Shown: positions 1 to 42,047 of the stretch, one piece after another
How the letters are laid out: the number at the start of each line of letters is the position of its first letter
Position numbering within the stretch: the stretch's first letter is position 1
Source of the DNA: a virus
Taxonomy: Duplodnaviria; Heunggongvirae; Uroviricota; Caudoviricetes
DNA length: 42,047 nucleotides
IMG/VR virus record: IMGVR_UViG_2660238591_000003
Direction: 5' to 3' (one strand)
Made by a program: the position numbers and the translations under genes
The notes under the pieces: model-generated
Told to the model about the DNA's origin: nothing
Seen by the model: only the letters and a program-made list of their open reading frames with translations
Database searches by the model: none

Positions 1-549
1 TCAGCTAGCTGGAAACTTTTTATACAGAGTTGAGAGCCCTACTCCATACGTTTTTGATACGCTTTGTCGTGATTCACCGGTTGCCATCCGCTCCCCCATT
101 TCCCGCCATTGCTCATCCGTGAACTTAGGCCTGCGACCACCAACTCGCCCTTTTGCCCTGGCTACGGCCAGCCCTGCTAAGGTACGTTCGCTATTAAGAT
201 CAGATTCATATTGTGCTGCGGAAAGGATGTTACGAAAGTTATAGCGGCCGCTGGCTGTTTTGAGATCCACGCCATCGGTAATACTGCGGAAGTTGATACC
301 CTTTTCCTGTAACTGCTGGAACATCAACAGCGCATGCAGAACGTTGCGGCCTATCCTGTCCAGCTTCCAGACCACCAGTTCATCCCCCGGCTGCATAGTG
401 GCGATCAGCCGTTTTAGAACCGGCCGATTCGATTTCCTCCCGCTGGCATGCTCTTCAAAAATTTTCTCACAACCCGCTGACTTGAGCGCCGTTAGTTGCA
501 ATTCAGTGTCCTGGTGGTTTGTTGATACTCGGGCATAACCGTAAATCAT
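1..549 (-). CDS. DNA invertase, small serine recombinase (Hin/Gin/Pin/Cin family)
   Basis: ATG at 547-549 (the track ORF 1..708 carries a non-ATG upstream extension). 182 aa beginning MIYGYARVSTNHQDTELQ with the catalytic-Ser motif, GRRPKF and a C-terminal HTH ending STLYKK. Lies beside inverted crossover sites. Confidence 0.9.
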   Translation of the reverse strand: MIYGYARVSTNHQDTELQLTALKSAGCEKIFEEHASGRKSNRPVLKRLIATMQPGDELVVWKLDRIGRNVLHALLMFQQLQEKGINFRSITDGVDLKTASGRYNFRNILSAAQYESDLNSERTLAGLAVARAKGRVGGRRPKFTDEQWREMGERMATGESRQSVSKTYGVGLSTLYKKFPAS

Positions 550-601
550 GGGATTTCTCCTGTTATGAAAACAGGAGAAACGGCGAAGCATCACCAGATT
601 T

Positions 602-1132
602 TTGATGGTTATAAAAAAGGTTGGTTTGGGAGAAGGCTCAGCATTACCCGTTGGCGTACCTGTTCCGTGGCCTTCAGCCACACCGCCGACAGGCTGGCTG
701 AAATGCAACGGTGCCGCTTTTTCTGCTGAAGAATACCCGGAACTGGCAAAGGCTTACCCGACAAATAAATTGCCTGATTTACGTGGTGAGTTTATTCGTG
801 GCTGGGATGACGGGCGTGGAGTGGATAGCGGTCGTACTTTATTAACGAATCAAGAGCATGCAGTAATTTCTCATAATCATGGAATACCTACAAAAGTGGG
901 GTCAGTTACTAATATCCCGTATGGAATAGAACAGGTTATATCTGATGAAACCATTTTTTCATCAGCAAAAACAGTTGGTGTGGATTACTGGTCTAACAGT
1001 GAAAGAGTTTTTACTTATACCTCTGGTGGAAGAAATGGTGCTGAATCAGTGAGTTCACCTGATGCCTCCTCTTTAATTAAAGAAACCAGACCACGGAACC
1101 TAGCATTTGCGTATATCGTGAGGGCTGCATAA
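602..1132 (+). CDS. alternative tail-fibre C-terminal variable segment (silent in this orientation; would fuse to the constant part after inversion)
   Basis: Track ORF. GLGE junction codons at 621-635. Sequence LPDLRGEFIRGWDDGRGVDSGR is a typical phage fibre C-terminal domain. No independent promoter or RBS context; lies immediately inside the crossover site. Confidence 0.7.
   Translation: MMVIKKVGLGEGSALPVGVPVPWPSATPPTGWLKCNGAAFSAEEYPELAKAYPTNKLPDLRGEFIRGWDDGRGVDSGRTLLTNQEHAVISHNHGIPTKVGSVTNIPYGIEQVISDETIFSSAKTVGVDYWSNSERVFTYTSGGRNGAESVSSPDASSLIKETRPRNLAFAYIVRAA
607..634. repeat. invertase crossover site (hix/gix-like), left copy
   Basis: Reverse complement TTCTCCCAAACCAACCTTTTTTATAACC resembles hixL TTCTTGAAAACCAAGGTTTTTGATAA. 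A 15-bp core at 621-635 is repeated inverted at 2592-2606. Confidence 0.7.
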
Positions 1133-1734
1133 TGGTGAAAGCAAAATTAAACAGTGCGTTTATTGCCACCGTGGCAGGTGAAATCACTGTGTACAACTAC
1201 CGGGGCGACACCCGCGAATACATATCCTCATCGGTTGAGTATCTGCCTGTGGGGGTGGGTATTCCTGCCAATTCCTGTACCGATGCGCCCGGCACACATA
1301 AAGCTGGTTATGCAATCTGCCGTTCTGCAGATTTTAACTCATGGGAATATGTGCCAGACCATCGCGGTGAAACGGTATATAGCACTGAAACAGGAGAATC
1401 AAAAGAAATCACAGCTCCGGGTGATTACTCTGAAAATACAACTACTATCGCCCCGTTAACGCCATTCGATAAATGGGATGGTGAGAAATGGGTGACCGAT
1501 ACTGAGGCACAGCATAGCGCCGCAGTAGACGTGGCAGAAGCACAGCGCCAGTCGCTGATTGATGCTGCTATGGCTTCCATCAGTCTGATTCAGCTGAAAT
1601 TGCAGGCCGGGCGGCAACTGACGCAAGCAGAAATCACTCGCCTTAACGCTGTGCTGGATTACATTGACACGGTGACGGCAACAGATACCAGCACCGCGCC
1701 GGATGTCATCTGGCCTGAACTGCCGGAGGCGTAG
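1132..1734 (+). CDS. tail fibre assembly protein (Tfa, alternative copy)
   Basis: 200 aa. ATG overlaps the stop of the preceding segment (ATAATG). C-terminus LDYIDTVTATDTSTAPDVIWPELP is the conserved Tfa motif. Confidence 0.8.
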   Translation: MVKAKLNSAFIATVAGEITVYNYRGDTREYISSSVEYLPVGVGIPANSCTDAPGTHKAGYAICRSADFNSWEYVPDHRGETVYSTETGESKEITAPGDYSENTTTIAPLTPFDKWDGEKWVTDTEAQHSAAVDVAEAQRQSLIDAAMASISLIQLKLQAGRQLTQAEITRLNAVLDYIDTVTATDTSTAPDVIWPELPEA

Positions 1735-2149
1735 GCCATTCAATATCTGGAGCACTGGAGGTATCAACCAGTTCCAGTGCGTCCAGATAATCCAGCCACA
1801 AATTATATTGCGCCAGTTCCTCACTTTTCAGACGACCAATCGCCGCTTTGCCAGGCCACTGATGAGTATTGATGTAGGTATTGACTTCAGAAACCAAAGA
1901 TATTTTTTTCATTTCAGCCGTCAACACCTCATCCTCTTTTGAAGGGGGTGGGGAATTAATCCATACTGGCCGTCCTGAACTGTCAGCGCCAATTTCTTTC
2001 CCTTCTGGATGCAGCCCAAGAAATTGCTCATATGTTTCTCTGGTAATTTCAATAACATCATCAGGAAGCGTTCCCGCATCCTCATATTCTGGAAACAATT
2101 CTTGCAGATAAAAACTTTTACTTCCGGGTGAAAAGAATACTGAGTTCAT
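1706..2149 (-). CDS. tail fibre assembly protein (Tfa, expressed copy)
   Basis: 147 aa. C-terminus LDYLDALELVDTSSAPDIEWPTPP is a Tfa motif. Convergent with the other Tfa and overlaps its 3' end. Confidence 0.8.
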   Translation of the reverse strand: MNSVFFSPGSKSFYLQELFPEYEDAGTLPDDVIEITRETYEQFLGLHPEGKEIGADSSGRPVWINSPPPSKEDEVLTAEMKKISLVSEVNTYINTHQWPGKAAIGRLKSEELAQYNLWLDYLDALELVDTSSAPDIEWPTPPAVQAR

Positions 2150-2151
2150 TC

Positions 2152-2874
2152 TTACCGTCCAATGATTAATGCTGAGACGCTGGTATCTGAAGGAAAGGCT
2201 GCATTCAGTGGTTTGTCGACTTTGAACACAATCGTATTATTCCCCCTGACAGCGGCAAAAGAACAAACCGCAGTCGCGTATGAACCTGTAATATTACTGG
2301 ATACACCACCATAAGCTGTTGTTGATACCAGAGGGATAACGCCCAGCACCTTATTAGGAAATACAAAGGGCAATGTGGCTGTGGCAATATAAGACTTATT
2401 AGAACCTGTAATGGCATAAGCATTATCAGTCATTCCATTCATCGCCACCGGGCCGCTTATACTTACAGTAACCATCTGAATGATTAGCCCGTCAGGTTGA
2501 CGAATCACAAAATTTCCATTGCCACCAGTAACCGTCCAGAAAGACATATCAGGGATTTGGTTTTCCCCGTTGCCCACATTCCGTTTTGCCGCTTCTCCCA
2601 AACCAAGGTTTGTGGTAATCGCTGTCGCCAGCTTTGCCACCAGTCCATCAACGTCACCATCATCGAGCGCGTCCAGTTCGGCGTTCGCGATAAACTGCCC
2701 CAGTACAGCCGCCATCGTCGACGGTTGGCGCAGCGCTTTACTGACCTGTGCGCTGGATGCTTTACCCGAGGAGAATCCTTTCTTCAGTGCGGTTAGCGTC
2801 TCCCATTCCTCCTGCGAGGTAACATTTGCATTAGCATCTGTCGCAAACGCTTTAAAATCATTAGTTCCAGCCAT
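2152..2874 (-). CDS. tail fibre protein (constant N-terminus 2607-2874 joined to variable C-terminus inside the invertible segment)
   Basis: ATG at 2872-2874 overlaps the TAA of the upstream gene (TAATG), with GGGGGAGA upstream. Contains the GLGE crossover codons. Gly/Thr/Asn-rich fibre-like sequence. Confidence 0.8.
   Translation of the reverse strand: MAGTNDFKAFATDANANVTSQEEWETLTALKKGFSSGKASSAQVSKALRQPSTMAAVLGQFIANAELDALDDGDVDGLVAKLATAITTNLGLGEAAKRNVGNGENQIPDMSFWTVTGGNGNFVIRQPDGLIIQMVTVSISGPVAMNGMTDNAYAITGSNKSYIATATLPFVFPNKVLGVIPLVSTTAYGGVSSNITGSYATAVCSFAAVRGNNTIVFKVDKPLNAAFPSDTSVSALIIGR
2591..2618. repeat. invertase crossover site (hix/gix-like), right copy
   Basis: TTCTCCCAAACCAAGGTTTGTGGTAA on the + strand, inverted relative to the left copy. 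Confidence 0.7.
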
Positions 2875-3554
2875 TAAAGTAATCTCCCCCATGCGCCGTC
2901 ATCAAAACCGGCGATGTATTCGTTATCCATGTCAAATCCAAAGAATTTTGTTCCTTCGGACGGTGTTTCAACCGAAGGCATTTCAACATCACCGGCCCAG
3001 ACGCCAGCGGCTTTAACGGTGAGATAGCCCTGTTTGATAGCGGCGATCAGTTCGAGAGACACATCAGAAATATCAGTCTCGGGAAATACCCAGACCGATA
3101 TCGTCATGTCCTGATTGTCGACGATCTGCATCTTCAGGCCCGAACCCACTGTGGCAGTGTCAAGAATGTCCGGAAGCGAGTCGTTACGCCCGTCCCAGTT
3201 GTTAATAGCGATTTTTGCTTTCAGAATAGTGCGATAGGTATCATCGCTAAGCGTCGTATAGCCGGAGTCAGGATCATATGGCCCCTGCCATACGCCCTGG
3301 TCATATCCGAGCCCCTCCGTGTCCCAACTGAAATAAACGCCACTAATGGGCTGGCTGACTATACGGCTACGTCCAATCCAGAGTCCGAGAATATCGAGTT
3401 GCACGCCAACAGCCGTATCAATGTCAAACGCACTCACCAGGCCCCTTGTGGCTGACGTGATATCAATCAGGGGACGGGTACTAAGATCGATGTGATCGAG
3501 GTATTTCGGCTTAGTGGCGTGGTAGTTAGTGATTAGATCCGTGTACCTACTCAT
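2874..3554 (-). CDS. tail/baseplate protein upstream of fibre (Mu gp48-like position)
   Basis: 226 aa track ORF. Translationally coupled to the baseplate J gene and the fibre gene. Function assigned by position only. Confidence 0.55.
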   Translation of the reverse strand: MSRYTDLITNYHATKPKYLDHIDLSTRPLIDITSATRGLVSAFDIDTAVGVQLDILGLWIGRSRIVSQPISGVYFSWDTEGLGYDQGVWQGPYDPDSGYTTLSDDTYRTILKAKIAINNWDGRNDSLPDILDTATVGSGLKMQIVDNQDMTISVWVFPETDISDVSLELIAAIKQGYLTVKAAGVWAGDVEMPSVETPSEGTKFFGFDMDNEYIAGFDDGAWGRLL

Positions 3555-4750
3555 GACGTCACCGTGATAACGATGTTTGCCGGTTTACATGAAGCTGATT
3601 CGTCGTAGGCTATGGTTATGTTTGCCGATGCTACGGATCCTGCTGATTTACCGATGAGTAATTCCTGGATGTCGTAATAACGCGCGCTACCGCCGCTGAC
3701 CACCCCGAGGTTGGCAGGTGAATAAATGCGGCTCAGCAGCACCGAATCACCGATCGTCAGGTCGTTGATGTAATCCGCAACGGCCTGCTGAATCTCCTTA
3801 CCTATTTGTGATGTGTAACCCGCGAAAGCTTTCAGCGTTATATGTCCATAAATAGGAACATCCGTTGACCGGGAGAAGCGAATCACATGGGGATTACCGT
3901 ATTTATCCGGCACCGTGACGGCTGTCGCACCATACGTTGACACCCCCTGCCCCTTATTGCCCCGGATGGCCTGGGCGATTTCAGTCAGATCGCCGCCATC
4001 CACGATGGCAGAGATAGAGTGTGGCGGCAGCCCATTACTGTCGGTCGTGCCGGTATCATTCTCGTAGAGCTTGTGACGTGTAACCCCTGCAACGTTCACT
4101 ATCGCGCCGTCCACCCCTTCAAACGGCGTGATGGAGGGTAGCGCGACACTCTGCCCCTGCCGGATGCGCAGCTCTGCGTCGGTTTCCGCCGGGGATCCGA
4201 CGGTGGCCGCCGCGGGGTTAGTTACCGAAGTCCAGCCGCGGGTCGGTGTGTTAATGGTCGTGACCGTTCCGGACAGCGCGGCCACTGCGCCGCTATTTGA
4301 GCAGGTGGCAGTGACCGTCGCCGTCCCGTCTAAACCAATTACCACGGAAGCCGGCATGCTCCAGACCAGGCCATTCTTATCCCTGACGGAGCCATTCGAA
4401 ATGGTCGTACCGGCCGCGCCGGTAAGCAGCAAATCAACCGTTGAGTTGGTAGCCGTTCTCCTTTTAATACCGTTTATTTTCACGTTCTTGCTCAGCCCTG
4501 CGCCATAAGCGGTGGCAGGCGAAAAGCTGTTGTAAACAGCAATGGCCGTGTTGTTAGCATCGTGAATAGCCAGGGCCACCAGCGCCACCATCTGCCCGTC
4601 TTTGCTGTCAGGATCCAGATAAGCATCGCTGCCATATATCTGCTTAAAGTAGTTGGTCAGGGTGTCCAGTATTGTCTGGTAATCAGGCGCGCTGATCCCC
4701 TCAGCGGTTACCGTTGCCGATAAGCCGAGCGTGTCCAAATTGAGGGCCAT
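3551..4750 (-). CDS. baseplate J-like protein (Mu gp47 / P2 gpJ family)
   Basis: 399 aa. Position between the gp46-like gene and the fibre genes. Composition typical of baseplate J family members. Confidence 0.75.
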   Translation of the reverse strand: MALNLDTLGLSATVTAEGISAPDYQTILDTLTNYFKQIYGSDAYLDPDSKDGQMVALVALAIHDANNTAIAVYNSFSPATAYGAGLSKNVKINGIKRRTATNSTVDLLLTGAAGTTISNGSVRDKNGLVWSMPASVVIGLDGTATVTATCSNSGAVAALSGTVTTINTPTRGWTSVTNPAAATVGSPAETDAELRIRQGQSVALPSITPFEGVDGAIVNVAGVTRHKLYENDTGTTDSNGLPPHSISAIVDGGDLTEIAQAIRGNKGQGVSTYGATAVTVPDKYGNPHVIRFSRSTDVPIYGHITLKAFAGYTSQIGKEIQQAVADYINDLTIGDSVLLSRIYSPANLGVVSGGSARYYDIQELLIGKSAGSVASANITIAYDESASCKPANIVITVTS

Positions 4751-5104
4751 TTATGCCTCGCTGGTAAGGGTGGTTTGTCCGTAGATAGTGTTTATGGTGG
4801 CTGTGAACGTTACCCGGCGTGTCGTGCTTTCATTCACGGTATCAAAGGCCAGTATGGACAGAACGCCAGGTGTGGTGCTGATGCGATCCCTGATCGCAAG
4901 GTTATAAACCTCAGGCCTTTGCTTTCCCAGAACCGACTGGATATAGGGTGTGCCCTCGGTTGTGTCCAGAAACCATTGCCCCTTCCACAGTTCAAAGCGC
5001 GTTTTAACGGCCTGGGCCACGCACTCGGGTGAGTTGACCAGAAAGGTGTCATCGCCCTGGCCGAAGGTGTAGTCCCCGTCGTCGTCTTCGCGTCGGTATC
5101 GCAT
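4751..5104 (-). CDS. baseplate protein (phage GP46-like)
   Basis: 117 aa. Stop/start abut neighbouring baseplate genes. Confidence 0.65.
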   Translation of the reverse strand: MRYRREDDDGDYTFGQGDDTFLVNSPECVAQAVKTRFELWKGQWFLDTTEGTPYIQSVLGKQRPEVYNLAIRDRISTTPGVLSILAFDTVNESTTRRVTFTATINTIYGQTTLTSEA

Positions 5105-5106
5105 AA

Positions 5107-5760
5107 TTACCCTCCCAGTGGTTTCGTATTGCTGCCGCCGACTTCCACGCCGCCATGCGTATGCTTATCAACCATGGAGCCATCCACCAGCTGCAGGCGG
5201 CCGTCAGGCAGAATTTTCAGACCGTTAAGGTTGAAGCCTCCCGGCGCGGTTCCCGTTATCGCTCCGGATGAAGGGTTAAGGCTCAGTTTTGTTCCACCGT
5301 CGTCACTGCGCAGTTCAACCGCACTGGTACTGATGCTGCTGATTTTCTGCGCCTGCGACTGCGGACCCACAATGGCAAACGCATCACTCAGGTCATGCTG
5401 GCGCGGGTCAACCGGTTCCTGCACCCCGCCGCTCTGCCACCAGAAGTCGATGCAGCGATCGGAGAAGACCAGGAGGCACTCGTCACCGGCCTTTACCGGG
5501 AAGGTTAACGTGCAGCCACCGCCGCGGGGGAACACCACTGGAACGTCTGGCAAAATCGGTATCTCCTCAGAAACCAGAGCGCCATCGTCGCTGAGCCGCT
5601 GACCGTAGATGGCTGGCTGCACGGTGCATGTCACTGTTTCAGGGTCAAAGGACTGGATGATCCCCGGCAAAGCCACGCGCAGGCTGCCGAAAATGGCGTG
5701 GCGGTGCGCCTCAAGAGTCTGCGATTCGTTGCCGTCCTGCGCGCGGGCTGATACTGGCAT
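5107..5760 (-). CDS. baseplate assembly/spike protein (gpV / Mu gp45-like)
   Basis: Start placed at MPVSARAQ (ATG 5758-5760) with GGAGAAAGCT upstream. The track ORF start at 5808 would run through a terminator hairpin. Confidence 0.7.
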   Translation of the reverse strand: MPVSARAQDGNESQTLEAHRHAIFGSLRVALPGIIQSFDPETVTCTVQPAIYGQRLSDDGALVSEEIPILPDVPVVFPRGGGCTLTFPVKAGDECLLVFSDRCIDFWWQSGGVQEPVDPRQHDLSDAFAIVGPQSQAQKISSISTSAVELRSDDGGTKLSLNPSSGAITGTAPGGFNLNGLKILPDGRLQLVDGSMVDKHTHGGVEVGGSNTKPLGG

Positions 5761-5772
5761 AGCTTTCTCCAG

Positions 5773-5800
5773 GTAATAAAAAACCCGCCGAGGCGGGTTA
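5773..5800 (-). terminator. intrinsic terminator (- strand)
   Basis: Stem AACCCGCC/GGCGGGTT (5782-5799) followed on the - strand by TTTTTATT. Confidence 0.6.
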
Positions 5801-5978
5801 CTGATCAAATGTCAGGATTTGAGGGTGAGTTAATGCGTGCTATTTATCTTCATTGCAGCTCTTAATATAGGTTTTGCTTAGAACCACGGTAACGTCGTGA
5901 TTTGTAGCAAGATACAGGCTGCTAAGGAAAAGCCGGTAGGCAATTTTTAGCTTCTCTCGATAGGGGCCTGAAACCTTT

Positions 5979-6329
5979 ATGCCAAAATCAGAAACAACCA
6001 TAAAATTTACTCCAGCTATTTGGAAAGAGTTACTTCCTGTAATCCAGGATAACATACCCGCTAATGACTATGTAGTAAGTAAAAGAGTCAGAACGGGTGA
6101 TTCTCCTGGCGCTATTGGCACAATTCTCGAAATATCTATTACCGTTATCACATCATCACCAGCTTGTATCGCCATTGCATCGATAGCGAGAAAATGGTTA
6201 CAGACCAGATCATCAAAAAAAATAACGGTAACCACTGAAAAAGGTACGATCGAAATACAAAATCTGACATCAAAGGAGCTTTCAGAAGTACTGGAGCAGT
6301 ACAAAATTATAAGTTTTAAAGACGAGTAA
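5979..6329 (+). CDS. hypothetical membrane protein, AT-rich moron (opposite strand to the late operon)
   Basis: 116 aa. Hydrophobic helix AIGTILEISITVITSSPACIAIASIA. Stop is followed by a terminator hairpin. AT-rich by eye. Confidence 0.55.
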   Translation: MPKSETTIKFTPAIWKELLPVIQDNIPANDYVVSKRVRTGDSPGAIGTILEISITVITSSPACIAIASIARKWLQTRSSKKITVTTEKGTIEIQNLTSKELSEVLEQYKIISFKDE

Positions 6330-6333
6330 CTGA

Positions 6334-6360
6334 GCGCCGGTAGTTCCGGCGCCTTTATTA
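6334..6360 (+). terminator. intrinsic terminator (+ strand)
   Basis: Stem GCGCCGG/CCGGCGC followed by CTTTATTAAATT. Confidence 0.6.
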
Positions 6361-6362
6361 AA

Positions 6363-6719
6363 TTACTTAGCCTTCACGCAGTCGTAAGTTCCAAACACTC
6401 GAGGTTCATTCATGTTCATTCTGATGGCCTCGGCATTGAGTATCCCTCTCCCATTGCGTTTTATATAATCAAGACCATAGCGCTGCCCAGAATTCTCATT
6501 CATGACAATCCATTGCATTTTAATATTGTCATAATCTCCCTCTTTTTTGAGGAATGTCACCTTCTGACTATCAGGCTTTGCTCCGTTTATCCTCGGATAT
6601 CCGTCGTTGCTTGATGAGGTTGAGAAAGTAAAGGGACCACACTTCATATAAGCGGTGTTTGCCGCTGTAGAAGAAAAACTGACGAATGCTAAAGAAACCA
6701 AAAAAAGTATTTTTTTCAT
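6363..6719 (-). CDS. hypothetical secreted protein, moron inside the baseplate operon
   Basis: 118 aa. N-terminal signal peptide MKKILFLVSLAFVSFSSTAA. ATG overlaps the stop of the upstream hub gene (ATGA). AT-rich. Confidence 0.65.
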   Translation of the reverse strand: MKKILFLVSLAFVSFSSTAANTAYMKCGPFTFSTSSSNDGYPRINGAKPDSQKVTFLKKEGDYDNIKMQWIVMNENSGQRYGLDYIKRNGRGILNAEAIRMNMNEPRVFGTYDCVKAK

Positions 6720-7786
6720 TGTGGAGCCGTTCGCTGTAGGGCCGTATTCGATTGTAAATCACGCGCCCCTCTGGCCATACACATGAGATCCATATACCAC
6801 GGATTCCCTCTCGTATCGCCGGTGTAGCTGATTGACTGAACTATGTAAACGCCATCAGTTGCCACACTGGCGGGCTGCGCAAGCGTCGCGCTGCCTGTAC
6901 TAAGATTACCATTATCATTTGCCTCAGTAATCCTTGCCTGTGATCTTTGGATCTCATCGTTCGGTAATTGCGAGCGATACACCGAGTCCTGGTTCAACTG
7001 AATAAGCCCGTTAACCCGAATGTTTGGATTAATGAGACAGCGCACATTAACGCCTGCCCCCATGGTTTGCTGAGGCATACCGACCAGGCCAGTTTTGGTG
7101 TTAAGCACGATCGCTTCATGGAGATATTTATTCTCAGGCACCATTTGCAGCTGGCCGTCGACAAATTGCCAGTTAGCCTCGCACTGCGCCGCTAGGTTGC
7201 TCATGTAGTCGCGCGTTGCGCCGAAGAAGACGCGACCGCGTGGCATCACCCTGTCAGGGAACTGCCCGGTGATGCCCTGGGTGATGCCGTAAGGCGAAAA
7301 GTCCTTCATCAGAAGTGTATGCACGTCGGCAAGCTTATATCCTGCCGCCAGGCTGCCGGACGATACGGCTTCGTTGAACGCCTTATGACCATCTACCGAC
7401 TGAATTAGCGTAAAAATATCGGTAGGATTATCGCGCCCGGTTATCGTAAAACGAATCTCCCCATCAAAAATGACTCCGTAATTTTGCCCGCGCGTCTGGC
7501 CGGTTTGCTCAGATGAAATCTCGGTAACCTGCCCAACCTCGCTTTCAGTAACCGTCGGCGCCAGGCCGTTATAACCGGCTATGATGGTAATGCGAGAAAA
7601 CTCATCCCCCGTAATCCGGGTGATTGTGTCACGCTTGAGGTTGTAAATTTTAAGCGTCGCCACACGTGGCCACATCGAGTTAAACCAGTCGATTGCGAAG
7701 GTAACTTTAAAGTCCGACAGGGATATGCCATTCCCCTTGTCGTTCAGAAGCCGCAGTTCAAAATGGCGATTCCAGTTAATAGTCAT
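6716..7786 (-). CDS. phage tail protein, baseplate hub-like
   Basis: 356 aa track ORF within the tail operon. Confidence 0.6.
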   Translation of the reverse strand: MTINWNRHFELRLLNDKGNGISLSDFKVTFAIDWFNSMWPRVATLKIYNLKRDTITRITGDEFSRITIIAGYNGLAPTVTESEVGQVTEISSEQTGQTRGQNYGVIFDGEIRFTITGRDNPTDIFTLIQSVDGHKAFNEAVSSGSLAAGYKLADVHTLLMKDFSPYGITQGITGQFPDRVMPRGRVFFGATRDYMSNLAAQCEANWQFVDGQLQMVPENKYLHEAIVLNTKTGLVGMPQQTMGAGVNVRCLINPNIRVNGLIQLNQDSVYRSQLPNDEIQRSQARITEANDNGNLSTGSATLAQPASVATDGVYIVQSISYTGDTRGNPWYMDLMCMARGARDLQSNTALQRTAPQ

Positions 7787-7789
7787 GGG

Positions 7790-8095
7790 CTATTCCTGAA
7801 CAAAATAAAGATGGCTCGAGGCACCAAGGTTTGTTTTCGTCGGGTATTCAGGGGCTCCGTTGTCTGTCATGACCACCAGTGCGCCAGATATCCCCAGATC
7901 CGGATACTGAGCCAAAAGGTTAACCCCCGGCACCAGGGGGACGCCCATTAACAGAGGCTGCGCGCCGCTATCCATAACGTCCATTATCCAGCCAGCATCG
8001 TCGCGCCATAGCACGCGGAGCGTGTAGCTTATGTCGCCCAGGGTGATGCGAAACTCCTGGTTATCAGGGATCATCGGAATCTCATTAACGCTCAT
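7790..8095 (-). CDS. phage tail protein (small)
   Basis: 101 aa; tight packing in the tail operon. Confidence 0.5.
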   Translation of the reverse strand: MSVNEIPMIPDNQEFRITLGDISYTLRVLWRDDAGWIMDVMDSGAQPLLMGVPLVPGVNLLAQYPDLGISGALVVMTDNGAPEYPTKTNLGASSHLYFVQE

Positions 8096-8670
8096 TATCC
8101 CCTCGCAAAATCGGCTATCTTTTGAATTACAGATGAGCTGCTGGTCGGCACCAGAGATTTCATCCCTGTATTCTGTACTGGCGCGGTGCTGACTCCCTCC
8201 TGCATGTTGGCCTTATCCGTAACAGTGATGCTCTGCGTATCCGACATGATCACTTCCCGCAGCGTCAGAACGCATGACAGCACATTTTCGCTGGTTCGGT
8301 CCGTCGTGGCCTCGATAGCGCGTATCAGCATATTGCTGTAGGTGCGCTTGCCGGTAACAACATCAAACGGCACCCGGGATTTCTGCAGATCCAGCAACTG
8401 CTGATAAATCTCCCTTGGGCTCTCGCCAACCCGCAAGCCTATGCTGGACAGATTTACCAGGTCGAGTACCGACCCGCCGCCGGCAAACCCGCACTCCATA
8501 GTGACCTCGCTGGCGCGCTTATAGGCGTGGTCGTTTATGGCGGCGCCAAACTCCACCGGATGTTCAGTGATTTCCAGGGCATCAACATGCTTCTCCGACA
8601 CCACCACGTCAGGTACAAAAATACCTATTTTCCGAGACTGCAGCCGGAAGATGACCGATAAAATATCCAT
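8095..8670 (-). CDS. phage tail protein
   Basis: 191 aa; start overlaps the tape-measure stop. Confidence 0.5.
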   Translation of the reverse strand: MDILSVIFRLQSRKIGIFVPDVVVSEKHVDALEITEHPVEFGAAINDHAYKRASEVTMECGFAGGGSVLDLVNLSSIGLRVGESPREIYQQLLDLQKSRVPFDVVTGKRTYSNMLIRAIEATTDRTSENVLSCVLTLREVIMSDTQSITVTDKANMQEGVSTAPVQNTGMKSLVPTSSSSVIQKIADFARG

Positions 8671-10649
8671 CAGTAGACCCTCGGTTGTAGCTGCTGAGTA
8701 AGACGGGAATTAACGCCGGATTGACGATCGGCAACCTCCCGGCCAGTGGATGCCGGGTCGCTCGCGCCGTAAATATTGATGTTCGTTTCCTGGCTGATCT
8801 GCGCGGCTGCCTGCGTAGCGGCAACGCTGGCCAATGGGGAATTCCACTGACCGTAACCTTCCTTCCTGGACATGGCCTGCAGAAGGTTGCTGAACTGCTG
8901 CGGGTCGCTCAGGTTCAGCGTGTCCTTAGCGCCCACGCCCATCATATTGGCTACGAAGTTCGAATAGGCCTCGGGGTCGTTGTTGTCGCTGGCAGGTGCG
9001 TATTTGTGGATGATGTCCCATATTGACTGGAGTTTTTCATACCCGGCGGCCGCGCTTTTTCCGGTGAAATAAAGACGGATCTGCCTGGCCATTGCCATCC
9101 AACCATCAAGCGGCGTCTGATGAGAGGTAAAACCGGTGCCGCCGACGGGGCGCAGGTTGCCAGGATTGTTGTTACGGTCGGCCAGCGTCTTGCCCGGGCC
9201 GCTCTCCTGCTGGTCTGAGCCGCCCTCTTCTTTGCCGAAAATCCACCCGTTTATTGTTTTCCCGATGCTTCGCGGGTCGAACCCCGTCTTGCCCTCTATC
9301 CAGTCAGCAGTATTGTTAGCGCTGTCAGATACTGCAGGTAGAGCATCCTGGCCTTGCCCTTGTGCCAGCAGGTTCTTGCCGATCGCATAAGCATCTTTCC
9401 AACGCCCCTCGTTGATGGCGTTTATCAGGTCGCCAATCATCTTAATCATCTTGCCAAACTCACCGAACTGCTTAGTGAGGTTGTCGATGTCGCCTTTAAG
9501 GGTCCAGTTTTTGAGGTTGATATTGAGCAGCTTTGCGATTTCAACCCCTATCGCCTTCACAGAATCCCGCAGCTCGCCAAGCGATTTCAGGGCAGCCTCT
9601 ATTTCTGGCTCCCATTTATCCCAGGGCAGCAGGCTTTGACCGCCTTCTTTCCAGGTTTTGTAGTCGTCGTAAAGCGCGAACAGCGCCGAGCCTAGCGCGA
9701 TTACGATACCTATCGGCGATTTGAGGAACTCAGCGTTAAGCAGCTGCCACGCCGAAACCAGCCCGGACACCAGCATGATTAGCTGCTGTATATCCGGCGG
9801 CAGCTTTTTAAACCACTCAATCAGGCCGCCTACCGCCTGCGAGACGCGCCACGCCATCTGGGTAATGACATCAGCAGCAAAGAGCACCCCCTTCACTATC
9901 TTCGTGACCACGCCCTCTATCTTCGGCCAGTTCTCCAGCATCTGCTTGCTGAGATTGTTCAGCGTGCCGCTCAGGCCGCCGGCCAGATTCGAGCCAACCT
10001 TATCGCGCAAGATCCCCAGTAGCGAAACGAAGTTGCGCATTGAGGTCATGAACTTGTTGGACTGCTGCGCGGCCCTGTCAGCATCGAAGCCTGTCTTCTG
10101 CATCATCGACTGGTATTCAGCCGTGAAGCCGGACATTCCTCGCCGCATTGCCATCAGCGTGTTTTCGTCAATGCCCAGCATCTGCGCGAACTGATTGGCT
10201 CGATAATAGGGCATGCTGCTGAGGCGCTGGCCGACGCCGGTGAAGATAGCCGACATGTCGCGCATCTGTCCGGAAGCGTCCCGGGTCTGCACCCCCAGGC
10301 GGTTCAGGAAGCCTTCGGCGCCGGGATTGCTGCGCATGAAGCGCGCCAGGCTCTCCAGTGAGTTCTGGGCAGCCTCGGCGCTGGAGCCGGTTTGTGAGGC
10401 AGCATAGCCAAGCGCCTTGATGCCGTTGACCGATGCCCCGGTGCGTTCCGCGGCCCAGTAGAGTTTATCAAGGCCGCTGGCGATCGAGGCGGTGAAGCCC
10501 ACAATGGCCAGCCCCGTCGACTCAACTATGGCCCCCAGTTTTACGACGTTCGCGGCCACACCTTTGAGCGTGGCTTCAAACTTCGCCTGGCCCGCGCCGT
10601 CGATATCGAACCCCAGAGAGACCAGGTAATCACGGATAGTATCAGCCAT
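8670..10649 (-). CDS. tail tape measure protein
   Basis: 659 aa. Ala/Gly/Gln-rich alpha-helical composition. Lies directly after the chaperone frameshift pair and before the baseplate genes. Confidence 0.75.
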   Translation of the reverse strand: MADTIRDYLVSLGFDIDGAGQAKFEATLKGVAANVVKLGAIVESTGLAIVGFTASIASGLDKLYWAAERTGASVNGIKALGYAASQTGSSAEAAQNSLESLARFMRSNPGAEGFLNRLGVQTRDASGQMRDMSAIFTGVGQRLSSMPYYRANQFAQMLGIDENTLMAMRRGMSGFTAEYQSMMQKTGFDADRAAQQSNKFMTSMRNFVSLLGILRDKVGSNLAGGLSGTLNNLSKQMLENWPKIEGVVTKIVKGVLFAADVITQMAWRVSQAVGGLIEWFKKLPPDIQQLIMLVSGLVSAWQLLNAEFLKSPIGIVIALGSALFALYDDYKTWKEGGQSLLPWDKWEPEIEAALKSLGELRDSVKAIGVEIAKLLNINLKNWTLKGDIDNLTKQFGEFGKMIKMIGDLINAINEGRWKDAYAIGKNLLAQGQGQDALPAVSDSANNTADWIEGKTGFDPRSIGKTINGWIFGKEEGGSDQQESGPGKTLADRNNNPGNLRPVGGTGFTSHQTPLDGWMAMARQIRLYFTGKSAAAGYEKLQSIWDIIHKYAPASDNNDPEAYSNFVANMMGVGAKDTLNLSDPQQFSNLLQAMSRKEGYGQWNSPLASVAATQAAAQISQETNINIYGASDPASTGREVADRQSGVNSRLTQQLQPRVY

Positions 10650-10884
10650 TGTTCTGGGCTCTCCATTTGGCTACGCGCGCGTCGTTATCGTCACGCATAT
10701 CGAGGTAATCGTTAAGCAGCGCGATGCGGCACAGGTCCACTGCACCGCTGTCGAGGTCTTTCTGATCGAGGTTGAAGGCGAGCGCCGGGCGAAGGATGTA
10801 ATCCTCACCGCCCGGCAGGGTGTTAAAGGTTATTCCGCAGGCTGGGTGTTCGTCTCGCTGGTAGGAAGTCCTTGCAAAAAATTT
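10642..10884 (-). CDS. -1 frameshift extension of the tail assembly chaperone (lambda G-T analogue)
   Basis: Slippery heptamer A AAT TTT (sense strand; + coordinates 10878-10884) in the 0 frame near the chaperone 3' end. The -1 frame is open from there (FARTSYQRDEHPACGITFNTLPGGEDYILRPALAFNLDQKDLDSGAVDLCRIALLNDYLDMRDDNDARVAKWRAQNNG) to a TGA overlapping the tape-measure ATG. Confidence 0.6.
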   Translation of the reverse strand, partial: KFFARTSYQRDEHPACGITFNTLPGGEDYILRPALAFNLDQKDLDSGAVDLCRIALLNDYLDMRDDNDARVAKWRAQNNG

Positions 10885-11255
10885 CCCAGCGAATCGGCGA
10901 CCACCCGCGCCACAAGCTGCAGCATCACGAACAGGTCGATATCGTCAAAGGCCATGGTGCCCTGCTGGCACACCGGCACCCAGGCGCTCAAGTGTTTGCG
11001 CGCCACCACCTGCAGGCAGGGAAAAAGGATCGCATTCACATCATCATCACTGAGGCCGGAAACGGCGCCAGCGATCTTCGGAAGAATACTTTCCATCGCG
11101 CCTTCGGTGTCTTTGGCATTCAGCTTCGTCTGGATGTTACGGAAGTCAGAAACCAGACCCGCCAGAACCGGCAGCAGCTTGCGGGATACCTTCAGCTGTT
11201 CGAAAACGCTTAACTTAGCGATACGGTACTGCTGATACTTGATAGTAATTTCCAT
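10830..11255 (-). CDS. tail assembly chaperone
   Basis: 141 aa, acidic. Sits between the tube and tape-measure genes and carries the frameshift site. Confidence 0.65.
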   Translation of the reverse strand: MEITIKYQQYRIAKLSVFEQLKVSRKLLPVLAGLVSDFRNIQTKLNAKDTEGAMESILPKIAGAVSGLSDDDVNAILFPCLQVVARKHLSAWVPVCQQGTMAFDDIDLFVMLQLVARVVADSLGNFLQGLPTSETNTQPAE

Positions 11256-11258
11256 GAA

Positions 11259-11699
11259 TTAATACTCCCCCAGGAACGGGTCAATTTTGATGCAGTCGAA
11301 CACCCAGGCCACCGTCCCGCCCTCTTTGGCGTTCTGCCAGTCGGGGTGCTTCTGGAAGGCGCCGCCGCGCGCGGTCATGATGTCGCCAGATGCAGTGTTG
11401 CGGAACACAAAGACGTTATTACCCCACAGCGCTGAGGACTGGCTTTGCGCGTTGTAGGCCAGAGACAGCTTTTTGTTCACCGGCGAGGTTTTCAGAAGGT
11501 TAACGGTTACCGTTCCAGCCTTGCCGGCGTGCAGGGAGTGCATGCCCTCGCCGTCAGCGCCGATCGTCATGGTGTTTTTGTTTTCGACCATGGCGATGGT
11601 AATGCCCTCTTCGGAGTTGGCAGAACCGGCGCCGAGGTCAATCACCCCGGTGGGGCCAGTCATTGACCCCGTGATATCCAGAAAAGAATAAGTGCTCAT
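11259..11699 (-). CDS. tail tube protein
   Basis: 146 aa immediately downstream of the sheath gene. Confidence 0.7.
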   Translation of the reverse strand: MSTYSFLDITGSMTGPTGVIDLGAGSANSEEGITIAMVENKNTMTIGADGEGMHSLHAGKAGTVTVNLLKTSPVNKKLSLAYNAQSQSSALWGNNVFVFRNTASGDIMTARGGAFQKHPDWQNAKEGGTVAWVFDCIKIDPFLGEY

Positions 11700-11710
11700 T
11701 CAGTGCCCCC

Positions 11711-13201
11711 TTAGCGCACCACGTCGATTAATACATCAGCGAAGTGGATAGCCCCCGCCAGTTTGGTTGCTACCTGAATCACCGGCGCCTTACGCGCTTC
11801 ACGATCTGCCTGCGCCTGGGCGTTGAGCGGGTTCGCGTAAACGTAATAGCCTTTGGTCAGCATATCGCCTGATGTCAGCTGTCCGACGTCACCGCCGTTC
11901 CAGATTCCCGGTGCCACCAGACCGTTGTTTACAGACTGGTCCATCGACTGTTCGACATTGGTCACCAGGCGCGTCACGCCCGCTTCGGTCTGCGGGATTT
12001 TGGTGGTTGAGGTGTAAAGCAGGTTCCAGAGGTTGTTCTGGACGTAATTCTGCAGCCAGTCGAGGCCGTGGCGCTCGTCGAAGAAATCGCCGTTGGACAT
12101 CACGCCTTCCTGGATGATGGCGGTATCGTTGGCGTAGCGCACAAATACGTTGCAGTTTTTTGCCTTGAGCGTATCGGCCTGCTGCGCGGTGATCGTCTCG
12201 GCAGTAATGCCCGGTTCCTGCTTGAATTTCAGGGTAATGGTGGTGTTGTTACCCAGGAAATTTACTGTGAACGCGCGACCAAAGGCAGAGGCTGCGGCAT
12301 AAGGCACCTGGCTGTACTGGCAGAACGTGCGGCCATAACCGGCGGCTTTCAGCCTGTAGGCAATATCCGTGGTGCTGGTTGAGTCCAGGACCTCGGCCGC
12401 CGCAGTCGTCACACCGTACACCCGGGAATCGCTCGCAGAGCCGATCAGGGCAGAAACATCGATATGGTCCTGGTCCGTCATTGCAGTATCGGCGATAACC
12501 AGGCCGTACCAGTCGGCTGAGTAGTTCAGCGCTGTGTTCACCGACGGCAGCACTGAAGATGAAGCATCCTGGCCGTTTGACACGGTTGGGTTATGCGCTG
12601 AGTCAATGCCCAGCAGCGGCGCCAGGTCAGTGCCAGTGCCGGCAGCAACAGGAATACCAATTGCTGAGGTGGCCCCGGTAGTGGAAGACGTCACCACAAA
12701 CTGATTCGAGCCGGCCACGTAGGAAACGGCGGTGCCGGTAAGTTTCGCAGTGATGGCCGTCGCTACTCCGGCCAGATCGGTCACCGCTGACAGGTCGATA
12801 CCCGTTACGGTTTTAACAGTGCCGTCCACCGAGATCTTAATCGCGCCATCGTCAACCGCGGTGAAGTTTGCGATTGCCTGCTCTGCAGAGGTCAGTACAG
12901 CACCAGTGAGCTTGCCGGCCGTTGCCGGGCTGGAGGCGCGTTCCAGTTTTCCGATATAAAGATCGCGGGGCTGCGGCGACTGCTGGAAGTAAAGGTTTGC
13001 CGCCTTGTACTCTTCAGCGGTAGTGCCAAAGTCGGTGGCGACACTTTCGATATCCTGGTAAAGGCGCATCACTTCCGGGGCAGTGATTACGTCGGCGGTG
13101 CCGAGAACCAGCAGCGCGCCGAAGTTACGCCCGGCCGCCGCGCGAACGGCGAGCGCGACCTGCACGCGAACGACGCGTGATACAGATAAGCCGTTAGGCA
13201 T
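11711..13201 (-). CDS. tail sheath protein
   Basis: 496 aa; size and position (first large gene of the tail module, before the tube). Confidence 0.8.
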
Positions 13202-13204
13202 GAT

Positions 13205-13807
13205 TTAATCTCCGAAAAATTGTACTGGAGCAGAGAGGATGGATTTGATGCCGTACTCGCGTACCGTTTTGCGGCGTAGCGTCACAGACAGGTCGTAGCG
13301 ACGCTGCCACTGGTTGTTAACGAGCTCGGGCGCCGGGATGATTCGGCCCACCTCGCCGAGCGTGAGGCCGACGCGATTTAGCTCAGCGTTGTTCTGGGAC
13401 ACGAACAGACCGTTACGAAACGTTTTGGCGTAAGCCTGGCCTGCAGGGCCGTAGAAACAGCAGAGCACCACCAGCGATTCGAATTGCCACTGGTAGTCGG
13501 TGTCGTCGTCCCTGGTGACCGATGCCGGGTTGGCTGTGTCCTGGAAGTCTGTGATACCAAACCCGCACCAGTTGGTGCCCAGCACCGGGATCGCTGGCTG
13601 AGGGTCAGTAAAGCGTGGTATGGCCATGCCATCCGGCAGGCCAGAAACACCGCGAATCCACCGGCTGAGCTCGCGCTCAAGCGCCTGGTCGTACTGCGGC
13701 GGCTGGCTGGTAGGCGTCAGGTATCCGGGATGTGTGGTGTCATTCAACTGGCGTACCTCCGTTAAACTCCACCAGCTCACAGTGGGCCTGAACGAACCCG
13801 GCACCAT
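13205..13807 (-). CDS. hypothetical virion protein (start uncertain)
   Basis: Track ORF 13205..13828; its 5' end overlaps the upstream gene. Confidence 0.4.
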   Translation of the reverse strand: MVPGSFRPTVSWWSLTEVRQLNDTTHPGYLTPTSQPPQYDQALERELSRWIRGVSGLPDGMAIPRFTDPQPAIPVLGTNWCGFGITDFQDTANPASVTRDDDTDYQWQFESLVVLCCFYGPAGQAYAKTFRNGLFVSQNNAELNRVGLTLGEVGRIIPAPELVNNQWQRRYDLSVTLRRKTVREYGIKSILSAPVQFFGD

Positions 13808-14126
13808 ATGAGGTGTACGGATCCACAAACGTTACGCGGTAATGCCGCCCGTTGTAGAGCACCACGTCAGCATCCTGACCGGGCAGGCCCTGCGTTAAGC
13901 GGAAGGTGGTAACCACCAGGATTGCGCCGCCAATAACCTGCCCTGCCGCCATGCGCCGGGCTTCCAGCGAGCGGTCGACGGTGACCACGCCGTTAAACGG
14001 AATATCCTCCGGCGTATTGGTCACGAAGCCGTCAGCATCCTTCGCCTGGTGGTTGCGGATGCAGACCAGCGTGTAATCGCAAAAATCAGGATCCGACAAC
14101 ACATCGGTGACATCGAGAAAAGGCAT
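13740..14126 (-). CDS. head-tail joining / neck protein
   Basis: 128 aa; position between head and tail modules. Confidence 0.5.
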   Translation of the reverse strand: MPFLDVTDVLSDPDFCDYTLVCIRNHQAKDADGFVTNTPEDIPFNGVVTVDRSLEARRMAAGQVIGGAILVVTTFRLTQGLPGQDADVVLYNGRHYRVTFVDPYTSYGAGFVQAHCELVEFNGGTPVE

Positions 14127-14632
14127 TATTTTTTACCTCTCACAACGAAGGTGATCGAGCGAAGCAGATAGCCATGGTCATACAGCGGCTTAATGCCTGC
14201 GTACCCGCGCTCTCTGCGTTTCTGGATAGTGAAATCGGATATTGGTGCCAGCCGATCACCATCCGTAATAACGCGCTTCGCGGCATCCGATGCCAGCTGA
14301 CCTGCGCTGGTAAGCTCGCGCTCAGCACCAGAGAAATTGCCATCGAGCGCATGACCTGCGGCCGCCTTGAGGTGCTCAGCAGTTACCTTTGCCGAATCCT
14401 CAATACCGATGTCCAGGAACGGGCGCGGCGGCAAGGTCACCTCCTGCCCACCGAGCCGGACCGTCGCCCCGGTGGATTGCAGATAGGCGATCTCAGCGTT
14501 GTTGAGATCTTCCCCATCCTCACGCACAGCGTTGGATTCAGGGATGCCCACCAGCACATCCATGCGGGACACTCTGTCCAGCCCGGCCAGCACGGATGCG
14601 GCATTGTCTGCCCTGACCTTCACGCCGCTCAT
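14126..14632 (-). CDS. virion morphogenesis protein (HK97 gp10-like)
   Basis: Start at MSGVKV (ATGA overlap with the upstream gene). C-terminal GIKPLYDHGYLLRSITFVV. Confidence 0.5.
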   Translation of the reverse strand: MSGVKVRADNAASVLAGLDRVSRMDVLVGIPESNAVREDGEDLNNAEIAYLQSTGATVRLGGQEVTLPPRPFLDIGIEDSAKVTAEHLKAAAGHALDGNFSGAERELTSAGQLASDAAKRVITDGDRLAPISDFTIQKRRERGYAGIKPLYDHGYLLRSITFVVRGKK

Positions 14633-15036
14633 AACAGTTGCCGCCCGCCAGCACCGAACATCAACCACCACCAGAAGAACTCCTGGCCGTATCCGGTTTT
14701 ATTCCAGAATCCGGCGTCAGGGTTGATGGTGCCCGAGTTGTCATAGCTGACGCTGACCTTATCGACAGACTTCGACGACGCTACGCCGCTGCCACCGCTA
14801 CTGACAAAGCCGCCAGAGGCGCCCGCCAGCGCGCGACCACGCAGCTCAACGTAATGCGCAGTGAACAGCTCCGCCAGGTAAACGAACTGGTCGCCGTGCA
14901 CATCCTGATTGAGGATGGCGTCAGCCTGGCAGAGGTAAAAATTTACCGCGGCGTCTGGATAGCGGGTGGTGTTGGCAAACTCAGGAAAGTCGGTGCGGAA
15001 TTGATCACTTGTTGGCAGAAGGCTGTTTTTTGGCAT
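14629..15036 (-). CDS. head-tail connector-associated protein (DUF4054-like)
   Basis: Start at MPKNSLLPTSDQ. Confidence 0.45.
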   Translation of the reverse strand: MPKNSLLPTSDQFRTDFPEFANTTRYPDAAVNFYLCQADAILNQDVHGDQFVYLAELFTAHYVELRGRALAGASGGFVSSGGSGVASSKSVDKVSVSYDNSGTINPDAGFWNKTGYGQEFFWWWLMFGAGGRQLL

Positions 15037-15370
15037 TGCCAGCCTCCTGTGATGCAAGCTTCTCAGTCAGATCATCCAGCTGCTGCTGCAGGCCGGCGAT
15101 GGTGTCTGACTGCTCTGCGATAGTGACATCCTTATCCGTCACCTGCTGCTGCAGGCCGGCGATGGTGGATTCCAGCGCCGAGATCTTAAGCGAGAGGTCT
15201 TCGCCTCCCTGGCTCTGCTTCAGATCTTCTTCACTGATGGCCTGCGCATGCGCACCAAAAGCCCAGTGCTCGGTAACGCGCTTATCGAAGCTGTGCACGC
15301 CAGGGGTAAGTTCTACCTGCGAACCATCGGCAAAGCGCAGCACGGTCCCGGTATTAACGAGATATTTCAT
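15005..15370 (-). CDS. hypothetical head protein with coiled-coil repeat
   Basis: 121 aa. Contains a duplicated TIAGLQQQ motif encoded by a 25-bp direct repeat (15073-15097 and 15140-15164). Confidence 0.55.
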   Translation of the reverse strand: MKYLVNTGTVLRFADGSQVELTPGVHSFDKRVTEHWAFGAHAQAISEEDLKQSQGGEDLSLKISALESTIAGLQQQVTDKDVTIAEQSDTIAGLQQQLDDLTEKLASQEAGNAKKQPSANK

Positions 15371-15407
15371 GTTCTCTCCAGAACGGCGGGTTGCCCCGCC
15401 CTAGGGG

Positions 15408-16352
15408 TTAAGCTGCAGGCACGTCCATGTAGGCAATGGTGTTGCCGTACGGGGTTTCCACCTGGCCCAGGCGGCCGTAGTAGGTTGTCAGCTGATACAG
15501 GCCGCGGTATTCCAGCGGGGTATTCAGCAGCGGCACCAGCGGGAAGCGAATGAATTTCTCATCCTGGGTGTACGCTACAACGCGGTGTGCACCAGCCGCG
15601 CCGCGTTTGGATGCCCATTTCATGGACACGATTTCCAGCGGTTCGCCGTTTTCCTGGAACGCGATACAGTTAACTTTCACGTACTCCAGCACGGAGATAT
15701 TGCCCGCATCAGAAACCTTCTTGCTTGCCAGCAGGCCGAATAACTCCGGCGCCAGGCCGACTTTTTTCGGGCAAATTGCGTAACCTGAAGTCACCCATGC
15801 CTGGGAGAGGATGAGGTTAAAGTCCTGTACGATTTCGTCAGGGCTGGCGGTGGCCCACGCTTTGGCTGCGCTGATCGGCGTTACCTGGGAAAGGTTCAAC
15901 AGGCCGGTGATACCCATGTCGCTGTCGCCGATATAAACCTGCTCATCGATGTCCATGTTCCATTTCAGCTGCATGGCATCATACTTTTGGCTGTCGATTG
16001 GGCGTCCAACCTGCTGCGCTGAAGCCAGTTCCGGCAAGGTCCAGCCCAGCTCCATACCCCACAGGCTAAGCGGCTGTGCGGTCTTCTCGATATAGAGATT
16101 GGTCTGCGGAAGCGCGGTGGAGTTTTTGCCTATCCAGTTTTTACCGTTCGGGTTTACACCACCAGCGGCTGCCAGATCGGTGTTGGTGAAAGATGACTGC
16201 TCGTCGGCGATAGAAACATCGCTACGCAGAGGCATATCGCGCGACCACTTATAGCTAACCAGCGGCAGGTTGAGCGTCTGGTCGAGGCGTTCAAGTTCGC
16301 CGACCAGGAATACGCCAGCAGCGTCTACGGTGGCCTTATCAATGGTAATCAT
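15408..16352 (-). CDS. major capsid protein
   Basis: 314 aa, in the position after the decoration protein. Confidence 0.75.
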   Translation of the reverse strand: MITIDKATVDAAGVFLVGELERLDQTLNLPLVSYKWSRDMPLRSDVSIADEQSSFTNTDLAAAGGVNPNGKNWIGKNSTALPQTNLYIEKTAQPLSLWGMELGWTLPELASAQQVGRPIDSQKYDAMQLKWNMDIDEQVYIGDSDMGITGLLNLSQVTPISAAKAWATASPDEIVQDFNLILSQAWVTSGYAICPKKVGLAPELFGLLASKKVSDAGNISVLEYVKVNCIAFQENGEPLEIVSMKWASKRGAAGAHRVVAYTQDEKFIRFPLVPLLNTPLEYRGLYQLTTYYGRLGQVETPYGNTIAYMDVPAA

Positions 16353-16363
16353 TCATCGTTCCT

Positions 16364-16882
16364 TTAGATGTTGTAGGCGATTTCAACGTTGCCGTGGGTG
16401 GTGGTGGCGCTGCTGTCCCCCGGCCCCATCACTTTGGCGATGGTCAGCTCCGGGGTGTTTTCTGCGGTAGCGTCTGGCTTGAGCACCACTGAACCAAGAG
16501 GACTGGAGGCAGTAGGCTCAGCAACGCGGATATAAACCTTGTCGCCCTTCTTGGCGGTACCGGCCTGTGCTGCTGGCACCGCTACGGCGATATAACCGCG
16601 CTTGAGGGCATCGCCGGTATAACCGCTCGTGATGCCCAGCGCGCGAGCGTCGGTCGGGTTGGTGGTCGGGTATGGGCGAATGAAGATACCGTCAACATCG
16701 TCGATATCATCACCAGCTTCCAGCGGCACAAATTTACCGTTGAGGTTTTTGCCAGCCAGACCATACGAAGGGAATGGCTTAGCGGCATCGAGAATCACCG
16801 GCTCTGCGGTGAGGTCCTGCGGGCGAGTTACGGCACCAGGGAAGCCCAGCCCCATGCGAGTTAGATAAGCTTTACCAGCCAT
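16364..16882 (-). CDS. head decoration/structural protein
   Basis: 172 aa between the scaffold/protease gene and the capsid gene. Confidence 0.55.
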   Translation of the reverse strand: MAGKAYLTRMGLGFPGAVTRPQDLTAEPVILDAAKPFPSYGLAGKNLNGKFVPLEAGDDIDDVDGIFIRPYPTTNPTDARALGITSGYTGDALKRGYIAVAVPAAQAGTAKKGDKVYIRVAEPTASSPLGSVVLKPDATAENTPELTIAKVMGPGDSSATTTHGNVEIAYNI

Positions 16883-16893
16883 TGTTGGTTACC

Positions 16894-18147
16894 TTATTTG
16901 TTACGTTTCCAGAATTCGGCGTTGATTTTGTTCAACTCAGCCGGGGACATTGGGCCGCGGGCGCGGTCGCCAGTTGGTTTGCCTGAAGGCGGGGTGATGC
17001 GGTTCTTTGCCTTACTGATCTCGACTGCAGCCTTAAACACCGCATCGACAGTGGCCTTCGGCGCTTTGGCGAAGTCGGAAATGCCAAACGCCTTCAGGCT
17101 GTCGCCTGTGCGCAGCGCCTGGTTGAGTACCTGACGCTTCAGGCCTTTGTCGCCGGCAGGCTGGAAGCCCGGGCAGATGATCTCTGCGTCGCCGATGATG
17201 TTGCGCTTATAGGCCGCATCGCCGGTTACCTTCGCATCCTCTTTCGCGTCTTCGTCACCGGTTTTGGTTTCGTCGTCCAGATCAGCATCGCCAGTTTTGC
17301 CTTCCAGCTTATCGAGTCGAGCAATCAGAGCCTGCGCCCAGGCGGGCGCCTCTTCATCACCGGTTTTCTTTTCCGGATCGGTATCTTCATCGACCGTGGT
17401 CTTCTGGTCTGCTGGCAGCGCGGTAGCCTGTGAAGGCACGTTCATGTTGATGGTTACGCCGGGGATGGAACCCATGCCGTCAGATGGCATGTCCGGCGCT
17501 TCATCGATGAGCTTCGTCAGCGCGTCCTCATCTTTCGTCTTAATGGCCTGAGCCAGTTTTTTCAGCCATGACATTGCAGGCTTCTCCTTTGGTTTTGATG
17601 GGGCCGAATCCCCGATTGCACAGCGGGAGCCCGCCCGGCCCTTATCAACGATGGCCAGATGGTTTCCTGTGATTTCTGTTTGCTTGCCCTTGCCCGGGCC
17701 GATTTGCACGTACTGGGCGTCGTAGCCACAGCTGACCTGGTTTTTACCAGCGTTGACCGCATCGATGCCTTCCTGCCGCTTCACCAGCACATCAGCGATC
17801 AACAGGTCGGTTTTATCGCCGGTGCCGCGGCGGACGTTCTGGATATGGCCATGGGCCAGCTCCGCGAAGTTCGCCGGGTTAACGAAAACGATGTTGCCTT
17901 CGCCGTCTTCCGGGTGATCCAGCGTTACCGCCATGCCCTCGAAGCTCGCCATAGTCTCTGGAGAGAAAACCTCGTCCTCGGTGCGATAGATGACCACCAG
18001 CCCATCTGCGCCAGGCTCAAGGCCGATTTCTTCGGGAAGATAGGTTTGCGTGCCGGTGCGGGCGATCGGGACGTCTTTGCACAGCAGGGAGCCGTCCGCC
18101 AGCTGGTAGCGCGTTTCGCCAAGGCGGGTAATGAAGAAGTATTTCAT
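16894..18147 (-). CDS. head scaffold/protease-like protein (DUF2213-like)
   Basis: 417 aa with an acidic, low-complexity C-terminal half (TGDEDAKEDAK repeats). Confidence 0.6.
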   Translation of the reverse strand: MKYFFITRLGETRYQLADGSLLCKDVPIARTGTQTYLPEEIGLEPGADGLVVIYRTEDEVFSPETMASFEGMAVTLDHPEDGEGNIVFVNPANFAELAHGHIQNVRRGTGDKTDLLIADVLVKRQEGIDAVNAGKNQVSCGYDAQYVQIGPGKGKQTEITGNHLAIVDKGRAGSRCAIGDSAPSKPKEKPAMSWLKKLAQAIKTKDEDALTKLIDEAPDMPSDGMGSIPGVTINMNVPSQATALPADQKTTVDEDTDPEKKTGDEEAPAWAQALIARLDKLEGKTGDADLDDETKTGDEDAKEDAKVTGDAAYKRNIIGDAEIICPGFQPAGDKGLKRQVLNQALRTGDSLKAFGISDFAKAPKATVDAVFKAAVEISKAKNRITPPSGKPTGDRARGPMSPAELNKINAEFWKRNK

Positions 18148-18165
18148 GGGTTACCTGCTGAATTG

Positions 18166-18196
18166 CGGGCAGTAAAAAGGCCGCGCAGTAGCGGCC
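18166..18196 (-). terminator. intrinsic terminator (- strand)
   Basis: Stem GGCCGC/GCGGCC (18179-18196) followed on the - strand by TTTTTACTG. Confidence 0.55.
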
Positions 18197-18314
18197 ACTG
18201 GGGTTTATCTAATGCTTTAGCACGAGCTCTTCACCACTAATTTTCGGCCTTGACACTCTAAATTCGATAGTGAAAACATGAACATTGATTCCCACCACCA
18301 AAAGGAGTTTTGAA

Positions 18315-18512
18315 ATGAGCACTAAAGCAGAATTGTTAGCGAAGATGGATCGCATGGCAGATGAGTGGTCACGCACCACTGGCCTCAACAATGACTATGT
18401 TGAGGGCGAGCGTTACACCAAAATCAAAGACCAACTTGCAGCGCTCGGGGTGAACGCTCGCATTGATGCCGTAGAGGGTAATTCAGCTCAATTCAGGGTT
18501 TATGTAGATTGA
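18315..18512 (+). CDS. hypothetical small protein, moron in the head module (opposite strand)
   Basis: ATG at 18315 with AAGGAG 8 nt upstream; 65 aa (MSTKAELLAKMDRMADEW). Strong terminator immediately downstream. Confidence 0.55.
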   Translation: MSTKAELLAKMDRMADEWSRTTGLNNDYVEGERYTKIKDQLAALGVNARIDAVEGNSAQFRVYVD

Positions 18513-18527
18513 GAAAGCCTCCCTCCC

Positions 18528-18555
18528 AGCCATCCTTGTGATGGCTTTTTTATTT
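18528..18555 (+). terminator. intrinsic terminator (+ strand)
   Basis: Stem AGCCATC/GATGGCT, loop CTTGT, then TTTTTTATTT. Confidence 0.7.
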
Positions 18556-19307
18556 CCTGGGATTTGGCACCTGCACTTCCGGCCAGCATTTGCAGTTCGG
18601 CAGGCACCCGGCGTGCCCGGTCATACCGTCCAGCGTCGGCGGGTTATCCCAGCGCACAAACTTATCTTTCATCCAGCGATGTGAATCGCGCGTTCCGGCC
18701 CCTTCGATGCGCCACCAGTAGCCCTCAGAGCCAATCGACTCAGCGCGCGCCTGGGTGAGCGCTGTCGTGGCCCGGCCGATTTCGGTGCGGGCGATCATCT
18801 TCGCGCGGCTCTCTGCCACGTCGCCGGACTCCATAATCATCCGATAGAGCGCGTCGGGGCGCTCACCGTTTATGACGGCTTCCATTGCGCGCTCCTGGAT
18901 GTCACGAACGCGGTCGGCAGCTTCCAGCGGAAGAGATTTAATCAGCTGCACCTGCGGGATACGATGTCCTGAGCCACGAACCCCACCGGCGTATTGCCGA
19001 CAACATCCCGCAGCCCCTCAGAGATTTCCTGCGACACAGAGCGCCACTGGTTCCACTCCTCCTGCTCAACCTGCAGGAACATGCGTTTGGCTACCCGGTC
19101 GGCCCAGTCGTCAATCAGCAGCGAGTAATCTATCAGCCGGGCGCTAACCTGCTCGGCGCTCGCTTCCGAACCATCGTAGGAGCCAGTTACTATCGCGCCG
19201 CACTGACGCGCTATCTCCTGTAGACTTTTCTGATACTGGCGCTCCGATTTGCGGCGGAGGTTCGGTTTCAGATTCAGCCTCCTCCCATTCTGCTTTGGCA
19301 TCTTCAA
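18550..19307 (-). pseudogene. head morphogenesis protein (Mu F / SPP1 gp7 family), split across two reading frames
   Basis: The N-terminal part (track ORF 18942..19307) and the C-terminal part (18550..18951, with ARTEIGRA and a C-terminal Cys/His cluster) are in different frames and overlap by 10 nt. The N-terminal part also overlaps the portal 3' end. Confidence 0.55.
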
Positions 19308-20622
19308 TATCCTTGTCGGTGATAGAGCCGCCGATACCGATGATGTCGGACAGGTTGCGCAGGTCGTTCAGCGCGGCATGCTGCGGCATACCGATGTCGC
19401 GCACGGCAGTCGCCAGGGCGGTGGCCACGTTGCTGGCCATTGTCGCCCGGTCAGTGTCCGACATCTCCCAGAGCTTGTTGAACTCGAAGGTGAAGTCTTC
19501 CGGCAGGGGCTGTCCGAACAGGGAGCGCCAGGAGATATCCAGCAGCCAGCGGATGTGTCGGCGCAGGCGGCGCTCCTGCAGCGAGTTAACGCGGCTGTAG
19601 TAGTTCTCCAGATCCCCGTCGCCGGTGCTGAATCCGGATGGTGACTGCCCGAACAGGCGCACCAGCGGGATCCCAGTTGCGCCGGATACCTGCTCAGCAA
19701 AGCGCAGGATGACATCAGCGATCCCGGCGAACGAGTAACTGTGGGTCTGGAACTCGTCCGACTTATCCATGATGGTCATGCCTTCTATGGTCTGGAACTC
19801 ACGGATCATGTCCATGTGCTTCATCAGACCATCTTCCAGCGTGCCGCCAGTGGCCAGAATCTTACGCAATCCGTCAATGCTGTAGGTACGCAGGTGCGCC
19901 TTGTGAATCAGCTGTGTAGTGCCGACGGTTGCGGTATCGAACGCCTGAATGCGCTCGTAGATACGCTCGACTACCGACATTCCCCAGCCGTTCTCGGTCT
20001 GCGCCTGCTGGAATGGCAGTGTGTCACCTTCCATGCGGATAATGCGGCTGTGGTGAATCTTCCACGGGGGGATCCCCTGCTGGTTGGTCACCACCTTGTA
20101 GTACTTCGGCTTGCCGAACTCCGGGCCGTAATCGGTCACCAGGTCGTAATAGCTCGGGGTTACCTGCCAGCGGTCGAGGCACATCACCCCCTTGAACTGA
20201 CCCTCTTTGATGCGGTCGAGCTTCAGCGGAGTGGACATGTCCTGCCCTTCCAGCAGCACCACCAGCAGCGCGCCGCCGTACAGCCGGGACCACTTCAGGG
20301 TGTCGTTCAGTCCGTCCCAGATGGCAATGTCATCCCAGAACATCTCAAATTTACCCTTCTGTCCGGGCTCGAGCTTGGAACTGATGTTTATGCCCTTGCG
20401 GGTCATATCATCGGCCATAGCGTCTACACCGGCGCCCACCAAAAACGATGAACGATACGCAAATTCCAGCTGTACGCGGTTACGCGAGATATAGCCAGGC
20501 TGATAGCTCCCACCGCTCTGGATGTTGGATGTATAGCCGCCGAGCTTAGCCGCGAAGTTGTTGTACCCGTCACCAGTCCGGACGGGCTTTTGTGCGCCGC
20601 TCTGGCGTTTCTTTCGGGACAT
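19144..20622 (-). CDS. portal protein
   Basis: 492 aa immediately downstream of the terminase large subunit. Confidence 0.85.
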   Translation of the reverse strand: MSRKKRQSGAQKPVRTGDGYNNFAAKLGGYTSNIQSGGSYQPGYISRNRVQLEFAYRSSFLVGAGVDAMADDMTRKGINISSKLEPGQKGKFEMFWDDIAIWDGLNDTLKWSRLYGGALLVVLLEGQDMSTPLKLDRIKEGQFKGVMCLDRWQVTPSYYDLVTDYGPEFGKPKYYKVVTNQQGIPPWKIHHSRIIRMEGDTLPFQQAQTENGWGMSVVERIYERIQAFDTATVGTTQLIHKAHLRTYSIDGLRKILATGGTLEDGLMKHMDMIREFQTIEGMTIMDKSDEFQTHSYSFAGIADVILRFAEQVSGATGIPLVRLFGQSPSGFSTGDGDLENYYSRVNSLQERRLRRHIRWLLDISWRSLFGQPLPEDFTFEFNKLWEMSDTDRATMASNVATALATAVRDIGMPQHAALNDLRNLSDIIGIGGSITDKDIEDAKAEWEEAESETEPPPQIGAPVSEKSTGDSASVRRDSNWLLRWFGSERRAG

Positions 20623-20634
20623 ATCCCCTCACTA

Positions 20635-21840
20635 TTATTGTTTGCCCAGGGCGGCCCAGACACCGAGATCGCCAACGCTTGTGATGTATCCATCCAGCGA
20701 GTAGCGCACGGCATCCCACAGGTGGTTATGCTTATCCACGACAACCGGCAGCACTTCGCCGGTCATGCGGTCGGTTTTGTAGGAGTAAAGGCGCGCCTCA
20801 TCGACCATGTGCTTACAGCGCTCATGGATGATGATTTCTTCGAACCCTTTCAGGTAGGTAATGCCGTCCTCAACGCTCCCCGGCCATTTGGTAGCGCCGT
20901 CGATGATGAAGCCCTGACGCGAAAGATAACTGATGGTCTCCGGCCGGCTGCAGTCGCCGTGAATGGGCCATTTTCTGGATTCCGGGATGGAGTCATAGAA
21001 CTGCGCCATTTCGTCCAGCTCGACGCCGACGCCGTAGGCTTCGTACTCGATGTACAATCGGGTGCCGATAATGAAGCAACGGACCAGAGTGGATGGGTCG
21101 TTGGCGAAACCGAAGTCAGCCCCATAAAACAGGCGATCGGCTTCTTTCCACAGGTCGTCAGAGAATGCCTCAACCCGGTACTTGCCGGAGAAGATAACGG
21201 CCTCACTGAGCGCCTTCGGCAGCCCCAGCCAGATATGCTCGTAAGCCTCGAAGTCGATACGCTTGCAGTATTCCATCTCGTGCCTGAGCACGTCAGGGAA
21301 GAATGCGTTATCGCAGTAGTTGACGCAGGTAATAATCGCTCCGCCATCAGGGGGATCGGCGCGGTGCCGCTCCATCATGGCGTAGGTCGGGTCGGTAGCT
21401 TCGCGCGGGTTGAACGACACCCACACTTCGGATTTATTGGCGCGAACGGTCGGACCGAGGATGTCCCAGCTATCCTGCGATACGGTTTGCGCTTCCTCTA
21501 CCCAGCATATTTTGATGCCGTGCATCGACTTAATGCTCTGGATGTTGTTGCGCAGACCTTTGAAGGTAAACCGCGTGCCGTTGCTGCCCTCTATCTCGTT
21601 GTTCTTGACCTTGTAGAAGTGCGCCAGGCCAAGCGAGTGGATTTCAGCGTCCAGCAGTGCCAGTACCGAATCGTTGATAGAGTTCTGGAACTCACGAGCG
21701 CACAGGATGATCATTGGCTCGATAGCGCCCAACAATACCAGCGCGCGGGCAATCTCTACCGATTTGCCGCCACCACGACCGCCATACGTCCAGCGCCAGC
21801 GGACAGAGCCTATCGGTGCGTCGTACAGCGTCCCGAGCAC
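20635..21840 (-). CDS. terL: terminase large subunit
   Basis: 401 aa. Walker A-like GGRGGGKS, Walker B-like ICWVEEAQ, and acidic nuclease-type motifs in the C-terminal half. Confidence 0.9.
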
Positions 21841-21875
21841 CCAGTCGCTACTGAATGAGTACAGGACACCATCGA

Positions 21876-22583
21876 TTATTGTTGGGCTGTCTGCTTTCCC
21901 TCGCGCAGCTTATCCATGTGCGCTGCCCACGCTTCAGGCGGGCAGTTCGACGGCGTGACGATGCAGACCTTTCCGTAACTCAGGCCAGCCAGATCGACAT
22001 TCACTTCCGTTTTGTTGCTCATGTCGATGCCGGTGAGCTGCGCGGCGTTTTTGATGTTCGGGGCTACCTGCCCAAACTTCTCAGCGTCCAGCGCGGCTTT
22101 CGCCGATTTGTAGGAGAGTTCAGCCAGGTCTTTCGCGTCGAATGATACGAGCAGAGCGGCATCCTGACGCAGCTCTCTGATGCGCCTGCGCACATCCGGG
22201 CGTTTGAAAAGTATCGATGCCTGGGAATCAGCGCGTGAAGGCGAATAGCCCGCGCATATCGCCGCCTCTTTCTGCGGCATGCCCCGCGCGATGTTCTGCG
22301 CAAACTGCTCATGCTGTGGTTTAAGGATGCCTGCGTTTTCCTGCGCAGTATCGCCCTCAACTGGCGTAGAGGCTTCAACCACTACTACATGCGGCATCTG
22401 GCTTTGCGCAGTTTTGCGCACATCCTTTTGCGCAGTTTTTTGCGCAGCAGGCTTTTTGATGTACCTGCGCGCAGATGTATAATTCAGTCCCTGCGCTTCG
22501 CACCATTCTTTCGGCGATATACCTGTTTTGGCATGCTCGGCGAGGAACCGTCTTTGGAGGCTTCCCCAGTCCGGTTTTGCCAT
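21876..22583 (-). CDS. terS: terminase small subunit
   Basis: 235 aa directly upstream of terL. N-terminal HTH-like region; internal GCGCA repeats. Confidence 0.7.
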
Positions 22584-22719
22584 AAAACTCTCTGGAATAT
22601 TCCAATAAACGAGGCGATAGTAACCATTGAAAATGACGAAGTATTAGCGGCAAAAATTATTTTGCTTCTATACAAGTGTCATGTTTCAACCCTAAGAACT
22701 TTGATGCAAAGGAACGACT

Positions 22720-22980
22720 ATGTCAGATGTAGAAAAAAGAATTGCCCATCTTGAGGATTTGGTTGAAGAGTTACAGTTACACAGCCACGCTTCTCGTGTT
22801 GCTATTGCTGTATTATCAACGGCTTTAAACGGAGTTGTGGGGAAAGAAACTCACCTCGGAGATGTTTATTTAGAAGGGGTTTCTAAGGCCGACCCCATCG
22901 AATTCGACATTCCCGCTAAAGATGGATACCTAGAAAAATTAAACGAGAGAGTCGCTGCTCTACTAGGCAGAGCACAATAA
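22720..22980 (+). CDS. hypothetical small protein, moron between terS and the lysis genes
   Basis: 86 aa; AAGGAA RBS 8 nt before the ATG. AT-rich and opposite in orientation to flanking late genes. Confidence 0.55.
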   Translation: MSDVEKRIAHLEDLVEELQLHSHASRVAIAVLSTALNGVVGKETHLGDVYLEGVSKADPIEFDIPAKDGYLEKLNERVAALLGRAQ

Positions 22981-23069
22981 GCATTTTTCAAAATCATTTT
23001 TCTTAAGCCTTTTACGCATCCCCTCCGGGGGATGTAGCCATAAAGATGAGTTTGTCCATAGCGTTGACA

Positions 23070-23093
23070 CTAAAAAACCGCCCGTAGGCGGTT
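23070..23093 (-). terminator. hairpin with T-tract (- strand)
   Basis: Stem AACCGCC/GGCGGTT, followed on the - strand by TTTTTTAGTG. Confidence 0.5.
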
Positions 23094-23479
23094 TGTAGGT
23101 GAAAGGAAGGCCAAGCTAATGCGAATTACTACAAGGTTCAGTTATCCCTAATGACGCGACGGACATTTCGGGGCCAAACCAAGCAGCGTCACCTGAGCCC
23201 CTTGGCTTTTCATGAATTGACCCAACAGCGTGACCTGAAAGGCGGGAGACTCCAACGTCCCAGACGCGGGTGGTAAAAATCTCAAGATGGTCATCCATCT
23301 CGGAATTCTCCCTTCGCACTATCCTCTCGATTTCTGTTACCCCTGGCTCAGGAACCCTGACGTCACGATCAACGGTTGCTTAAGGGGAAGTCCAAAAACT
23401 GGGTCAAAAAGACCTCCTTGAACTTTCCGTGGGTTAACATTTTTTATGATAGCGAAACGGGTAACTTTCGCAAATATTG

Positions 23480-23743
23480 TTATTTAAAATGAGATGTGCG
23501 TGAAAGTTCAACCTTCCATATATCAGCCTTATCCCGATTGCATTGCCCCAGCGCCGATAGCAGACTGACATTCAGATCCAGACTGTCCCCGTAGGTCAGC
23601 GGCTCGGGAATGGCAGGCTGTGGTGTTTCAGCTGTCAGGTTCGCCGGCAGGGGCACCACCGGCGCCTGCACGTAAACTGTCCGCGTATTCCCGCAGCCGG
23701 TTAGCAGCTGCAGCAGGCACAGGCCGACGAGCGCAATCATCAT
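23480..23743 (-). CDS. Rz1: o-spanin (Rz1-like outer-membrane lipoprotein)
   Basis: Out-of-frame ORF overlapping the 3' end of Rz. Lipobox LLTGC and a proline-rich mature region. Confidence 0.7.
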   Translation of the reverse strand: MMIALVGLCLLQLLTGCGNTRTVYVQAPVVPLPANLTAETPQPAIPEPLTYGDSLDLNVSLLSALGQCNRDKADIWKVELSRTSHFK

Positions 23744-24020
23744 CCGCAACAGCCACTTTGATATCTGCCTGGGCTCTCTGTGACTCCAGTGCGATCTTGT
23801 TCTTTGCATTCTGGTTCGCCTCTGAAATGGCGTTGATGATACTCACGGCCCGAATCACGTTCGCGGTGACAGCATTCGCGGTCTCAGCCTGCTGTTCTGC
23901 GCTATCGGCCCGCTCCTTTTCGCTACTGGCTTTGTCGCTGTAATACCATGCCGACCAGCACGCCCCGCCGAACAGGCAAAGGAGGAATATGGCAATCGCA
24001 ATGATGTGACGAGCTTTCAT
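23628..24020 (-). CDS. Rz: i-spanin (Rz-like)
   Basis: 130 aa with an N-terminal TM (IIAIAIFLLCLFGGACW) and coiled coil. ATGA overlap with the endolysin stop. Confidence 0.75.
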   Translation of the reverse strand: MKARHIIAIAIFLLCLFGGACWSAWYYSDKASSEKERADSAEQQAETANAVTANVIRAVSIINAISEANQNAKNKIALESQRAQADIKVAVADDDCARRPVPAAAANRLREYADSLRAGAGGAPAGEPDS

Positions 24021-24553
24021 TTATCGAGCCCCCAGCATGCCAACGCGCTTTCTTGGTCGCGGCGTTCCACCTGACCGAAGCATCCGTTCTTCTGCCCCTT
24101 GGTTAGCCGGCAATCCCGGCCGCCATCTTTTATCCACCAGCGGATCGCTTCGCATGCCCCTTTACGGTCACCGGCATTGATGCGCTTATAGAACGTCGAG
24201 GGGAAGCACTTACCGGGCCCGATGTTATACGGGCAGAAAGAAGCTATTCCGGCCTTTTGCGGTTCGGTCAGCGGCACCCTGATATTGCGTTCAACCCAGG
24301 CCAGCGCTTTATTTCGCTCAACGGCATTCACCTGGTCACATTTGGCCTGCGTCAGCTTCATGCCCTGGCGAACTGGTTTACCATCTACCAGCGTGGCGCC
24401 GCGGCAAATAGTCCAGACGCCGCCACCGTCCTGATAAGCAATCAGGCTGTTGCCTTCCTTCTCATTCAGGAACTGATCGAGAATAACGGGCGCTGACGCA
24501 CCGGCGAGGATAAGACCTAATACCGCAGCGCTAAGCTTTGATCTGTCAGCCAC
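24017..24553 (-). CDS. R: SAR endolysin (GH24 lysozyme, phage 21 R-like)
   Basis: GTG start overlapping the holin TAG. N-terminal signal-arrest-release helix LSAAVLGLILAGASAPVIL. Catalytic triad spacing E-x8-D-x5-T within EGNSLIAYQDGGGVWT. Confidence 0.85.
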   Translation of the reverse strand: MADRSKLSAAVLGLILAGASAPVILDQFLNEKEGNSLIAYQDGGGVWTICRGATLVDGKPVRQGMKLTQAKCDQVNAVERNKALAWVERNIRVPLTEPQKAGIASFCPYNIGPGKCFPSTFYKRINAGDRKGACEAIRWWIKDGGRDCRLTKGQKNGCFGQVERRDQESALACWGLDK

Positions 24554-24768
24554 TATTCCCCCCTGGCGGCTTTGCGCCGGTCCTCTTTGATTTTGAAATA
24601 CAGGTTTGTCAGATACGTCAGCAGCCCGAACACCAGGCTGCCAAGCACACCAATGGCTGCCCACTGCGATGGTGACACCTGGTCAAGCAACTGCAGGCTC
24701 CAGTAACCAGCGTTAGTCGCTGATGCACCATAGGCGATGCCAGTGGTTAGTTTTTCCATGCGTAACAT
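24553..24768 (-). CDS. S: pinholin (phage 21 S-like class II holin) with dual-start motif
   Basis: 71 aa with two TM segments ([16 protein letters not shown] and [17 protein letters not shown]). Starts MLRMEK, with Met1 and Met4 either side of Arg. RBS GGAGGTGA upstream. Confidence 0.8.
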
Positions 24769-25276
24769 GCTCTCACCTCCGATTATTTCGGGGTGCTATG
24801 TGTAATGGGGATCAGGCTCTCGGGCTGCATTAACAACAAGGCTTGTTGAGGAGGTTTCCCGGAGCCTGAAAAAGAAAAGGCCCGCGTATGCGAGCCTCTA
24901 TAAATTCTTTGCCACTTCCCGGAGTGGCCACGCTCATGCCCTTGAGCTGCTGTCGCATCATCGCCGCTTATCACCGGTGCGCGTCTGGCTTTCGCGCTGC
25001 TTTACCGGAGCTATTTTTAATCTATGAACCCTGACCCGTCACTACACAGGCTCGCTCAATGGCGACTCGGGGCAGCATCATGACTGCTGCATTGCCTTTC
25101 GGCTACGGTGTGTCCGTTCTACTCTACATTTTCATACCCTCCAGAAACGGCAAAGCCCCGCGGGGTTAACCGCAGGGCTTTAAACGAAGGCAGTAACCCA
25201 TCGTTGGAGAGAAATTAACACAGATTCGGGAAAAGTAAATAGCTCACGATAAAATCGACAGCGATTAATTGGTGCT

Positions 25277-26107
25277 TTATCGAGTTATTGCTCGCAGTTG
25301 CGATTCGGCCCACGCTTCTTCCATGTCGAATTTGGTGATCAGCCGGTCGTAAAACGGCTTCACTGACTTTTTCCAGGTGTCCAGAGTAATGGCGTCGGTA
25401 ATAAGGCAAACAGCCGCATATGCCTCAGTCGAGGGGATCCGCTCATACCCGCGCCCGCCGCAGCGCTTGCAGTCGGCCATCACCGGCGCGCCCTGCTTTT
25501 CTGTCAGCGTCTTGCTGACAGCTTTTCCGCGCCCCTGGCAGTCATTACATGCGCAGCTGACGACCTTCTTCCCTTTGCAGGCCGAGCACAGCACCCGGGC
25601 CACCTCTTTCACCTCACGCCGATTCTGATGCTGCGAAGGGATAACCTTCAGCCCCCATTTTTTTGATTTTTGAATGATGTCTTTTGCGCAGCCAGAGATG
25701 CTGGTTTTCATACTAAAAACGTCAGCCTCAATGAACCCCTGCCCTGCGCAACATTCGCACCTCTTGACGCTGGCGGCGCTGCGGGAATAGTCCTCAAAAG
25801 CGAAGGTAGCAAGCTGGCGCATCACCAGCGGTTTAACCCCAGCGTCCAGTTTGCGCAGGGCAGCCACGCTATCGCATTTTGTCAGCGCATACTGGGCCAG
25901 CAGCTCGATCGCTCTCTCCCGATCGTTGTTGCTGATGCCCATCTTTCCGAGAAAGGCACTGTAGCCCATGGCGGCGCGTTCCTGGGTCATGCCCATGGCT
26001 GCCATGATGTCCGTTCCGGTCAGCGAGTCGGAGGCCGTAGCGCGCGGAGAGTCGCTAATCAGCGTCGATTTGGCGAAGTGGTATTTCACGGTGTTTTCGA
26101 GGTTCAT
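25277..26107 (-). CDS. Q: late-gene antiterminator Q (Cys-rich, phage 82/21-type)
   Basis: 276 aa containing several CxxC pairs (CECCAGQG, CSACKGKK, CNDCQGRG, CKRCGGRG). Position directly upstream of the lysis cassette. Confidence 0.75.
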   Translation of the reverse strand: MNLENTVKYHFAKSTLISDSPRATASDSLTGTDIMAAMGMTQERAAMGYSAFLGKMGISNNDRERAIELLAQYALTKCDSVAALRKLDAGVKPLVMRQLATFAFEDYSRSAASVKRCECCAGQGFIEADVFSMKTSISGCAKDIIQKSKKWGLKVIPSQHQNRREVKEVARVLCSACKGKKVVSCACNDCQGRGKAVSKTLTEKQGAPVMADCKRCGGRGYERIPSTEAYAAVCLITDAITLDTWKKSVKPFYDRLITKFDMEEAWAESQLRAITR

Positions 26108-26244
26108 GCAGCAGCTCCTGCCAACTGGTTAATGCGAATAAAATTGCGAAGAATGCGGTAGTCCACCAGCACCGAACCCGGGCGGCGATAAATGCGGAGG
26201 CGTGTCCAGCGCATGCGGATTACCTCAATCAGTTCTGATGTCAT
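26104..26244 (-). CDS. small Arg-rich protein (46 aa), not in the ORF track
   Basis: ATG 26242-26244 overlaps the RusA stop (ATGA) and its TGA overlaps the Q ATG (ATGA). [46 protein letters not shown], with GGGGGA upstream. Confidence 0.45.
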
Positions 26245-26603
26245 AAGTCCCCCAGTTCGGTGATGGTCAGCTCCAGCCTGCCGCCCCTGACGACGGGCAT
26301 CCGTATAACGCGGTAGTCGTCCACCAGCTGATCGTCCTGCCAGAATCCGGCCTTAGTAAGCGCGTCGAACGCGGCCTTCTGCAGGTTGTCCAGGTCACGG
26401 CGGCGGCGGGCAGGCATATGGCACTCGATGCGAATCTTCACCGGGCCGGAGATGCCGATATCCAGCAGCTGGTCTTTGATGATTTGGGCCACGCGGTCGC
26501 GGTAAGCCTGCCCTTCCGTGCTGATGTGCGTACGCCCGCGATTGTGTCGGTAATAGCGGTTATTACTCGGTGGCCACGGCAATGTGATTTTGTACTCGCT
26601 CAC
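26241..26603 (-). CDS. rusA: Holliday junction resolvase RusA
   Basis: GTG start (track ORF has a longer low-complexity extension). 120 aa: [32 protein letters not shown]...[25 protein letters not shown]. Confidence 0.85.
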
Positions 26604-26890
26604 GCTTTCACCTTCCCCTCTTTCAGCCAGATAACCTGCGTGCGGGCCATGCCCTCCAGCGCGCACTCCTTTGCATAATCCGCGTCGACCAGGCGAGTGC
26701 GGCGGTCGATTTCGTCGTGACAGCTGCTGCATGCAATGGTGGCAATCAGATCAGGCGGCTTAATTCCGGTACCGCACAGCCCGGCCAGGCGAATATGCGC
26801 CAGCACGCTTGTGTCTGGGTTGCCGTTGCACACGCCGGGGATCCGAACCTGACATTCGCGACCGCGCGCAGCTTTGCGTAAATCCGCCAT
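26600..26890 (-). CDS. Cys-rich phage protein (DUF1364/YbcO-like)
   Basis: Start at [23 protein letters not shown]; Cys cluster [11 protein letters not shown]. The track ORF's N-terminal extension is low-complexity and is discounted. Confidence 0.6.
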
Positions 26891-26892
26891 GC

Positions 26893-27102
26893 TCACCCCC
26901 AGACCTTCTGACGGAGTGACCGCGGCGTACGTTCCTGCCGGTGCGCCTCCGGCAGCCGGGCGCTGACGGTCCAGGTGACGTAATCGGGATTCAGGCTTCG
27001 CTCTACCTTCACGCCGCGGCGCCGGTATTCCGCCATGAGCTCGTCGGCCTGCTGCGTGGTGCACTCGGTGTGCTGGAACCATGTTTCTTTCATCGGCATC
27101 AC
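26893..27102 (-). CDS. hypothetical small protein
   Basis: 69 aa; ATGA coupling with the upstream gene. Confidence 0.5.
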   Translation of the reverse strand: MMPMKETWFQHTECTTQQADELMAEYRRRGVKVERSLNPDYVTWTVSARLPEAHRQERTPRSLRQKVWG

Positions 27103-27698
27103 CCCACGAAGCTCATGAGCTGCGCAGCGGCATTATCCGCGTCGCTACGGCTCTTGAATGCCCTGGACAGGATCCAACGCCACAGAACATCGAGTGCGGC
27201 CCTGTAGAGTTGCTGGAACTCGGTTTCGTCCATATTGGCGAAGGCGATGCTGCGGGGGTGTTTGCGGAGGGTGCCGTCAGGCAGCTGTATCGCGTCGTAG
27301 TGGCCGGATTCGATGGTTACCCAGGCGCGGTAGGCGTCGAATGACTTGCAGGCGCTGATGCTGCCCGTGCGCTTATCAGCGATGCGCTCGAGATATTGCT
27401 CAGCGGCATCCAGCAGCGCCCCTTCGTTCCCGCCGTAGGAGGCCAGAAATCTGGCATAGCCGGTCACCAGCTTGCGTTCGTTGGAAGAGATCGCCCCGCC
27501 GGTTGGCTCCCAGTATTCGAACCCGAGGTTTAAAAGCGCGAAGAAGCGGCGGTGGAAAGCCGGATTGCGGACCTGTTTGAAGTCGGCTACCAGCACGGCG
27601 CCGAGTTTGATTTTTGATTGCAGAATATCGCTGGTCTCCGGCGTCGCGGGGATCAGGATTCCTGATGACTGCTTGATGAGTTGTAGTTCGTGCGCCAT
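27099..27698 (-). CDS. hypothetical early protein (DUF1367-like)
   Basis: 199 aa; RBS GGAGAGAAACC before the ATG. Confidence 0.5.
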   Translation of the reverse strand: MAHELQLIKQSSGILIPATPETSDILQSKIKLGAVLVADFKQVRNPAFHRRFFALLNLGFEYWEPTGGAISSNERKLVTGYARFLASYGGNEGALLDAAEQYLERIADKRTGSISACKSFDAYRAWVTIESGHYDAIQLPDGTLRKHPRSIAFANMDETEFQQLYRAALDVLWRWILSRAFKSRSDADNAAAQLMSFVG

Positions 27699-27732
27699 GG
27701 TTTCTCTCCGTGGCGCAGTAGGTTACGGTTGT

Positions 27733-27981
27733 TCAGACCGTTGATTTCATATTATCAGAAGGTTGGGTTACCCGGTAGCCGAGACGGTTAATAAACTGCA
27801 TAAAACCATTAGGAGTAAAGACCTCTTCATCATCCAGCAAAGGCCGCATAGAAACCATGCCATTGACGCGATAAATTAGATGCCTGCCCGATGAAGGAAA
27901 GCTAAACACCACGCAGCCGTCAGACCTTCTTACAATGTCATACCAGTTGTCTTCTGACGTTTGCAAAGCTGAATCACTCAC
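27733..27981 (-). CDS. hypothetical small protein
   Basis: 82 aa; RBS AAGGGAGAAC before the ATG. Confidence 0.5.
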   Translation of the reverse strand: MSDSALQTSEDNWYDIVRRSDGCVVFSFPSSGRHLIYRVNGMVSMRPLLDDEEVFTPNGFMQFINRLGYRVTQPSDNMKSTV

Positions 27982-28098
27982 ATTTATGTTCTCCCTTCGA
28001 GCGACTAACAGACGCGATTAAAGATTGTCGGCAGCAGCATCAGAGGGTTACGCAAATTGCGGTATTCTGAAAAATGCGCGCCAGCCTTAAGCGCAATT

Positions 28099-28332
28099 CT
28101 AATAAAACCAGTCGTCAGCGCTTTCCCAGGTATCCTGGAGGATTGATTCAATTTTCTTTTTATCGTCCTTGTCACCACCAAAAACACTTAACCCATCGGC
28201 CCCGGCACGGCGGATTGTGAGCCTGCAATTGTCATAGTGATCATTCAGGCGCTTAAGCAGTTCTTTCTCCAGTGCTGGTACTGCGCCTTTAGGAAGTTCT
28301 TTCATGCGATCAATGGTTAATTCAACTTTCAT
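28099..28332 (-). CDS. dinI: DinI-family protein (SOS-inducible RecA modulator homologue)
   Basis: 77 aa: MKVELTIDRMKELPKGAVPALEKEL...KKKIESILQDTWESADDWFY, closely resembling E. coli DinI (...ISEILQETWESADDWF). A consensus LexA box lies immediately upstream. Confidence 0.85.
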   Translation of the reverse strand: MKVELTIDRMKELPKGAVPALEKELLKRLNDHYDNCRLTIRRAGADGLSVFGGDKDDKKKIESILQDTWESADDWFY

Positions 28333-28350
28333 AATGGCCCCCATTGCATG

Positions 28351-28370
28351 TACTGTGTTTTTATACAGTA
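28351..28370. promoter_or_regulatory. LexA (SOS) box
   Basis: TACTGTGTTTTTATACAGTA fits CTGT-N8-ACAG. It lies 7-19 nt upstream of the dinI-like start codons and overlaps a TATAAA -10-like element. Confidence 0.8.
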
Positions 28371-28430
28371 TACCTATGCGCGGAAATGATCAACGTTTTA
28401 AGAGCACAAATTGTTAATTTTCTGTCAGTT

Positions 28431-28460
28431 GTAAAAAAAGAAAACCCGCCGTAGCGGGTT
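28431..28460 (-). terminator. intrinsic terminator (- strand)
   Basis: Stem AACCCGC/GCGGGTT followed on the - strand by TTTCTTTTTTTAC; insulates the dinI promoter. Confidence 0.6.
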
Positions 28461-28823
28461 GAATTAGCAGTGTTATATTAAGCGGCAATTTCTTTCTGCC
28501 GGCACAATCCCGAGAGATTCGCCCTCTGTATCGCATCATCAATGAGCACCTGTATGACCATGAGGCAAAGCGTTATCCAACTTGCATTCATCTTTTTCAA
28601 TCAGCAAAGGAGTGGTTAGTGCTGTGAGTGGGCTTTGTTCACTTCATGGTAGATAAATCAGCTATGGATAAGTGATAAGAGGTGAAATCAATCCGAATTA
28701 ACAACCTGAAGCACATTAATCGGAACACAGATATTAAAATCCTAAAGTCTAGTAACAAATAGCCGATATGAGATATTGCTTATCAGTTTAAAAATCATCT
28801 ATTGAAAAAATGGGGGGGAGGCG

Positions 28824-29387
28824 TTGAAGCGAGTAGAGCGCGATTTTATCTGTCTGTTTAATTGTGTGTGGTATCAAGATTTCCCTGTGTTCAAAGGTGA
28901 ATATATCAACCGTTCCAACTGGACCATTCATGTTGGCCTGGTCATGCGCGAGTGTGCAAAGTTAATGGGCGCAAGAACATTTTTTGAACAAGGCGGGCGT
29001 ACCGATGCGGTCCTACAATATCCAGACAATCAAATTTTAACCTATGTTGAGTGGGAGTATAATCAGGCAGACAGAGATAGCGTTAACGAGTTAGACAAAC
29101 TGCTTGAAAAAAACGACAAGTGCTATTTCTCCACATTCATCTCATATTGTCAGCATGAAAACATCAATATTGTTATTGAAAAAGCAAGTAGAATATGGAG
29201 TGAAGCAAGCAGGCCTTTGATTTTTTTTCTTATCACCTATGAGCCTCAAACGAAAAAACGCCGCCATTTTTTAGAACTCAGAACTTATTTTTTCTCAAAC
29301 GGCAAAAGAAAACTAGTTCGCAAACAACCTGCGCTTCCATGGGATATTGAGCAACGAAAATACAATGTCGAAGAAGATGCAGGATAG
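28824..29387 (+). CDS. hypothetical protein in an AT-rich island (candidate accessory/defence gene)
   Basis: 187 aa. TTG start preceded by GGGGGGAGG. Opposite strand to all flanking phage early genes. No motif I can assign. Confidence 0.55.
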   Translation: MKRVERDFICLFNCVWYQDFPVFKGEYINRSNWTIHVGLVMRECAKLMGARTFFEQGGRTDAVLQYPDNQILTYVEWEYNQADRDSVNELDKLLEKNDKCYFSTFISYCQHENINIVIEKASRIWSEASRPLIFFLITYEPQTKKRRHFLELRTYFFSNGKRKLVRKQPALPWDIEQRKYNVEEDAG

Positions 29388-29426
29388 AAGAGACATAAGG
29401 TTTTCACGACAGTCTCGTTCCGAGCC

Positions 29427-29808
29427 CTAACTAAAATATTCTGTTCGGAGCAACCAAATAGCTCTGGCTTTGCTGTGACCATGTTCGCGGTACCAACGCC
29501 TCTCTAGGTCCGCTTCTCGCTCATGGTGGACCAAAATCAAATCTAAAATGACGTGGCTAAGCGGGAGTACATAGTGAATGACAGGATGCTCCGGGCAGCA
29601 CCATACTAATTCAGTTCCCGTCAGAGGTAGGCGTTGCTTCATGATGGGATGAGCGCTCCCTCCAGACAATCCATGCGACAGCCGCCTCCCATGATATATA
29701 TCCATTACCGCCATTTTTCGCTCTGCGGAGATTAACTGCATCACCAAACCTTTCAATGATGAATTTTTCAAATTCTATGCGTTTTTCTTCGTCGATTGTT
29801 GAATCCAT
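29427..29808 (-). pseudogene. possible decayed gene (two overlapping frames)
   Basis: Track ORFs 29611..29808 and 29427..29771 overlap in different frames in AT-rich DNA. Confidence 0.3.
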
Positions 29809-30087
29809 ACCTTCCCCAGAAGAGTCCTACGAATCGCTCTTATTGCATAAAAAATAGCATATACAATAGAGAGTGAAAAACCGACGTAGCGGGTTAACTT
29901 TATGTTACTCATGAGTCTTGTCTCGCTGCGACTTAAAAGCGGAACATTCTCGCGCAAGTTGCGTTGCTAAAGCTACGGGGTTGAATGGCTCTCCATGCCC
30001 ATTTAAGAAGGCATGCGGTGTGTAGTTGAACGTTATTTAAAACACAGATAGAATCAAGAAAAATCCTAAATAAATGGAATATTGTTT

Positions 30088-30468
30088 ATGGCTAAGAAAA
30101 TCGCATTACTGGGCTTTTCTGCTCTTTTTGTTGCAAGTGTTGCTTTTGCTGAAACGACAAGTAACTGGGTTGAGGTTACTACAGCTGATGATGGCATTTT
30201 TTCAGCAAAAAAAGGCACATTTAGAAATGTAAAAGGTGATTCATCTGCCTTGTTCATGTATCAAACAAAAAATAAAAAAGTAGAGTACTACAAAGTTAGT
30301 ATTAAAGATGCCGACTGTGATAGTGGATATGGGGAGATAAGATTCTTCTATATGGATGGGAAATTAGCTTTCAAAGGTGATTATGTTGCTGATGGGAACA
30401 GTGTTGGCGCAGGTATTGGTGATTTTATGTGTGGAGTCAGAATTGGACTTAACACACAAAAAAGTTAA
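30088..30468 (+). CDS. hypothetical secreted protein (moron)
   Basis: 126 aa. Signal peptide MAKKIALLGFSALFVASVAFA/ET; two Cys in the mature part. AT-rich. Confidence 0.6.
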   Translation: MAKKIALLGFSALFVASVAFAETTSNWVEVTTADDGIFSAKKGTFRNVKGDSSALFMYQTKNKKVEYYKVSIKDADCDSGYGEIRFFYMDGKLAFKGDYVADGNSVGAGIGDFMCGVRIGLNTQKS

Positions 30469-30882
30469 ATGAGGGGCATTTGTTAAAAAACAATAGCCCC
30501 ACATTAGATCAATATTGGCTCCGGCATTTCTGGATAAAAGCTTCTATGCTACGGCGCTCATAGCGAACAATCTTAGCGCTGAACTTTACACGGGGCCAAT
30601 GTAGACCGGTGTCGGTGTTCTGTATTCCATTTACATAATGTTTTTTGCGTAATTCCCAGCTTCTGGCATACCTCGCCCGGAGTGAGGAGATCATCAGGTT
30701 GCTCAGTCATGTTATGCCTCGCTGTTATCTGGGGTGATGATTAGCAGCTTCCAGATGGCTGAGACATACATAGCCTGATGTTTCGCATCGACTAGGGCAT
30801 TATGCATGTCACCTTCAAACGGCATGTCCCGAGTTCTCCCTTTTCGCCGCTTTCGCGTCGCATATTCTCCAAACGGTATTTA

Positions 30883-31440
30883 TCAATCATTACTGTTATC
30901 CTCGCAGTAGTAGTGCCGTCCCTCTGGGTCAGTAGATACATGTCCGCAGATATCGCATTCAATTCCAGGAAGCACCGATTCTGACTGCGCTTTGATATGC
31001 AGTCGCGGTTCACCGTCTTTCGGCTCTGGCCACTGGCGGTTTTTGTTAACCGCCAGCTTTTCTACCATCGCCAGGGTAATCTGCTTATCACTGATACCGG
31101 CACGACGTTGCGCATCCCATAACAGGAATTGCATGTCAGCCCATTCGCTCATCTCGTCTGGTTCCGCAGCAGCCTCGATAGCTTCTTTGGAAAGGTGCTT
31201 CAGCGGACCAACTGGACCGACATCGCCGAATGTTTCATCTGACCATGCTGCATGTTCACAGCGTACCTGCTCACGGGCTATCGACTCCAGAACCCCATCA
31301 ATCACCTTCACTGCATCAGCCATTGCGTAGCCGAGATTACCGCCGTCGCTTTGTGCTGCTGCTTTGCTGAGTATTTCGCGTATCTGGTGCAAGCGATCAA
31401 GTGATACAGGACCGTGCGCCGGGTGGTTGTTAGTTGTCAT
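30883..31440 (-). CDS. hypothetical early protein (MazG-like/DUF550-like N-terminus with C-terminal Cys motif)
   Basis: 185 aa; RBS AGGTAGAGGA before the ATG. Ends CDICGH...CEDN. Confidence 0.45.
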   Translation of the reverse strand: MTTNNHPAHGPVSLDRLHQIREILSKAAAQSDGGNLGYAMADAVKVIDGVLESIAREQVRCEHAAWSDETFGDVGPVGPLKHLSKEAIEAAAEPDEMSEWADMQFLLWDAQRRAGISDKQITLAMVEKLAVNKNRQWPEPKDGEPRLHIKAQSESVLPGIECDICGHVSTDPEGRHYYCEDNSND

Positions 31441-31443
31441 GGG

Positions 31444-31644
31444 TTAGTCCTCTACCTTGTTTCCGCAATGCGGGCAGTAATTGAACTTATGGGCGAATCC
31501 AGGATGCGGAACGGCAAAGCGTTTGGTTTTCTCGTTCCAGTCAGCAATTACGATTTCAAAATTTACGACCGCATTAGCCCAGTCACTGGAAAGAACTGGC
31601 TGCGACCCAATCAGGCCGACTATACAGCGATTACATTTTTCCAC
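31444..31644 (-). CDS. small zinc-ribbon protein
   Basis: 66 aa with CNRC ... CPHC. Confidence 0.5.
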   Translation of the reverse strand: MEKCNRCIVGLIGSQPVLSSDWANAVVNFEIVIADWNEKTKRFAVPHPGFAHKFNYCPHCGNKVED

Positions 31645-31648
31645 TGAC

Positions 31649-31843
31649 TCACACCCCCTTCACGCCAATGCCAGCAGTAAATCGCGACGGTGACCAATCG
31701 CAATATGTGTTCGACTCCGTGTGTCCAAAAATTGCTTTACAACGATGGATATGGTGGCAATTACCACATGTTATGCCAGCCGGTAATCGCATCTTGTCGG
31801 GATCGGCTGGGTCATAATTCAACGCCAGTTTTTCGGTTGTCAT
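31649..31843 (-). CDS. small Cys-rich protein
   Basis: 64 aa with CGNCHHIHRC. Confidence 0.45.
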   Translation of the reverse strand: MTTEKLALNYDPADPDKMRLPAGITCGNCHHIHRCKAIFGHTESNTYCDWSPSRFTAGIGVKGV

Positions 31844-32178
31844 GCTGGCATCCTCCCCACGATATCTATAACCCGACGCATAACCGCACTTCCCCGAAAA
31901 TCTGCTGGTAACTCAATCAGAGGCTTACTCGAACCGTATGAGAATCGTTGGAGATCGAAATCAATTACAGCCTTTGGGTCCCTGAACAAATCTAGACGAC
32001 CGTAACGAATGAGTTCGCCGCGTTCGGCTGCTACGCGGAAATACTTCTCAGCAGTCTGACGATGCAGCGACAACATCTGTGATGCCTCGCTAACGGTTAA
32101 GCGTCCACGGATTTTCACCTCTTCGATGATCACCCGGATAAGTGCCGCCTGCTCTTCTGGTGTATTTGGTCTTGGCAT
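31840..32178 (-). CDS. hypothetical HTH-containing protein downstream of O
   Basis: 112 aa with a possible HTH (LTVSEASQMLSLHRQTAEKYF). Overlaps the O stop. Confidence 0.5.
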   Translation of the reverse strand: MPRPNTPEEQAALIRVIIEEVKIRGRLTVSEASQMLSLHRQTAEKYFRVAAERGELIRYGRLDLFRDPKAVIDFDLQRFSYGSSKPLIELPADFRGSAVMRRVIDIVGRMPA

Positions 32179-32180
32179 GC

Positions 32181-33092
32181 TTACCCCCTGAATCCGGGTG
32201 GGATTGTTTTGTCTGGCTCAGAAATGCGGTTCACATCCCTGCCCGTTTTGCGAGCGTTGAGAGCGAACTTCGGTTTAAACAGTCCCTGGTACCCGTTGGC
32301 GATACTGGTGTTGATCACATCAACGGGGTCATGCCCAGCGTCCAGGCAAGCCTTGAGCAACTTGAATGCTTTGGTGACCGTCATTTCGGTCTTGATGGCT
32401 TTGCCAGACTGTTGGCGGTAGGCCACCCACTCACTCCAGGACACAGAATCAAGCCACTCAGGAACGGGAATCGTCAGCGGGTCAAACTTACCCTTCCCCT
32501 TTGGGGGATTAGAGGGGGTTAGATCTGTATTTATATTTGTATTTGGAAGAATGTCTTTGGTGTTCCCTGTTTTCAGGGATACCTCTCCCTGTTTTTGGGG
32601 ATGGTTATCCCCGTTTTCAGGGATGATTGAAGGGGTAAAATTGCTATCCCTGAATTCAGGGATGGTAATAACCCATGTGACAACTTCAGCAGCAGGAAAC
32701 ACCGCTGGACACTTCATGCAATTTGGCTTGGTATACGCCCATTTATCCAGGCTGGTATTAATCCCTATGTATCTGGTTTGCCCAATGCGGCGCAGGATGA
32801 TGATGTTCCGATAGGCAAGGCTCAACACGGCTTCAGAGACGTGTTTCACCTTCAGCGTCGTTTTATCTGCAATGAGGCTATTGGCGATGCGGTCAGAACT
32901 CTTAGACCAGCCATAGGTCAGACGAACGATAGCATTCAGCACCCGGAACTCGCGCCCGGATAGTTCGACGATACACAGGGCATCCTGAATCTGGTTGGCC
33001 AGGCGCAAATAGCCTTTCTCCAGTTCAGCCATGCTGCTCTCCTGTTTCCCCTGCTGTGTGGGGAATTTGAATATTTCAGCGGTATTTGACAT
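32181..33092 (-). CDS. O: replication initiation protein O (lambda O family)
   Basis: Start at MSNTAEIF with GGAG 7 nt upstream. N-terminal LANQIQDALCIVELSGREFRVLNAIVRLTYGW. The gene contains the ori iterons. Confidence 0.8.
   Translation of the reverse strand: MSNTAEIFKFPTQQGKQESSMAELEKGYLRLANQIQDALCIVELSGREFRVLNAIVRLTYGWSKSSDRIANSLIADKTTLKVKHVSEAVLSLAYRNIIILRRIGQTRYIGINTSLDKWAYTKPNCMKCPAVFPAAEVVTWVITIPEFRDSNFTPSIIPENGDNHPQKQGEVSLKTGNTKDILPNTNINTDLTPSNPPKGKGKFDPLTIPVPEWLDSVSWSEWVAYRQQSGKAIKTEMTVTKAFKLLKACLDAGHDPVDVINTSIANGYQGLFKPKFALNARKTGRDVNRISEPDKTIPPGFRG
32522..32663. promoter_or_regulatory. lambda-type origin of replication (four iterons plus an AT-rich tract) inside O
   Basis: Four palindromic 16-18 bp iterons: TCCCTGTTTTCAGGGA (32564), TCCCTGTTTTTGGGGA (32586), ATCCCCGTTTTCAGGGAT (32607), ATCCCTGAATTCAGGGAT (32646). 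Adjacent AT-rich tract GATCTGTATTTATATTTGTATTTGG (32522-32546). Confidence 0.7.
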
Positions 33093-33176
33093 ACTGTTCT
33101 CCGCAATTACGCACAGTTTTTGCACCTGAAAGCCGTTGGTGTTCGAGCACCGCGGCTTTCGCCATTTCTGAGCCCG

Positions 33177-33734
33177 TCATAGCGCACCACCCAGCATCGT
33201 TGTAACCATCGCCATAATGGGCGCCACAGAATCAGGTCCGTCCAGGTAGAGCTTGGCTACGATGCTCTCGCTGATTTCCTTCATCCGTTCGTGTCTGGGG
33301 GCTTTGAGGACGACAGCCTGTATCGCCTCAGCGTCTTCTTTCACCGACCTGGCGACACGAACCGCAAAGCAGTCGTGCTTAATCACGCGATCCCGGTACG
33401 CCAGCGGCAGAACCGAAATTATTACCGGCGCCAGCTGCTCGACGTTCGCCCGGTAGGCCGGTGATTTCTCGTGGTTGTCCAGCCAGCGAAACAGCTTCAC
33501 GTTCCACACATCGGCGCTGCCGGTCATGTCAATGCTGTCAAGCTCGGCCTGTTCGGCAGCCTCTTTAATCGCCAGAGCGACCGCCACGCGGCCCTCTGCC
33601 GCCGCCCAGGCGCGGACGGCAGAACAGATAGCCCGGTGATCGACCGGCTGGCCTTCAGCCTCACTGTGTTGATACTGGAATTTCAGGTGCTCTGATGGCG
33701 CTCTGTTATTCTGTTGAAAAGAAAGTGTTTGCAT
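33177..33734 (-). CDS. YdaT-like protein (cII position)
   Basis: 185 aa directly downstream of the cro-like gene. Segment WNVKLFRWLDNHEKSPAYRANVEQLAPVIISVLPLAYRDR resembles Rac YdaT as recalled. Confidence 0.5.
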   Translation of the reverse strand: MQTLSFQQNNRAPSEHLKFQYQHSEAEGQPVDHRAICSAVRAWAAAEGRVAVALAIKEAAEQAELDSIDMTGSADVWNVKLFRWLDNHEKSPAYRANVEQLAPVIISVLPLAYRDRVIKHDCFAVRVARSVKEDAEAIQAVVLKAPRHERMKEISESIVAKLYLDGPDSVAPIMAMVTTMLGGAL

Positions 33735-33745
33735 TGTCAGTGCTC

Positions 33746-33964
33746 CTACTTTGGTAATCCGTCAGTGGGATTTGGATAGAGATCAGGGCGCAGCTCGTGG
33801 GGGGTTACGCCTGTCATTTTGAAAATCGGGAAGATATAGCTTGGCGGGACGATCCCTTGGTCACGATTCTTCCAATGACTTACAGACATACTCGTCACAC
33901 CAAGCGCGATGCTGAGCTTTCTGGCAGAGCCAGCGGCTTTAATTGCTTTATCGAGTGCGGACAT
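33746..33964 (-). CDS. Cro/YdaS-like HTH regulator
   Basis: 72 aa with HTH (ARKLSIALGVTSMSVSHWKN). Divergent from the repressor gene; RBS AGGAGAAG. Confidence 0.7.
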   Translation of the reverse strand: MSALDKAIKAAGSARKLSIALGVTSMSVSHWKNRDQGIVPPSYIFPIFKMTGVTPHELRPDLYPNPTDGLPK

Positions 33965-34066
33965 GTGCTTCTCCTGCTTATTGATAGCAGAAGTAAACCA
34001 CAGATTTATACTTCATGCAAACTTTGGATTTATTGCGTGCATAAACCAAATATTTACAATGACCAT
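33965..34066. promoter_or_regulatory. immunity-region operator/promoter (OR-like), divergent promoters
   Basis: Palindromes CTGCTtattgatAGCAG (33974-33990) and TTTGGATTTAT...ATAAACCAAA (34023-34050). A TACAAT -10-like element sits 7 nt before the repressor ATG, which would give a leaderless mRNA. - strand promoter TTGCAT-17-TTTACT for the cro-like gene. Confidence 0.55.
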
Positions 34067-34456
34067 ATGAGAAAAGAAGAACCCAACCTCGTTCTGGTGG
34101 AGCGCCTTACTGAGATCACTGATCGCGGCGTTACCAAAGCAGACATGGCAAGAATAGCTGGAGTCACCCCTCAGGCCGTAAACGGCTGGTTCAAAAAAGG
34201 CGTGATTAGTAAGAAATCGGCACTGGCCATAGCCGACGCTGTTGGTATTTCTGTCGCCTGGCTACTCGGTGAAGACGTTGGGGAGAAAGACGGTCTCAAA
34301 CCGGACGAACAGCGTTTGCTCGAGCTCTACCGCCAGTTACCGGAAGAAGAGCAGCAGAACATGCTCCGCATTTTTGCGCTTCGCCTGAAAGAGTTAGATG
34401 AGCTGTACGAGAAGTACATGAAGGGTCGGATTCGATCGCAAGGTGAGCAAACCTAA
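34067..34456 (+). CDS. phage repressor (cI/RacR-like, HTH only, no S24 peptidase domain)
   Basis: 129 aa with HTH (VTKADMARIAGVTPQAVNGWFKKG). No autocleavage domain present. The track ORF's upstream extension is discounted. Confidence 0.75.
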   Translation: MRKEEPNLVLVERLTEITDRGVTKADMARIAGVTPQAVNGWFKKGVISKKSALAIADAVGISVAWLLGEDVGEKDGLKPDEQRLLELYRQLPEEEQQNMLRIFALRLKELDELYEKYMKGRIRSQGEQT

Positions 34457-34520
34457 ACCAGTAGTATCTAATTCCATGTAATAAAAATATTTCAAGATTT
34501 AATATCTTCTGGAGGATTCG

Positions 34521-34802
34521 GTGTCTAAAGAAACAACCGTCGAACTTATGCATCTTAATGATGTAATCGAAGCGAAAAATTTCATCGAGACCAATGCTGA
34601 CGGTGTCGTAACAATCGGCACACAAAATGCCGGTTACGAAGTTTACAATTTTGTGTTCCTGAATAGCAGCCCGATCATCGGTACGGATAATGCGGATATA
34701 GTCGTCAAGGGCATGCAGCGAACCAAAGTTGTGTCTGTGACTTTAAGCAAACAAAAGGCTTATGATTTTTATCAATCCTTAAAAAGTATGTTTGAGGAAT
34801 AA
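34521..34802 (+). CDS. hypothetical protein A of a repressor-linked cassette
   Basis: 93 aa. Same strand and likely same transcript as the repressor. AT-rich. Confidence 0.6.
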   Translation: MSKETTVELMHLNDVIEAKNFIETNADGVVTIGTQNAGYEVYNFVFLNSSPIIGTDNADIVVKGMQRTKVVSVTLSKQKAYDFYQSLKSMFEE

Positions 34803-34805
34803 TAA

Positions 34806-35330
34806 TTGATGGATGCGGCTCAATCATCTCTTGGTGAAGGGAAGTTATTGATTGCATATTCAGACCATAGCGGAGCTACAGTAGGCTTAGAGTTTTCATC
34901 AGTAGCTTCGAGCCAAGCAACCTTCCTTATGGGTGCTTGTAGTTTTGCCGCTTCGGATAAACAAAAACGGATTGTCACATCAGTTGCTATGGATGATACT
35001 GAAATCATTCATACGTCAACTGAAGATGGAGGTGACGACATGGAAAAGAGATTGGCTATTCTTGAGGTTGAAGTTGCCCACATCAAGAAAGATGTTGCCG
35101 AGATAAAAAACACAGTTTCAAAAGTTGATACGACAGTGAATTCACTGGACAAAAATATGGCTGTAGTTTTGGAGAGGCTGTCTAGTATCAAAGAGTCTGT
35201 AGACAAAAAGCCCTCATCAGACACAGTGGACAAGAAAATCTCTGATGCTAAATTGGCGATTCTCTTAGGTGTCCCTGCGATTATCGCCATTGGTACAGGG
35301 CTGTACAAAGCTTTTATGCACTTCTTTTAG
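34806..35330 (+). CDS. hypothetical protein B: coiled-coil protein with a single C-terminal transmembrane helix
   Basis: 174 aa. Start 4-7 nt after the stop of A. Heptad-like LAILEVEVAHIKKDVAEIKNTVSKVDTTVNSL and C-terminal TM LAILLGVPAIIAIGTGLY (reminiscent of XhlA-type proteins). Followed by a strong terminator. Confidence 0.6.
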   Translation: MMDAAQSSLGEGKLLIAYSDHSGATVGLEFSSVASSQATFLMGACSFAASDKQKRIVTSVAMDDTEIIHTSTEDGGDDMEKRLAILEVEVAHIKKDVAEIKNTVSKVDTTVNSLDKNMAVVLERLSSIKESVDKKPSSDTVDKKISDAKLAILLGVPAIIAIGTGLYKAFMHFF

Positions 35331-35402
35331 TCAGATTTGGTCAATACGCCTGAGTTATAAGGCTCTCAGCTACTAACTCTGTCGCCTTCCCCGAACCTTC
35401 TC

Positions 35403-35431
35403 ATCCCGACCACGCGTCGGGATTTTTTTTG
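35403..35431 (+). terminator. intrinsic terminator ending the repressor-cassette transcript
   Basis: Stem ATCCCGAC/GTCGGGAT, loop CACGC, then TTTTTTTT. Confidence 0.75.
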
Positions 35432-35504
35432 CCTGCGATTCTGCAGACGTGTCACAAAACCCAGCCACATAAACCTCAGATTTACAATTAACACTAACCT
35501 TAAG

Positions 35505-35533
35505 TTGACACATATATAAACCAGTGATTTAAT
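35505..35533 (+). promoter_or_regulatory. sigma70-like promoter (PL-like) for the early recombination/excision operon
   Basis: TTGACA, 17-nt spacer, TTTAAT. The nearby ATTTACAAT motif is shared with the OR region. Confidence 0.5.
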
Positions 35534-35786
35534 CTAACTCACCAAGACGCACCACGAACCACCCAGGCATGGAGCCCACGAAGTAGCCGTCCGGGGCATA
35601 CGAAAACCGGAATGAGGTGGTGATATTAACGCGCAGTAGGTTTGAAACGTTCCGCCAGCCTGGCGACAAGGGCAAACACAGAAGTGAGCTTCGCGGTGGT
35701 GAATTGCAGAGTTAAAACGCTCAACTGTGAAGATCAGCGTCACGGCACCACCAGCGAAGTTCACTCAGCAATAGTGGAGAACATCA

Positions 35787-35992
35787 TGGTTCATCAGCAC
35801 TACGGTACACAGACAGTAAACCGCGGCGCAGTTCAGCCGGGGATGCTTGTAAAACACAAAGACTCAACCTGGACCGCATCTGCTAACGCACGCGGTCGCC
35901 TGTATCTTCACCGTGGCATCGAACGTACCTACACCAAAGATTTGCTGGTTGAGGTTTATCTAAACGGTTTAGGACATGGCCTTAGCCATTAA
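35787..35992 (+). CDS. hypothetical small protein (first gene of early-left operon)
   Basis: ATG with GGAGAA upstream; 68 aa. Confidence 0.4.
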
Positions 35993-36003
35993 CGGAGTGA
36001 GTT

Positions 36004-36165
36004 ATGCAGGAGAAAAAATGCGCGTACTGCCGCAAGCCGATCAAGCAAGGGAAGGAAGTTAAAAACGAACTGCTCTTTATCCACGGCACGCAGTTGAAAC
36101 GCGAGCAACGTGATTACTGTTCAGTACGTTGCGCTTCGTTCGACCAGATGGCCCACGAAGCATAA
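36004..36165 (+). CDS. small zinc-finger protein (53 aa), not in the ORF track
   Basis: MQEKKCAYCRKPIKQGKEVKNELLFIHGTQLKREQRDYCSVRCASFDQMAHEA, with CxxC ... CxxxC. GGAG upstream. Confidence 0.5.
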   Translation: MQEKKCAYCRKPIKQGKEVKNELLFIHGTQLKREQRDYCSVRCASFDQMAHEA

Positions 36166-36303
36166 CGAAAACCCCGCGCAAGGCGAGATTCACGTCCGGT
36201 GCCACCGACCAAAGTTACACCGGAATTTATACCAAACCAAAAAACATCCAATGGGCGCTATCTCTGGCCCGGGGATTCTAACACTCAAAAAAGAGGATCT
36301 CAC

Positions 36304-39213
36304 ATGGAATTTTTCCATCTGATAAAAGCCAGTCAGAAGTCTGGCAAGAAAGATGCAGTGATTTGGTTCACTGCGAAAAGTGTAGCGCGCGCCAATCTCC
36401 AACTCGATGTGGCACTGGAAGAAGCCGGAATTGAAGAAACTGGCCGCGGTAAAGATTATGCCAAACCAATCCGCACCGATTTCCCGGTATATGACGACCT
36501 GCCGGAAGAAGGCGCAGTGGATTACACCTGGTGCAAACGCTACGAACTGCAGAACGATGACCGCACCTGGATGCCAAAAGTCACAGCTGAAAACTCTGAC
36601 GAGAAAACGGCTCAGACCGTTGATAGTCACATAACTACTGAGTCAACGCTGCCAGAAACCGCTGGCATCACGCTGGACGAACACGACGACGACTCAACCC
36701 TCTACCCGGTAGTGCAGATGCCGTTTCGTAAGCAACTGCTTTCCCAGTTCACCGCCGACGAACTGCGCCACCACGTAACCCGCGAAGAGTACGAAGCTAT
36801 CGGCGCGCTGGAGATGGACACTGATAACAGTTACGTCCAGAACTTGCTGTTAGCTGCTGAGAACTGCCCGGACGTGAAGGGTTACGACACCAAAGACCTG
36901 TGGCGCTACACCGATGCCATTCGCAAAGTGTTCAGCCAGGACAAGCGTCACGAACTCGCGCTGGTACTCCGTTTCACCAGAATGTGGGCGGCGACTGATT
37001 ACATTGACCGTGGCATCCTGGCGCGTGAATGGGCTGCCGGTAATCACATCAGTAGTGTTCAGCGTACTGATTCCGGAACCAATGCCAACGGCGGTTACGT
37101 CACTGACCGTGGACCTGATGCATACCATACCCTTGACACTCTCGATTTAGAGATTGCATGTGCCCTTCTGCCTATGGACTTCAACCACTTCGAGATCCCG
37201 GGCAGCATTCTTCGTCGCGCTAAAGAAATCGTGACCAAAAAAGAAGAACCGTGGAAATCATGGAGCAGCATTCTGCGCAATCAACCCGGCGTTCTTGGCG
37301 TTAACCGCACAGCTATTTTTAACCTGATACGTATCGCGCCGGAAAATATTCATCTAACTCCTGTCGCTCACCTGGAGTTTGTTAACCGGACCATGACTGC
37401 TGCGTTTAATGCTGCTGTTGAGTTATTGCCATTGCATGAAGCTGAGCCCGCAACACAGGAAATTCCCCAACCTGAAAGTAAGGAGTCTCCACGCAAACCC
37501 TTCTGCACTCACGAAGAGAACCTGCAACGCGTACGTGAAGAAGAAGCACGCCGCCGCGCAGAGGAAGCGACAGCACAACCACATAAAGCCGAACAAGAAC
37601 TGGTTAAAAATGTCGGCAACGGAATATTCGATGTTACGGCTTTACTGCAGAACTCAGCAACTCATGGCACGAAACAGGCTACGGAAACCACCAGCAATGT
37701 GCAGGTTCAAGAAACTGTCAGTGATGAAAAAAATGTTGGTAATGAAATGCAGTCAGGCGAAAGCAGTCTGGAAACTGGTGAAGAGTCACATCCCGGCCAG
37801 CAGGCCGATGTAAACCAAAATACGGAATCTGTCGCTCAAAATAGCGATTCTGTAAACCAGACTGAACCAGTTTTGGCACACGTCGAGCCAGAGGCGCAAT
37901 CTGACGAACAAGCTGTTTTTTACCCCGATTACTTCGAGCCTGGGCGCTATGAAGGTCTGCCGAACGAGGTTTACCACGCTGCCAACGGCATCAGTTCCAC
38001 CCAGGTAAAAGATGCGCGCGTTTCGCTGATGTACTTCAATGCGCGCCACGTTGAGAAAACCATCGTCAAAGAGCGCTCCTCAGTGCTGGACATGGGAAAC
38101 CTGGTACATGCGCTGGCGTTGCAGCCAGAACAGCTCGATGAAGAATTTAGCGTTGAACCCGTAATTCCGGAAGGTGCATTTACCACCACGGCAACGATCC
38201 GCGCGTTTATTGATGAGTACAACGCCAGCCTGCCAGCGCAACTGAGCGCAGACGATATCAAAGCTTTGCTGGATGAATACAACGCCACCCTGCCAGCGCT
38301 GGTGCCGCTGGGCGCTAGCCTGGATGAAACGGCGCAGAACTATATGGCGCTGCCAGCTGAATTCCAACGTATCGATGCAGATCAGAAGAAGACAGCAACA
38401 GCAATGAAGGCGTGCATCAAAGAGTACAACGCCACCCTGCCAGCGCAGATTAAAACCAGCGGCAGCCGCGACGCACTACTCGAACAACTTGCGATTATCA
38501 ATCCTGACCTGGTCGCGCAGGAAGCTCAGAAGCTGCAACCGCTGAAAGTCTCTGGCACGAAGGCCGATCTGATTCAGGCCGTGAAGGCAGTCAAACCAGA
38601 TGCAGTGTTCGCCGACGAGCTGCTCGATGCGTGGCGCAACAACCCGGAAGGGAAAGTGCTGGTTACCCACCAGCAACTTGCCACCGCGCAGGCAATTCAG
38701 TCAGCACTGCTCTCGCACCCGACCGCAGGCATGCTGCTAACCCACCCGAGCCGCGCCGTTGAGGTGAGCTACTTTGGCTTTGACGAGGAGACGGGACTGG
38801 AAGTTCGTGTGCGCCCTGACCTTGAGATCGACCTAGACGGCGTGCGTATCGGTGCTGACCTGAAAACCATCAGCATGTGGAATGTTAAGCAGGAAAGCCT
38901 GCGCGCCAGGCTACACCGGGAAATTATTGAACGTGATTATCACCTGAGCGCGGCTATGTACTGCGAAACCGCAGCGCTGGATCAGTTCTTCTGGATTTTC
39001 GTCAACAAAGACGAGAACTACCACTGGATCGCCATCATCGAGGCATCCGCTGAACTACTGGAGCTGGGTATGCTCGAGTACCGCAAAGCGATGCGCAATA
39101 TCGCAACCGGATTCGACACAGGTGAATGGCCAGCGCCAATCACTGCTGACTACACCGACGAACTGAACGACTTCGACCTGCGCCGCCTTGAAGCGCTGCG
39201 TACTCAGGCATAA
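36304..39213 (+). CDS. recE: RecE-like exonuclease (C-terminal PD-(D/E)xK nuclease domain with long N-terminal extension)
   Basis: ATG at 36304 with AAGAGGA upstream. C-terminal motif VRPDLEIDLDGVRIGADLKT. Immediately followed by a RecT-like gene. Internal triplicated EYNA(S/T)LPA repeat. Confidence 0.7.
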   Translation: MEFFHLIKASQKSGKKDAVIWFTAKSVARANLQLDVALEEAGIEETGRGKDYAKPIRTDFPVYDDLPEEGAVDYTWCKRYELQNDDRTWMPKVTAENSDEKTAQTVDSHITTESTLPETAGITLDEHDDDSTLYPVVQMPFRKQLLSQFTADELRHHVTREEYEAIGALEMDTDNSYVQNLLLAAENCPDVKGYDTKDLWRYTDAIRKVFSQDKRHELALVLRFTRMWAATDYIDRGILAREWAAGNHISSVQRTDSGTNANGGYVTDRGPDAYHTLDTLDLEIACALLPMDFNHFEIPGSILRRAKEIVTKKEEPWKSWSSILRNQPGVLGVNRTAIFNLIRIAPENIHLTPVAHLEFVNRTMTAAFNAAVELLPLHEAEPATQEIPQPESKESPRKPFCTHEENLQRVREEEARRRAEEATAQPHKAEQELVKNVGNGIFDVTALLQNSATHGTKQATETTSNVQVQETVSDEKNVGNEMQSGESSLETGEESHPGQQADVNQNTESVAQNSDSVNQTEPVLAHVEPEAQSDEQAVFYPDYFEPGRYEGLPNEVYHAANGISSTQVKDARVSLMYFNARHVEKTIVKERSSVLDMGNLVHALALQPEQLDEEFSVEPVIPEGAFTTTATIRAFIDEYNASLPAQLSADDIKALLDEYNATLPALVPLGASLDETAQNYMALPAEFQRIDADQKKTATAMKACIKEYNATLPAQIKTSGSRDALLEQLAIINPDLVAQEAQKLQPLKVSGTKADLIQAVKAVKPDAVFADELLDAWRNNPEGKVLVTHQQLATAQAIQSALLSHPTAGMLLTHPSRAVEVSYFGFDEETGLEVRVRPDLEIDLDGVRIGADLKTISMWNVKQESLRARLHREIIERDYHLSAAMYCETAALDQFFWIFVNKDENYHWIAIIEASAELLELGMLEYRKAMRNIATGFDTGEWPAPITADYTDELNDFDLRRLEALRTQA

Positions 39214-39218
39214 GGGGA

Positions 39219-40337
39219 ATGATGATGGAAAACACGAATATCGTAACCGCTGAACAGCAGACTCCAAACACGATCTCAGCCAGCAATGCCATTTTCAACG
39301 TGCAGGCTTTAACCCAGCTTCAGTCTGTCGCCGGGTTGATGGCACAGGCAGCCGTAACGGTGCCTGAGCACCTCCGCGGCAATCCGGCAGACTGCATGGC
39401 CATCATCATGCAGGCGATGCAGTGGGGTATGAACCCTTACGCCGTGGCGCAAAAGACGCACCTGGTTAACGGTGTCCTGGGATACGAAGCGCAACTGGTT
39501 AATGCGGTGATCTCCAGCTCAAACGCCATCGTTGGCCGCTTTCACTATGAGTACGAGGGCGACTGGTCGAAATGTGCCAGCAGCCGCGAGATAACCGTTA
39601 AAAAGCCTGCGAAAGGTGGCGGGACGTACGACAAGAAAGAAATGGTACGCGGTTGGGAAAGTGCTGATGAACAAGGACTGTCGGTACGGGTAGGTGCCGT
39701 TATTCGCGGTGAAAGTGATATCACCTGGGGAGAGCCTGTTTTCCTCTCCAGCGTAATCACACGTAATTCTCCACTTTGGGTATCAAACCCGAAACAGCAG
39801 ATCGCTTATCTGGCACTCAAATACTGGGCGCGCCTGTATTGCCCTGCAGTTGTTCTTGGTGTGTACACCCCTGATGAGATTGAACAGCGCACAGAAAAAG
39901 AGATCAACCCAACGCCGCAACGCGTTAGCCTGGCTGATATCTCAGGTGACACCGTCACAACCACGCAAAGCGCACAGGAATCGTCGGTAAATGTCGACTC
40001 TCTTGCCGATGATTTCCGCGAACGCATCGAATCTGCTCAGGACGTGGATAGCGCCAAATCGCTGCGTGCCGACATTGAAACGGCGAAAGCTACGCTGGGA
40101 TCCGCACTATTCACCGAGCTGAAAAACAAAGCCGTAAAGCGTTATTACCTAGTGGATGCACGCAACAAGGTTGAGGAGGCTATTAAATCCCTGCCCCAGC
40201 CCGACGAGCCGCATGCATCCGAACGGTTCGCTGAAGCCGAGCGCATGCTTGCATCTTCAAAGCGTCACTTAGGCGATGAACTGCACGATCAATTCAGCAT
40301 CACCCTGGCGGATATGAAACCGGAATACGTGGCCTGA
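39219..40337 (+). CDS. recT: RecT/Red-beta family single-strand annealing protein
   Basis: 372 aa. Segment MQAMQWGMNPYAVAQKTHLVNGVLGYEAQ parallels the Red-beta/RecT core. Position directly after the exonuclease gene. Confidence 0.7.
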   Translation: MMMENTNIVTAEQQTPNTISASNAIFNVQALTQLQSVAGLMAQAAVTVPEHLRGNPADCMAIIMQAMQWGMNPYAVAQKTHLVNGVLGYEAQLVNAVISSSNAIVGRFHYEYEGDWSKCASSREITVKKPAKGGGTYDKKEMVRGWESADEQGLSVRVGAVIRGESDITWGEPVFLSSVITRNSPLWVSNPKQQIAYLALKYWARLYCPAVVLGVYTPDEIEQRTEKEINPTPQRVSLADISGDTVTTTQSAQESSVNVDSLADDFRERIESAQDVDSAKSLRADIETAKATLGSALFTELKNKAVKRYYLVDARNKVEEAIKSLPQPDEPHASERFAEAERMLASSKRHLGDELHDQFSITLADMKPEYVA

Positions 40338-40375
40338 CGAGACCGGGAGGGGTAACCCTCCCTCAAGGAGATTAT

Positions 40376-40618
40376 ATGCGACTGATCAATCGAGGAAGTA
40401 AGCAATCACCTTTAGCTCGCCAAGCATGCGACATCGCGCTGGCAGCTCACTTGCAAACATATGGCGACTATGGGCGAAGCAAGATGAAAGAGACTTATAC
40501 GGTGAAGGTTGAAGGCGTGAAAGTCTGGGTGGAGGTGGTGAACCGAAAGGCGAGCTACGTGGCCACAGCGATGACCGGCATGCGCCGTCTCCGCTCCCTG
40601 CCCGGGCAGGTTGGTTGA
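40376..40618 (+). CDS. hypothetical small protein (between recT and xis)
   Basis: 80 aa; AAGGAG RBS. Confidence 0.5.
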   Translation: MRLINRGSKQSPLARQACDIALAAHLQTYGDYGRSKMKETYTVKVEGVKVWVEVVNRKASYVATAMTGMRRLRSLPGQVG

Positions 40619-40659
40619 AAAAGATTTTGAATGGCCCGAACGGGCAACTGGAGAGAGCT

Positions 40660-40857
40660 ATGGATGATATTTTGGTAACGTCAGACCTGACCAGTCGCTA
40701 CAAAATTTCACGCAAAACCCTTTGGTCATGGCAAAGTGCAGACACAATGCCTCGGGGCTTCGTATGCCCGTTCCCACCCCCTGACTGGCCCGGCAACCCT
40801 AACCGCTGGCGCTCTGAGTCAATCAAAGAGTGGGAGGATAAAAAGAAGATAAATTAA
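40660..40857 (+). CDS. xis: excisionase-like DNA-binding protein
   Basis: 65 aa beginning [26 protein letters not shown]; GGAGAGAG RBS. Convergent with and overlapping the integrase 3' end. Confidence 0.7.
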
Positions 40858-42047
40858 CTGAAGGGCTCTCCGATGATCTCTTCAAGATGGCTCTGCCAAA
40901 CGCGGAGCCAGTGTTTCTGATCATCGATATAGTCATGAAGGTTGTAATGCGCCATAACCCCCACCATCTGATGCCCGAGCAGCTTTTCAATTACGTGCGG
41001 CGGGCAACCTAACTCAGAGAGATTTGTGGCTATCGTCCGCCTCATATCATGAAGCGACCACTCTGCCATACCTGTTCCATTCCAAATAGAACGGGCGTAA
41101 TTGGATGCCACAGGTGAATGAACGGGCGAATCTTTGATCCCGCCATCAATTTTACGTTGTGAAGTCACCAGGTGATTGGTGTTTATTTTCTTGAGGTGAT
41201 TTCTGACCAGGTTAACGGCGGCGTCTGAGAGTCCCCTTCTAATATGTACCCGAGTTTTATAACTGCCCGCAGGCACGACCCACTCATTATCATCCAATCG
41301 AAACCATGATCTCTCACTAAGTCGAATCTCAGCCGTACGGCATCCGGTAAGCATAATAAATTTCACCAGGAAAACGGACTCTATCGACATATGGCTTTTC
41401 AACCACTGATAGATTTTGCGCAGATCGTCATCGTCCATCCTGCGAGTTCTCTTTTTAGGCTTTTGCCCGACATCAGATGGCAGTAATCCCTCGAGTGGGT
41501 TTGAGGCGATCACACTTCTGTTAACGCAGAACCTAAAGGCCCGTTTGCACAGCGAAAGCATGTAATGAGCCATCACCCTGCTTTCTATAGAATCGAAGAC
41601 GTTGATCCAGTGCATTTTCGCTGTGTTATCGACTTTGACATTCTTCATCGGTTCGGCGATATGTTTCTCAAACACCTGGCGATAGTAATCGACTTTAACT
41701 AGCCCGTTAGCGATACAGTGCCTTTCAATCCAGTAATTGAACGCTTCGGCAACGGACATCGCTTCCTGTCGGGTCTGCTTATCCAGCTTCACCTGCTCTC
41801 GCGGATCCAGTCCCTCAGTTAACCAGTTTCTGAATTGTTGGCGACGCTCTCTTGCCTGGGTGATACTCATTGCAGGATAATCACCAACATTGAGTTTTAC
41901 CGCTTTACCGGCCCAGCGATACCGATAGAAAAATGATATTTTTCCGGCCTGGCTGATTCTGGCGTTGAGCCCGTGCGAATCAGAAATAATCTCGATATCA
42001 TCTCTTTTCTTGCCGAGCGCCTTCCTGAGCTTTGTGTCGGTGATCAT
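40854..42047 (-). CDS. int: tyrosine integrase (P4-type)
   Basis: 397 aa; ATG at the window edge (42045-42047). C-terminal catalytic region with R...HxxR...Y spacing ([25 protein letters not shown]). Confidence 0.9.

Follow-up and report, generated by a model that had tools for sequence, protein, structure and literature searches.

The locus at one end of this prophage raises the question of whether a tail-fibre gene found next to an invertase gene is really switched by DNA inversion, and if so, by which enzyme and under which control. The window, i.e., the whole stretch of 42,047 bases that was analyzed, comprises an entire prophage, which spans integrase to invertase and includes portal, terminase, capsid, baseplate and sheath-like genes. 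The reading that we favor, and hold to be highly probable, is that a complete temperate E. coli myovirus of about 42 kb carries, where its tail operon ends, a functional switch based on site-specific inversion.

Anatomy of the Invertible Segment

The original prediction had placed an invertase (1..549), a pair of inverted repeats, an expressed fibre and a silent alternative C-terminus in this region, and all of these elements were found where it had put them. The features are as follows.

1..549, minus strand: DNA invertase gene, 182 aa, small serine recombinase (Pfam Resolvase, E 3.6e-39; HTH_7, E 1.5e-9)
553..581, minus strand: 12-bp stem-loop in the invertase leader, pairing with the ribosome-binding site AGGAG, which precedes the ATG by 5 nt
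609..634: invertase-proximal (left) 26-bp recombination site, 12+2+12 = TTATAAAAAAGG TT GGTTTGGGAGAA, core 621-622
623..1132, plus strand: silent alternative fibre C-terminus, collar type, StfE-like (Pfam Collar, E 1.2e-15)
1132..1734, plus strand: Tfa chaperone for the collar-type tip, TfaE-like, 200 aa (Pfam Caudo_TAP, E 5.5e-32)
1706..2149, minus strand: Tfa chaperone for the gp53-like tip, 147 aa (Pfam Caudo_TAP, E 2.7e-28)
2874 to 2152, minus strand: expressed fibre gene, 240-aa ORF
2152..2604, minus strand: variable C-terminus of the expressed fibre, residues 91-240, gp53-like
2593..2618: distal (right) 26-bp recombination site, within the fibre gene, 12+2+12 = TTCTCCCAAACC AA GGTTTGTGGTAA, core 2605-2606
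2605..2874, minus strand: constant N-terminal fibre part, codons 1-90, outside the invertible segment
2874..3554, minus strand: DUF2612 / baseplate wedge gene (Pfam DUF2612, E 2.8e-46)

According to the ORF map, the constant 5' part of the fibre gene lies outside the segment, and two alternative 3' parts face each other within it. Behind each of these tips comes a separate Tfa/U-type chaperone gene, as had been anticipated from the sequence and as the two Caudo_TAP matches bear out. The start codon of the expressed fibre overlaps the stop codon of the upstream DUF2612 gene (TAATG), which makes the fibre the closing gene of the baseplate operon. Its C-terminus matches Pfam Gp53-like_C weakly (E 8.7e-4, under the curated cut-off), and RefSeq relatives of this tip are named "gp53-like domain-containing protein". 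The collar-type C-terminus has no start codon of its own and becomes fibre residues 91-259 once the segment is inverted; it is 92.7% identical to e14 stfE at the DNA level over 219 nt, and the accompanying 200-aa Tfa gene is 88% identical to e14 tfaE. In the window orientation, the 147-aa Tfa is expressed and the 200-aa Tfa is silent.

The inverted repeat of 15 bp, CTTCTCCCAAACCAA, is exact and lies, as predicted, at 621-635 (minus strand) and 2592-2606 (plus strand), and these are its only two matches in the 42,047 bases with up to two mismatches allowed; 0.09 matches would be expected by chance, and two matches were obtained in none of 100 shuffles. The repeat is part of a longer inverted repeat of 27 nt (81% complementary). 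A degenerate 26-bp pattern matches the window at 609-634 and 2593-2618 alone, and these two imperfect-dyad sites of the hix/gix/pix kind, in inverted orientation and with identical 2-bp cores (TT / AA), delimit a segment of 1,986 bp (621-2606), the proximal one lying 60 bp upstream of the invertase ATG. The right site agrees at 20 of 26 positions with hixL (TTCTTGAAAACCAAGGTTTTTGATAA). Third or cryptic sites, as in a Min-like multiple-inversion system of the p15B type, were absent from the window with mismatches allowed. In codons, the repeat reads TT-GGT-TTG-GGA-GAA-G, where TT completes the codon in front (CTT for Leu90 in the expressed gene, GTT for Val in the silent copy) and the codons for Gly-Leu-Gly-Glu (GLGE) follow. 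By analogy with hix and gix, the staggered cut is expected at the 2-bp core (621-622 and 2605-2606), directly 5' of the first Gly codon, so that the GLGE codons would form the inner half-site rather than the crossover point. The repeat does cover these codons, to which the crossover had originally been assigned, but the exchange itself would take place just 5' of them.

The distal site is identical in the loci L001-L004, and the proximal site is identical in L001-L003 and differs by one base in L004, regardless of segment orientation. In most other genera examined, a homologous proximal site precedes the invertase gene by 67-110 bp; in L011 the distance is 169 bp. This site is degenerate in L010 (AAACC to AATTG) and L019 (AAACC to AAATG), and no clear proximal site was seen upstream of the invertase gene in L013. 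The proximal outer half-site (CCTTTT...) is specific to the subfamily to which the window invertase belongs.

Two Orientations of Identical DNA

Inversion of 621-2606 in silico keeps the reading frame, converts the 240-aa fibre into a fibre of 259 aa and swaps the gp53-like tip and its 147-aa Tfa for the collar-type tip and its 200-aa Tfa. Both orientations of identical DNA exist in public genomes. The E. coli contig L026 (NCBI GCA_001413485.1) equals the flipped sequence with 100.000% identity over 3,600 of 3,600 nt, and the alignment of the unflipped window to it breaks into three pieces, whose overlaps coincide exactly with the two 15-bp repeats. The 259-aa gene called on this contig is identical to the fibre predicted in silico, and the two natural fibres have residues 1-94 exactly in common and diverge afterwards. 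The in-frame product and the contig matching the flipped sequence without a single difference support the Mu G / P1 C / e14 architecture proposed at the outset.

With the exact DUF2612 protein as the query, both orientations were retrieved from public assemblies. Among E. coli assemblies, the exact 240-aa fibre is encoded on 16 contigs and the 259-aa fibre on 32, and among complete E. coli genomes (n = 5,426) the window-type junction occurs in 7 and the flipped junction in 4; a single orientation throughout, which would have spoken against the switch, is thus not what is seen. Whichever way the segment lies, the invertase protein (WP_000639140.1) and the chromosomal site beside yciI are the same. 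Together, these comparisons of public genomes provide base-exact proof that the segment flips, and the locus is a clean, fully resolved textbook example. Truncated fibre proteins at contig ends, which stop 8-45 residues past GLGE, were also considered as a sign of mixed orientation within samples, and this evidence was rejected as ambiguous because multi-copy cassettes explain such breaks equally well.

The invertase gene lies just beyond one end of the segment and points away from it. In the mechanism we propose, dimers of the enzyme would bind both 26-bp sites and make staggered cuts at the identical AA/TT core, whereupon one pair of subunits would rotate by 180 degrees before religation. 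The constant part is joined in frame, always via Leu-Gly-Leu-Gly-Glu, to one tip or the other (gp53-like, 240 aa in all; collar-type and StfE-like, 259 aa in all). The chaperone belonging to that tip would enter the late transcript with it, and the virions that a lysogen population releases would have one or the other specificity of the fibre. The adjacent invertase is the presumed catalyst, the two orientations probably differ in host range, and flipping is likely to make even a single lysogen culture heterogeneous.

The Invertase and Its Control

The window invertase has a catalytic Ser9 (equivalent to Ser10 of Hin) and an HTH domain at its C-terminus, and in the alignment it retains Ser10, Arg43 and Phe106 (Hin numbering), the last of which is essential in Hin (PMC4513852). 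Among solved structures, its best match is Gin (3UJ3, E 1.4e-56), with gamma-delta resolvase reaching only 4e-25, so that the enzyme is closer kin of the invertases than of the resolvases. Its identity is 55% to e14 PinE and 51-52% to the Gin and Cin invertases of Mu and P1, and with these values of about 51-55% it belongs to a distinct subfamily of the Enterobacterales, whose signature is NHQDTELQ ... GRYNFRNILSAAQYESDLNSERT. This subfamily is widespread in the Enterobacterales, in prophages of the myovirus, lambdoid and other types, and the isolated phage mEp237 encodes an identical protein annotated as "DNA invertase". The gene is under strong purifying selection across genera, the alphaE block being invariant and the synonymous sites variable. 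Identity of the subfamily with the Fels-2 Fin invertase was ruled out, a phage gene annotated as Fin being only 51% identical, and NCBIfam has no specific family to which the invertase or the parts of the fibre could be assigned. The Salmonella Hin/hix flagellar phase switch has the same site architecture, and its catalytic mechanism is presumably shared by the window enzyme, but Hin flips a promoter and sits inside its own segment, whereas the window invertase gene lies outside.

Every element named in the original prediction is present, but its description of the switch as complete is unproven because no recombinational enhancer, i.e., no Fis-dependent enhancer at the canonical place, was found in the window invertase gene where cin, gin and pin carry theirs. 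Such an enhancer consists of two Fis sites, 48 bp apart, within the 5' part of the invertase gene. In P1, the cin enhancer is annotated at nt 19-90 of the coding sequence, and the homologous window stretch lacks key bases of the Fis sites. At the homologous Fis site II, with site positions derived in this analysis, all four canonical genes have G at -7 and C at +7; in 14 of 14 subfamily genes, position -7 is C and position +7 varies, and site I is altered at +3 and +4. A scan for an alternative enhancer, defined as two Fis-like 15-mers 47-49 bp apart, is crude and not specific: it does pick up the known e14, Mu and P1 positions, but pairs arise by chance just as often (1.4-2.6 per region), the single match in the window, at 1600/1647, is meaningless, and an enhancer may lie elsewhere. 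Synonymous-site conservation along the subfamily gene revealed no 60-70-bp block of frozen third positions and no more than a mild dip, at codons 5-16.

The protein shows a similar pattern. Fis is contacted through Gln151, Arg154 and Leu155 and a basic helix-B patch at positions 47, 48 and 51 (PMC3798978). These six positions are invariant in Hin, Gin, Cin, PinE and one P2-like invertase; they differ among the 14 subfamily members, where 51 may be Asp or Glu, and the window invertase, with E, E and R at 151/154/155 and K, R and A at 47/48/51, does not preserve the contact set. In Hin, Phe105, Met109 and Leu112 of helix E lock the inactive dimer, and the F105N mutant has Fis-independent activity (PMC4513852). 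The window enzyme has N, I and A at these three positions instead of the lock residues, and Asn105 and the whole GRYNFRNILSAAQYESDLNSERT block spanning them are the same in 14 of 14 subfamily members. Altogether, Hin K51, F105, H107, M109, L112, Q151, R154 and L155, which are needed for Fis/enhancer activation and dimer locking (PMC3798978, PMC4513852), are replaced by A, N, R, I, A, E, E and R, respectively. The window enzyme, as judged from the alignment, is Gin-like overall but lacks the residues that define the Fis-dependent Hin/Gin/Cin/Pin group.

All sequence signatures of the Fis/enhancer system that could be tested are missing from the subfamily. Because Asn occupies the lock position at which Hin F105N is Fis-independent, and because the conserved contact residues with the basic helix-B patch and the key bases of the intragenic Fis sites are missing, the subfamily might be naturally independent of this system, or otherwise controlled; this is a tentative suggestion, a lead rather than a finding, and one that we consider doubtful. 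If it were Fis-independent, its activity would be limited by very low expression through a hairpin sequestering the ribosome-binding site, and not by the invertasome, and such an enhancer-independent enzyme would be a natural counterpart of the hyperactive laboratory mutants and a possible tool for genome engineering. The 91-nt invertase leader folds with -26.5 kcal/mol (z = -5.64), none of 200 shuffles folding equally well, and the sequence of its stem-loop is unchanged in the close relatives L008, L009, L010, L017 and L019; covariation is absent among the relatives, and it is conservation alone that speaks for the structure, which probably damps translation of the invertase. When the minus strand near 550-640 was scanned with consensus promoters, nothing resembling a promoter of the invertase gene turned up. 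Possible weak promoter hexamers can be seen by eye, and no claim is made for them.

Related Switches and Alternative Readings

The closest known counterpart is the P segment of e14, a cryptic prophage of E. coli K-12, with its invertase PinE. The e14 repeat, TTGGTTTGGGAGAAGG, has been inverted experimentally (PMC12529663) and equals that of the window, so that the window switch is of an already known textbook kind (e14/Mu-type). Both systems have a constant part, two facing C-termini with Tfa genes and an outward-transcribed invertase, the inner half-site GGTTTGGGAGAA (that of the pix sites in e14) and the repeat TTGGTTTGGGAGAAG are identical, and the segments are similar in size (1,986 bp in the window, 1,797 bp in e14). 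However, pinE and the window invertase gene show no similarity at the DNA level, the two systems have different outer half-sites, the neighboring baseplate gene of the window encodes a DUF2612 protein rather than the DUF2313 protein YmfQ, the gp53-like second tip is unrelated at the DNA level to the variable part of e14 StfP, and the window phage is complete whereas e14 is cryptic. Mu G/Gin and P1 C/Cin likewise combine a constant-plus-variable S gene and U and U' chaperones with 26-bp sites, a 2-bp core and an adjacent small serine invertase, but their segments are larger (about 3 kb in Mu, 4.2 kb in P1) and their constant parts much longer.

Since PinE, PinQ and PinR act in trans on the same repeat, the adjacent enzyme is unproven as the catalyst, and the segment could instead be flipped by the invertase of another prophage (PinE, PinQ, PinR or a P2-like enzyme), with the neighboring gene contributing little or nothing. 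Each of the three Pin enzymes inverts the e14 P segment, and E. coli hosts often have one of them (PMC12529663); the inner half-sites as well as the repeat are identical to those of e14, and the same cassette adjoins a canonical Pin-like invertase in a P2-like prophage. We nevertheless regard this explanation as unlikely, given an adjacent gene that is intact, with its catalytic residues retained and strong purifying selection across genera, that in most genera examined is found near a proximal site with the subfamily-specific outer half-site (exceptions L010, L019 and L013), and whose product is kept unchanged by the isolated phage mEp237.

The switch might also serve the host in the lysogen, with the flip making a chimeric, fibre-like product that keeps other phages from adsorbing. 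When the homologous P segment of e14 is inverted, StfE2 arises and is reported to block the adsorption of T2 (PMC12529663), and the silent tip and chaperone of the window are 88-93% identical to e14 stfE and tfaE at the DNA level. The fibre gene, however, closes an intact baseplate operon, the prophage is apparently complete, expression of the fibre is expected to be repressed in the lysogen, and the constant part is unrelated to e14 StfP at the DNA level except for the site; this role is accordingly quite improbable. That the locus is a frozen relic, the orientations in databases reflecting rare ancient events or RecA recombination between the repeats rather than ongoing inversion, would fit the lack of a detected enhancer at the canonical place and the degenerate proximal sites of some relatives (L010, L019), but we give it very little credence. 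Two orientations in DNA that is 100% identical over 3.6 kb imply a very recent flip, both states are common (16 and 32 contigs), both sites and the identical core dinucleotide are intact, and a repeat of 15 bp is too short for efficient RecA recombination.

A site-specific inversion switch with an adjacent invertase remains our preferred reading, and some points lend it modest value beyond that of a textbook case. In P2-like prophages, e.g., that of E. coli 20A24 (L022), the same cassette (1,991 bp, 99.9% identity) is fused through the same junction, ...Y-L-G-L-G-E-G-S..., to a 519-aa P2 H-like fibre, unlike in the window, next to a canonical Pin-like invertase that, unlike the window enzyme, retains Q151/R154/L155 and F105/M109. 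The Leu-Gly-Leu-Gly-Glu junction with its embedded half-site, which here joins the cassette to an unrelated fibre, works as a portable, universal adaptor, useful to predict and engineer phage host range. As the repeat is the one acted on by PinE, PinQ and PinR, switches residing in one cell may also be flipped by each other's enzymes. The homology between the window and L022 ends at the two sites, and within the prophage family of the window at least four different cassettes are present between flanks that are 99-100% identical.

Both orientations of the tail-fibre switch

The left end of the window holds an invertible tail-fibre switch whose inversion is proven directly at sequence level, which supports the original prediction. 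The open reading frames, the Pfam matches and the repeat scan placed an invertase beside a repeat-bounded segment, with one Tfa gene for each alternative tip, and every coordinate predicted for this arrangement proved correct.

Features of the switch and the integrase
549 to 1, minus strand: invertase, 182-aa ORF (Pfam Resolvase E 3.6e-39, HTH_7 E 1.5e-9)
609-634: first 26-bp site, TTATAAAAAAGG-TT-GGTTTGGGAGAA, starting 60 bp upstream of the invertase ATG
621-635 and 2592-2606: exact 15-bp inverted repeat, common to both sites
623-1132, plus strand: collar-type fibre C-terminus, a gene fragment without start codon (Pfam Collar E 1.2e-15)
1132-1734, plus strand: 200-aa Tfa
1706-2149, minus strand: 147-aa Tfa
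2152-2604, minus strand: last 150 codons of the expressed fibre
2593-2618: second 26-bp site, TTCTCCCAAACC-AA-GGTTTGTGGTAA
40854-42047, minus strand: integrase, at the right end of the window

The invertase ATG occupies 547-549 and its stop codon forms the very start of the window, and the expressed fibre starts at 2874, with an ATG that overlaps the stop codon of a DUF2612 baseplate gene. When 621-2606 is inverted in silico, the fibre frame is kept and the protein lengthens from 240 to 259 aa. A search of public assemblies for exactly this DUF2612 protein gave, among the matches listed and with 16 further similar places besides, contig L026 (NCBI GCA_001413485.1), where the locus lies beside yciI. 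Its gene order is baseplate gene, 259-aa Collar protein, 200-aa Tfa, 147-aa Tfa on the other strand, silent fragment and 182-aa invertase, and it is 100.000% identical to the 3,600 nt flipped in silico over the whole length. The unflipped window aligns to L026 as three pieces (1-635; 621-2606, on the opposite strand; 2592-3600) whose overlaps coincide exactly with the repeats, and the fibre protein called on L026 equals the predicted flipped protein at every residue. The exact 240-aa fibre (WP_244473369.1) is found on 16 public contigs and the exact 259-aa fibre (WP_057688093.1) on 32; the window-type junction is present in 7, and the flipped one in 4, of 5,426 complete E. coli genomes. E. coli COL60J has the window orientation and PSJ-22 and TOK-001 the flipped one, all three with an identical invertase protein and an identical insertion beside yciI. 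The presence of both orientations in public DNA, including the perfect match of L026, shows that the switch is active on a very recent timescale.

A single culture may also be heterogeneous in orientation. In several public assemblies (truncated fibre proteins P0125-P0130), contigs stop 8-45 codons beyond the GLGE junction of the fibre; such breaks would be explained equally well by a sequenced culture of mixed orientation and by multi-copy cassettes.

Crossover sites and cassette exchange

The 15-bp repeat has just two matches in the 42,047 bases with up to 2 mismatches allowed (0.09 expected), and two matches were obtained in 0 of 100 shuffles. A degenerate 26-bp pattern run over the window matched the two known sites and no third one. 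The repeat reads (C)TT-GGT-TTG-GGA-GAA-G in the expressed gene, encoding Leu90-Gly-Leu-Gly-Glu, and (G)TT-GGT-TTG-GGA-GAA-G in the silent copy. The inner half-site, the same in both sites, consists of the GLGE codons, and the outer half-sites differ. The prediction that crossover occurs at the GLGE codons holds insofar as the repeat spans them, but the exchange itself is better placed in the last two bases of the preceding codon: cleavage would occur at the central dinucleotide (621-622 and 2605-2606), because hix and gix, of the same family, are cut there.

The switch belongs to a well-known kind of system. Its layout is that of the Mu G/gin and P1 C/cin systems, and the comparison with e14, also part of the prediction, is borne out by the identical repeat reported for the P segment (TTGGTTTGGGAGAAGG), by the same inner half-site in the pix sites, and at the DNA level by 92.7% identity of the silent tip to stfE and 88% identity of its Tfa to tfaE. 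PinE, PinQ and PinR have each been shown experimentally to invert the e14 P segment (PMC12529663).

An unrelated P2-like prophage of E. coli 20A24 (L022, 6001-7991), with a canonical Pin-like invertase, carries a 99.9% identical copy of the cassette at 621-2611 (1,991 bp). There it is joined to a 519-aa H-like fibre by the same ...YLGLGEGS... junction, and homology to the window ends at the two sites. Such identity between unrelated phages implies that the cassette moved between phage types very recently. Conversely, at least four different cassettes lie between flanks 99-100% identical to those of the window (relatives L026, L028, L030 and L031), that of L028 carrying two gp53-like tips, and the cassette of L027 is apparently deleted in part; homology to the window breaks at the repeats or within about 35 bp of them. 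Because different cassettes occupy one pair of sites between near-identical flanks, the sites double as module-exchange points, a known pattern for tail-fibre genes. In L010 and L019 the proximal site upstream of the invertase gene is degenerate, with AATTG and AAATG, respectively, in place of AAACC, and these two copies may be frozen switches.

A divergent invertase subfamily

The invertase shares 55% identity with PinE and 51-52% with the Mu and P1 enzymes, and members of its clade occur in Escherichia, Citrobacter, Kluyvera, Trabulsiella, Morganella, Erwinia and others. Residues were compared, in Hin numbering, across 14 clade members that are 62-100% identical. Ser10 and Arg43 are retained in all of them, and Phe106 lies within an invariant block, GRYNFRNILSAAQYESDLNSERT, which differs from its canonical counterpart GRFFFHVMGALAEMERELIVERT and whose synonymous sites vary normally. 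In Hin, Phe105, Met109 and Leu112 form the inactive-dimer lock and rotation gate, and F105N confers Fis-independent activity (PMC4513852); the window enzyme has Asn, Ile and Ala at these positions and not the Phe, Met and Leu of Hin. According to PMC3798978, conservation of Gln151, Arg154, Leu155 and the basic residue 51 of Hin is unique to Fis-dependent invertases. Hin, Gin, Cin, PinE and the P2-like enzyme do not differ at these positions; the window enzyme has E, E, R and A there, and the clade is variable. Fis-site positions, derived in this analysis, were compared only at the place homologous to the cin enhancer, annotated in P1 at cin nt 19-90: the first-site homologue is altered at +3 and +4 in the clade, and at the second, where canonical genes all have G-7 and C+7, 14 of 14 members have C at -7; an enhancer may lie elsewhere. 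The substitutions hint, as a tentative and rather doubtful lead, that the subfamily might be naturally enhancer-independent; of the whole finding, this divergent subfamily is the sole part that might repay experiments.

The 91-nt leader of the invertase contains a 12-bp hairpin (553-581, minus strand) that pairs with the AGGAG ribosome-binding site, and it folds at -26.5 kcal/mol (z = -5.64). The hairpin would fit a tight limit on invertase synthesis. It is kept, without covariation, in the closest relatives (L008, L009, L010, L017 and L019). Ahead of it, a small GC hairpin and the T-rich run after it were flagged by the scan as terminator-like (596 to 581, minus strand) and are kept in the same five relatives. 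Neither element is conserved in more distant relatives, pinE or gin.

The prophage around the switch

The window spans a whole prophage, with the invertase at the end opposite the integrase and with genes that also include RecE/RecT, terminase, portal, capsid, a DUF3383 sheath-like protein, tape measure and baseplate genes. Its ends, 37374-42047 and 1-635, are contiguous in a circular phage, and together (integrase, RecE/RecT, attP side and invertase) they match the lambdoid phage mEp237 at about 96% identity; the invertase protein of mEp237 is identical to that of the window and is encoded next to a phi80-type attP. The structural genes are myovirus-like and resemble those of Citrobacter phage Omnitron. 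Ends like those of mEp237 and structural genes of myovirus type make the prophage a lambdoid/myovirus mosaic. In mEp237 (L023, positions 2917 and 4916) there is a good proximal site and a sole candidate distal site with msgA in between; the distal one lies in the stf gene and has the core TC instead of AA/TT.

A 116-aa ORF (5979-6329, plus strand) runs opposite to the surrounding baseplate operon, and its homologue in COL60J bears the RefSeq name 'effector-associated constant component EACC1' (weak PF19953). Its absence or truncation in the otherwise near-identical relatives L027, L028 and L030 gives it the look of a variable moron. A second small serine recombinase gene in COL60J (L001, 1286-1834; 182 aa) is unrelated; it lies just past yciI and near a DNA adenine methyltransferase gene, adjoining the prophage insertion site.

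Follow-up and report, generated by a model that had tools for sequence, protein, structure and literature searches.

The slot between the baseplate hub and membrane-puncturing spike genes of a lambdoid Escherichia coli prophage, analysed here within a stretch of 42,047 nucleotides (the window), is occupied by two independent things: a conserved late gene, sec118, and a two-gene moron consisting of an EACC1-like gene and a small gene on the opposite strand, small53 (Table 1). Whether this moron, delimited by terminators, encodes a toxin/partner module with probable expression in the lysogen and silencing by antisense read-through in the late phase, beside a periplasmic accessory gene, is in our judgement an evenly balanced question.

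Table 1. Features of the hub–spike slot and its flanks, with positions counted from the first nucleotide of the window
Feature	Position	Strand	Basis and remarks
Baseplate hub gene	6716..7786	−	phrog_196 baseplate hub, E 3.8e-83; weak Pfam E217_GP41 match; upstream anchor of the slot
sec118 (118 aa, phrog_3443)	6363..6719	−	Secreted β-barrel protein (predicted); ATGA coupling to the hub gene
Intrinsic terminator of the EACC1-like gene	6334..6352	+	Hairpin, folding, compensatory change
EACC1-like gene (116 aa)	5979..6329	+	Pfam PF19953 match, AF2 model, alignments, dN/dS
Candidate σ70 promoter for small53	6046..6074	−	TACATA-17-TATCCT within EACC1 codons 23-32; weak
Start-region overlap of EACC1/small53	5979..6001	both	23 nt, head-to-head
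small53 (53 aa)	5840..6001	−	ATG at 6001, stop at 5840-5842; codon-substitution pattern, homologue clusters
Intrinsic terminator after small53	5776..5799	−	7-bp GC-rich stem plus T6; hairpin 5799-5782
Membrane-puncturing spike gene	5107..5760	−	Pfam PF18352 N-terminal domain, E 1.4e-43; weak Apex motif; RefSeq annotation; downstream anchor of the slot

The G+C content falls to 0.39-0.42 over positions 5850-6750, against 0.50-0.62 in the flanks, and the sec118 ATG (6719-6717) overlaps the hub TGA (6718-6716) as ATGA. This coupling, the low G+C content and the terminators on both strands had been noted in a preliminary description of this DNA, and all of them were found where it had placed them. 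A third conserved gene, small53, located between the EACC1-like gene and the − strand terminator, had been overlooked in that reading; the EACC1/small53 cassette measures ∼0.55 kb. For the + strand gene, the proposal of cargo accessory to a late operon held up, as the gene is terminator-bounded, AT-rich and present in some relatives only, and the operon is Q-antiterminated, the Q antiterminator gene lying upstream within the same prophage. The cassette thus has several properties of a moron, being an accessory unit amid conserved late genes with deviant base composition, a patchy presence among relatives and its own terminators. The slot is filled by other genes in L023, Mulock, SEN34, YP3, ST405-OXA48phi1.2 and vB_EcoM-683R1; a guess that the 134-aa gene of L023 belongs to the HEPN group found no Pfam support.

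The + strand terminator is formed by the stem GCGCCGG/CCGGCGC followed by CTTTATT, with a folding energy of −15.8 kcal/mol and z = −3.3; read on the − strand, the same hairpin is devoid of a U-tract. The − strand terminator (folding z = −3.4) is placed ∼15 nt ahead of the Shine-Dalgarno sequence of the spike gene. Although a consensus terminator scan did not rise above chance (two terminator-like sites versus 2.6 expected in shuffled sequences), the positions of both hairpins are kept across diverged loci. The small53 terminator is conserved in every aligned locus, and the + strand stem underwent a compensatory change between loci (GCGCCGG/CCGGCGC versus GTGCCGG/CCGGCAC). A σ70 promoter scan upstream of the EACC1 ATG revealed no convincing or conserved match, and the Shine-Dalgarno sequence of this gene is poor. 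Upstream of small53, diverged loci have a −10-like hexamer (TATCCT, TATAAT and GATAAT) at similar offsets; this candidate is semi-conserved and weak, and was not picked up by a stricter scan. An Rfam search of the conserved region for a known RNA gave no relevant match.

The preliminary description had considered sec118 and the + strand gene as a convergent pair inserted together, which proved right for the EACC1-like gene and wrong for sec118, whose family comes immediately after the hub gene in almost all relatives sampled (e.g. SEN34, Mulock, YP3, ST405-OXA48phi1.2 and vB_EcoM-683R1). Its synteny within the structural module is conserved, and the family is found in many relatives without EACC1, L023 among them; the comparison with cassette-free relatives that had been proposed as a check therefore still found sec118 there. 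It had also been stated that the cargo idea would fall if both proteins were conserved virion components in all relatives of the tail module. About half of this picture emerged, sec118 being conserved across the module and the EACC1-like gene not. sec118 is a conserved hub neighbour of the tail-module lineage and lies outside the insert. In L004 and L061/L062 the gene has been replaced, and a lipoprotein-fused variant occurs in L009.

The sec118 protein, assigned to its phrog family with an E value of 3e-43, carries an N-terminal hydrophobic signal-like segment. Its homologues form 46 clusters, and an N-terminal hydrophobic leader is present in every homologue together with an invariant Cys27/Cys114 pair. 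The AF2 model (pLDDT 87) is all-β and predicts a disulfide-closed β-barrel, for which no match of informative value was obtained. The leader, the conserved cysteine pair and the lipoprotein-fused variant point to export of sec118 and, given this export signal, its putative site of action is probably the periplasm rather than the virion; no proteomic data on sec118 were found. A function as lysozyme or transglycosylase inhibitor of the MliC/PliC or Spackle type was rejected, as a PDB sequence-profile search with sec118 returned chance nanobody matches only and its presence is independent of an SLT domain on the tape-measure protein. T4 Spackle and T5 Llp are superinfection-exclusion proteins encoded near tail genes. 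Like sec118, they are small signal-peptide phage proteins encoded beside tail-tip genes, and such periplasmic or envelope exclusion proteins (PMC9586334) provide a comparison for it.

Canonical EACC1 is a latent pore-forming toxin freed by an adjacent caspase (Evans et al. 2025 preprint, 10.1101/2025.11.14.688446). The two genes constitute a conflict system (Kaur et al. 2020, PMC7159879), exemplified by EACC1-KrAvs12 of Ktedonobacter racemifer, with a 3' adjacent caspase-superfamily (Peptidase_C14) protease fused to sensor/effector domains, and the cleavage site of KrEACC1, Asp49, separates the inhibitory N-domain from the toxic C-fragment (10.1101/2025.11.14.688446). By its profile match, the + strand gene product, formerly read as a membrane protein, is a member of this Pfam family. 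It matched PF19953 with 29.1 bits against a gathering threshold of 23.6 (E 1.1e-6), residues 37-106 aligning with profile positions 26-104 of 107, and matches were obtained for 16 of the 24 family members (best E 3.9e-9); a match above threshold agrees with the earlier view of this gene as toxin-like. An identical RefSeq protein is named EACC1 by PGAP, and in several RefSeq records the gene is not called. PADLOC and NCBIfam gave zero matches for the EACC1-like protein, small53 and sec118.

The AF2 model of the EACC1-like protein, which is of moderate confidence (pLDDT 72.5), comprises the elements E5-10, H12-25, E31-38, E48-57, H61-77, E82-86, E89-93, H98-107 and E110-115, laid out as β1-α1-β2, an exposed loop with a conserved Asp, a hydrophobic helix and C-terminal strands. 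The EACC1 architecture, an N-terminal α+β extension, one conserved hydrophobic small-residue helix and a C-terminal α+β extension, can thus be recognized in the model, in agreement with the autoinhibited monomer of Evans et al. (10.1101/2025.11.14.688446). The core SSPACIAIASI is invariant in the alignment of the close family, and Asp41-Ser42 is invariant in the close phage-borne family, most of the 24 relatives having an Asp at the same column; divergence across the broad EACC1 alignment precluded a pattern scan. The loop carrying Asp41 is exposed and of low pLDDT. With dN/dS values of 0.10-0.25, the gene is under purifying selection over saturated synonymous divergence, the N-domain and loop (0.21-0.25) evolving about twofold faster than the hydrophobic core (0.10), and no positive selection was detected, dN/dS being below 0.3 throughout.

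No caspase/Peptidase_C14 or other protease partner is annotated or was found anywhere in the window. Likewise, no Peptidase_C14 gene adjoins the EACC1-like gene in any related locus, its 3' neighbour in the window being the convergent sec118. A distant relative found by the family profile (locus L039) is followed by a Peptidase_C14 gene, which links the family to the canonical systems. The cassette shares with these a product of ∼116-125 aa, PF19953, an N-terminal α+β domain of the autoinhibitory type, the linker-loop Asp, the small-residue hydrophobic helix and the C-terminal β-strands. It differs in having a divergently encoded 53-aa gene with overlapping starts instead of the 3' caspase/sensor gene, and in its residence in late operons of enterobacterial prophages; canonical systems are chromosomal and are known chiefly from actinobacteria and further multicellular bacteria. 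Searches with EACC1 (tblastn) against 50,697 isolated phage genomes and against a plasmid collection gave no match, nor did blastn of the cassette region against isolated phages. Isolated phages that share the tail module and are without the EACC1 cassette were observed.

The gene small53, with a ribosome-binding GGAG 8 nt upstream of its ATG, was itself left uncalled in the annotation; an orthologue is annotated in RefSeq (WP_016243572.1). Judged from codon substitutions, small53 is a real coding gene, as its dN/dS of 0.06-0.15 at saturated dS indicates strong purifying selection. In an example comparison, 28 of 35 synonymous sites were changed versus 12 of 124 non-synonymous ones, and this pattern rules out that the region is a mere promoter or 5' UTR. 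The homologues form 14 clusters, and searches with the family gave no match in any library, antitoxin, regulator or known fold included. A duplication of the EACC1 N-domain, considered on account of a shared β-α-β pattern and similar N-termini, was rejected (hhalign probability 0.6%); the N-terminal likeness arises because the 23-nt overlap is complementary. This overlap is of exactly 23 nt at every main-clade locus, down to 37% EACC1 identity, and of 20 nt in two distant loci. The ribosome-binding region of each gene lies inside the coding sequence of the other, and the synonymous divergence of EACC1 codons 1-8 is halved.

Both genes are intact in ∼31 contigs representing three phage contexts, namely the hub–spike slot, a position beside a holin/endolysin cassette (L038) and another myovirus tail operon, where the pair adjoins Ant and Sie-like genes (L064). 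In E. coli G3/10 the cassette corresponds to locus L003, and a scan of the genome contigs with the hub protein revealed a single locus. Identical EACC1 cassettes are flanked by differing hub, sec118 and spike alleles, and the linkage of small53 to EACC1 is kept through divergence to ∼31-37% identity. Small53 is intact and EACC1 lost in four contigs (truncated at 45 aa in L004, frameshifted in L022, absent from L061 and L062), a small sample for asymmetric decay, and no intact EACC1 without small53 was found among the sampled contigs. The pair thus displays features of toxin-antitoxin loci: small adjacent genes, strict co-occurrence, movement as a unit, and a partner kept where the toxin-like gene is lost. 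The strict co-occurrence and the head-to-head overlap identify small53 as the true partner of the toxin-like gene. Survival of small53 in the four contigs could equally point to an independent function of this protein.

From the sequences and the model we infer that the EACC1-like protein would be an autoinhibited monomer, and that removal or displacement of its N-terminal domain would allow the C-terminal part, with the hydrophobic helix and β-strands, to form toxic membrane pores as canonical EACC1 does. Since the canonical caspase is missing from the cassette, control would be exerted via small53, by the protein serving as antitoxin or gate, by the mRNA, or by both; the mRNA is of necessity antisense to the region where EACC1 translation is initiated. 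The module may function as an abortive-infection or addiction device in the lysogen; we infer lysogen expression rather than read it from the DNA, as EACC1 has no convincing promoter and a poor Shine-Dalgarno sequence. In the late phase, Q-antiterminated transcription would run antisense through EACC1, and the same transcript would express small53, pass its terminator and reach the spike gene, so that the putative toxin would be silenced by the antisense late transcription. Conservation of Asp41 suggests a continuing role of proteolysis. That the prophage EACC1 branch is caspase-independent, its gate being either the small53 protein/antisense RNA in a hybrid toxin-antitoxin control or cleavage at Asp41 by an invader's protease, is a conjecture we consider improbable.

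It is similarly unlikely, in our view, that EACC1 is a bait cut at the Asp41 loop by a protease of a superinfecting phage or a host stress protease, with abortive infection as the outcome and small53 setting expression only. Such a tripwire would be consistent with an Asp-Ser site that does not vary within the phage-borne clade, and whose Asp is kept in most of the wider family, though no cognate caspase is encoded, with the exposure and low model confidence of its loop, with the activation of canonical EACC1 by cleavage only, and with the approximately twofold faster evolution of the N-domain and loop than of the core (0.21-0.25 versus 0.10). However, dN/dS stays below 0.3 everywhere, with no sign of positive selection, the conserved Asp could be structural, the window yielded no protease candidate, and we know of no Asp-specific phage maturation protease.

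A membrane effector serving the phage in auxiliary or back-up lysis, depolarization or lysis timing, and not in host defence, appears distinctly unlikely. Such a function would fit the pore-forming family, the distant pair of L038 next to a holin/endolysin cassette, and the fact that the pair has long stayed in a single slot of the tail module, down to 37% identity, which suggests a stable gain for the phage. Against it, EACC1 is oriented antisense to late transcription in nearly all loci, and in L038 it also runs counter to the lysis genes; the gene carries a terminator of its own, a complete holin/endolysin/Rz1-like spanin set is already encoded by the prophage, and isolated phages that share the tail module are without the cassette. 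We find it very improbable that the EACC1-like gene is a decayed or neutral passenger, orphaned from a caspase system and now functionless, whose terminators just insulate the late operon: the missing caspase partner, the unclear promoter, the weak Shine-Dalgarno sequence and the disruption of EACC1 in L004 and L022 are set against purifying selection on each gene at saturated synonymous divergence, an exact 23-nt overlap kept down to 37% identity and intact ORFs in ∼31 contigs. Finally, the functional pair of sec118 and EACC1 proposed earlier, as periplasmic immunity protein and membrane toxin, which their adjacent, convergent and AT-rich genes with a shared terminator region had made plausible, is hardly credible and already largely refuted by the distribution data, as many relatives that have a sec118-family gene carry no EACC1 (L023 and others), identical cassettes stand beside sec118 alleles that are 33% or 48% identical to that of the window or undetectably diverged, and the L038 and L064 pairs have no sec118 neighbour.

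The preferred reading, a moron encoding a toxin/partner module, has counterparts in several known systems. Morons in lambdoid late operons reportedly include HK97 gp15, lambda lom/bor and cor. Like the cassette, these are AT-rich accessory units between conserved tail genes, patchy among relatives, with an intrinsic terminator through which Q-modified polymerase would pass, but their cargo is an envelope or exclusion protein, whereas the cassette is a bidirectional two-gene unit with a homologue of a pore-forming protoxin. Among type I/II toxin-antitoxin loci, symE/symR, hok/sok and ralR/ralA have 5'-overlapping antisense partners. They share with the cassette a small membrane-active toxin-like gene with antisense over its initiation region, and a partner that outlasts the decayed toxin; in contrast, the antisense partner in the cassette is itself protein-coding and under purifying selection, and neither cassette gene is homologous to a known toxin-antitoxin family. 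Bacterial gasdermin-protease systems resemble EACC1 in that a latent pore-former with an inhibitory segment is released by cleavage, but are unrelated in fold and family, and the cassette is without an adjacent protease.

In this widespread tail module, the site that separates the spike gene from the sec118-family gene is a cargo hotspot, and the annotation is corrected for small53 and, in several RefSeq records, for the EACC1 gene. As a protease-licensed pore-forming death effector, EACC1 has been known only since a preprint of November 2025, and within caspase-linked defence systems. A phage-borne clade without a caspase raises the question of how the protoxin is controlled minus its protease, whether it serves the prophage in abortive infection or addiction, and whether its cleavage loop is a sensor of foreign proteases. 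Antisense and protein gating by small53, if true, would amount to toxin-antitoxin control of a new, hybrid type, and cleavage at Asp41 by an invader's protease, if true, would constitute a bacterial tripwire analogous to viral-protease sensing by mammalian NLRP1/CARD8.

The window is an Escherichia coli lambdoid prophage adjoined by yciI/tonB, and its hub–spike region matches NZ_CP062811.1 at 100%. On the − strand lie a Q-type antitermination gene, head genes and a lysis cassette of holin/lysozyme/Rz1-like type, as well as a contractile-tail module. The latter comprises a DUF3383-family protein (in relatives the annotated tail sheath), a Dit-like protein, a Pam3-type plug, the hub, the membrane-puncturing spike and baseplate J. 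The immunity/replication region (YdaS/YdaT-like, an O-like replication protein, DUF977 and a dATP/dGTP pyrophosphohydrolase) is unrelated to the matching region of NZ_CP062811.1 while the remaining prophage is ∼98% identical, indicating a mosaic module swap. A 1.96 kb tail-fibre/assembly segment bracketed by 27 nt inverted repeats is reversed in an otherwise near-identical RefSeq prophage and looks like an invertible host-range switch; the gene adjoining it, whose sole annotation is ‘recombinase family protein’, probably encodes a Hin/Gin-type invertase.

Positions of the features discussed.
Feature	Position	Strand	Remark
Recombinase gene	52..600	−	adjoins tail-fibre segment
Inverted repeats	609–635, 2592–2618		
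Spike gene	5107..5760	−	one flank
Hairpin with T6	5799–5776	−	small53 terminator
Palindrome CTGAT-N5-6-ATCAG	5800–5816		
small53 (53 aa)	ATG at 6001, stop 5840–5842	−	encoded by conserved 180 bp
EACC1-like gene (116 aa)	5979..6329	+	
GC-rich hairpin	6334–6352	+	
sec118 (118 aa)	6363..6719	−	
Hub gene	6716..7786	−	other flank
Immunity/replication region	28500–35540		

Both ORFs, the ATGA overlap, two hairpins and the low G+C of the preliminary description were all found between hub and spike, G+C dropping to 0.39–0.42 versus 0.50–0.62 in the flanks. The 118 aa ORF, sec118, begins with a hydrophobic leader, its ATG and the hub stop codon sharing the ATGA, the 116 aa ORF is followed by the GC-rich hairpin, and the second hairpin ends ∼15 nt ahead of the spike ribosome-binding site. 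A consensus terminator scan yielded two sites versus 2.6 expected, by itself not above chance. Both hairpins fold much better than shuffled sequence (z ∼ −3.4) and keep their position in diverged loci, among which the + strand stem shows compensatory change; read on the − strand, that hairpin is without a U-tract.

The 116 aa protein matches Pfam PF19953 (EACC1; 29.1 bits against a gathering threshold of 23.6), as do 16 of its 24 aligned relatives, and PGAP names the identical protein EACC1. A profile search run exhaustively over 1.84 billion representative proteins returned only 24 clusters with E < 1e-3. EACC1, whose computational definition is due to Kaur et al. (PMC7159879), is an autoinhibited monomer which the adjacent caspase-like protease cleaves at Asp49, whereupon the C-terminal fragment oligomerises into a membrane pore (2025 preprint, 10.1101/2025.11.14.688446). 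In an AF2 model of the prophage protein (pLDDT 72.5), β1-α1-β2 (residues 5–38) leads into an exposed loop (39–47), β3 and a hydrophobic helix (48–77), and then a β-hairpin, a helix and the last strand. The loop holds Asp41-Ser42, invariant in the close family, and most of the wider family keeps an Asp in the Asp41 column. Constraint is tightest over the invariant hydrophobic core SSPACIAIASI (dN/dS 0.10), the N-domain and loop evolving at about twice this rate (0.21–0.25); dN/dS indicated positive selection nowhere in the gene.

Among the relatives, the 180 bp from the − strand terminator to the + strand ATG are conserved above the level of the flanking genes. This stretch encodes small53, an overlooked ORF preceded by GGAG 8 nt upstream of its ATG and to which the − strand terminator belongs. 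Comparison of diverged copies gave changes at 28 of 35 synonymous and 12 of 124 non-synonymous sites, and the resulting dN/dS of 0.06–0.15 shows that small53 is a genuine protein-coding gene and more than a regulatory region. RefSeq has its orthologue in other strains (WP_016243572.1), and searches of Pfam, PHROGs, NCBIfam, PADLOC and PDB sequences gave no match to it; a relationship to the EACC1 N-domain was considered and was not detectable. RefSeq records each missed one member of the pair: small53 is unannotated in the strain matching the window, and the intact EACC1-like gene in several E. coli genomes (L002, L003 and others; locus coordinates 6204–6554). The palindrome directly upstream of the small53 terminator on the − strand, kept in all aligned loci, forms a second small hairpin and could be a 3′-UTR element or an operator.

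Over their first 23 nt, small53 and the EACC1-like gene are reverse complements of each other. RefSeq genomes, IMG/VR contigs and other public assemblies together provide ∼31 distinct contigs in which both genes are intact. The start overlap is exactly 23 nt in the whole main clade, including loci with 37–41% EACC1 identity (L036, L037), and 20 nt in two loci that are further removed. Four contigs have lost EACC1 and kept small53 intact: EACC1 is cut to 45 aa in L004, carries a frameshift in L022, and is absent in L061 and L062; no case of the converse was seen among the contigs surveyed. In L061/L062 (2192–3162) a 241 aa lipoprotein gene stands where sec118 and EACC1 would be, and the lone small53 (62% identical) adjoins the spike gene. 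The pair also occurs outside the hub–spike module, beside a holin/endolysin cassette (L038/L063) and within a different myovirus tail operon (L064), there adjoining an anti-repressor and a Sie-like gene. The L064 pair is distant and lies in an accessory island (2979–5443), between the Sie-like gene (phrog_8545, E 7.5e-5) and the Ant-type anti-repressor. In L019, L020 and L021 identical cassettes are surrounded by differing hub, sec118 and spike alleles; EACC1 and small53 are the real pair and, by this comparison, an autonomous, mosaic two-gene unit. It is rare (12 of 5426 complete E. coli genomes) and absent from isolated-phage and plasmid collections. In some Klebsiella copies of the slot (L029/L030, 3377–3907) small53 and spike are separated by an additional gene with a KilA-N domain.

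The sec118 gene, previously taken as the convergent partner within the insert, proved separate, as its family directly follows the hub in nearly all relatives sampled. This family (phrog_3443) comprises 46 clusters from Escherichia, Klebsiella, Salmonella, Serratia, Pantoea and Erwinia, and follows the hub with the cassette absent in the isolated phages SEN34, Mulock, YP3, ST405-OXA48phi1.2 and vB_EcoM-683R1. All members share the hydrophobic leader at the N-terminus and a pair of invariant cysteines; sec118 is a conserved accessory of the tail-module lineage and is probably exported. In L009 (6389–7279) its domain forms the C-terminal part of a 296 aa predicted lipoprotein (LLSGC lipobox), which speaks for this family being located in the envelope. 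The variable cargo position lies between sec118 and spike, and holds unrelated genes on either strand in relatives. In Escherichia sp. ESNIH1 (L023, 5474–6627) it is occupied by two co-oriented genes of 249 and 134 aa without Pfam match, the smaller product having an R-x4-H motif recalling HEPN.

Sequence and architecture place the 116 aa protein in the EACC1 family. A canonical EACC1 system has a 3′ caspase gene, and a Peptidase_C14 gene does follow one of the most distant relatives. In the prophage this defining partner is missing: the 3′ neighbour is the convergent sec118, annotation and searches alike gave no C14 peptidase in the window, and none stands beside the EACC1-like gene in any related locus. 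The cassette falls outside the two-gene EACC1–caspase definition because a new partner, small53, stands in for the caspase. In the literature searched, EACC1 appears only in two Aravind-group papers and the 2025 preprint, none of which refers to prophage-borne or caspase-less forms.

As the ribosome-binding region of each gene lies inside the coding sequence of the other, any small53 mRNA is antisense to the region where EACC1 translation starts, and the converse holds for EACC1 mRNA. Since the + strand hairpin is without a U-tract on the − strand, we infer that Q-modified late transcription arriving from hub and sec118 should run antisense through EACC1, express small53 and pass its terminator into the spike gene, which would silence the toxin while the prophage itself grows lytically. 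A transcript started from a local promoter in the lysogen would end at the terminator of small53; ∼45 nt ahead of the small53 ATG there is a semi-conserved −10. A search for a convincing EACC1 promoter found none and its Shine–Dalgarno is weak, compatible with tight, low expression of the putative toxin. The one-sided persistence of small53 suits an antitoxin-like role and agrees equally well with an independent function. Caspase-free activation of the protoxin might come about through loss of small53 control, or through a host or invading-phage protease cutting the conserved Asp41 loop.

Follow-up and report, generated by a model that had tools for sequence, protein, structure and literature searches.

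The segment 18197..18549 of the window (the whole stretch of DNA analysed here, 42,047 nucleotides from the IMG/VR virus record IMGVR_UViG_2660238591_000003) is, as alignments with relatives indicate, a 353-bp insert between two head genes, and it displays textbook moron architecture around an uncharacterised small cytoplasmic protein. Judged from its sequence, the region is probably a moron, i.e. a self-contained unit which stands head-on in a late operon under Q antitermination and which would be expressed in the lysogen. Its only gene is an open reading frame of 65 codons on the + strand, hereafter ORF65. The original prediction had proposed such a moron, and this reading is supported by the insertion, the foreign GC content, a footprinted promoter and terminator and purifying selection on the gene. 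The definition of a moron was applied as quoted in PMC2629481. Four out of five moron features are present at the level of sequence, namely an insert between adjoining genes, an own promoter, an own terminator and a different base composition.

The moron concept reportedly goes back to work on HK97 and HK022 by Juhala, Hendrix and colleagues, and examples are bor and lom of lambda, gp15 of HK97 and the 'ant moron' of P22. Morons are one of the chief ways in which prophages alter their hosts, with traits such as immunity, exclusion and virulence, and most small moron proteins are uncharacterised. The ORF65 case is unusually clean in that it offers a single gene, a footprinted promoter and terminator, natural relatives 'with' and 'without' the cassette and a lysogen, NCTC11023.

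The insert and the backbone into which it is placed

The window represents a lambdoid prophage which has inserted itself into E. coli between the genes yciI and kch and which has a Rac-like early region and the structural module of an E217/Pa193-type myovirus. It encodes a Q-type antitermination protein upstream of the lysis and late genes. The head genes lie on the - strand in the order TerL (20635..21840), portal (19144..20622), Mu-F-like head morphogenesis gene (18550..19190, 5' end approximate; called F below), DUF2213 head protease/scaffold gene of the Pa193 gp24 type (16894..18147), cement protein and major capsid protein. The original prediction had placed the small gene between F-like and scaffold genes on the - strand, and both assignments are borne out by profile matches: F, the upstream neighbour of the slot in the late operon, matches PF04233 (E 1.5e-13) and phrog_324, and the downstream neighbour matches PF09979 (E 2e-42) and phrog_530, 'head maturation protease' (E 3.5e-54). 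Compared with NZ_CP062811, F lacks 1 bp near 18955 and appears frameshifted in the window, its PF04233 and phrog_324 matches being split over two ORFs.

The cassette sits exactly between the stop codon of F and a conserved hairpin which precedes the protease/scaffold gene. In alignments with relatives, similarity stops directly past this hairpin and resumes at the F stop codon. The cassette (18197-18549) has a GC content of 46%, as compared with 59% for the genes on either side. F and DUF2213 genes homologous to those of the window at about 75% DNA identity occur in eleven Klebsiella phages and prophages, and in all of them, including MK416007, the gap between the two genes measures only about 50 bp, the hairpin is kept and ORF65 is absent. 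Hairpin and DUF2213 leader are contained in a stretch of 47 bp whose identity of 87-89% in all eleven exceeds that of the coding flanks. In MK416007 two nucleotides separate the F stop codon from the hairpin and there is no extra gene between F and DUF2213. Because F and DUF2213 thus adjoin in relatives, with only the hairpin and the leader between them, the cassette is assigned to 18197-18549. The same boundary is seen among closer relatives: phage EKP1 and the locus of one ORF65 variant (L004) share 90.6% identity across the head genes, the slot of EKP1 holds about 220 bp of unrelated DNA, and the alignment of the two breaks right past the hairpin.

A related F/DUF2213 junction was found in 374 out of 5,426 complete E. 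coli genomes. The cassette is present in five of these (at least 99.8% identity) and missing from the other 369; one carrier, with 99.8% identity, is the culture-collection lysogen NCTC11023. Across the loci compared, the slot contains nothing, a co-oriented hypothetical gene of 139-140 codons, a 107-nt tRNA-like gene, unrelated DNA or ORF65, i.e. different phages carry different cargo between F and DUF2213.

The hairpin in front of the DUF2213 gene (18196..18179, - strand; GGCCGC-N6-GCGGCC) was picked up by the terminator scan with a folding energy of -14.4 kcal/mol (z -2.2). It consists of a 6-bp all-GC stem with a loop of 6 followed by TTTTTA (UUUUUA in the RNA; 18178-18173, - strand) and thereby has the GC-rich stem and the U-tract of an intrinsic terminator. 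The DUF2213 leader (18148..18178, - strand), which comprises the U-tract of the hairpin, the invariant TGCCCGCAATTCAGCAGGTAA and the RBS region, belongs like the hairpin to the backbone and lies outside the insert. Over 18148-18196, 76% of the columns are invariant and the mean pairwise identity is 90% in six lineages. The original prediction had the cassette bounded by a - strand terminator at 18166-18196; the hairpin exists, but since hairpin and leader are found in relatives without the insert (87-91% identity in Klebsiella and E. coli prophages devoid of ORF65), it is an element of the backbone and does not bound the cassette. A terminator-like hairpin is situated between F and DUF2213 in all relatives; one locus (L019) has another hairpin with a T-run in place of the backbone hairpin, which argues that a hairpin at this site is functional in its own right.

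ORF65 and the signals for its expression

ORF65 (18315..18512, + strand) starts with ATG and is preceded at a distance of 7 nt by the Shine-Dalgarno sequence AAGGAG (18302..18307); frame and motif agree with the original prediction, and in relatives the latter is kept as AAAGGAG or AAAAGGG. According to the original prediction, absence or disruption of the frame in all relatives would have spoken against it. Instead, a large protein database contains seven intact variants with 71-100% amino acid identity, each exactly 65 residues long and with the same start and stop, and the variant present in the window occurs there on 454 contigs. In IMG/VR, a 100% identical ORF65 is found in three contigs only. 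No match was obtained with tblastn against phage and plasmid collections, nor was a relative found in a scan of GTDB species representatives. Every variant that could be placed (loci L003-L011) occupies the same slot on the opposite strand, even in combination with different terminase types.

The pairwise dN/dS values of ORF65 range from 0.05 to 0.20 at a synonymous divergence of 0.2 up to saturation, and the differences fall mostly on third codon positions (e.g. 8/4/26 at the three positions in comparison with locus L007). These values, obtained across seven variants of 65 residues, show that ORF65 genuinely encodes a protein and is subject to purifying selection. That the frame is open merely by chance, in spacer DNA with a higher AT content, as its short length of 65 residues and the database annotation as nothing but 'hypothetical protein' might suggest, has a negligible probability: it is refuted by the low dN/dS over saturated synonymous divergence together with the fixed length in seven variants, and a motif shared with relatives of 25-60% identity and a confident AlphaFold model speak against it as well. 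A longer version of the gene with a TTG start at 18285 (75 residues) was rejected, the extension being unconserved and the RBS and the ATG (GTG in one lineage) aligning at 18315. An antisense ORF at 18209..18391 on the - strand was likewise discarded, as it is closed in relatives.

For the search of expression signals the intergenic DNA of eight loci was aligned. Most of the upstream sequence is only about 50-64% identical. Within the 118 nt of non-coding DNA upstream of the gene, the two longest invariant runs are CTTGACA (18249-55) and the 9-mer TGAAAACAT, each conserved in 8/8 loci. The first contains a perfect -35 hexamer TTGACA (6/6) at 18250..18255; the original prediction had noted this element, one base off at 18249-18254. 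The second corresponds to an extended -10 element, TG-a-AAACAT (18271..18279), whose hexamer AAACAT (18274-79) agrees with the consensus at 3/6 positions and retains the critical A2 and T6. The two hexamers are separated by 18 nt, and both this spacer and the 5'UTR vary among the eight loci. Both invariant runs were matched in 20,000 shuffles at p ~2e-4, and the combined -35/extended -10 pattern occurs once in the window, where chance would give 0 occurrences. The region upstream of ORF65 thus carries a phylogenetically footprinted promoter predicted to be of the sigma-70 type. A generic consensus promoter scan reported no promoter for the cassette, because the best -10 matches only 3/6. About 12 nt upstream of the -35 element lies a further conserved motif, TCACYACT (18231..18238, + strand), which is 88% invariant as compared with 9-30% in the adjoining DNA and may be an activator or UP-like site; it is not enriched elsewhere in the window.

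Downstream of the gene, the terminator scan and a conserved stem define an intrinsic terminator at 18528..18555 on the + strand. Its stem-loop (18528-18546) pairs AGCCATC with GATGGCT over 7 bp around the 5-nt loop CTTGT and is followed by TTTTTTATTT up to 18555, so that T-tract and F stop codon (TTA, 18550-18552) overlap. The six inner pairs of the stem (GCCATC/GATGGC) are invariant, the outermost pair is A-U, G-U or G-C depending on the lineage, and the loop is variable. The original prediction had called this terminator strong. Stem-loop and T-tract were confirmed; the folding energy of -9.6 kcal/mol (z -1.35) is modest. Read on the - strand, the hairpin is followed by GGGAGGGAGG without a U-tract, and late transcription should therefore pass it. 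The weak -10 element (3/6) and the only moderately stable + strand terminator count against the moron account.

The position of the promoter opens another explanation, namely that transcription itself is what is functional: leaky or late transcription from F to the protease gene would be held down by the convergent promoter or by an antisense RNA, and the open reading frame would be incidental. The cassette promoter indeed faces the late operon, and RNA from late read-through would be complementary to the ORF65 mRNA. However, it is the amino acid sequence which is under strong purifying selection, with 65 codons in all variants and a conserved RBS, and the ORF65 transcript is predicted to end before it overlaps F. 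We regard this explanation as very improbable. The cassette was also considered as a small RNA; within 17900-18800, Rfam gave asX2 as its best match with 20 bits, far below the gathering score of 70, and none at threshold, and this candidate was dropped.

The ORF65 protein and its family

ORF65 encodes an acidic, soluble protein of 7.3 kDa (pI 5.0, GRAVY -0.57) in which neither a signal peptide nor a hydrophobic segment was detected. An AlphaFold model computed with 18 sequences shows an alpha-alpha-beta-beta arrangement (helices 3-20 and 28-43, strands 48-53 and 56-64) with a pLDDT of 91.0 and a pTM of 0.74; the other four models reached 79-83, and a model based on only 7 sequences was poor.

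According to the original prediction the protein matches nothing. With regard to curated families, PDB sequences and folds this still holds, but a small family of its own exists. An HMM search of 1.84 billion representative proteins returned only 12 relatives at E values up to 1e-3, and a profile search of a 5.8-billion protein set added few more. The relatives come from Janthinobacterium, Marinomonas, Methylobacter and metagenomes, and the distant ones (25-60% identity) share with ORF65 the pattern L..L..MA..W(S/R)...(H/G)LSNDYSEGxRYxE(I/L)...L, which is followed by the beta-hairpin. Pfam, PHROGs, NCBIfam and PADLOC gave nothing significant for ORF65 and 18 family members (best noise at E 0.006 or worse), PDB sequence profile searches with the family yielded no match, and neither did a fold search with the ORF65 model. 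On the evidence of these searches, the ORF65 family is a rare and unnamed family of about 65 residues with the motif LSNDYSEGxRY which resides on mobile elements. No homology, domain or fold match favours any particular molecular function of ORF65.

The contexts of the distant members are diverse: one lies in a prophage remnant near an nSTAND gene, one directly after a Gp49/HTH_37 toxin-antitoxin pair on a phage-like contig, one in a conjugative element between a Phd antitoxin with a type I restriction-modification system and TraG, and one on a Methylobacter chromosome. No neighbour is conserved among them. Since these members are located outside head modules, ORF65 appears to be cargo of mobile elements rather than a head protein. 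The opposite view, in which ORF65 is a dedicated accessory factor or regulator of head assembly acting together with the adjoining F or protease/scaffold proteins, could draw on the close homologues (71-100% identity), which are all found in exactly the same slot despite differing terminase genes, and on a weak PHROG match to an 'internal virion protein' family. The latter is not significant (E 0.024). Moreover, ORF65 stands on the opposite strand and has a terminator of its own and a predicted promoter of the host type. It is missing from phages whose head genes are about 75-90% identical and from 369/374 E. coli genomes with a related junction, and the distant homologues are not part of head modules. 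A role of this kind is therefore improbable in our assessment. The confinement of the close homologues to one head-module slot could reflect a head-linked role or plain vertical inheritance.

Neither enzyme-like nor DNA-binding features were recognised in ORF65, and it is most plausibly classed as a small binding protein. The cassette contains no second gene of a type II toxin-antitoxin pair; ORF65 is the sole gene between promoter and terminator.

Predicted expression in the lysogen and the slot as a site for cargo

In the mechanism which we propose, the host sigma-70 RNA polymerase would start near 18286 and produce an ORF65 transcript of about 270 nt, which would be stopped at the terminator 18528-18555 before reaching F. 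As the unit opposes the late operon and would work without an activator from the phage, ORF65 is expected to be switched on in the lysogen; we infer this expression from the orientation and the type of promoter. The unit would accordingly be read from the repressed prophage while the late operon is silent. It is established for lambda-type Q proteins that the Q-modified polymerase is terminator-resistant. During lytic growth, a Q-modified polymerase arriving from the other side would continue across the spacer of 353 untranslated nucleotides and past the backbone hairpin, and this late read-through would probably lower ORF65 expression through collisions or antisense RNA. The product most likely binds another protein, and its role would be that of an accessory factor of the lysogen, in conflict or fitness, and not that of a virion component.

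With the morons of lambdoid phages the cassette shares the extra DNA between genes which adjoin in related phages, the own promoter and terminator, the deviant base composition, the location in a Q-antiterminated late operon and the lack of an expected role in morphogenesis. It differs from them in being transcribed against the late operon and in encoding a small cytoplasmic protein unrelated to characterised moron products, and its expression in the prophage is a prediction.

As to what the protein does, one lead is that ORF65 acts as an inhibitor of the anti-defence or immunity type, a small acidic protein which would neutralise an effector of the nuclease type, such as a HEPN-like protein. 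It would then be made early in infection and/or in the lysogen, like the anti-CRISPRs encoded in the analogous slot of Mu-like Pseudomonas phages. The lead starts from a protein of 235 residues (P0016) in which an ORF65-like domain is fused to a domain of about 158 residues that also exists alone. The 158-residue domain shows faint HEPN matches (E 0.06-0.16, under the Pfam cut-offs) and is paired with a protein of 273 residues that scores 28.2 bits for HEPN_RES_NTD1 against a cut-off of 27.4. At one locus (L026) an unrelated HK97-type head module carries this pair between its Mu-F and S78 prohead protease genes, likewise on the strand opposite to them. In addition, distant ORF65-like genes adjoin toxin-antitoxin, restriction-modification and nSTAND genes. 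Against this stand the facts that the fusion was seen just once, on a contig of 2.6 kb, that the HEPN identity of the 158-residue domain is sub-threshold and its profile has no PDB sequence match, that the neighbours of other ORF65-like genes are unrelated to the 158- and 273-residue proteins, and that the window contains no homologue of the former. Nor is ORF65 accompanied by an aca-type HTH gene, being the only gene in the 353-bp cassette and having no match to an HTH family, and it bears no likeness to known inhibitors in PADLOC, PDB sequences or folds. This inhibitor role is unlikely.

The likeness to the Pseudomonas system extends to position and content. In Mu-like Pseudomonas phages such as JBD30 and DMS3, gene G and the protease/scaffold gene flank the anti-CRISPR region (PMC3993853), so that in both cases a variable cargo slot is found immediately upstream of a protease/scaffold gene. 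Both slots harbour small acidic proteins without database matches, and in both the cargo varies among close relatives. The acr operons differ, however, in that they run in the same direction as the head genes and close with aca, a gene for an HTH repressor, whereas no such gene accompanies ORF65; ORF65 resembles none of the solved Acr proteins in sequence or fold, and the host and the head-module family are not the same.

The presence of the L026 pair at the corresponding place in an unrelated head module suggests that the junction upstream of the protease/scaffold gene repeatedly serves as a slot for cargo, in head modules of two unrelated types. PADLOC identified no known defence system in the cargo at the F/DUF2213 junction or in the L026-type cassette. 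It is an outside possibility that ORF65 founds a family of small, 'immunity-like' inhibitors of about 65 residues, with an alpha-alpha-beta-beta fold and LSNDYSEGxRY as a loop, which mobile elements would use against nuclease-type effectors, and that the junction between Mu-F and the protease/scaffold gene is a general hotspot for conflict genes. If so, the hotspot would correspond in enterobacteria to the anti-CRISPR locus of Pseudomonas; should ORF65 prove to be a plain fitness factor, the result would amount to a routine improvement of annotation. The junction could be mined for accessory or conflict genes.

Hotspots for defence and accessory genes are known from temperate phages and satellites, for example those of P2 and P4. 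The slot between F and DUF2213 has in common with them a fixed junction of conserved core genes with interchangeable cargo, and it differs from them in lying inside the head-assembly operon and not at the periphery of the genome.

Variable contents of the head-module junction

The junction between the Mu-F-like head morphogenesis gene and the protease/scaffold (DUF2213) gene is a variable cargo slot. In other E. coli prophages it holds a co-oriented hypothetical gene of 139-140 aa (L017 906-1325, L018 899-1318 and L020 901-1323), for which neither Pfam nor PADLOC returned a match. In one further E. coli prophage it is occupied by a tRNA-like gene of 107 nt (L019 909-1015), which scored 31 bits against the Rfam tRNA model (gathering score 29) and is labeled 'tRNA-OTHER' by PGAP; ARAGORN detected no tRNA in it. 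In phage EKP1 an unrelated sequence of about 220 bp, which is non-coding, fills the junction (L027 2136-2400). This locus stems from OM284015.1, 'Elizabethkingia phage EKP1', which was deposited with a Flavobacteriia host. Its head module shares ~90% DNA identity with enterobacterial prophage contigs (L004) and ~76% with the window, and the assigned host seems questionable.

An unrelated HK97-type head module carries a two-gene cassette on the opposite strand between its Mu-F gene and its S78 prohead protease gene (L026 3150-4477), which agrees with the ORF65 cassette in type of slot and in orientation. It encodes a HEPN_RES_NTD1 protein of 273 aa together with a protein of 158 aa whose HEPN matches are faint. 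The same gene pair recurs in a Methylobacterium locus (L025), where it adjoins a PIN_10 gene.

ORF65-like domains and further opposite-strand ORFs

The ORF65-like domain also occurs in longer proteins, at the N-terminus of P0016 (235 aa) and P0017 (143 aa) and as the C-terminal part of P0011 (118 aa). The partner domains of these three proteins matched no family, except for a faint HEPN signal among relatives of the P0016 C-terminal domain.

Within the window, the tail/baseplate module contains another opposite-strand cassette, built in the same way as that of ORF65 (5782-6352, ORF on the + strand). Its ORF (5979..6329, +; 116 aa), which RefSeq names 'effector-associated constant component EACC1', is preceded by a terminator-like hairpin on the - strand (5799..5782) and followed by a GC-rich hairpin on the + strand (6334-6352). 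An 86-aa opposite-strand ORF between the small terminase and lysis genes (22720-22980, +; RefSeq 'hypothetical') may be a third moron; its sole match was a weak, SlyX-like one below the cut-off (E 0.01).

Genes flanking the ORF65 cassette

The leader of the DUF2213 gene (18150-18178, -) contains a 21-nt stretch, TTACCTGCTGAATTGCGGGCA, which is unchanged in all eight ORF65-bearing loci. The surrounding 47 bp are 87-91% identical in Klebsiella and E. coli prophages in which the coding flanks reach only ~71-77%, which suggests a conserved element for translation or RNA processing where the protease/scaffold gene begins.

On the other side of the cassette, the Mu-F-like gene is split into two ORFs (18942..19307 and 18550..18951) by a 1-bp deletion near 18955, CCTGGCGGG to CCTGCGGG, identified by base-by-base comparison with NZ_CP062811 (site 18942-18960, -). 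This deletion may be a sequencing error; otherwise it would knock out head morphogenesis, and the prophage copy in the window would be defective. In the other four cassette-bearing E. coli genomes, the span that matches the F-gene stretch (at 99.9%) exceeds the query by one base, which is consistent with their differing from the window in the same way.

Follow-up and report, generated by a model that had tools for sequence, protein, structure and literature searches.

In Salmonella, induction of the prophages Gifsy-1, -2 and -3 is driven by an operon in which a terminator and a LexA box are followed by dinI, an antirepressor gene and irsA (Lemire, Figueroa-Bossi and Bossi, PLoS Genet 2011; PMC3121763). 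The box and the dinI homologue lie downstream of the replication genes, palindromes resembling Rho-independent terminators occupy the equivalent place in all three Gifsy prophages, and a small protein whose start codon is non-canonical is encoded between dinI and irsA (PMC3121763). Expression of GftA, GfoA or GfhA from P_BAD is alone enough to induce the prophage, an effect abolished by a frameshift; induction is blocked by lexA3(Ind-), and non-polar deletions of dinI and irsA have no significant effect on it (PMC3121763). The antirepressor binds a short repressor that is not cleaved and strips it from DNA, and an A2B2 antirepressor-repressor complex has been published for GfoA/GfoR and GftA/GftR (PMC3121763). 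Either of GfoA and GfhA can inactivate GfoR as well as GfhR, repressors with different operators, with GftR as the exception that neither of them inactivates (PMC3121763). In S. Typhimurium D23580 one SNP in the -10 element of PdinI-gfoA abolishes Gifsy-1 production and induction and its reversion restores phage (PMC5322425), and the Gifsy dinI genes are up 14- to 23-fold with nalidixic acid (PMC8072944). The dinI-irsA region and homologues of GfoA have already been noted in Escherichia, Citrobacter, Klebsiella and Enterobacter (PMC3121763).

The same logic, a LexA-repressed antirepressor binding a non-cleavable repressor, has been described for Tum of coliphage 186 and AntC of phage N15, both cited in PMC3121763 and compared here by description. 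Tum is also linked to a DinI-like sequence, being a single protein of 146 aa with a DinI-like second half (PMC3121763). In the Qin prophage of E. coli K-12 the repressor DicA is controlled by a small antirepressor, Rem, which was found with GfoA as the PSI-BLAST seed (PMC10448788). A different route to SOS-dependent induction is seen in the autocleaving repressors lambda CI and P22 C2, whose lambdoid early region with divergent repressor and cro genes resembles the arrangement reported below.

Here, we describe a locus of the Gifsy type in the window, by which we mean the whole 42,047-nucleotide stretch of viral DNA that was analyzed. In E. coli strain ES7, a stretch of the chromosome is 99.9% identical to the window, and there the prophage sits between yciI/tonB and kch and extends from the DNA invertase and tail-fiber genes to the integrase. 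From this comparison, the window holds practically the whole prophage. Between its replication genes and the Q region, the placement found in Gifsy-1 and Gifsy-3 of S. Typhimurium ATCC14028, lie the following features.

28433..28460, minus strand: terminator-like hairpin AACCCGCTACGGCGGGTT of 7 pairs, 5 of them G-C, followed by a T-run (tail TTCTTTTTTT).
28365..28393, minus strand: putative promoter with -35 element TTGATC at 28393..28388, placed from its position and its homology to the promoter of the Gifsy prophages.
28372..28367, minus strand: putative -10 element, first option, TATACT, with a 15-nt spacer and overlapping the LexA box.
28370..28365, minus strand: putative -10 element, second option, TACTGT, with a 17-nt spacer and likewise overlapping the box.
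28351..28370, read 28370..28351 on the minus strand: LexA (SOS) box TACTGTATAAAAACACAGTA, which reads TACTGTGTTTTTATACAGTA on the plus strand.
28332..28099, minus strand: dinI homologue of 77 aa, first gene of the operon (Pfam DinI, PHROG 189, "DinI family protein" in PGAP).
28077..28095, minus strand: weak hairpin with CATTTTT, directly after the dinI stop codon.
27981..27733, minus strand: gene for a GfoA-type small antirepressor of 82 aa (ORF82), with a GTG start and an AGGGAG Shine-Dalgarno sequence, between dinI and irsA.
27099..27698, minus strand: irsA homologue (DUF1367) of 199 aa, third gene of the operon, labeled NinB/Orf-like in PHROGs.

This is the Gifsy-1/Gifsy-3 order of terminator, LexA box some 18-19 nt from the dinI ATG, dinI, small non-ATG ORF and irsA, and the operon architecture is identical in Gifsy-2 (GftA/GftR) and in Gifsy-1 of LT2, with the spacer between dinI and the antirepressor gene conserved at the DNA level. 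The window thus shares with the Gifsy module the LexA box, dinI and terminator palindrome, a small non-ATG ORF (∼73-82 aa in this group), homology of the ORF itself and a short HTH repressor of the GfoR/GfhR/GftR (DicA/RacR) group that lacks a cleavage domain. The locus differs from Gifsy-1 and Gifsy-3 in its E. coli host and in the myovirus-like late region of the prophage, and it is known here from sequence alone. We consider it highly probable that it is the Gifsy-type SOS-sensing module of an E. coli lambdoid prophage, a LexA-repressed dinI-antirepressor-irsA operon whose antirepressor inactivates an uncleaved repressor after DNA damage.

The LexA box itself is well defined. It contains the only CTGT-N8-ACAG in the 42-kb window, a loose pattern that by itself is not rare, with at least one occurrence in 31 of 100 shuffled sequences. 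It is also the only 20-mer of the window with three or fewer mismatches to the LexA consensus of E. coli, TACTGTATATATATACAGTA, and 100 shuffles gave no such 20-mer. The other 20 matches to CTG-N10-CAG in the window have GC-rich spacers, unlike LexA boxes. The dinI ATG follows the box after an 18-nt gap, catgcaatgggggccatt, which carries a GGGGG Shine-Dalgarno sequence. An identity of 19/20 with the box of Gifsy-1 (14028) is obtained only with one of the two read on the opposite strand and was discarded; with both oriented relative to dinI, 15 of 20 positions are identical by hand count, and the two are the same class of box, with nothing closer claimed.

A strict sigma-70 scan did not call a promoter where the LexA box lies, and the hexamers are therefore assigned only by their position and by Gifsy homology. 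At the offset of TTGATC, Gifsy-1, Gifsy-2, SEN34, Klebsiella phi18.2 and mEp237 carry TTGAAT, TTGAAC or TTGATC. About 40 nt separate this element from the G+C-rich hairpin and T-run at 28460..28433. The hairpin is upstream of the promoter controlled by LexA and would protect the operon against early-right transcription arriving from upstream.

The dinI product matches the DinI family PF06183 over its full length (profile positions 1-63 of 63, E 3.8e-26, 91.6 bits with a gathering cut-off of 24.2) and PHROG 189, "RecA filament binding protein DinI." An alternative ATG at 28344 would give a protein of 81 aa, although this start lacks a Shine-Dalgarno sequence, and the 77-aa form is also the PGAP call in the 99.9% identical E. 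coli genome. The initial annotation had placed a LexA box immediately upstream of a 77-aa DinI homologue, and this is correct. Its focus on DinI as the key gene here was misplaced, because in Gifsy the dinI deletions are without significant effect and it is the small ORF that is both necessary and sufficient (PMC3121763). It had also stated that no antirepressor was visible in the window. This is wrong, as ORF82 is the next gene of the dinI operon, 117 nt downstream; with its GTG start, no Pfam family and the name "hypothetical protein" in every database, it is easily missed. In contrast to Tum, dinI and the antirepressor gene are separate ORFs at this distance, with dinI first.

The 117-nt spacer (28098..27982), which ends in the AGGGAG Shine-Dalgarno sequence, is kept in sequence across genera. 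We do not claim a structured RNA here, since RNAalifold gave -5.8 kcal/mol for the spacer with zero compensatory pairs, and thus no covariation support, and Rfam gave no match over 26900-30900. The weak hairpin at its start is possibly a partial terminator or attenuator and might end some of the transcripts before they reach ORF82; together, the hairpin with its T-run and the conserved spacer may limit expression of the antirepressor.

We assessed the relationship of ORF82 to the Salmonella antirepressors at both the DNA and the protein level. For GfoA, GfhA, GfoR and GfhR the comparisons rest on the gene ends given in the primer tables of PMC3121763 and on close relatives, rather than on full-length sequences. 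In S. Typhimurium 14028S (CP001363), dinI of Gifsy-1 is STM14_3210. The 5′ primer segment of gfoA, AGTAATTCAGCTTTGCAAAAG (MSNSALQK), matches ORF82 (MSDSALQT) at 19 of 21 nt, and the 3′ segment RRLGYRVTPPSDI matches NRLGYRVTQPSDN of ORF82 at 33 of 40 nt. The corresponding protein ends are NRLGYRVTQPSD in ORF82 and RRLGYRVTPPSD in the primer-encoded GfoA; the primers give GfoA the end PPSDI versus PSDNMKSTV in ORF82, with a 1-nt length difference upstream of the stop codon. In Salmonella phage SEN34 the equivalent ORF matches the gfoA primers at 21/21 and 37/40 nt, and its product is identical to ORF82 at 75 of 82 residues (91%). As a control, the gftA and gftR primers matched the LT2 Gifsy records exactly and gave no match on the window. 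The N-termini of GfoR and GfhR (MKEKTHQ and MTKVKHH) and the GfoA C-terminus PPSDI were absent among the proteins returned in the homologue lists. On these sequence comparisons, ORF82 is a homologue of GfoA, which has been defined experimentally.

The relationship to Gifsy-2 is more distant. BLASTP detected no similarity between ORF82 and GftA (E 0.94), and GftA, a member of PHROG 4847, is detected from ORF82 by profile comparison only: with the ORF82 family profile, hhalign gave a colinear alignment of 64 columns (E 5.6e-5, probability 66%), in agreement with the distant relationship between the two kinds of antirepressor stated in PMC3121763. The same profile showed no detectable similarity to Rem (hhalign probability 0.2%), and no CTGT-N8-ACAG is visible in the ∼220 nt upstream of rem.

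The closest sequenced phages are Enterobacteria phage mEp237 (gp48-gp50) and SEN34 (genes 54-56), in which the module has 90.8% and 81.4% nucleotide identity, respectively, with the LexA box in the same place. The mEp237 antirepressor is identical to ORF82 at 80 of 82 residues. In both phages, the antirepressor is annotated "hypothetical protein" and the immunity region differs from that of the window. PGAP calls the same ORF (27981..27733), and the exact 82-aa protein is present on 671 contigs; PGAP and the databases name the family "hypothetical protein," and its cluster listing is without informative names. Searches of Pfam and PADLOC with ORF82 returned nothing, as did a sequence search of the PDB, and its PHROGs, 340 and 1813, are of unknown function only. 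The AlphaFold model is of moderate confidence (pLDDT 68, pTM 0.40) and has four β-strands and a C-terminal helix; it gave no meaningful match among PDB structures (best E 5.2), and its sole match in BFVD is an uncharacterized homologue. These searches gave no relative of solved or annotated structure.

The third gene completes the Gifsy order. Its product matches Pfam DUF1367 (E 6.4e-93), the irsA primer pp644 matches at 36 of 40 nt, the N-terminus MAHELQLIKQS is identical, and the gap between ORF82 and this gene is 34 nt.

The presumed target of the antirepressor lies in the immunity region.

34067..34456, plus strand: prophage repressor of 129 aa, made up of an N-terminal HTH and a helical C-terminal domain that is conserved, and lacking an S24 peptidase domain.
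33746..33964, minus strand: Cro-like regulator of the YdaS family (Pfam YdaS_toxin, 1.4e-13; "transcriptional regulator" in PGAP), divergent from the repressor gene.
33994-34008 and 34042-34056, cro-repressor intergenic region: two copies of TAAACCAnAnATTTA (repeat family D1), candidate operators.

PGAP starts the repressor at a GTG at 34037, 30 nt upstream. In Pfam the protein matches HTH families only (HTH_3 at 1.5e-6, with Phage_CI_repr below its cut-off), which bears out the initial reading of a repressor with an HTH and no S24 domain. A hit to polyubiquitin chains in a PDB search with the repressor contained zero significant stretches and was dismissed as an artefact that arises when weak matches to a repeat protein are added up. 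The repressor shares 26% identity with GftR (E 3e-7) and 28% with its homologue DicA (E 5e-12), and the C-terminal motif LLxLxxQLPExE is common to all three. As in Gifsy-1 and Gifsy-3, it is short and HTH-only with a C-terminal domain of the GfoR/GfhR kind: at the 3′ end of the gene, 33 of 41 nt agree with the gfoR primer (EKYMKGRIR). Its N-terminal DNA-binding half, by contrast, diverges from those of Gifsy-1 and Gifsy-3, implying a different immunity, and its N-terminus MRKEEPNL differs from the MKEKTHQ of GfoR.

Compared with lambda CI and P22 C2, this repressor is about half the size and has no S24 domain, and SOS would be sensed via LexA instead of by the repressor. That it is nevertheless inactivated by RecA-stimulated self-cleavage as in lambda, with the LexA box incidental, is a reading for which we found no supporting point. 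A protein of 129 aa with no Peptidase_S24 match at E ≤ 0.01, in a prophage whose PGAP annotation includes no S24 or LexA-family protein anywhere, leaves self-cleavage with next to no credibility. The general conclusion of the initial annotation holds: the prophage receives its SOS input by way of an accessory locus under LexA control and not through cleavage of the repressor. It had pointed to further CTGT-N8-ACAG boxes ahead of antirepressor-like genes as the place to look, and in what is essentially the whole prophage there is no second box, the antirepressor gene being in the dinI operon itself. Given that the window holds nearly the whole prophage, the box of this operon is the only detectable LexA input.

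Given that dinI is clearly present and LexA-controlled, and that ORF82 carries no Pfam family or informative name, the locus can also be read as no more than a cargo copy of dinI by which the SOS response of the host is tuned, with ORF82 an unrelated conserved hypothetical gene and induction proceeding by some other route, in essence the picture drawn by the initial annotation. To this the homology of ORF82 to GfoA, the Salmonella deletion results and the lack of any other LexA box or antirepressor-like gene in the prophage are opposed, and we asked what the arrangement in other genomes indicates. In all seven loci first examined (Gifsy-1 and Gifsy-2 of LT2, mEp237, SEN34, PHB10, a Klebsiella phage and E. 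coli ES7), exactly one CTGT-N8-ACAG box lies 17-20 nt upstream of dinI. A genomic scan with one genome per species, in genera that include Citrobacter, Enterobacter, Raoultella, Atlantibacter, Superficieibacter, Silvania and Leclercia, yielded 19 credible loci with an ORF82 homologue. The box upstream and an irsA homologue downstream are found in 18 of the 19, and dinI stands between box and antirepressor gene in 16 of those 18. The loci of Silvania and Leclercia have no dinI, and the box is ∼180 nt upstream of the antirepressor gene; the exception, L022, is a short contig on which the antirepressor gene has neither box nor dinI upstream. Because two loci keep the box directly before the antirepressor gene in the absence of dinI, the conserved partnership is that of LexA box and antirepressor, and the cargo reading becomes very improbable. 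The module is present at the nucleotide level in ∼75 of 5,426 complete E. coli genomes; natural lysogens such as ES7, PSJ-22 and NCTC11023 share 99.8-99.9% identity with the window across 27000-29500.

We then considered whether antirepressor and repressor belong together. Relative to gp39 of mEp237, a GfhR-like protein whose gene matches the gfhR primer at 19 of 21 nt of its 5′ end, the window repressor is 69-73% identical overall, with the HTH half at 55% and the C-terminal domain at 89%. This split fits the published inactivation of both GfoR and GfhR by GfoA and by GfhA despite their different operators, and from sequence it suggests that the antirepressor targets the repressor's conserved C-terminal domain (residues ∼68-125). 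Among 50,697 phage records, an ORF82 homologue occurs in 17 and a repressor homologue in 36, with both in at least 15 records, against an overlap of ∼0.01 expected under independence, a contrast that shared ancestry inflates. The overlap takes in distant pairs of 31-46% identity in Citrobacter, Salmonella and Aeromonas phages. In the genomic loci, a repressor homologue was found in only 6 of 18 within the 8 kb fetched, a count that is not decisive either way, because the two genes are 4.6-13 kb apart in complete phage genomes.

These data also bear on the proposal that ORF82 is real and LexA-controlled yet acts mainly or only on the repressors of other prophages, with the resident repressor insensitive and the prophage induced in trans or never. 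Such non-cognate targeting is known, as the Fels-1 protein FsoA targets the repressor of Gifsy-2 and GftR is unaffected by either GfoA or GfhA (PMC3121763), and among the relatives of this prophage the identities of antirepressor and repressor are loosely coupled (65% and 97%, respectively, in PHB10; 96% and 73% in mEp237). However, a resident repressor whose C-terminal domain is so close to a GfhR-like one, and which ends like GfoR, is of the kind that GfoA-type proteins inactivate, and the two families strongly co-occur within single phage genomes, so we hold this alternative to be distinctly unlikely. Since the N-terminus of the repressor differs from that of GfoR, the cognate pairing of ORF82 with the repressor at 34067..34456 is something we infer for the E. 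coli prophage.

Under the favored reading, a LexA-controlled antirepressor operon directed at the resident repressor, host LexA on the box at 28351-28370 would cover the -10/start region in the undamaged cell and keep the operon silent, with the upstream terminator shielding the LexA-controlled promoter from read-through. The box, the gene order, the part homologies, the cross-genus conservation and the lack of a cleavage domain are read from the sequence. Upon DNA damage, activation of RecA would lead to self-cleavage of LexA and to transcription of dinI (28332..28099), the gfoA-like antirepressor gene (27981..27733) and the irsA-like gene (27698..27099). The 82-aa antirepressor would then build up and bind the 129-aa HTH repressor, probably through the C-terminal half of the latter; for the control by LexA, the small ORF being both required and sufficient, and the binding of antirepressor to repressor, the basis is the published experiments with the Salmonella orthologues. 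The repressor, still uncleaved, would be released from operators between cro and its own gene, and lytic development would follow. DinI would be co-expressed and probably modulates RecA filaments, but would not be the inducer.

The operon may also reach further. On the coding strand, no terminator-like site was found from irsA to the end of the Q antiterminator gene (27698..25277), and irsA, a 69-aa ORF, ybcO, rusA, ylcG and Q abut or overlap, which together make SOS read-through into Q possible. A more speculative extension, which we regard as fairly unlikely, is that the SOS transcript runs into Q (25277..26107) and primes the late genes in parallel with antirepression, with the hairpin after dinI, the 117-nt spacer and the non-ATG start setting the amounts of antirepressor and Q and hence a damage threshold that keeps induction reversible.

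The mechanism described here has been known since 2011, and the locus is an E. coli copy of the Gifsy-type system of LexA, antirepressor and non-cleavable repressor. The only new points are an antirepressor family that is annotated "hypothetical" everywhere and a few minor regulatory leads, so the biological insight is small and the practical value is that of annotation. The family has relatives across the Enterobacteriaceae but no Pfam family, is of "unknown function" in PHROGs and is "hypothetical protein" in PGAP, and these labels lead automated or by-eye reading to conclude that such prophages have no visible antirepressor. Once the module is recognized, the E. coli prophage should be inducible via LexA by SOS-triggering antibiotics, and the module suggests that the prophage could cross-induce co-resident prophages with repressors of the GfoR/GfhR type.

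Two of the loci related to the window carry a LexA box followed directly by the antirepressor homologue, and the module architecture can therefore do without dinI:

L026 (Silvania hatchlandensis), 7821-7840: LexA box, with ~180 nt and no dinI between it and the antirepressor homologue downstream.
L027 (Leclercia MAG), 7822-7841: LexA box, with ~180 nt and no dinI between it and the antirepressor homologue downstream.

The Silvania prophage and that of Citrobacter werkmanii each have a second good LexA-like box on the early-left side, a few hundred nucleotides past the repressor gene; no counterpart of this second box was found in the window:

L013 (C. werkmanii prophage), 1758-1777: second box, TACTGTATATATTTACAGTA.
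L026 (Silvania prophage), 1571-1590: second box, AGCTGTATATAATTACAGTG.

A further homologue of the 82-aa antirepressor is borne by contig JBEBQJ010000273.1, labelled as a Sphingobacterium MAG, which also has a DUF977-like gene typical of enterobacterial prophages related to the window. Neither dinI nor a LexA box is present in the ~450 nt AT-rich region upstream of the homologue, and the contig is probably a mis-binned fragment of an enterobacterial prophage with a different arrangement.

Where dinI is present, we examined the sequence that separates it from the antirepressor:

Window 27982-28098, minus strand: 117-nt dinI-to-antirepressor spacer, conserved in sequence across genera.

The conservation extends to Gifsy-1 and Gifsy-2 of LT2, where a very different gene, gftA, follows the spacer. 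The spacer opens with a hairpin and T-run (28095..28077, minus strand), the sequence of which varies by lineage, yet a hairpin remains. The spacer has no match in Rfam, and a covariation check on it detected none. At its downstream end, a minimal start-stop pair, ATG-TGA, and the GTG start of the antirepressor overlap (aaATGTGAgt, window 27978-27983). Among the antirepressor ORFs translated from six loci, GTG is the start in four (the window, mEp237, Gifsy-1 of LT2 and PHB10) and TTG that in SEN34, and the annotated start of the Klebsiella phage ORF is an ATG further upstream. Selection may favour the non-ATG starts as a means of holding translation at a low level.

PGAP places the start of the repressor at a GTG that precedes the ATG by 30 nt (window 34037-34066), giving 139 aa versus 129 aa, and the second candidate operator (34042-34056) would lie within reach of this extension and overlap it. 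The Gifsy-3 repressor is reported to have two in-frame starts, with the longer form, GfhR*, being specific to induction (Lemire 2011, PMC3121763).

The early region of the prophage is lambdoid/Rac-like, with YdaS/YdaT-type cro and cII and RecE/RecT, and its late genes are of the contractile-tail, myovirus-like type; at the left end a DNA invertase adjoins alternative tail-fibre assembly genes. In E. coli strain ES7 the integration site lies between yciI/tonB and kch. The regions concerned are window 1-2150 and 40854-42047, with L029 and L030. On the strand opposite to the operon, a cargo island with a GC content of 35-46% versus 54-62% in the flanks separates the terminator/LexA box from the replication genes:

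Window 28500-30500: AT-rich cargo island.
Window 28824..29387, plus strand: 187-aa ORF.
Window 30082..30468, plus strand: 128-aa ORF with a signal-peptide-like N-terminal start, MFMAKKIALLGFSALFVASVAFA.

SEN34 and mEp237 differ from the window in carrying other genes at this position. The 187-aa ORF has no match in Pfam, PHROG or PADLOC, and its only 34 homologue clusters, from enterobacteria and Pseudomonas, are all labelled hypothetical. Its structural model is confident (pLDDT 86.7); the top PDB matches are YaeQ-family proteins (E 3e-5, but with a TM-score of only ~0.38), and EcoRV appears lower in the ranking. The protein could have a restriction-endonuclease-like fold, and its gene may serve in defence or as a moron.

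Downstream of the antirepressor, the coding strand showed no terminator-like site from irsA to where the gene for the antiterminator Q ends (window 25277-27698, minus), the first strong one lying beyond it:

Window 24899..24876, minus (coding) strand: terminator-like site downstream of Q.

Because no such site precedes the end of Q and the genes of this interval adjoin or overlap, the LexA-controlled transcript could reach into Q.

Follow-up and report, generated by a model that had tools for sequence, protein, structure and literature searches.

A prophage gene encoded against the early operon belongs to an undescribed family with a predicted BamHI-like PD-(D/E)xK nuclease fold

In nucleases of the PD-(D/E)xK superfamily, the canonical "PD" and "(D/E)xK" positions are, respectively, where core strand 2 begins and within strand 3. 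BamHI, whose catalytic residues are D94, E111 and E113, is distinguished by the replacement of the K by an E, and is active with this ExE arrangement. The superfamily also includes homing endonucleases (I-Ssp6803I, for instance), and a restriction-endonuclease-like fold is carried by YaeQ. Here we describe ORF187, a 187-codon gene found in a stretch of viral DNA of 42,047 nucleotides (IMG/VR record IMGVR_UViG_2660238591_000003), henceforth the window.

The described enzymes that the predicted product resembles most are BamHI, OkrAI and BstYI. They are similar in size (194–213 aa, against 187 aa), present their motifs in the same order, GGxxD ... ExE ... (N/D)KL, and share with ORF187 an E-x-E in place of the usual (D/E)xK; where ORF187 reads VEWE, OkrAI reads LEWE. 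The resemblance does not extend to significant sequence or profile similarity, the identity in structural alignments being only 9–12%. Furthermore, unlike these enzymes, ORF187 has an extra N-terminal helix (residues 3–15, ERDFxxLF) and a conserved WTxH helix, and it lacks an adjacent or recurrent methyltransferase.

Other nucleases are known to operate without a methylase. NucC, an immune effector activated by cA3 in CBASS and type III CRISPR systems, is longer than ORF187 (about 240 aa) and is always linked to a CD-NTase or a type III CRISPR locus, whereas in the annotated loci we saw neither kind of gene beside the ORF187 homologues, which have no such recurrent neighbours. Shedu SduA and Hachiman HamA are methylase-independent PD-(D/E)xK proteins encoded in defence islands or on mobile elements, but they are larger and come with sensor or inhibitory domains or with a helicase partner, while ORF187 would be a bare domain. 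Type IV restriction enzymes, which cut only modified DNA, stand alone, as ORF187 does, but usually possess a modification-reader domain, which ORF187 lacks. Members of the YaeQ family are similar in length, yet their TM-scores are just 0.31–0.41, there is no sequence match, and YaeQ is a conserved chromosomal gene rather than mobile cargo.

As a genetic unit, ORF187 can be compared with the morons of lambdoid phages (bor, lom, rexAB, sieB). Like these, it deviates in composition, sits between conserved phage genes, is transcribed in the opposite direction or independently, and is present in some related phages and absent from others. Unlike them, it has no promoter and terminator of its own that a consensus scan could detect, and its product is a predicted nuclease instead of a membrane or exclusion protein.

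The gene and its AT-rich block

The window holds one prophage, comprising an integrase gene, RecET, a repressor/cro/YdaT region, a replication gene and a nin region with NinB-like, RusA and Q genes, followed by lysis genes, terminase, head, contractile tail and an invertible tail-fibre segment, in that order. Early rightward transcription proceeds along the - strand, so that ORF187 faces the early operon head-on (Table 1).

Table 1. Features of the AT-rich block and of its borders (window coordinates)
Feature	Position	Strand	Basis or remark
dinI-family gene, left border of the mosaic block	28099..28332	-	Pfam DinI, E 4e-26
LexA (SOS) box TACTGTGTTTTTATACAGTA, perfect, before dinI	28351..28370		sequence read
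Intrinsic-terminator-like hairpin AACCCGCTACGGCGGGTT (28460-28443) plus T-run	28433..28460	-	ends - strand transcription before dinI
Non-coding stretch upstream of ORF187, presumed promoter/5' leader	28619..28823	+	86% identity to an unrelated chromosomal locus
G-run/Shine-Dalgarno-like GGGGGGGAGG, then CG and the TTG start	28812..28826	+	sequence read
ORF187	28824..29387	+	187 aa, TTG start; unnamed family, predicted PD-(D/E)xK (BamHI-like) nuclease fold
Co-conserved stretch downstream of ORF187	29388..29532	+	weak hairpins, no canonical terminator
ORF65, small early-strand gene	29611..29808	-	matches phrog_660 (unknown function) in part
Degenerate second copy (85%) of the terminator hairpin	29875..29900	-	1435-bp spacing
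Sigma-70-like promoter TTGAAC-17-TAGAAT before the second + strand gene	30026-30054	+	best promoter-like site in the region
Second + strand moron, 126-128 aa, signal peptide	30082/30088-30468	+	no family match
Truncated 3'-5' exoribonuclease pseudogene, right edge of the AT-rich block	30712..30831	-	annotation

Several lines of evidence indicate that the gene is real. RefSeq/PGAP annotates exactly the same coding sequence, as the hypothetical protein WP_170973743.1, in E. coli ES7, whose DNA matches 28300-30800 of the window at 99.9% identity; ORF187 is named hypothetical in every source. An open frame of at least 187 codons would be expected by chance about 0.001 times in the six frames of the 2.2-kb block, given its composition. 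Against enterobacterial homologues, dN/dS was 0.05–0.06 at dS values of 0.3–1.0. We are almost certain that ORF187 is a genuine gene and, as judged from its substitution pattern, it is a gene under selection.

A word-indexed search retrieved 34 full-length homologues from Enterobacterales and Pseudomonas (52–96% identity), and an exhaustive profile search yielded 183 clusters at E ≤0.001, 108 of which at ≤1e-10. Public assemblies contain the exact protein in more than 1,300 indexed blocks, most of which come from E. coli or the Citrobacter freundii complex. Three copies of the family in Pseudomonas are pseudogenes.

The Shine-Dalgarno-like GGGGGGGAGG (28812-28821) ends 2 nt before the TTG, and both a sequence of this kind and the N-terminus MKR[VI]ERDF are kept across genera (28 loci). 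Members of the enterobacterial clade all start with TTG, those of Pseudomonas with ATG or GTG. The upstream stretch holds an invariant GCCGATA, and TAGCCGATAT is found in the window and in the closest homologues. A consensus scan returned no promoter-like or + strand terminator-like site for ORF187; a start codon kept as TTG and no strong promoter would be in keeping with low expression of the gene. A structured RNA in the conserved flanks was considered and rejected, with no Rfam match at E up to 1, no tRNA and, downstream, a fold z-score of just -1.8.

The initial annotation had described a solitary + strand gene of 187 codons with a TTG start, lying in an AT-rich island and insulated from dinI by a - strand terminator, and had taken it for horizontally acquired cargo. 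The frame agrees with both the ORF listing and the RefSeq coding sequence, and the hairpin with its T-run was detected where the terminator had been placed; a degenerate second copy lies further right, so that the two bracket ORF187 and ORF65. The AT-rich island, placed at about 28400-30700, is equally apparent: G+C in 28461-30700 is 41.2% (about 40–41.2% for the block), compared with 56.4% in the nin/Q genes that adjoin on the left and 52.9% over the whole window. The gene does lie on the + strand, but it is not solitary, since a second + strand gene lies 700 bp downstream and accompanies ORF187 in enterobacterial prophages.

The same annotation had proposed to check whether this slot varies among related prophages, and it does. 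Two sister prophages encode an identical DinI protein (WP_000861984.1) and yet differ in what lies between dinI and the replication genes, one having only a Dcm-methylase remnant and the other a wHTH gene, several hypothetical genes and a tRNA-Ile. The block itself was found in 3 of 5426 complete E. coli genomes. In assemblies of Citrobacter and E. coli, the arrangement DinI(-)/ORF187(+)/ORF65(-)/ORF126(+) recurs in combination with varied nin genes (NinG, RusA plus YbcO, or DUF968), Q types and replication modules, implying that it is a mosaic module of lambdoid prophages.

A smaller unit of 914 bp (28619-29532), consisting of the ORF187 gene, 205 bp upstream and 145 bp downstream, is present at 86% identity in an unrelated chromosomal site of other Enterobacterales. 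Most of the differences are synonymous, given that the protein is 96% identical. In one genome, this module adjoins a P4-like island and a type I HsdR gene. The deviating G+C, the rarity among E. coli genomes and the differing sister slots are as seen with morons; together with the 914-bp module elsewhere and the homologues on mobile elements, they make the acquisition of ORF187 as horizontal cargo well supported.

Predicted fold and active site

Searches at the sequence level were unproductive. Neither ORF187 nor 73 diverse members of its family matched Pfam, NCBIfam, PHROGs, PADLOC or PDB sequences; phmmer and profile searches of the PDB with the family were empty, and ORF187 had no match in PADLOC-DB v2.0.0 at E up to 1, where the 73 members gave only three single matches at chance level. 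The PADLOC models for NucC and mREase_IV, in particular, matched neither ORF187 nor the other members. Domain fusions were no more telling: the N-terminal extensions of four longer members (P0084, P0149, P0153 and P0161) had no Pfam match, and a member of 1950 aa with 15 stretches (P0097) was discarded as a repeat artefact. Searching the literature by accession and keyword, we found no description of the family, which neither the libraries nor the publications searched name or describe.

An AlphaFold2 model obtained with the family alignment (pLDDT 85.9, pTM 0.84) consists of helices 3–15 and 30–47, strands 51–53, 62–65 and 71–81, helix 89–95, strand 102–110, helix 111–125 and three further strands. 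It is a single domain, with no modification-reader domain, and its core runs alpha-beta-beta-beta-alpha-beta, the order of PD-(D/E)xK nucleases. Across the 73 sequences, whose identity goes down to 19%, E55, E76 and E78 are invariant, and conservation is at least 90% at T34, H36, D61, W77, E89 and K92. D61 directly precedes the second core strand and E76-W77-E78 lies inside the third. Placed by secondary-structure order, D61, E76 and E78 would supply the acidic residue of strand 2 and the (D/E)x(K/E) of strand 3 that characterize the superfamily.

When the model was compared with known structures using Foldseek, YaeQ ranked first (E 2e-5) and EcoRV was also matched. In the structural comparisons, the closest folds were BamHI, BstYI, OkrAI and BglII; Hjc, NucS, SfsA, NucC and an MmcB-like phage protein were also among the matches. 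Among viral structures (BFVD), there was no match at E ≤0.001. Because the structural matches are remote (TM about 0.4) and unrelated proteins, such as the central domain of acetyl-CoA carboxylase and nitrilases, score alike, the superfamily call rests on topology and conservation taken together. On this basis, the assignment of the predicted fold to PD-(D/E)xK is well supported, and ORF187 is probably a nuclease of this superfamily. The initial annotation had recognised no motif; with HMM searches empty and structure searches informative, that entry is now superseded by a predicted PD-(D/E)xK, BamHI-like fold.

For a direct comparison with BamHI, its sequence was confirmed against 1BAM and a family profile was built from 33 sequences. 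Alignment of the two families by hhalign was not significant (probability 0.4%, E 0.15). Its register, from that single local alignment, pairs D61 with D94, E76 with E111, E78 with E113 and K92 with K126, and sets GGRTD, VEWE and DKL of ORF187 opposite GGPID, MEFE and NKL of BamHI; such an alignment is consistent with the fold match, not proof of it. Profile comparison with BamHI alone aligned just a 12-residue patch, WYxDxP/WYREKP (probability 1.2%), and membership of the Pfam family PF02923 (BamHI) was rejected, since neither ORF187 nor the 73 members had a Pfam match and the hhalign probability was so low. According to the model, then, the family is a new sequence family in the PD-(D/E)xK superfamily, BamHI-like in shape and motif.

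Homologue settings and competing explanations

The family ranges over E. coli and Citrobacter, Pantoea, Pseudomonas, Dehalococcoidia and a Bathyarchaeia MAG. In prophages, its genes occupy three different slots, usually on the opposite strand: besides the slot described above, homologues lie in opposite orientation between the HNH endonuclease and TerS genes of Pseudomonas phage contigs, and adjoin KilA-N genes in Pseudomonas prophages. Others are ICE cargo, beside SIR2_2 and TraG, or are carried by Pseudomonas megaplasmids.

Known defence genes are found near several homologues. A Gabija-like OLD plus UvrD pair lies within about 2 kb of one; another is placed between a WYL/WCX regulator and a gene pair encoding a 454-aa protein and SIR2, with an AAA ATPase and BrxR nearby. 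PADLOC, applied to 141 neighbours (within 3 kb, 22 loci), identified Shedu SduA (3e-302), a type IV REase, DarT, DarG, a DRT reverse transcriptase, MzaA and PDC-M53. Judged by gene content, several of the Pseudomonas loci are defence islands. The same 141 neighbours matched 132 different Pfam families, none of them in more than five proteins, meaning that there is no recurrent partner; an IetA-like AAA ATPase recurs in only two loci.

Our preferred explanation, that ORF187 acts in defence or superinfection exclusion, is discussed in the next section. Its main competitor, which we consider unlikely, is that the gene encodes a structure-specific nuclease for repair, recombination or housekeeping, comparable to MutH, Vsr, Hjc or MmcB, and is carried as an accessory. 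Several settings speak for such a role. In the P. fluorescens group, the homologue is fixed at one place in the chromosome, with a cytochrome c gene 56 bp downstream of it, and in Dehalococcoidia the homologues (about 33% identity) are found amid genes for GluRS, NfeD, radical-SAM and CoA-transferase proteins, sometimes overlapping them operon-fashion; from their neighbours, these two settings do not look like defence. In the window, ORF187 adjoins the SOS gene dinI, and on the plasmid pQBR57 its homologue adjoins recA and an ERCC4-domain nuclease gene, while Hjc, NucS, SfsA and the MmcB-like protein figure among the structural matches. A repair nuclease, however, would hardly be expected to be AT-rich and on the opposite strand in three different phage slots, to reside in defence islands, or to be distributed so patchily, with pseudogenised copies, and this prophage already encodes RusA, NinB and RecET.

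A classical type II restriction-modification system with a linked methyltransferase was rejected: no DNA methyltransferase is annotated in the whole 42-kb window, and none is found among the 25 commonest of the 132 neighbour Pfam families. The related idea of a type II-like sequence-specific enzyme, shielded in trans through methylation by host Dam or Dcm or by a methyltransferase encoded elsewhere, is improbable, even though the closest folds are those of type II enzymes. Solitary restriction enzyme genes with distant methyltransferases have indeed been documented, in 57 of 272 cases (PMC3488263). Against such protection in trans, the gene hops as a single-gene unit of 0.9 kb, no methyltransferase accompanies it in the places just mentioned, and its hosts span the whole phylogenetic range given above. 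To our knowledge, these hosts share no common solitary methylase; Pseudomonas, for example, is without Dam.

Equally improbable, in our opinion, is a selfish free-standing endonuclease of the homing type, which would cut empty sites and shield its host because the insertion alters or adjoins the target. The compact mobile unit (the gene with about 200 bp before it and 145 bp after it), its insertion between conserved genes in several phages (HNH/TerS being one instance), the weak translation signals and the precedent of I-Ssp6803I would all suit this idea. On the other hand, the insertion contexts are many and unrelated, where a single homing site would be expected; we saw no target-site duplication or conserved flanking target; and a dN/dS of 0.05 across genera, combined with stable vertical retention, is at odds with a selfish element.

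We regard as very improbable that ORF187 is an anti-defence nuclease, helping a phage or mobile element to establish itself by destroying a component or signal of host immunity. Carriage by phages, ICEs and plasmids and the structural similarity to the cA3-binding NucC would be compatible with this, but the gene opposes the early operon in this prophage and the packaging genes in the Pseudomonas phage contigs, and would therefore not be co-expressed with infection-stage genes; moreover, it is stably present in chromosomes, and none of 50,697 sequenced phage records in INPHARED contains a homologue. Least probable of all is a catalytically inert DNA-binding regulator or scaffold with a PD-(D/E)xK fold, as could be imagined from the substitution of E for the K of (D/E)xK and from the presence, among the structural matches, of YaeQ-like proteins, given as inactive fold members of unknown activity: the three invariant glutamates, D61 and K92 persist among members with as little as 19% identity, and BamHI is active with the same ExE arrangement, although the register of that comparison comes from a non-significant alignment.

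A possible role in the lysogen

From the model and the genomic settings we infer a nuclease activity, a timing of expression, a role in defence and some way of sparing the host, which could fit together as follows. ORF187 would be a stand-alone, single-domain, metal-dependent PD-(D/E)xK nuclease, structurally closest to BamHI, BstYI and OkrAI, with a putative catalytic site formed by D61 at the start of strand 2 and E76-x-E78 on strand 3, like D94/E111/E113 of BamHI, and with K92 on the next helix. The gene itself would behave as a moron. Being AT-rich, opposed to the early operon and weakly translated from a TTG, it may be made mainly in the lysogen; given its head-on position relative to early transcription, it would most plausibly be expressed there, while that converging transcription is held off by repression.

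In the lysogen, the predicted nuclease would cut or nick incoming foreign DNA without a partner methylase, bringing about superinfection exclusion or anti-phage defence. Since there is no such partner, the target would have to be something that host DNA does not present; likewise, the stable inheritance of a methylase-less nuclease implies that host DNA must be avoided. This might be achieved by cutting modified DNA, by specificity for particular structures or ends, or by an activity that is very low, conditional or tightly limited.

The orientation of ORF187 and its neighbourhoods would favour such a defence or exclusion role, which we nonetheless put forward tentatively, as something that could well turn out otherwise; the same caution applies to the explanation as a whole, with the defence role included. 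On the opposite side, no sequence-level link exists between ORF187 and any nuclease family, and the fixed P. fluorescens site and the housekeeping neighbours in Dehalococcoidia do not look like those of a defence gene. A predicted minimal BamHI-like nuclease that lacks a methylase, is widely carried on mobile elements and often has defence-island neighbours can reasonably be proposed as a further single-gene defence family, although the case for its function is circumstantial.

A broader proposition is more doubtful: that ORF187 represents a new family of methylase-independent, BamHI-like nucleases of about 190 aa, giving lysogens and the hosts of ICEs and plasmids single-gene protection from phages or other invading DNA, through a principle of self/non-self discrimination that classical type II enzymes do not show. 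For example, a catalytic domain with nothing attached might cut only where DNA is modified, has a particular structure or is a replication intermediate.

ORF187 falls into two kinds that are already familiar, PD-(D/E)xK nucleases by its predicted fold and morons by its place in the prophage, and should it prove to be a repair nuclease or inactive, it would be an ordinary hypothetical moron. If, instead, the defence reading is correct, the family would add a single-gene system to the defence catalogue, and its nuclease would rank among the smallest known to act alone in immunity. It would represent a BamHI-type core that works without a methyltransferase and has spread as a 0.9-kb unit among mobile elements and defence islands, and it would offer a compact model of what keeps an active site of the restriction type from harming its host. 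As the exact protein is so common in public assemblies, any effect it has on DNA uptake or on susceptibility to phages could also matter for phage therapy and for the spread of plasmids in Enterobacteriaceae.

Repeats, probable SOS control of dinI and a second moron beside ORF187

As listed in the table, the AT-rich block holds a second moron (an inserted cargo gene of deviating composition) in addition to ORF187, the gene for the predicted PD-(D/E)xK nuclease. This second gene is preceded by a sigma-70-like promoter that is a good match, and its product, which found no match in family searches, starts with a signal peptide (MAKKIALLGFSALFVASVAFA); it may be an exclusion factor acting in the periplasm or at the surface. 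The two genes co-travel in enterobacterial prophages.

ORF187 and the small early-strand gene ORF65 are flanked on either side by copies of a terminator hairpin, spaced 1435 bp apart, of which the copy at 29875-29900 is degenerate. These bracketing repeats may be a scar left by insertion of the module. The neighboring dinI gene is probably under SOS control, independently of the early operon, because a perfect LexA box precedes it.

Features of the prophage (window coordinates)
Feature	Position	Strand	Remarks
Recombinase-family (Hin/Gin-like) gene plus two tail-fibre assembly genes	454-2230		Recombinase gene adjoins the tail-fibre assembly genes, which are in opposite orientations
Three small opposite-strand hypothetical genes	5979-6224, 18314-18511, 22720-22980	all +	Inside - strand tail, head and terminase operons
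Truncated DUF2570 (spanin-like) gene	23748-24020		Within lysis cassette; RefSeq annotation
LexA box, perfect	28351-28370		TACTGTGTTTTTATACAGTA; before prophage dinI
Terminator-hairpin direct repeat	28440-28465, 29875-29900		Copies 85% identical
Second moron	30026-30468	+	AT-rich, 36.5% G+C; 126-128 aa product
Truncated 3'-5' exoribonuclease gene	30712-30831		Edge of AT-rich block; RefSeq annotation
Pair of genes for hypothetical proteins of 84 and 173 aa	34548-35330	+	Directly 3' of repressor-like HTH gene

Other candidate morons and decayed genes

The three small opposite-strand genes are additional moron candidates, and the first and third of them coincide with local dips in G+C (0.40-0.44). 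The stretch encoding the 84-aa and 173-aa proteins is also AT-rich (0.39-0.41 G+C). In lambda, the corresponding position downstream of the repressor gene is occupied by rexAB and, by this positional analogy, the two genes are likely to be expressed in the lysogen. The Hin/Gin-like recombinase gene, adjoining as it does oppositely oriented tail-fibre assembly genes, suggests an invertible segment for host range. Finally, the truncated exoribonuclease and DUF2570 genes mean that the prophage also contains decayed genes.

Neighborhoods, variation and loss in the ORF187 family

In two Pseudomonas lineages (loci L070, 5504-9850, and L031, 4001-8974), two genes lie co-directionally behind the ORF187 homologue, the first for an unknown protein of 454-458 aa and the second for a SIR2 protein of 249 aa. 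A WYL/WCX regulator gene is located upstream in divergent orientation, and a gene for an AAA ATPase of ~700 aa downstream in convergent orientation. This arrangement may represent a multi-gene defence locus that recruits the ORF187-type predicted nuclease. In L018 (227-4386), the homologue is the third of four tightly packed genes whose stops and starts overlap: it comes after the genes for a 706-aa IetA-like AAA ATPase and an unknown protein of 347 aa, and before a gene for another unknown protein, of 112 aa. In L021 (5935-8229), there is an overlap between the homologue and the beginning of a dynamin/MMR_HSR1-type GTPase gene pair (264 and 283 aa); the second member of this pair gave a weak PADLOC match to LeoBC.

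Four distant family members of 299-319 aa (P0084, P0149, P0153 and P0161) carry N-terminal extensions of 90-140 aa, none of which matched Pfam; on impression, that of P0084 resembles a Phd/YefM-type antitoxin. The Pseudomonas copies in L032, L033 and L050 (match from 6001 onward) are either interrupted by stop codons or frameshifts or reduced to truncated remnants, showing that loss of the gene is ongoing.

Follow-up and report, generated by a model that had tools for sequence, protein, structure and literature searches.

Morons were reportedly defined by Hendrix and colleagues in the phages HK97 and HK022, and the lambda genes bor and lom are examples among the lambdoid phages. The Sp (spackle) protein of phage T4 is a small phage protein with an N-terminal export signal; it acts in the periplasm, in superinfection exclusion. 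Two bacterial proteins of known structure also bear on the locus described here. Protein E (PE) of Haemophilus influenzae (PF16747, Adhesin_E; 3ZH5) forms a six-stranded antiparallel sheet and has a C-terminal helix that is linked via C99-C148 to the end of beta4 (PMC6652776). PseM (also TdeM), encoded by PA0989 of Pseudomonas aeruginosa, is an endolytic muramidase toxin; a Sec leader directs its export, its toxicity is confined to the periplasm, and the immunity gene PA0990 is adjacent to its gene (PMC12494544).

We analysed an ORF in a window (the whole stretch of DNA under study, 42,047 nucleotides) that represents a Rac-like lambdoid prophage of E. coli. A first-pass annotation had read this ORF as a moron encoding a small secreted protein and had hinted that it may act in lysogenic conversion. 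The moron reading is supported by the deviant composition of the gene, a conserved promoter-like element, a hairpin, the occurrence of the gene at unrelated positions and its insertion between int and xis, and we are highly confident that the locus is a moron encoding an exported periplasmic protein. As with the lambdoid morons, it consists of a single AT-rich extra gene with a promoter-like element, a hairpin and an orientation independent of its surroundings, and it can interrupt a pair of genes that are neighbours in a related phage. Unlike them, the cassette is also found on plasmids and integrative islands, and distant members of its family occur as far afield as an inovirus-like element. 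Furthermore, the product is unrelated, in sequence and by family, to Bor, Lom, Cor, Sie and every PHROG. The prophage moron is thus already known as a kind; what is new is a protein family that is absent from curated libraries. The features of the locus and the contexts in which the cassette and its distant relatives were found are collected in Table 1.

Table 1. Features of the cassette and of the block around it in the window, and contexts of the cassette and of distant family members elsewhere.
Feature	Position or loci	Strand	Remark
Relic integrase 3' end (..QVALLKLRG*)	29938..29984	+	left edge of imported block
Sigma-70-like promoter element, TTGAAC-17 nt-TAGAAT	30026..30054	+	ends 34 nt before ATG
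Weak Shine-Dalgarno-like GGAA	30076..30079	+	8 nt 5' of ATG, read from sequence
ORF of the predicted exported protein	30088..30468	+	ATG start, 126 aa
Predicted signal peptide, residues 1-21 (MAKKIALLGFSALFVASVAFA)	30088..30150	+	predicted SPase I cleavage after A21
Predicted mature protein and stop codon	30151..30468	+	105 aa, 11.5 kDa, pI 6.5
Hairpin GGGGC..GCCCC with inner stem	30473..30500		starts 5 nt past stop codon
Frameshifted excisionase-like gene	30509..30710	-	two overlapping ORFs
3'-5' exonuclease gene, 3' fragment	30712..30831	-	120 nt, pseudogene; right edge of imported block
Cassette between int and xis	L013-L022, L037-L039		prophages beside yfhL/acpS
Cassette in early/nin region	L023-L028		directly beside terminator-like hairpin of DinI gene
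Cassette after lysis cassette	L029/L030		prophage edge, bor-like position
Cassette at edge of thrW/proA and other integrative islands	L002-L006, L031		downstream of YecR-family lipoprotein gene
Cassette between recombinase genes	L035		
Cassette at another prophage edge	L036		
Cassette on 108-133 kb E. coli plasmids	L050		one examined is IncFIB
Distant member, 33%-identical protein	L051		5.6-kb Klebsiella element with inovirus-type Gp2 gene
Distant member, 22%-identical protein	L046		T4-like myovirus contig, between gp23-like capsid and sheath genes

A mobile cassette antisense to the early operon

The cassette lies antisense to the early operon of the Rac-like prophage. All of the flanking early and nin-region genes are on the minus strand; the neighbouring phage genes, likewise on that strand, encode a cro-like regulator, a YdaT-family protein, a replication protein, DUF977 and DUF550 (dATP/dGTP pyrophosphohydrolase) proteins, DinI, DUF1367 (NinB-like), RusA, an antiterminator, a holin and a lysozyme. 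The opposite orientation assigned to the ORF in the first-pass annotation is therefore correct. The AT-richness noted there was also borne out: the ORF has 36.8% GC and a GC3 of 26%, against 52.9% GC for the window, and the local GC profile falls to 34-35%, while the flanking early and nin genes range from 50 to 65%.

The ORF is a genuine gene. It has 38 close homologues, and pairwise dN/dS values (Nei-Gojobori) among nine independent copies from different contexts were 0.07-0.25, with dS up to 1.1. Together these results exclude a chance ORF, and the dN/dS values reveal purifying selection. An in-frame TTG at 30082, upstream of the ATG, is not conserved as a start. The GGA of the Shine-Dalgarno-like sequence is kept in all of the upstream regions that were aligned. 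Two antisense ORFs (30066-30257 and 30364-30504) lie inside the selected frame, are unannotated in the corresponding RefSeq record (L001) and were treated as spurious. A search of Rfam with positions 27500-32000 gave no match, and thus no known RNA element lies under or beside the gene.

The interval from about 30025 to 30500 is a self-contained, horizontally mobile moron cassette made up of a promoter-like element, one ORF and a hairpin. When 27-33 kb of the window was compared with the other loci by blastn, the segment common to all close-homologue contexts extended from 30025/30039 to 30466/30488, and the left end of this shared homology coincides with the -35 hexamer of the promoter-like element. 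That element matches the consensus at 9 of 12 positions, and two such sites were found where 6.6 were expected in shuffles. Since the match by itself is no better than chance, the promoter assignment is based on conservation across contexts: in L002, L029 and L030, which lie in other contexts, the two hexamers (TTGTAC / TAAAAT) and their 17-nt spacing are preserved. The coding DNA of these three copies is only about 78-80% identical, and the sequence further upstream is unrelated.

At the other end of the cassette, the predicted folding energy of the hairpin is -17 kcal/mol on the plus strand (z = -4.9) and -17.8 kcal/mol on the minus strand (z = -3.9). A hairpin of different sequence occurs at the same place in L029 (z = -2.2) and a weak one in L002 (z = -0.7). 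This element is a putative terminator. The plus (coding) strand carries no U-tract after it and the minus strand has a U-rich tail, which suggests that it may mainly stop convergent transcription.

The gene is rare and its contexts are diverse (Table 1). Of 5,426 complete E. coli genomes 4 carry it, as do 26 IMG/VR viral contigs, and a scan of species-representative genomes, with patterns that reach close relatives alone, found only two loci. No match was obtained by tblastn against 50,697 isolated phage genomes, and the known phage carriers are prophages and metagenomic viral contigs. Carriers include isolates from human, bird and frog. Within prophages the cassette occupies three different positions (int/xis, the early/nin region and the prophage edge after the lysis cassette), the last of these corresponding to the place of bor in lambda. 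The neighbours on the IncFIB plasmid are IS1, IS3, a DUF4145 gene, an S24 peptidase and a type I R-M system. The distant members in the T4-like myovirus contig and the inovirus-type element share protein similarity only. We considered the YecR-family gene as an obligatory partner and rejected this, as it was present only in island contexts.

In the prophage of E. coli IAI1 the int and xis genes share 4 nt. A Kluyvera prophage (L038) has orthologues of both, with 95% aa identity for int and 83% for xis; there they are 527 bp apart with the cassette between them, and the gene likewise separates int from xis in L013-L022. Insertion between otherwise adjacent genes is thus demonstrated for the cassette at int/xis, as distinct from its present site in the window. 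This makes a clean and sharply bounded moron, whose insertion is apparent from int and xis adjoining in one prophage and flanking the cassette in another. Homology to a housekeeping periplasmic protein had been named as one finding that would speak against a moron. The contexts examined lie within or at the edge of mobile elements, with the sole exception of one tandem-domain member of the family (P0260). A housekeeping periplasmic gene was therefore rejected on the grounds of the rarity of the gene and its predominantly mobile-element context.

In the window the cassette sits within a decayed block of foreign origin, a point absent from the first-pass annotation. Positions 29938-30831 align with the int-cassette-xis-exo arm of L013-L022 and L032 at 85.7-95% identity. 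The relic integrase end corresponds to ..AQVALLRRRC* at the homologous place in L014. The excisionase-like gene is split into an N-terminal part (30573-30710) and a C-terminal part (30509-30694), which jointly reproduce an intact 92-aa ORF of L014 (2395-2673); there are matches here to PHROG excisionase / DNA-binding and to HTH_17, and RefSeq annotates nothing at this place. For the exonuclease, the RefSeq record (99.9% identical) states 'incomplete, missing N-terminus', and the full gene is present at 2597-3169 of L014. The cassette was thus imported within an int'-cassette-xis'-exo' block from another prophage, and the block has since decayed. Three complete E. coli genomes share the locus at 99.8-99.9% identity, and the ORF at 99.8% over 501 nt. 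The ORF has stayed intact amid the decayed int, xis and exo sequences, which again points to it as the part under selection.

Predicted export and structure of the product

The Sec-type leader proposed in the first-pass annotation agrees with the sequence. MAKKIALLGFSALFVASVAFA has a charged n-region with two lysines, a 17-residue hydrophobic h-region and A-x-A at -3/-1, and can be laid out as MAKK / IALLGFSALFVASV / AFA, followed by ET. There is no cysteine at +1 of the cleavage motif (AFA/ET), which rules out a lipoprotein, and residues 1-76 of the product contain no cysteine. Ala-21, at -1 of the leader, is conserved in 91% of 58 diverse relatives. An N-terminal hydrophobic stretch is present in 116 of 119 single-domain family representatives and a lipobox-like motif in 12 of the 119. 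From these features we infer that the product is exported by Sec, cleaved after Ala-21 and soluble in the periplasm. The Bor/Lom-type morons, in contrast, encode outer-membrane proteins or lipoproteins.

The two cysteines that had been noted in the mature part are C77 and C115, and both are invariant in both of our alignments. Exactly two cysteines follow residue 25 in 116 of the 119 single-domain representatives. A C77-C115 disulfide is presumed to form in the mature protein. Structure prediction had been suggested as a check, and the AlphaFold2 model obtained with a 21-sequence alignment (mean pLDDT 82, pTM 0.70) is confident for the mature protein, where pLDDT is about 90. Averages over ten-residue blocks between 31 and 120 are 89-94, most mature residues are above 90, and only the leader is of low confidence, with values below 50 at residues 1-4 and 16-22. 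The model has seven predicted beta-strands (27-33, 36-41, 46-48, 51-60, 65-73, 81-87 and 93-100), a short helix that carries C77 and a C-terminal helix (106-125) that carries C115. The mature protein is thus predicted to fold as a beta-sheet with a C-terminal helix stapled to it by the C77-C115 disulfide.

The protein family and its resemblance to Protein E and PseM

The 38 close homologues (52-98% identity) come from Citrobacter, Kluyvera, Klebsiella, Raoultella and E. coli, and all are annotated as hypothetical. A profile search of 1.84 billion cluster representatives yielded 367 relatives at E <= 0.001, of which 71 also passed E <= 1e-10. Among the relatives are some tandem two-domain proteins and a few fusions. 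In one fusion the partner looks like a trypsin-like protease, judged by its sequence alone. Tandem members are also found in Burkholderia genomes, and relatives in environmental betaproteobacteria; the tandem-domain member P0260 has a chromosomal context in which no mobility genes were called. The chromosomal and Burkholderia settings of tandem members indicate that the domain is a general periplasmic module and not a dedicated anti-phage one.

In an alignment of 58 sequences that are 21-46% identical to the query, invariance is confined to C77, G82 and C115, and W27, G103, A21 and Met-1 reach at least 90% conservation. Among charged positions, K41 (K/R in 95%) and D98 (D/E in 88%) are conserved best. 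No obligatory catalytic-type residue was seen across the 58 divergent relatives or the 119 representatives. As only two Cys, two Gly, one Trp, Met-1 and Ala-21 reach 90% conservation, the product is probably not an enzyme.

The first-pass annotation had offered no family assignment, and we found no family for the ORF product in Pfam, PHROGs, NCBIfam or PADLOC (E <= 1 in PADLOC and PHROGs). The known defence and superinfection-exclusion profiles of PADLOC-DB and PHROGs gave no match to it either. Pfam searches with the 58 divergent relatives returned three scattered one-off matches, none of them meaningful, and the family profile against PDB sequences a lone chance match to a GST (E = 0.76). 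Across Pfam, PHROGs, NCBIfam, PADLOC, the PDB sequences and hhalign comparisons, we found no sequence tie to any characterised protein. In the literature, no mention of WP_053271636 was found, and the titles and abstracts listed for Adhesin_E / PF16747 held nothing informative.

The best solved-structure match of the model was Haemophilus PE, at a structural identity of 3%. The model shares its layout with PE and with PseM, the published accounts of both agree with it element by element, and it contains the antiparallel sheet and disulfide-tethered C-terminal helix that define the PE fold. Foldseek against viral models placed phage proteins named 'Surface-adhesin protein E' on top (E about 1e-3, TM 0.5-0.6). 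Foldseek against the PDB gave nothing below E = 0.2 and did not recover PE. As this last search was unconvincing, we regard the similarity to PE and PseM as one of fold and as moderate. PF16747 matched neither the ORF product (E <= 1) nor any of the 58 family members (E <= 0.01), whereas PE itself, the positive control, scored 65.6 bits to Adhesin_E. Comparison of the family by hhalign with the PE sequence and with a PE alignment covered the leader only, with a probability of 29% for the PE profile. Furthermore, PE is a lipoprotein with a Cys lipobox, whereas the ORF product has an A-x-A signal peptidase I site.

The structure 9m3l was identified as PseM. Part of the pseM gene was rebuilt from mutagenesis primers (PMC12494544 supplement) and a full copy was obtained from a metagenome; this copy matches the PDB sequence with E = 2e-125. 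PseM has strands beta1-beta7 in the same order as the model, and its C87, located after beta5, is bonded to C134 in the following helix (PMC12494544). It differs in length (186 aa against 126 aa) by the addition of beta8 and of the dimerisation helices alpha5/alpha6. The C-terminal helices of PseM form a head-to-tail dimer that builds the active site, whereas the model of the ORF product ends at residue 125. PseM and the present family share no conserved polar residues, and hhalign of the family profile against PseM gave a probability of 2%, again over the leader only. The loci also differ: pseM has an upstream Nudix gene (PA0990-like), whereas the cassette holds a single ORF and its neighbours change with each context.

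Possible roles of the product

As an overall explanation we lean towards a mobile moron cassette whose exported protein protects the envelope of its carrier. In the lysogen, with the early operon repressed, the promoter of the cassette would drive transcription of the gene, and the protein would serve as a stoichiometric binder or blocker in the periplasm. The favoured form of such protection would be superinfection exclusion or the neutralisation of an incoming protein that attacks murein or the envelope. We put forward this mechanism of exclusion or protection only tentatively and by analogy. Its logic would be comparable to that of T4 Sp, a protein that is helical and unrelated in sequence to the ORF product. 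The lack of conserved catalytic residues and of an immunity partner travelling along hints, more weakly, at a binding protein rather than an enzyme. A phage-centred envelope role is favoured by the presence of the family in virulent and filamentous-type elements besides temperate ones, and a role that serves the element by the varied carriers, the promoter-like element belonging to the cassette and the orientation of the ORF against the lytic operon.

The resemblance to PE raises the alternative of a host-interaction factor, a product of lysogenic conversion that would raise the adhesion or serum resistance of the lysogen by binding vitronectin, laminin, plasminogen or similar components of the host matrix or complement regulation. 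Conversion genes are common among morons at prophage edges, bor and lom of lambda being examples, the carriers include human, bird and frog isolates, and PE and the 'Surface-adhesin protein E' proteins head the solved-structure and viral fold comparisons. However, the SPase I site and the absence of a lipobox, an outer-membrane signal or an anchor leave nothing to place the product on the surface. Neither the product nor 57 relatives match Pfam Adhesin_E, profile-profile comparison with the PE alignment aligns the signal peptide only, and the family has members in a virulent myovirus and among environmental betaproteobacteria. We regard this host-interaction role as distinctly unlikely. A cell-wall hydrolase or toxin acting from the periplasm like PseM, for competition or as an accessory to lysis, is judged highly unlikely: the shared unit includes no immunity gene, whereas pseM adjoins PA0990; the C-terminal beta8 and alpha5/alpha6 dimerisation segment is missing from the product; the family has no conserved acidic or catalytic residues and its hhalign match to PseM covers the leader alone; and a lysogen could hardly retain a periplasmic toxin that is made constitutively, whereas the dN/dS values show purifying selection on the gene.

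A periplasmic protein that carries or binds a small or hydrophobic ligand (a lipid, a lipoprotein, an LPS precursor or a signal molecule) and plays no direct part in interactions with phage or host is an alternative that we consider unlikely. In its favour are low-Z structural matches to LolA, Der p 7 and YceI-type proteins, as well as the YecR neighbour in the islands. The truncated or frameshifted state of the flanking int, xis and exonuclease genes would be expected if the ORF were itself a decaying, functionless passenger of a dead int'-xis'-exo' relic block. This is very improbable, as the ORF is intact and, over the 501 nt compared in the three E. coli genomes, 99.8% identical, its dN/dS against copies in other contexts is 0.14-0.23 and its promoter elements are conserved.

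Envelope protection of the carrier by a mobile moron thus remains our preferred reading. A bolder version of it would unite the soluble, mobile-element-borne members of the family with PE and PseM in one ancient superfamily and make the cassette a portable periplasmic exclusion or immunity factor; taken as a whole, we think this fairly unlikely. The fold does link PE and PseM, each of which has been treated in the literature as structurally unique. If the superfamily reading were true, these would be disulfide-stapled periplasmic sheet-helix proteins and the cassette a new type of portable factor. Its product would bind, for example, murein or an incoming murein hydrolase from a phage or a T6SS, and prophages, virulent phages, filamentous elements, plasmids and islands would exchange the factor with one another.

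The relic int-xis arm of a different phage that persists in the window illustrates a route by which such cassettes are transferred. The family is absent from Pfam, PHROGs and NCBIfam yet comprises 367 cluster representatives, and it therefore deserves a family entry. If a phenotype were found for the gene, a role would be assigned to a widespread exported domain of mobile elements.

Surroundings of the secreted-protein gene

The early region of the window holds remnants of another prophage's integration arm (Table). The secreted-protein gene itself is intact and is enclosed by these integrase, excisionase and exonuclease relics. A perfect inverted repeat lies between the stop codon of the integrase remnant and the -35 hexamer of the cassette (the promoter-like element, the gene and its hairpin). 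The repeat was not kept in the L013-type copies, in which the cassette stands between int and xis. It could be a former int terminator or a regulator site.

Table. Coordinates of relics, repeats, open reading frames and family members
Feature	Locus	Coordinates	Strand	Remarks
AT-rich ORF, 187 aa	window	28824-29387	+	second AT-rich + strand ORF; within 1,435-bp segment
ORF, 65 aa	window	29611-29808	-	weak phrog_660 match; within 1,435-bp segment
Integrase 3' end	window	29938-29984		relic
Inverted repeat	window	29993-30014		CATGCC-N10-GGCATG, perfect, 6 bp
Excisionase	window	30509-30710		frameshifted relic
3'-5' exonuclease	window	30712-30831		5'-truncated relic
Site of homologue and YecR-family gene	L002	5594-5923		integrative islands L002-L006, at thrW/proA and another site
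Site of homologue and YecR-family gene	L003-L006	5628-5948		as L002
Family member	L046	5998-6393		T4-like myovirus contig; flanked by gp23-like capsid gene and sheath gene
Family member	L050	5001-5381		IncFIB plasmids; beside IS elements, DUF4145, S24 peptidase, type I R-M system
Family member	L051	2917-3321		5.6-kb Klebsiella element carrying inovirus-type Gp2 gene

A hairpin-bounded segment beside the DinI gene

The terminator-like hairpin of the DinI gene is present in two copies in the window (28440-28465 and 29875-29900, 85% identical), and these flank a 1,435-bp segment. Related prophages (L023-L028) carry a single hairpin without the insert, and the segment is restricted to the three E. 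coli genomes that share the window locus at 99.8-99.9% identity. The 187-aa product of its + strand ORF had no match in Pfam, PHROG or PADLOC, nor in 50,697 phage genomes searched by tblastn. The segment (28440-29900) looks like a second moron.

The family in other elements and architectures

Architecture variants of the wider family were noted among proteins P0045, P0047, P0110, P0158, P0167 and P0098. Some are proteins of about 240 aa with two domains in tandem, Burkholderia being among the carriers; others are fusions: one to a partner that by eye appears to be a trypsin-like protease, one with an N-terminal membrane segment and one with an unknown C-terminal domain. The Cys pair is retained separately in every domain copy of these tandem and fusion forms.

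Members were also found on a phage contig, plasmids, a Klebsiella element and integrative islands. In the islands (L002-L006), a gene for a YecR-family lipoprotein (PF13992) precedes the homologue by 50-140 nt, and just past the homologue, on the opposite strand, is a conserved, very basic ORF of 49-52 aa. This arrangement, which is missing from the prophage contexts, may constitute a cargo module of small envelope proteins.

What the first reader, a model, noticed from the sequence alone, without database searches (positions are those of the whole stretch)
34457..35431. AT-rich two-gene cassette co-transcribed with the repressor, in the lambda rexAB slot: candidate lysogen-expressed exclusion/abortive-infection module
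Seen in sequence: the short cI-like repressor (34067..34456) is followed on the same strand by ORF A (34521..34802, 93 aa) and ORF B (34806..35330, 174 aa). B starts 4-7 nt after A's stop. A strong intrinsic terminator (35403-35431) closes the unit before a PL-like promoter. B has an acidic N-terminal half, a heptad-like coiled coil and one C-terminal TM helix. Both genes are visibly AT-rich (about 40% G+C by eye) against mid-50s% flanking phage DNA. Established knowledge: this slot holds lysogen-expressed protective genes in lambda (rexA/rexB), P22 and Rac (sieB). Inference: a membrane-acting two-component exclusion or abortive-infection system, or a lysogenic-conversion factor, that I cannot match to a known family.
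Basis: partly seen in the sequence, partly recalled or inferred. Interest (0 to 1): 0.75.

Follow-up and report, generated by a model that had tools for sequence, protein, structure and literature searches.

The report
Repressor-linked two-gene membrane module, function untested
Between a prophage's repressor gene and its early promoter sit two uncharacterised genes, one for a small soluble protein and one for a membrane-anchored coiled-coil protein, that belong to a large unnamed family found in the genome positions where phages keep anti-phage genes, so they are a good but unproven defence candidate.

Summary
A 129-aa HTH repressor (34067-34456) is followed on the same strand by A (34521-34802, 93 aa) and B (34809-35330, 173 aa). 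A terminator (35403-35431) and a PL-like promoter follow. The unit lies between four copies of one operator and has 40.7% G+C, against 52.9% for the window.

No Pfam, NCBIfam, PADLOC, PDB or fold match identifies A or B. They fall only in PHROG families of unknown function.

B has four parts: a variable head, a Gly-rich linker, a conserved 8-heptad coiled coil and a C-terminal transmembrane anchor. In 54 distinct modules from 114 loci, every B-like gene has a tightly coupled upstream partner gene. At least five unrelated partner types each go with their own head. Divergence in A tracks the head (r = 0.96), not the rest of B (r = 0.57).

In 34 of 41 distinct loci the module follows a cI-type repressor. 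It also occurs after mnt in a P22-like phage (the sieA position) and upstream of tape-measure genes. Sister prophages on the same backbone carry PDC-M63, HicAB or other cargo in this slot.

My best reading is an anti-phage module expressed in the lysogen, with a soluble sensor and a membrane effector, analogous to RexAB but not homologous to it. No function has been tested. A conserved GGAGG-N7-ATG inside B suggests a second, headless isoform.

The parts
33994..34056 (.). Rightward operator region: two copies of the 15-nt operator-like repeat TAAACCnnnGATTTA (33994-34008 and 34042-34056), between cro (33746-33964, minus strand) and the repressor gene
   Evidence: repeat family D1, 4 copies at 87-100% identity; ORFs
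34067..34456 (+). Short cI-type/DicA-like HTH repressor (129 aa, no S24 peptidase domain). The likely -10, TACAAT at 34055-34060, lies 6 nt before the ATG, so the mRNA may be leaderless (inference).
   Evidence: HTH_3 1.5e-6; Phage_CI_repr 8.6e-4; DicA 1.9e-8, below cut-off
34457..34520 (+). 64-nt AT-rich spacer with the Shine-Dalgarno GGAGGA (34510-34515). No terminator and no consensus promoter were found in it. Upstream sequence is not conserved among modules joined to different repressors.
34521..34802 (+). Gene A: 93-aa soluble partner protein (phrog_12039). It is predicted to be beta-rich with a C-terminal helix and has no signal peptide or TM segment.
   Evidence: 1.6e-47; AF2 pLDDT 46, so only the secondary structure is usable
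34809..35039 (+). Gene B, head region (residues 1-77). It is acidic, with a beta-hairpin plus helix (residues 11-50), and ends in the linker DGGDD. This head occurs only in modules that have an A-type partner.
   Evidence: (pLDDT 72-78 for residues 11-50)
35028..35042 (+). Candidate internal translation start inside B: GGAGG (35028-35032), 7 nt, then in-frame ATG (35040, Met78). It would give a 96-aa headless isoform.
   Evidence: 27 of 31 distinct upstream 18-mers carry GGAGG, against about 12.8 expected from synonymous resampling. Gene callers produce the 96-aa product P0281 on 280 contigs.
35040..35249 (+). Gene B, conserved coiled coil (about residues 78-134, 8 heptads) and the KKPSxD motif
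35250..35330 (+). Gene B, C-terminal transmembrane anchor KLAILLGVPAIIAIGTGLYK, a 6-residue tail and the stop codon. The predicted topology is N-terminus in the cytoplasm (tail-anchored).
   Evidence: (L153 L154 G155 V156 P157 I159 I160 G163 T164 invariant in alignment A3)
35403..35431 (+). Intrinsic terminator closing the repressor-A-B unit
   Evidence: -12.6 kcal/mol, z = -3.0. Related modules have a different conserved terminator directly after B, which has decayed here.
35470..35534 (+). Leftward operator and promoter region: operator copies at 35470-35484 and 35517-35531, and the PL-like promoter TTGACA (35506-35511), 17 nt, TTTAAT (35529-35534)
   Evidence: the promoter is read from the sequence and was not reported by the scanner

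Best explanation
The cassette is a horizontally acquired cargo module carried inside the immunity region of a Rac-like E. coli prophage. It is most probably transcribed with the repressor in the lysogen.

It encodes a small cytoplasmic protein (A) and a tail-anchored inner-membrane protein (B). Almost all of B faces the cytoplasm. B consists of an acidic head, a flexible Gly-rich linker, an oligomerising coiled coil and a sequence-constrained transmembrane helix.

I propose that A and the head of B form the specificity or sensor part, and that the coiled coil plus TM helix is the effector. On infection by another phage, the A-head complex is disturbed. The membrane part then acts either by permeabilising or depolarising the inner membrane (abortive infection) or by blocking a membrane step of the invader. 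In logic this resembles RexA/RexB, without any homology to them.

A second product, starting at the internal GGAGG-N7-ATG and lacking the head, may modulate the full-length protein.

Shown: the anatomy, the modular family, the pairing of partner with head, the genomic slots, and the absence from known families.
Inferred: cotranscription, A-head binding, topology, the internal start, and the anti-phage role with its mechanism.
For: 1. Position. The cassette lies between matching operator sets, with no terminator after the repressor and a strong one after B. The homologous pair has the same position in HK544, VT1-Sakai, Salmonella P22-like prophages and Klebsiella prophages, next to quite different repressors.
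2. Link to repressors. In 41 distinct loci the gene upstream of the module has HTH_3 in 34 and Peptidase_S24 in 24.
3. Other slots. In the P22-like phage UPF_BP1 a module follows mnt and abuts gene 16; P22 sieA lies beside mnt (PMC10883804). In phage S107 and locus L016 the module lies upstream of the tape-measure gene.
4. Cargo hotspot. On the same backbone (identical YdaS and YdaT proteins), other strains carry PDC-M63A/B (E = 9e-40 and 9e-44), HicAB, or other small-protein plus membrane-protein pairs in this slot. The region between cI and N is described as a common site of accessory genes (PMC7067206, citing Degnan 2007).
5. Modularity. 54 distinct modules were found in 114 loci, each with a coupled partner gene (gap -40 to +30 nt). 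At least five unrelated partner types each go with their own head on one conserved chassis.
6. A co-inherits with the head. Correlation of pairwise distances is 0.96 with the head and 0.57 with the C-terminal part; the Mantel test gives p = 2e-4. The HK544 allele is 75% (A), 81% (head) and 33% (rest of B) identical to the window. The DNA breakpoint lies inside the coiled coil.
7. The TM helix is nearly invariant across module types, including a proline and small-xxx-small motifs. That is more than a passive anchor would need.
8. Expression. The protein of the A homologue ECs2991 was detected in O157:H7 cultures.
9. Low G+C relative to the prophage.
Against: - No phenotype of any kind is known for any member, and no paper on function was found. 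Two relevant papers, Degnan 2007 and Brenes & Laub 2025, could not be read.
- Evidence from genomic position is indirect. The same slots also carry toxin-antitoxin genes and regulators.
- A bitopic protein with only about 6 periplasmic residues is not an obvious channel.
- The AF2 models are weak (B pLDDT 62.5, A 46), and no complex could be modelled, so A-head binding is inferred only from co-inheritance.
- The internal-start signal is partly explained by the Gly-Gly codons themselves. The expected frequency is already 0.28-0.65 per module type, and the sequences are not independent.
- Cotranscription with the repressor is not shown. AT-rich spacers could hide a promoter.
Confidence: 0.5

Rival explanations
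1. Superinfection exclusion at DNA entry. B sits in the inner membrane and, with A, blocks genome injection of incoming phages. It would do so by binding an inner-membrane injection factor or ejected phage proteins, as P22 SieA or HK97 gp15 do, and the cell would survive.
For: A module occupies the sieA position next to mnt in UPF_BP1. Modules also lie upstream of tape-measure genes. B is a membrane protein.
Against: Nearly all of B, all of A, and all of the variable (presumably specificity-determining) parts are predicted to be cytoplasmic. Only about 6 residues would reach the periplasm. There is no sequence relation to any known exclusion protein in Pfam or PADLOC.
Confidence: 0.15
2. A prophage-internal regulator rather than a defence. 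The pair tunes the lysis-lysogeny switch, induction or lysis timing of its own phage, for example by tethering a regulator to the membrane. RexA is now reported to bias the lambda switch in a comparable way.
For: The module is strictly adjacent to repressor genes of several kinds (cI-type, short HTH, Mnt). RexA has such a role in lambda (bioRxiv 10.1101/2021.04.19.439022 and PMC11077077, listed). The possible two-isoform arrangement recalls holin/antiholin pairs.
Against: The same module is joined to unrelated repressors and switch genes, so it cannot depend on a specific partner in the switch. Sister prophages lack it and carry unrelated cargo instead, so it is dispensable. Some modules lie among tail genes, far from any repressor.
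Confidence: 0.12
3. A toxin-antitoxin-like addiction or stress module, or a lysogenic-conversion factor. B would be a small membrane toxin held in check by A, stabilising the prophage or altering host membrane physiology, with no role against phages.
For: The gene order (small soluble protein first, membrane protein second, tightly coupled) is typical of toxin-antitoxin pairs. HicAB occupies the same slot in strain AR_0118. Tail-anchored coiled-coil proteins of E. coli such as ElaB/YqjD are stress proteins (from memory, not tested).
Against: The diversity of partner/head pairs on one chassis is hard to explain by addiction alone. Most of the protein is cytoplasmic, which argues against a surface-conversion factor. 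Many toxin-antitoxin pairs act in defence, so this rival overlaps with the best explanation.
Confidence: 0.13
4. The ORFs are non-functional passengers or annotation artefacts in AT-rich spacer DNA.
For: Both are annotated only as hypothetical proteins, with inconsistent start sites.
Against: Both ORFs are conserved as proteins across Enterobacterales down to 31-37% identity, with intact frames. The chassis profile finds 53 cluster representatives at E <= 1e-10. The A homologue has been detected as a protein.
Confidence: 0.02

Closest known systems
Lambda RexA/RexB
   Same: Same slot (between the repressor gene and PL, inside the immunity region, closed by a terminator). Same two-gene layout of a soluble protein followed by an inner-membrane protein. 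In HK544, which has the lambda cI, the A-B pair literally replaces rexAB.
   Different: No sequence or fold relation. RexB is a polytopic membrane protein and RexA a larger DNA-binding protein (established knowledge; PMC11077077). B has a single C-terminal TM helix plus a coiled coil, and A has only 93 aa.
P22 SieA and HK97 gp15 (membrane superinfection-exclusion proteins)
   Same: They are expressed from the prophage, are membrane-located, and sit in the same genome positions where family members are found: beside mnt and upstream of the tape-measure gene.
   Different: They are single-gene systems with membrane-embedded or periplasm-facing proteins. Here there are two genes and an almost wholly cytoplasmic protein. 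No homology was detected in the libraries searched. gp15 and SieA sequences were not compared directly.
P22 SieB/Esc and lambda S105/S107 (two products from one gene)
   Same: There may be a second, N-terminally shortened product from an in-frame internal start with its own Shine-Dalgarno. That product could antagonise or modulate the full-length membrane protein.
   Different: This is an analogy from memory only. The internal start is unproven, and there is no sequence relation.
XhlA-type phage proteins (PF10779) and other short proteins with a coiled coil and a C-terminal TM segment
   Same: Same overall architecture of coiled coil followed by a C-terminal TM segment. There are weak profile hits: phrog_937 'hemolysin' at 1.4e-5 for B, and XhlA at 21.6 bits for the distant relative P0131.
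   Different: The scores are below the family cut-off (34.7 bits) and cover only the coiled coil. XhlA genes lie in lysis cassettes, not beside repressors, and have no partner/head pairing.
PHROG families 12039, 12602, 3556, 6136 and 6324; HK544c104/HK544c103; ECs2991/ECs2992
   Same: True homologues. A matches phrog_12039 end to end (1.6e-47). B matches phrog_12602 (2.7e-54) and phrog_3556 (3.6e-28). The HK544 and Sakai genes are 74-75% (A) and 55% (B) identical to the window.
   Different: These are labels without function: 'unknown function' or 'conserved hypothetical protein'.

Membership tests
RexAB (lambda) | Sequence homology to RexA and RexB | tested here: not met
   No RexA or RexB family appears among the Pfam hits of A or B at E <= 1, and nothing in PADLOC.
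RexAB (lambda) | Membrane component with several TM helices | tested here: not met
   B has one hydrophobic segment, at the C-terminus.
RexAB (lambda) | Located between the repressor gene and PL | tested here: met
   HK544 and VT1-Sakai annotation.
RexAB (lambda) | Transcribed with the repressor in the lysogen | not testable with these tools
   No terminator lies between the repressor and A, which is consistent, but transcription itself cannot be tested here.
RexAB (lambda) | Excludes T4 rII and other phages by loss of membrane potential | not testable with these tools
   Needs phage challenge and membrane-potential assays.
SieB (P22, lambda, Rac) | Homology to SieB and a location within the PL operon beyond N | tested here: not met
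   No SieB family hit. In VT1-Sakai, sieB is a separate gene beyond N on the other strand, and the A-B pair is also present.
Known or candidate defence systems in PADLOC-DB v2.0.0 | Significant match of a component to a system model | tested here: not met
   A has no hits. B has only coiled-coil noise (LmuB 8.8e-4 at 16 bits). Six other module variants have none. The method does detect defence cargo: PDC-M63 was found in the same slot of a sister prophage.
XhlA (PF10779) | Score above the Pfam gathering threshold (34.7 bits) | tested here: not met
   XhlA is not among B's hits at E <= 1. The distant relative P0131 scores 21.6 bits.
PHROG 12039 (A); PHROG 12602 and 3556 (B) | Full-length profile match | tested here: met
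   A residues 1-93 align to profile positions 1-93 of 93. B residues 2-148 align to positions 1-147 of 183, and residues 64-174 to positions 156-265 of 276.
Family proposed here: head / Gly-rich linker / coiled coil / C-terminal TM chassis with a matched partner gene | Gly-rich linker, the M-x-x-R-[LIV]-A-x-LE coiled-coil start, KKPS motif and C-terminal TM segment | tested here: met
Family proposed here: head / Gly-rich linker / coiled coil / C-terminal TM chassis with a matched partner gene | Tightly coupled upstream partner gene whose type matches the head | tested here: met
Type II toxin-antitoxin systems | Toxic second gene neutralised by the first | not testable with these tools
   Only the gene order is compatible. 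No toxin-antitoxin family hit.
HK97 gp15 and P22 SieA | Sequence homology | not tested
   No direct comparison was run. Neither protein family appeared in the Pfam or PHROG hits.

The most novel reading that the evidence does not exclude
The A-B pair represents a widespread, unrecognised superfamily of prophage immune modules in Enterobacterales. A constant tail-anchored coiled-coil effector, possibly made in two forms from one gene through an internal start, is combined by recombination with interchangeable cytoplasmic heads. Each head is matched to its own small partner protein, giving many specificities on one killing or blocking device. The modules are placed in the three classical prophage exclusion slots: cI-PL, mnt-gene 16, and upstream of the tape-measure gene.
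Probability: 0.4. Interest if true: 0.8.

Novelty: new variant of a known kind. Interest (0 to 1): 0.62.

Why it matters
If the module is protective, it adds a compact two-gene immune system of only about 0.9 kb. It has no relation to any catalogued system and is carried by Stx1 prophages of E. coli O157:H7 and by prophages of Salmonella, Klebsiella, Enterobacter, Cronobacter and others.

Its design would make it a natural system for studying how sensing specificity is exchanged while the effector is kept: one conserved membrane chassis, with at least five unrelated partner/head pairs.

It also bears on an old question, what replaces rexAB in phages with lambda immunity that lack it, such as HK544. 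That question becomes directly testable, because HK544 is in routine laboratory use.

If the module is not a defence, a family this tightly tied to repressor genes would still point to an unknown aspect of lysogeny.

Tried and rejected
- **Family libraries.** Pfam, NCBIfam and PADLOC scans of A, B and eight other module variants gave only coiled-coil noise (SlyX, IcmG/DotF, LmuB, Lpp), all far below cut-offs.
- **Structure.** The AF2 model of A was unusable (pLDDT 46). The model of B was moderate (62.5). Foldseek searches of B against PDB and BFVD found nothing below E = 0.13. The afdb50 library was not available. Profile searches against PDB sequences gave nothing for A and only leucine zippers and Lpp for B.
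- **Internal homology.** hhalign found no relation between A and the head of B, between A and the other partner types, or between heads of different types. An origin by internal duplication is rejected.
- **Other systems checked in the literature.** Tai (PMC11364771), HepS (PMC13043305) and SNIPE (PMC13190303) are unrelated. HK544 appears in the Tai paper only as a challenge phage.
- **Literature by name.** Searches by locus tag and accession found only a proteome table.
- **Own promoter.** Alignment of the DNA upstream of A across modules showed no conserved promoter, so an autonomous promoter is neither supported nor excluded.
- **Genome-collection scan.** With the 25-sequence alignment it failed. 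With a narrower alignment it returned only 7 loci.
Full report
**1. What is in the window**

The region is the immunity region of a Rac-like prophage of E. coli.

On the minus strand lie a YdaS-type cro gene (33746-33964), a YdaT-type cII analogue (33177-33734) and a replication gene.

On the plus strand lie, in order:
- a short HTH repressor (34067-34456, 129 aa, no peptidase domain);
- gene A (34521-34802, 93 aa);
- gene B (34809-35330, 173 aa from the ATG; a TTG three bases earlier would give 174 aa);
- an intrinsic terminator (35403-35431; -12.6 kcal/mol, z = -3.0);
- a PL-like promoter (TTGACA 35506-35511, 17 nt, TTTAAT 35529-35534).

A 15-nt repeat, TAAACCnnnGATTTA, occurs twice between cro and the repressor and twice at the PL-like promoter. 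The cassette is therefore bracketed by the two operator sets, exactly as rexAB is in lambda.

The cassette has 40.7% G+C, against 52.9% for the window. Only 17 of 823 windows of equal size are as low. The exception is the statement that sieB occupies this slot: in VT1-Sakai, sieB is annotated beyond N on the other strand.

**2. What the proteins look like**

A has no signal peptide or TM segment. It is predicted to be beta-rich with a C-terminal helix, but the AF2 model has pLDDT 46 and gives no fold.

B has four parts:
- an acidic head (residues 1-77; 12 acidic and 4 basic residues) with a beta-hairpin plus helix of moderate confidence;
- a linker, DGGDD;
- an uninterrupted coiled coil of eight heptads (residues 78-134; 94% hydrophobic residues at a/d positions), followed by a KKPSxD motif;
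- a C-terminal hydrophobic helix, KLAILLGVPAIIAIGTGLYK, with six residues after it.

The lysine-rich stretch before the helix and the very short tail predict a tail-anchored protein with nearly all of its mass in the cytoplasm. This is an inference.

**3. Known families**

No Pfam, NCBIfam or PADLOC model reaches its threshold. The weak hits are coiled-coil noise. Foldseek against PDB and BFVD finds nothing with E below 0.13. Profile searches of PDB sequences give nothing for A and only leucine zippers and Lpp for B.

Both proteins belong to PHROG families of unknown function: A to phrog_12039, and B to phrog_12602 and phrog_3556. Every database name seen for cluster members is 'hypothetical protein', 'membrane protein' or an automatic coiled-coil label. 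The exact proteins occur on at least 1000 contigs each.

**4. The same pair in the same slot elsewhere**

Homologues (A 74-75% identical, B 55%) lie between cI and PL in three phages: HK544, whose repressor is the lambda cI; the Stx1 phage VT1-Sakai (ECs2991/ECs2992); and phiSTEC801-Stx1a.

In the HK544 immunity-region record they are 'conserved hypothetical proteins', followed by a terminator annotated as the equivalent of lambda Timm. A diverged pair (A 31%, head 37% identical) follows the c2-type repressor of Salmonella P22-like prophages.

In complete E. coli genomes, 106 of 5426 carry an A-type module. Thirteen of these have the window's allele.

**5. The larger pattern**

Searches with B found two kinds of relatives: full-length proteins, and shorter proteins that share only the linker, coiled coil and TM helix.

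I collected 114 loci from viral contigs, genomes and metagenomes, containing 54 distinct modules. In every case where upstream sequence is present, the B-like gene is preceded on the same strand by a tightly coupled gene, with a gap of -40 to +30 nt. The exception is two chromosomal Pantoea loci that have a headless gene.

The upstream partners fall into at least five groups with no detectable relation to each other:
- A-like (93-100 aa);
- an 87-91-aa type common in E. coli;
- an 88-aa type;
- beta-rich proteins of 136-187 aa (two clusters linked by hhalign at E = 4e-5);
- zinc-ribbon proteins of 118-119 aa (two clusters linked at E = 5e-6).

Each partner type goes with its own head sequence on B, and the A-type head never occurs without A. 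Heads of different types are unrelated, and A is unrelated to its head.

Within the A-type modules, pairwise divergence of A correlates with that of the head at r = 0.96, but with the rest of B at only r = 0.57. The HK544 allele illustrates this: A 75%, head 81% and remainder 33% identical to the window. DNA similarity ends inside the coiled coil, at about residue 93.

The TM segment itself comes in at least three exchangeable versions.

A profile of the chassis, searched against 1.84 billion cluster representatives, found 973 hits at E <= 1e-3 and 53 at E <= 1e-10. Many of the weaker ones are generic coiled coils. The clear relatives repeat one architecture: variable N-terminus, poly-glycine, MLEARVAKLE-type coiled coil, C-terminal TM segment. 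All fall in PHROG families of unknown function.

**6. Where the modules sit**

For 41 distinct loci, the gene upstream of the module carries HTH_3 in 34 and Peptidase_S24 in 24. So the module follows a cI-type repressor whatever its partner type (examples).

Two other positions were found:
- In the P22-like phage UPF_BP1 a module follows mnt and abuts gene 16. In P22, sieA lies beside mnt (PMC10883804).
- In Salmonella phage S107 and locus L016 the zinc-ribbon type lies among tail genes, just upstream of the tape-measure gene. From memory, the HK97 exclusion gene 15 occupies a comparable position.

The slot in the window is itself a cargo hotspot. Prophages with identical YdaS and YdaT proteins and the same downstream genes carry different cargo between the repressor and PL:
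- a 467-aa orphan protein;
- PDC-M63A/B, a PADLOC candidate defence system (E = 9e-40 and 9e-44);
- HicA/HicB with other small genes;
- a 101-aa protein weakly similar to one of the partner types, plus a different coiled-coil protein with a TM segment near its C-terminus;
- in phage PHB10, a zinc-ribbon protein plus a two-TM protein.

The literature describes the region between cI and N as a frequent site of accessory genes (PMC7067206, citing Degnan et al. 2007).

**7. Expression**

No terminator separates the repressor from A. The 64-nt spacer has a good Shine-Dalgarno but no consensus promoter. The sequence upstream of A is not conserved among modules joined to different repressors. This fits read-through from the repressor promoter, but does not prove it.

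The A homologue ECs2991 was detected as a protein in O157:H7 grown in rumen fluid (PMC3936929). This shows that the protein is made in lysogenic cultures, but not from which promoter.

**8. A possible second product of B**

The conserved Gly-Gly of the linker is encoded as GGA GGT. This gives GGAGG (35028-35032) seven bases before the conserved in-frame ATG of Met78 (35040).

Across nine module types, 27 of 31 distinct upstream 18-mers carry GGAGG 3-11 nt before the conserved ATG or GTG. About 12.8 would be expected from synonymous resampling. The sequences are not independent, and glycine codons make the motif likely anyway, so this is suggestive only.

Gene callers often choose this start. 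The 96-aa product is recorded on 280 contigs, and 96-99-aa versions appear among the homologues. A headless isoform could modulate the full-length protein, as Esc does for SieB in P22 (from memory). This needs a direct test.

**9. Interpretation**

The evidence shows a mobile, protein-coding, two-gene module of an uncharacterised but sizeable family. It has one conserved membrane chassis and exchangeable head/partner pairs. It is placed where prophages express genes during lysogeny, and where exclusion and defence genes are known to sit.

The near-invariance of the TM helix across module types suggests that it does more than anchor the protein.

I therefore favour an anti-phage function with cytoplasmic sensing by A plus the head, and action at the inner membrane. 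My overall confidence is about 0.5.

The rivals are:
- exclusion at DNA entry (0.15). It is less likely because the variable parts are cytoplasmic.
- a regulator of the prophage's own switch or lysis (0.12). It is weakened by the promiscuous association with unrelated repressors and by the module's dispensability in sister prophages.
- a toxin-antitoxin-like or host-physiology module (0.13). This overlaps with defence.

**10. Novelty**

The gene pair itself has been in databases since the Sakai genome and the HK544 immunity-region records, always as hypothetical. I found no report of function, but two pertinent papers could not be read.

What appears new is the recognition of the modular family, the head/partner pairing, the three slots and the candidate internal start. 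In kind, it would be another exclusion or abortive-infection module expressed from a prophage during lysogeny. In components and design it matches none that I could test.

Noticed in passing
window 35028-35042: A consensus Shine-Dalgarno (GGAGG) lies 7 nt before an in-frame ATG (Met78) inside gene B. It is formed by the conserved Gly-Gly codons and is conserved across most module types. A 96-aa headless isoform is possible, and many gene callers annotate that short form.
   Followed up: partly
window 34033-34069: The repressor ATG (34067) lies 6 nt after a TACAAT hexamer (34055-34060), with a poor -35 (TTGCGT) 16 nt upstream and no Shine-Dalgarno. The repressor mRNA may be leaderless, like lambda cI from PRM. 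RefSeq instead starts the gene at GTG 34037, inside an operator copy.
   Followed up: no
window 28250-30650: A second AT-rich stretch (G+C 0.39-0.40) lies next to a DinI-like gene (28099-28344). It holds orphan genes at 28824-29387 (187 aa) and 30082-30468 (128 aa, with a signal-peptide-like N-terminus). Neither has a PADLOC hit. This is probably another cargo region.
   Followed up: partly
window 36199-39213: A single 1004-aa ORF corresponds to what RefSeq annotates in strain NCTC11023 as two genes: a RecE-family exonuclease and a PD-(D/E)XK nuclease-like protein. It is followed by RecT. The early left operon has no recognisable N gene.
   Followed up: no
L128 3577-4979; L129 3471-5298; L127 3494-4897; L130 3471-4853; L131 3528-4654: On the same prophage backbone, the slot between repressor and PL holds at least five other cargos. 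These include PDC-M63A/B, HicAB with a YoaK-like small membrane protein, a 467-aa orphan protein, and two further pairs of a small protein with a membrane protein.
   Followed up: partly
L130 3907-4853 and L131 3528-4232: Partner-like proteins appear next to unrelated membrane proteins. One is a 101-aa protein weakly similar to the 88-aa partner type (E = 8e-5). The other is a zinc-ribbon protein weakly similar to the 119-aa type (E = 6e-4). This suggests that partners are also recombined with other effectors.
   Followed up: partly
L001 about 3560-3590, L025, L026 and L011 directly after the B-like stop; window 35331-35402: Most modules carry their own conserved terminator (ACCCGGCCnnnnGCCGGGTTTTTT) right after B, whatever the partner type. 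In the window this element has decayed, and a second terminator 70 nt further on is used. L025 has both.
   Followed up: partly
L008/L009 5974-6276 and L064 1022-1761: In Pantoea chromosomes, headless chassis genes (100 aa) lie next to an AraC-type regulator rather than in a prophage. In one Pantoea locus, two proteins with a coiled coil and a TM segment are in tandem.
   Followed up: no
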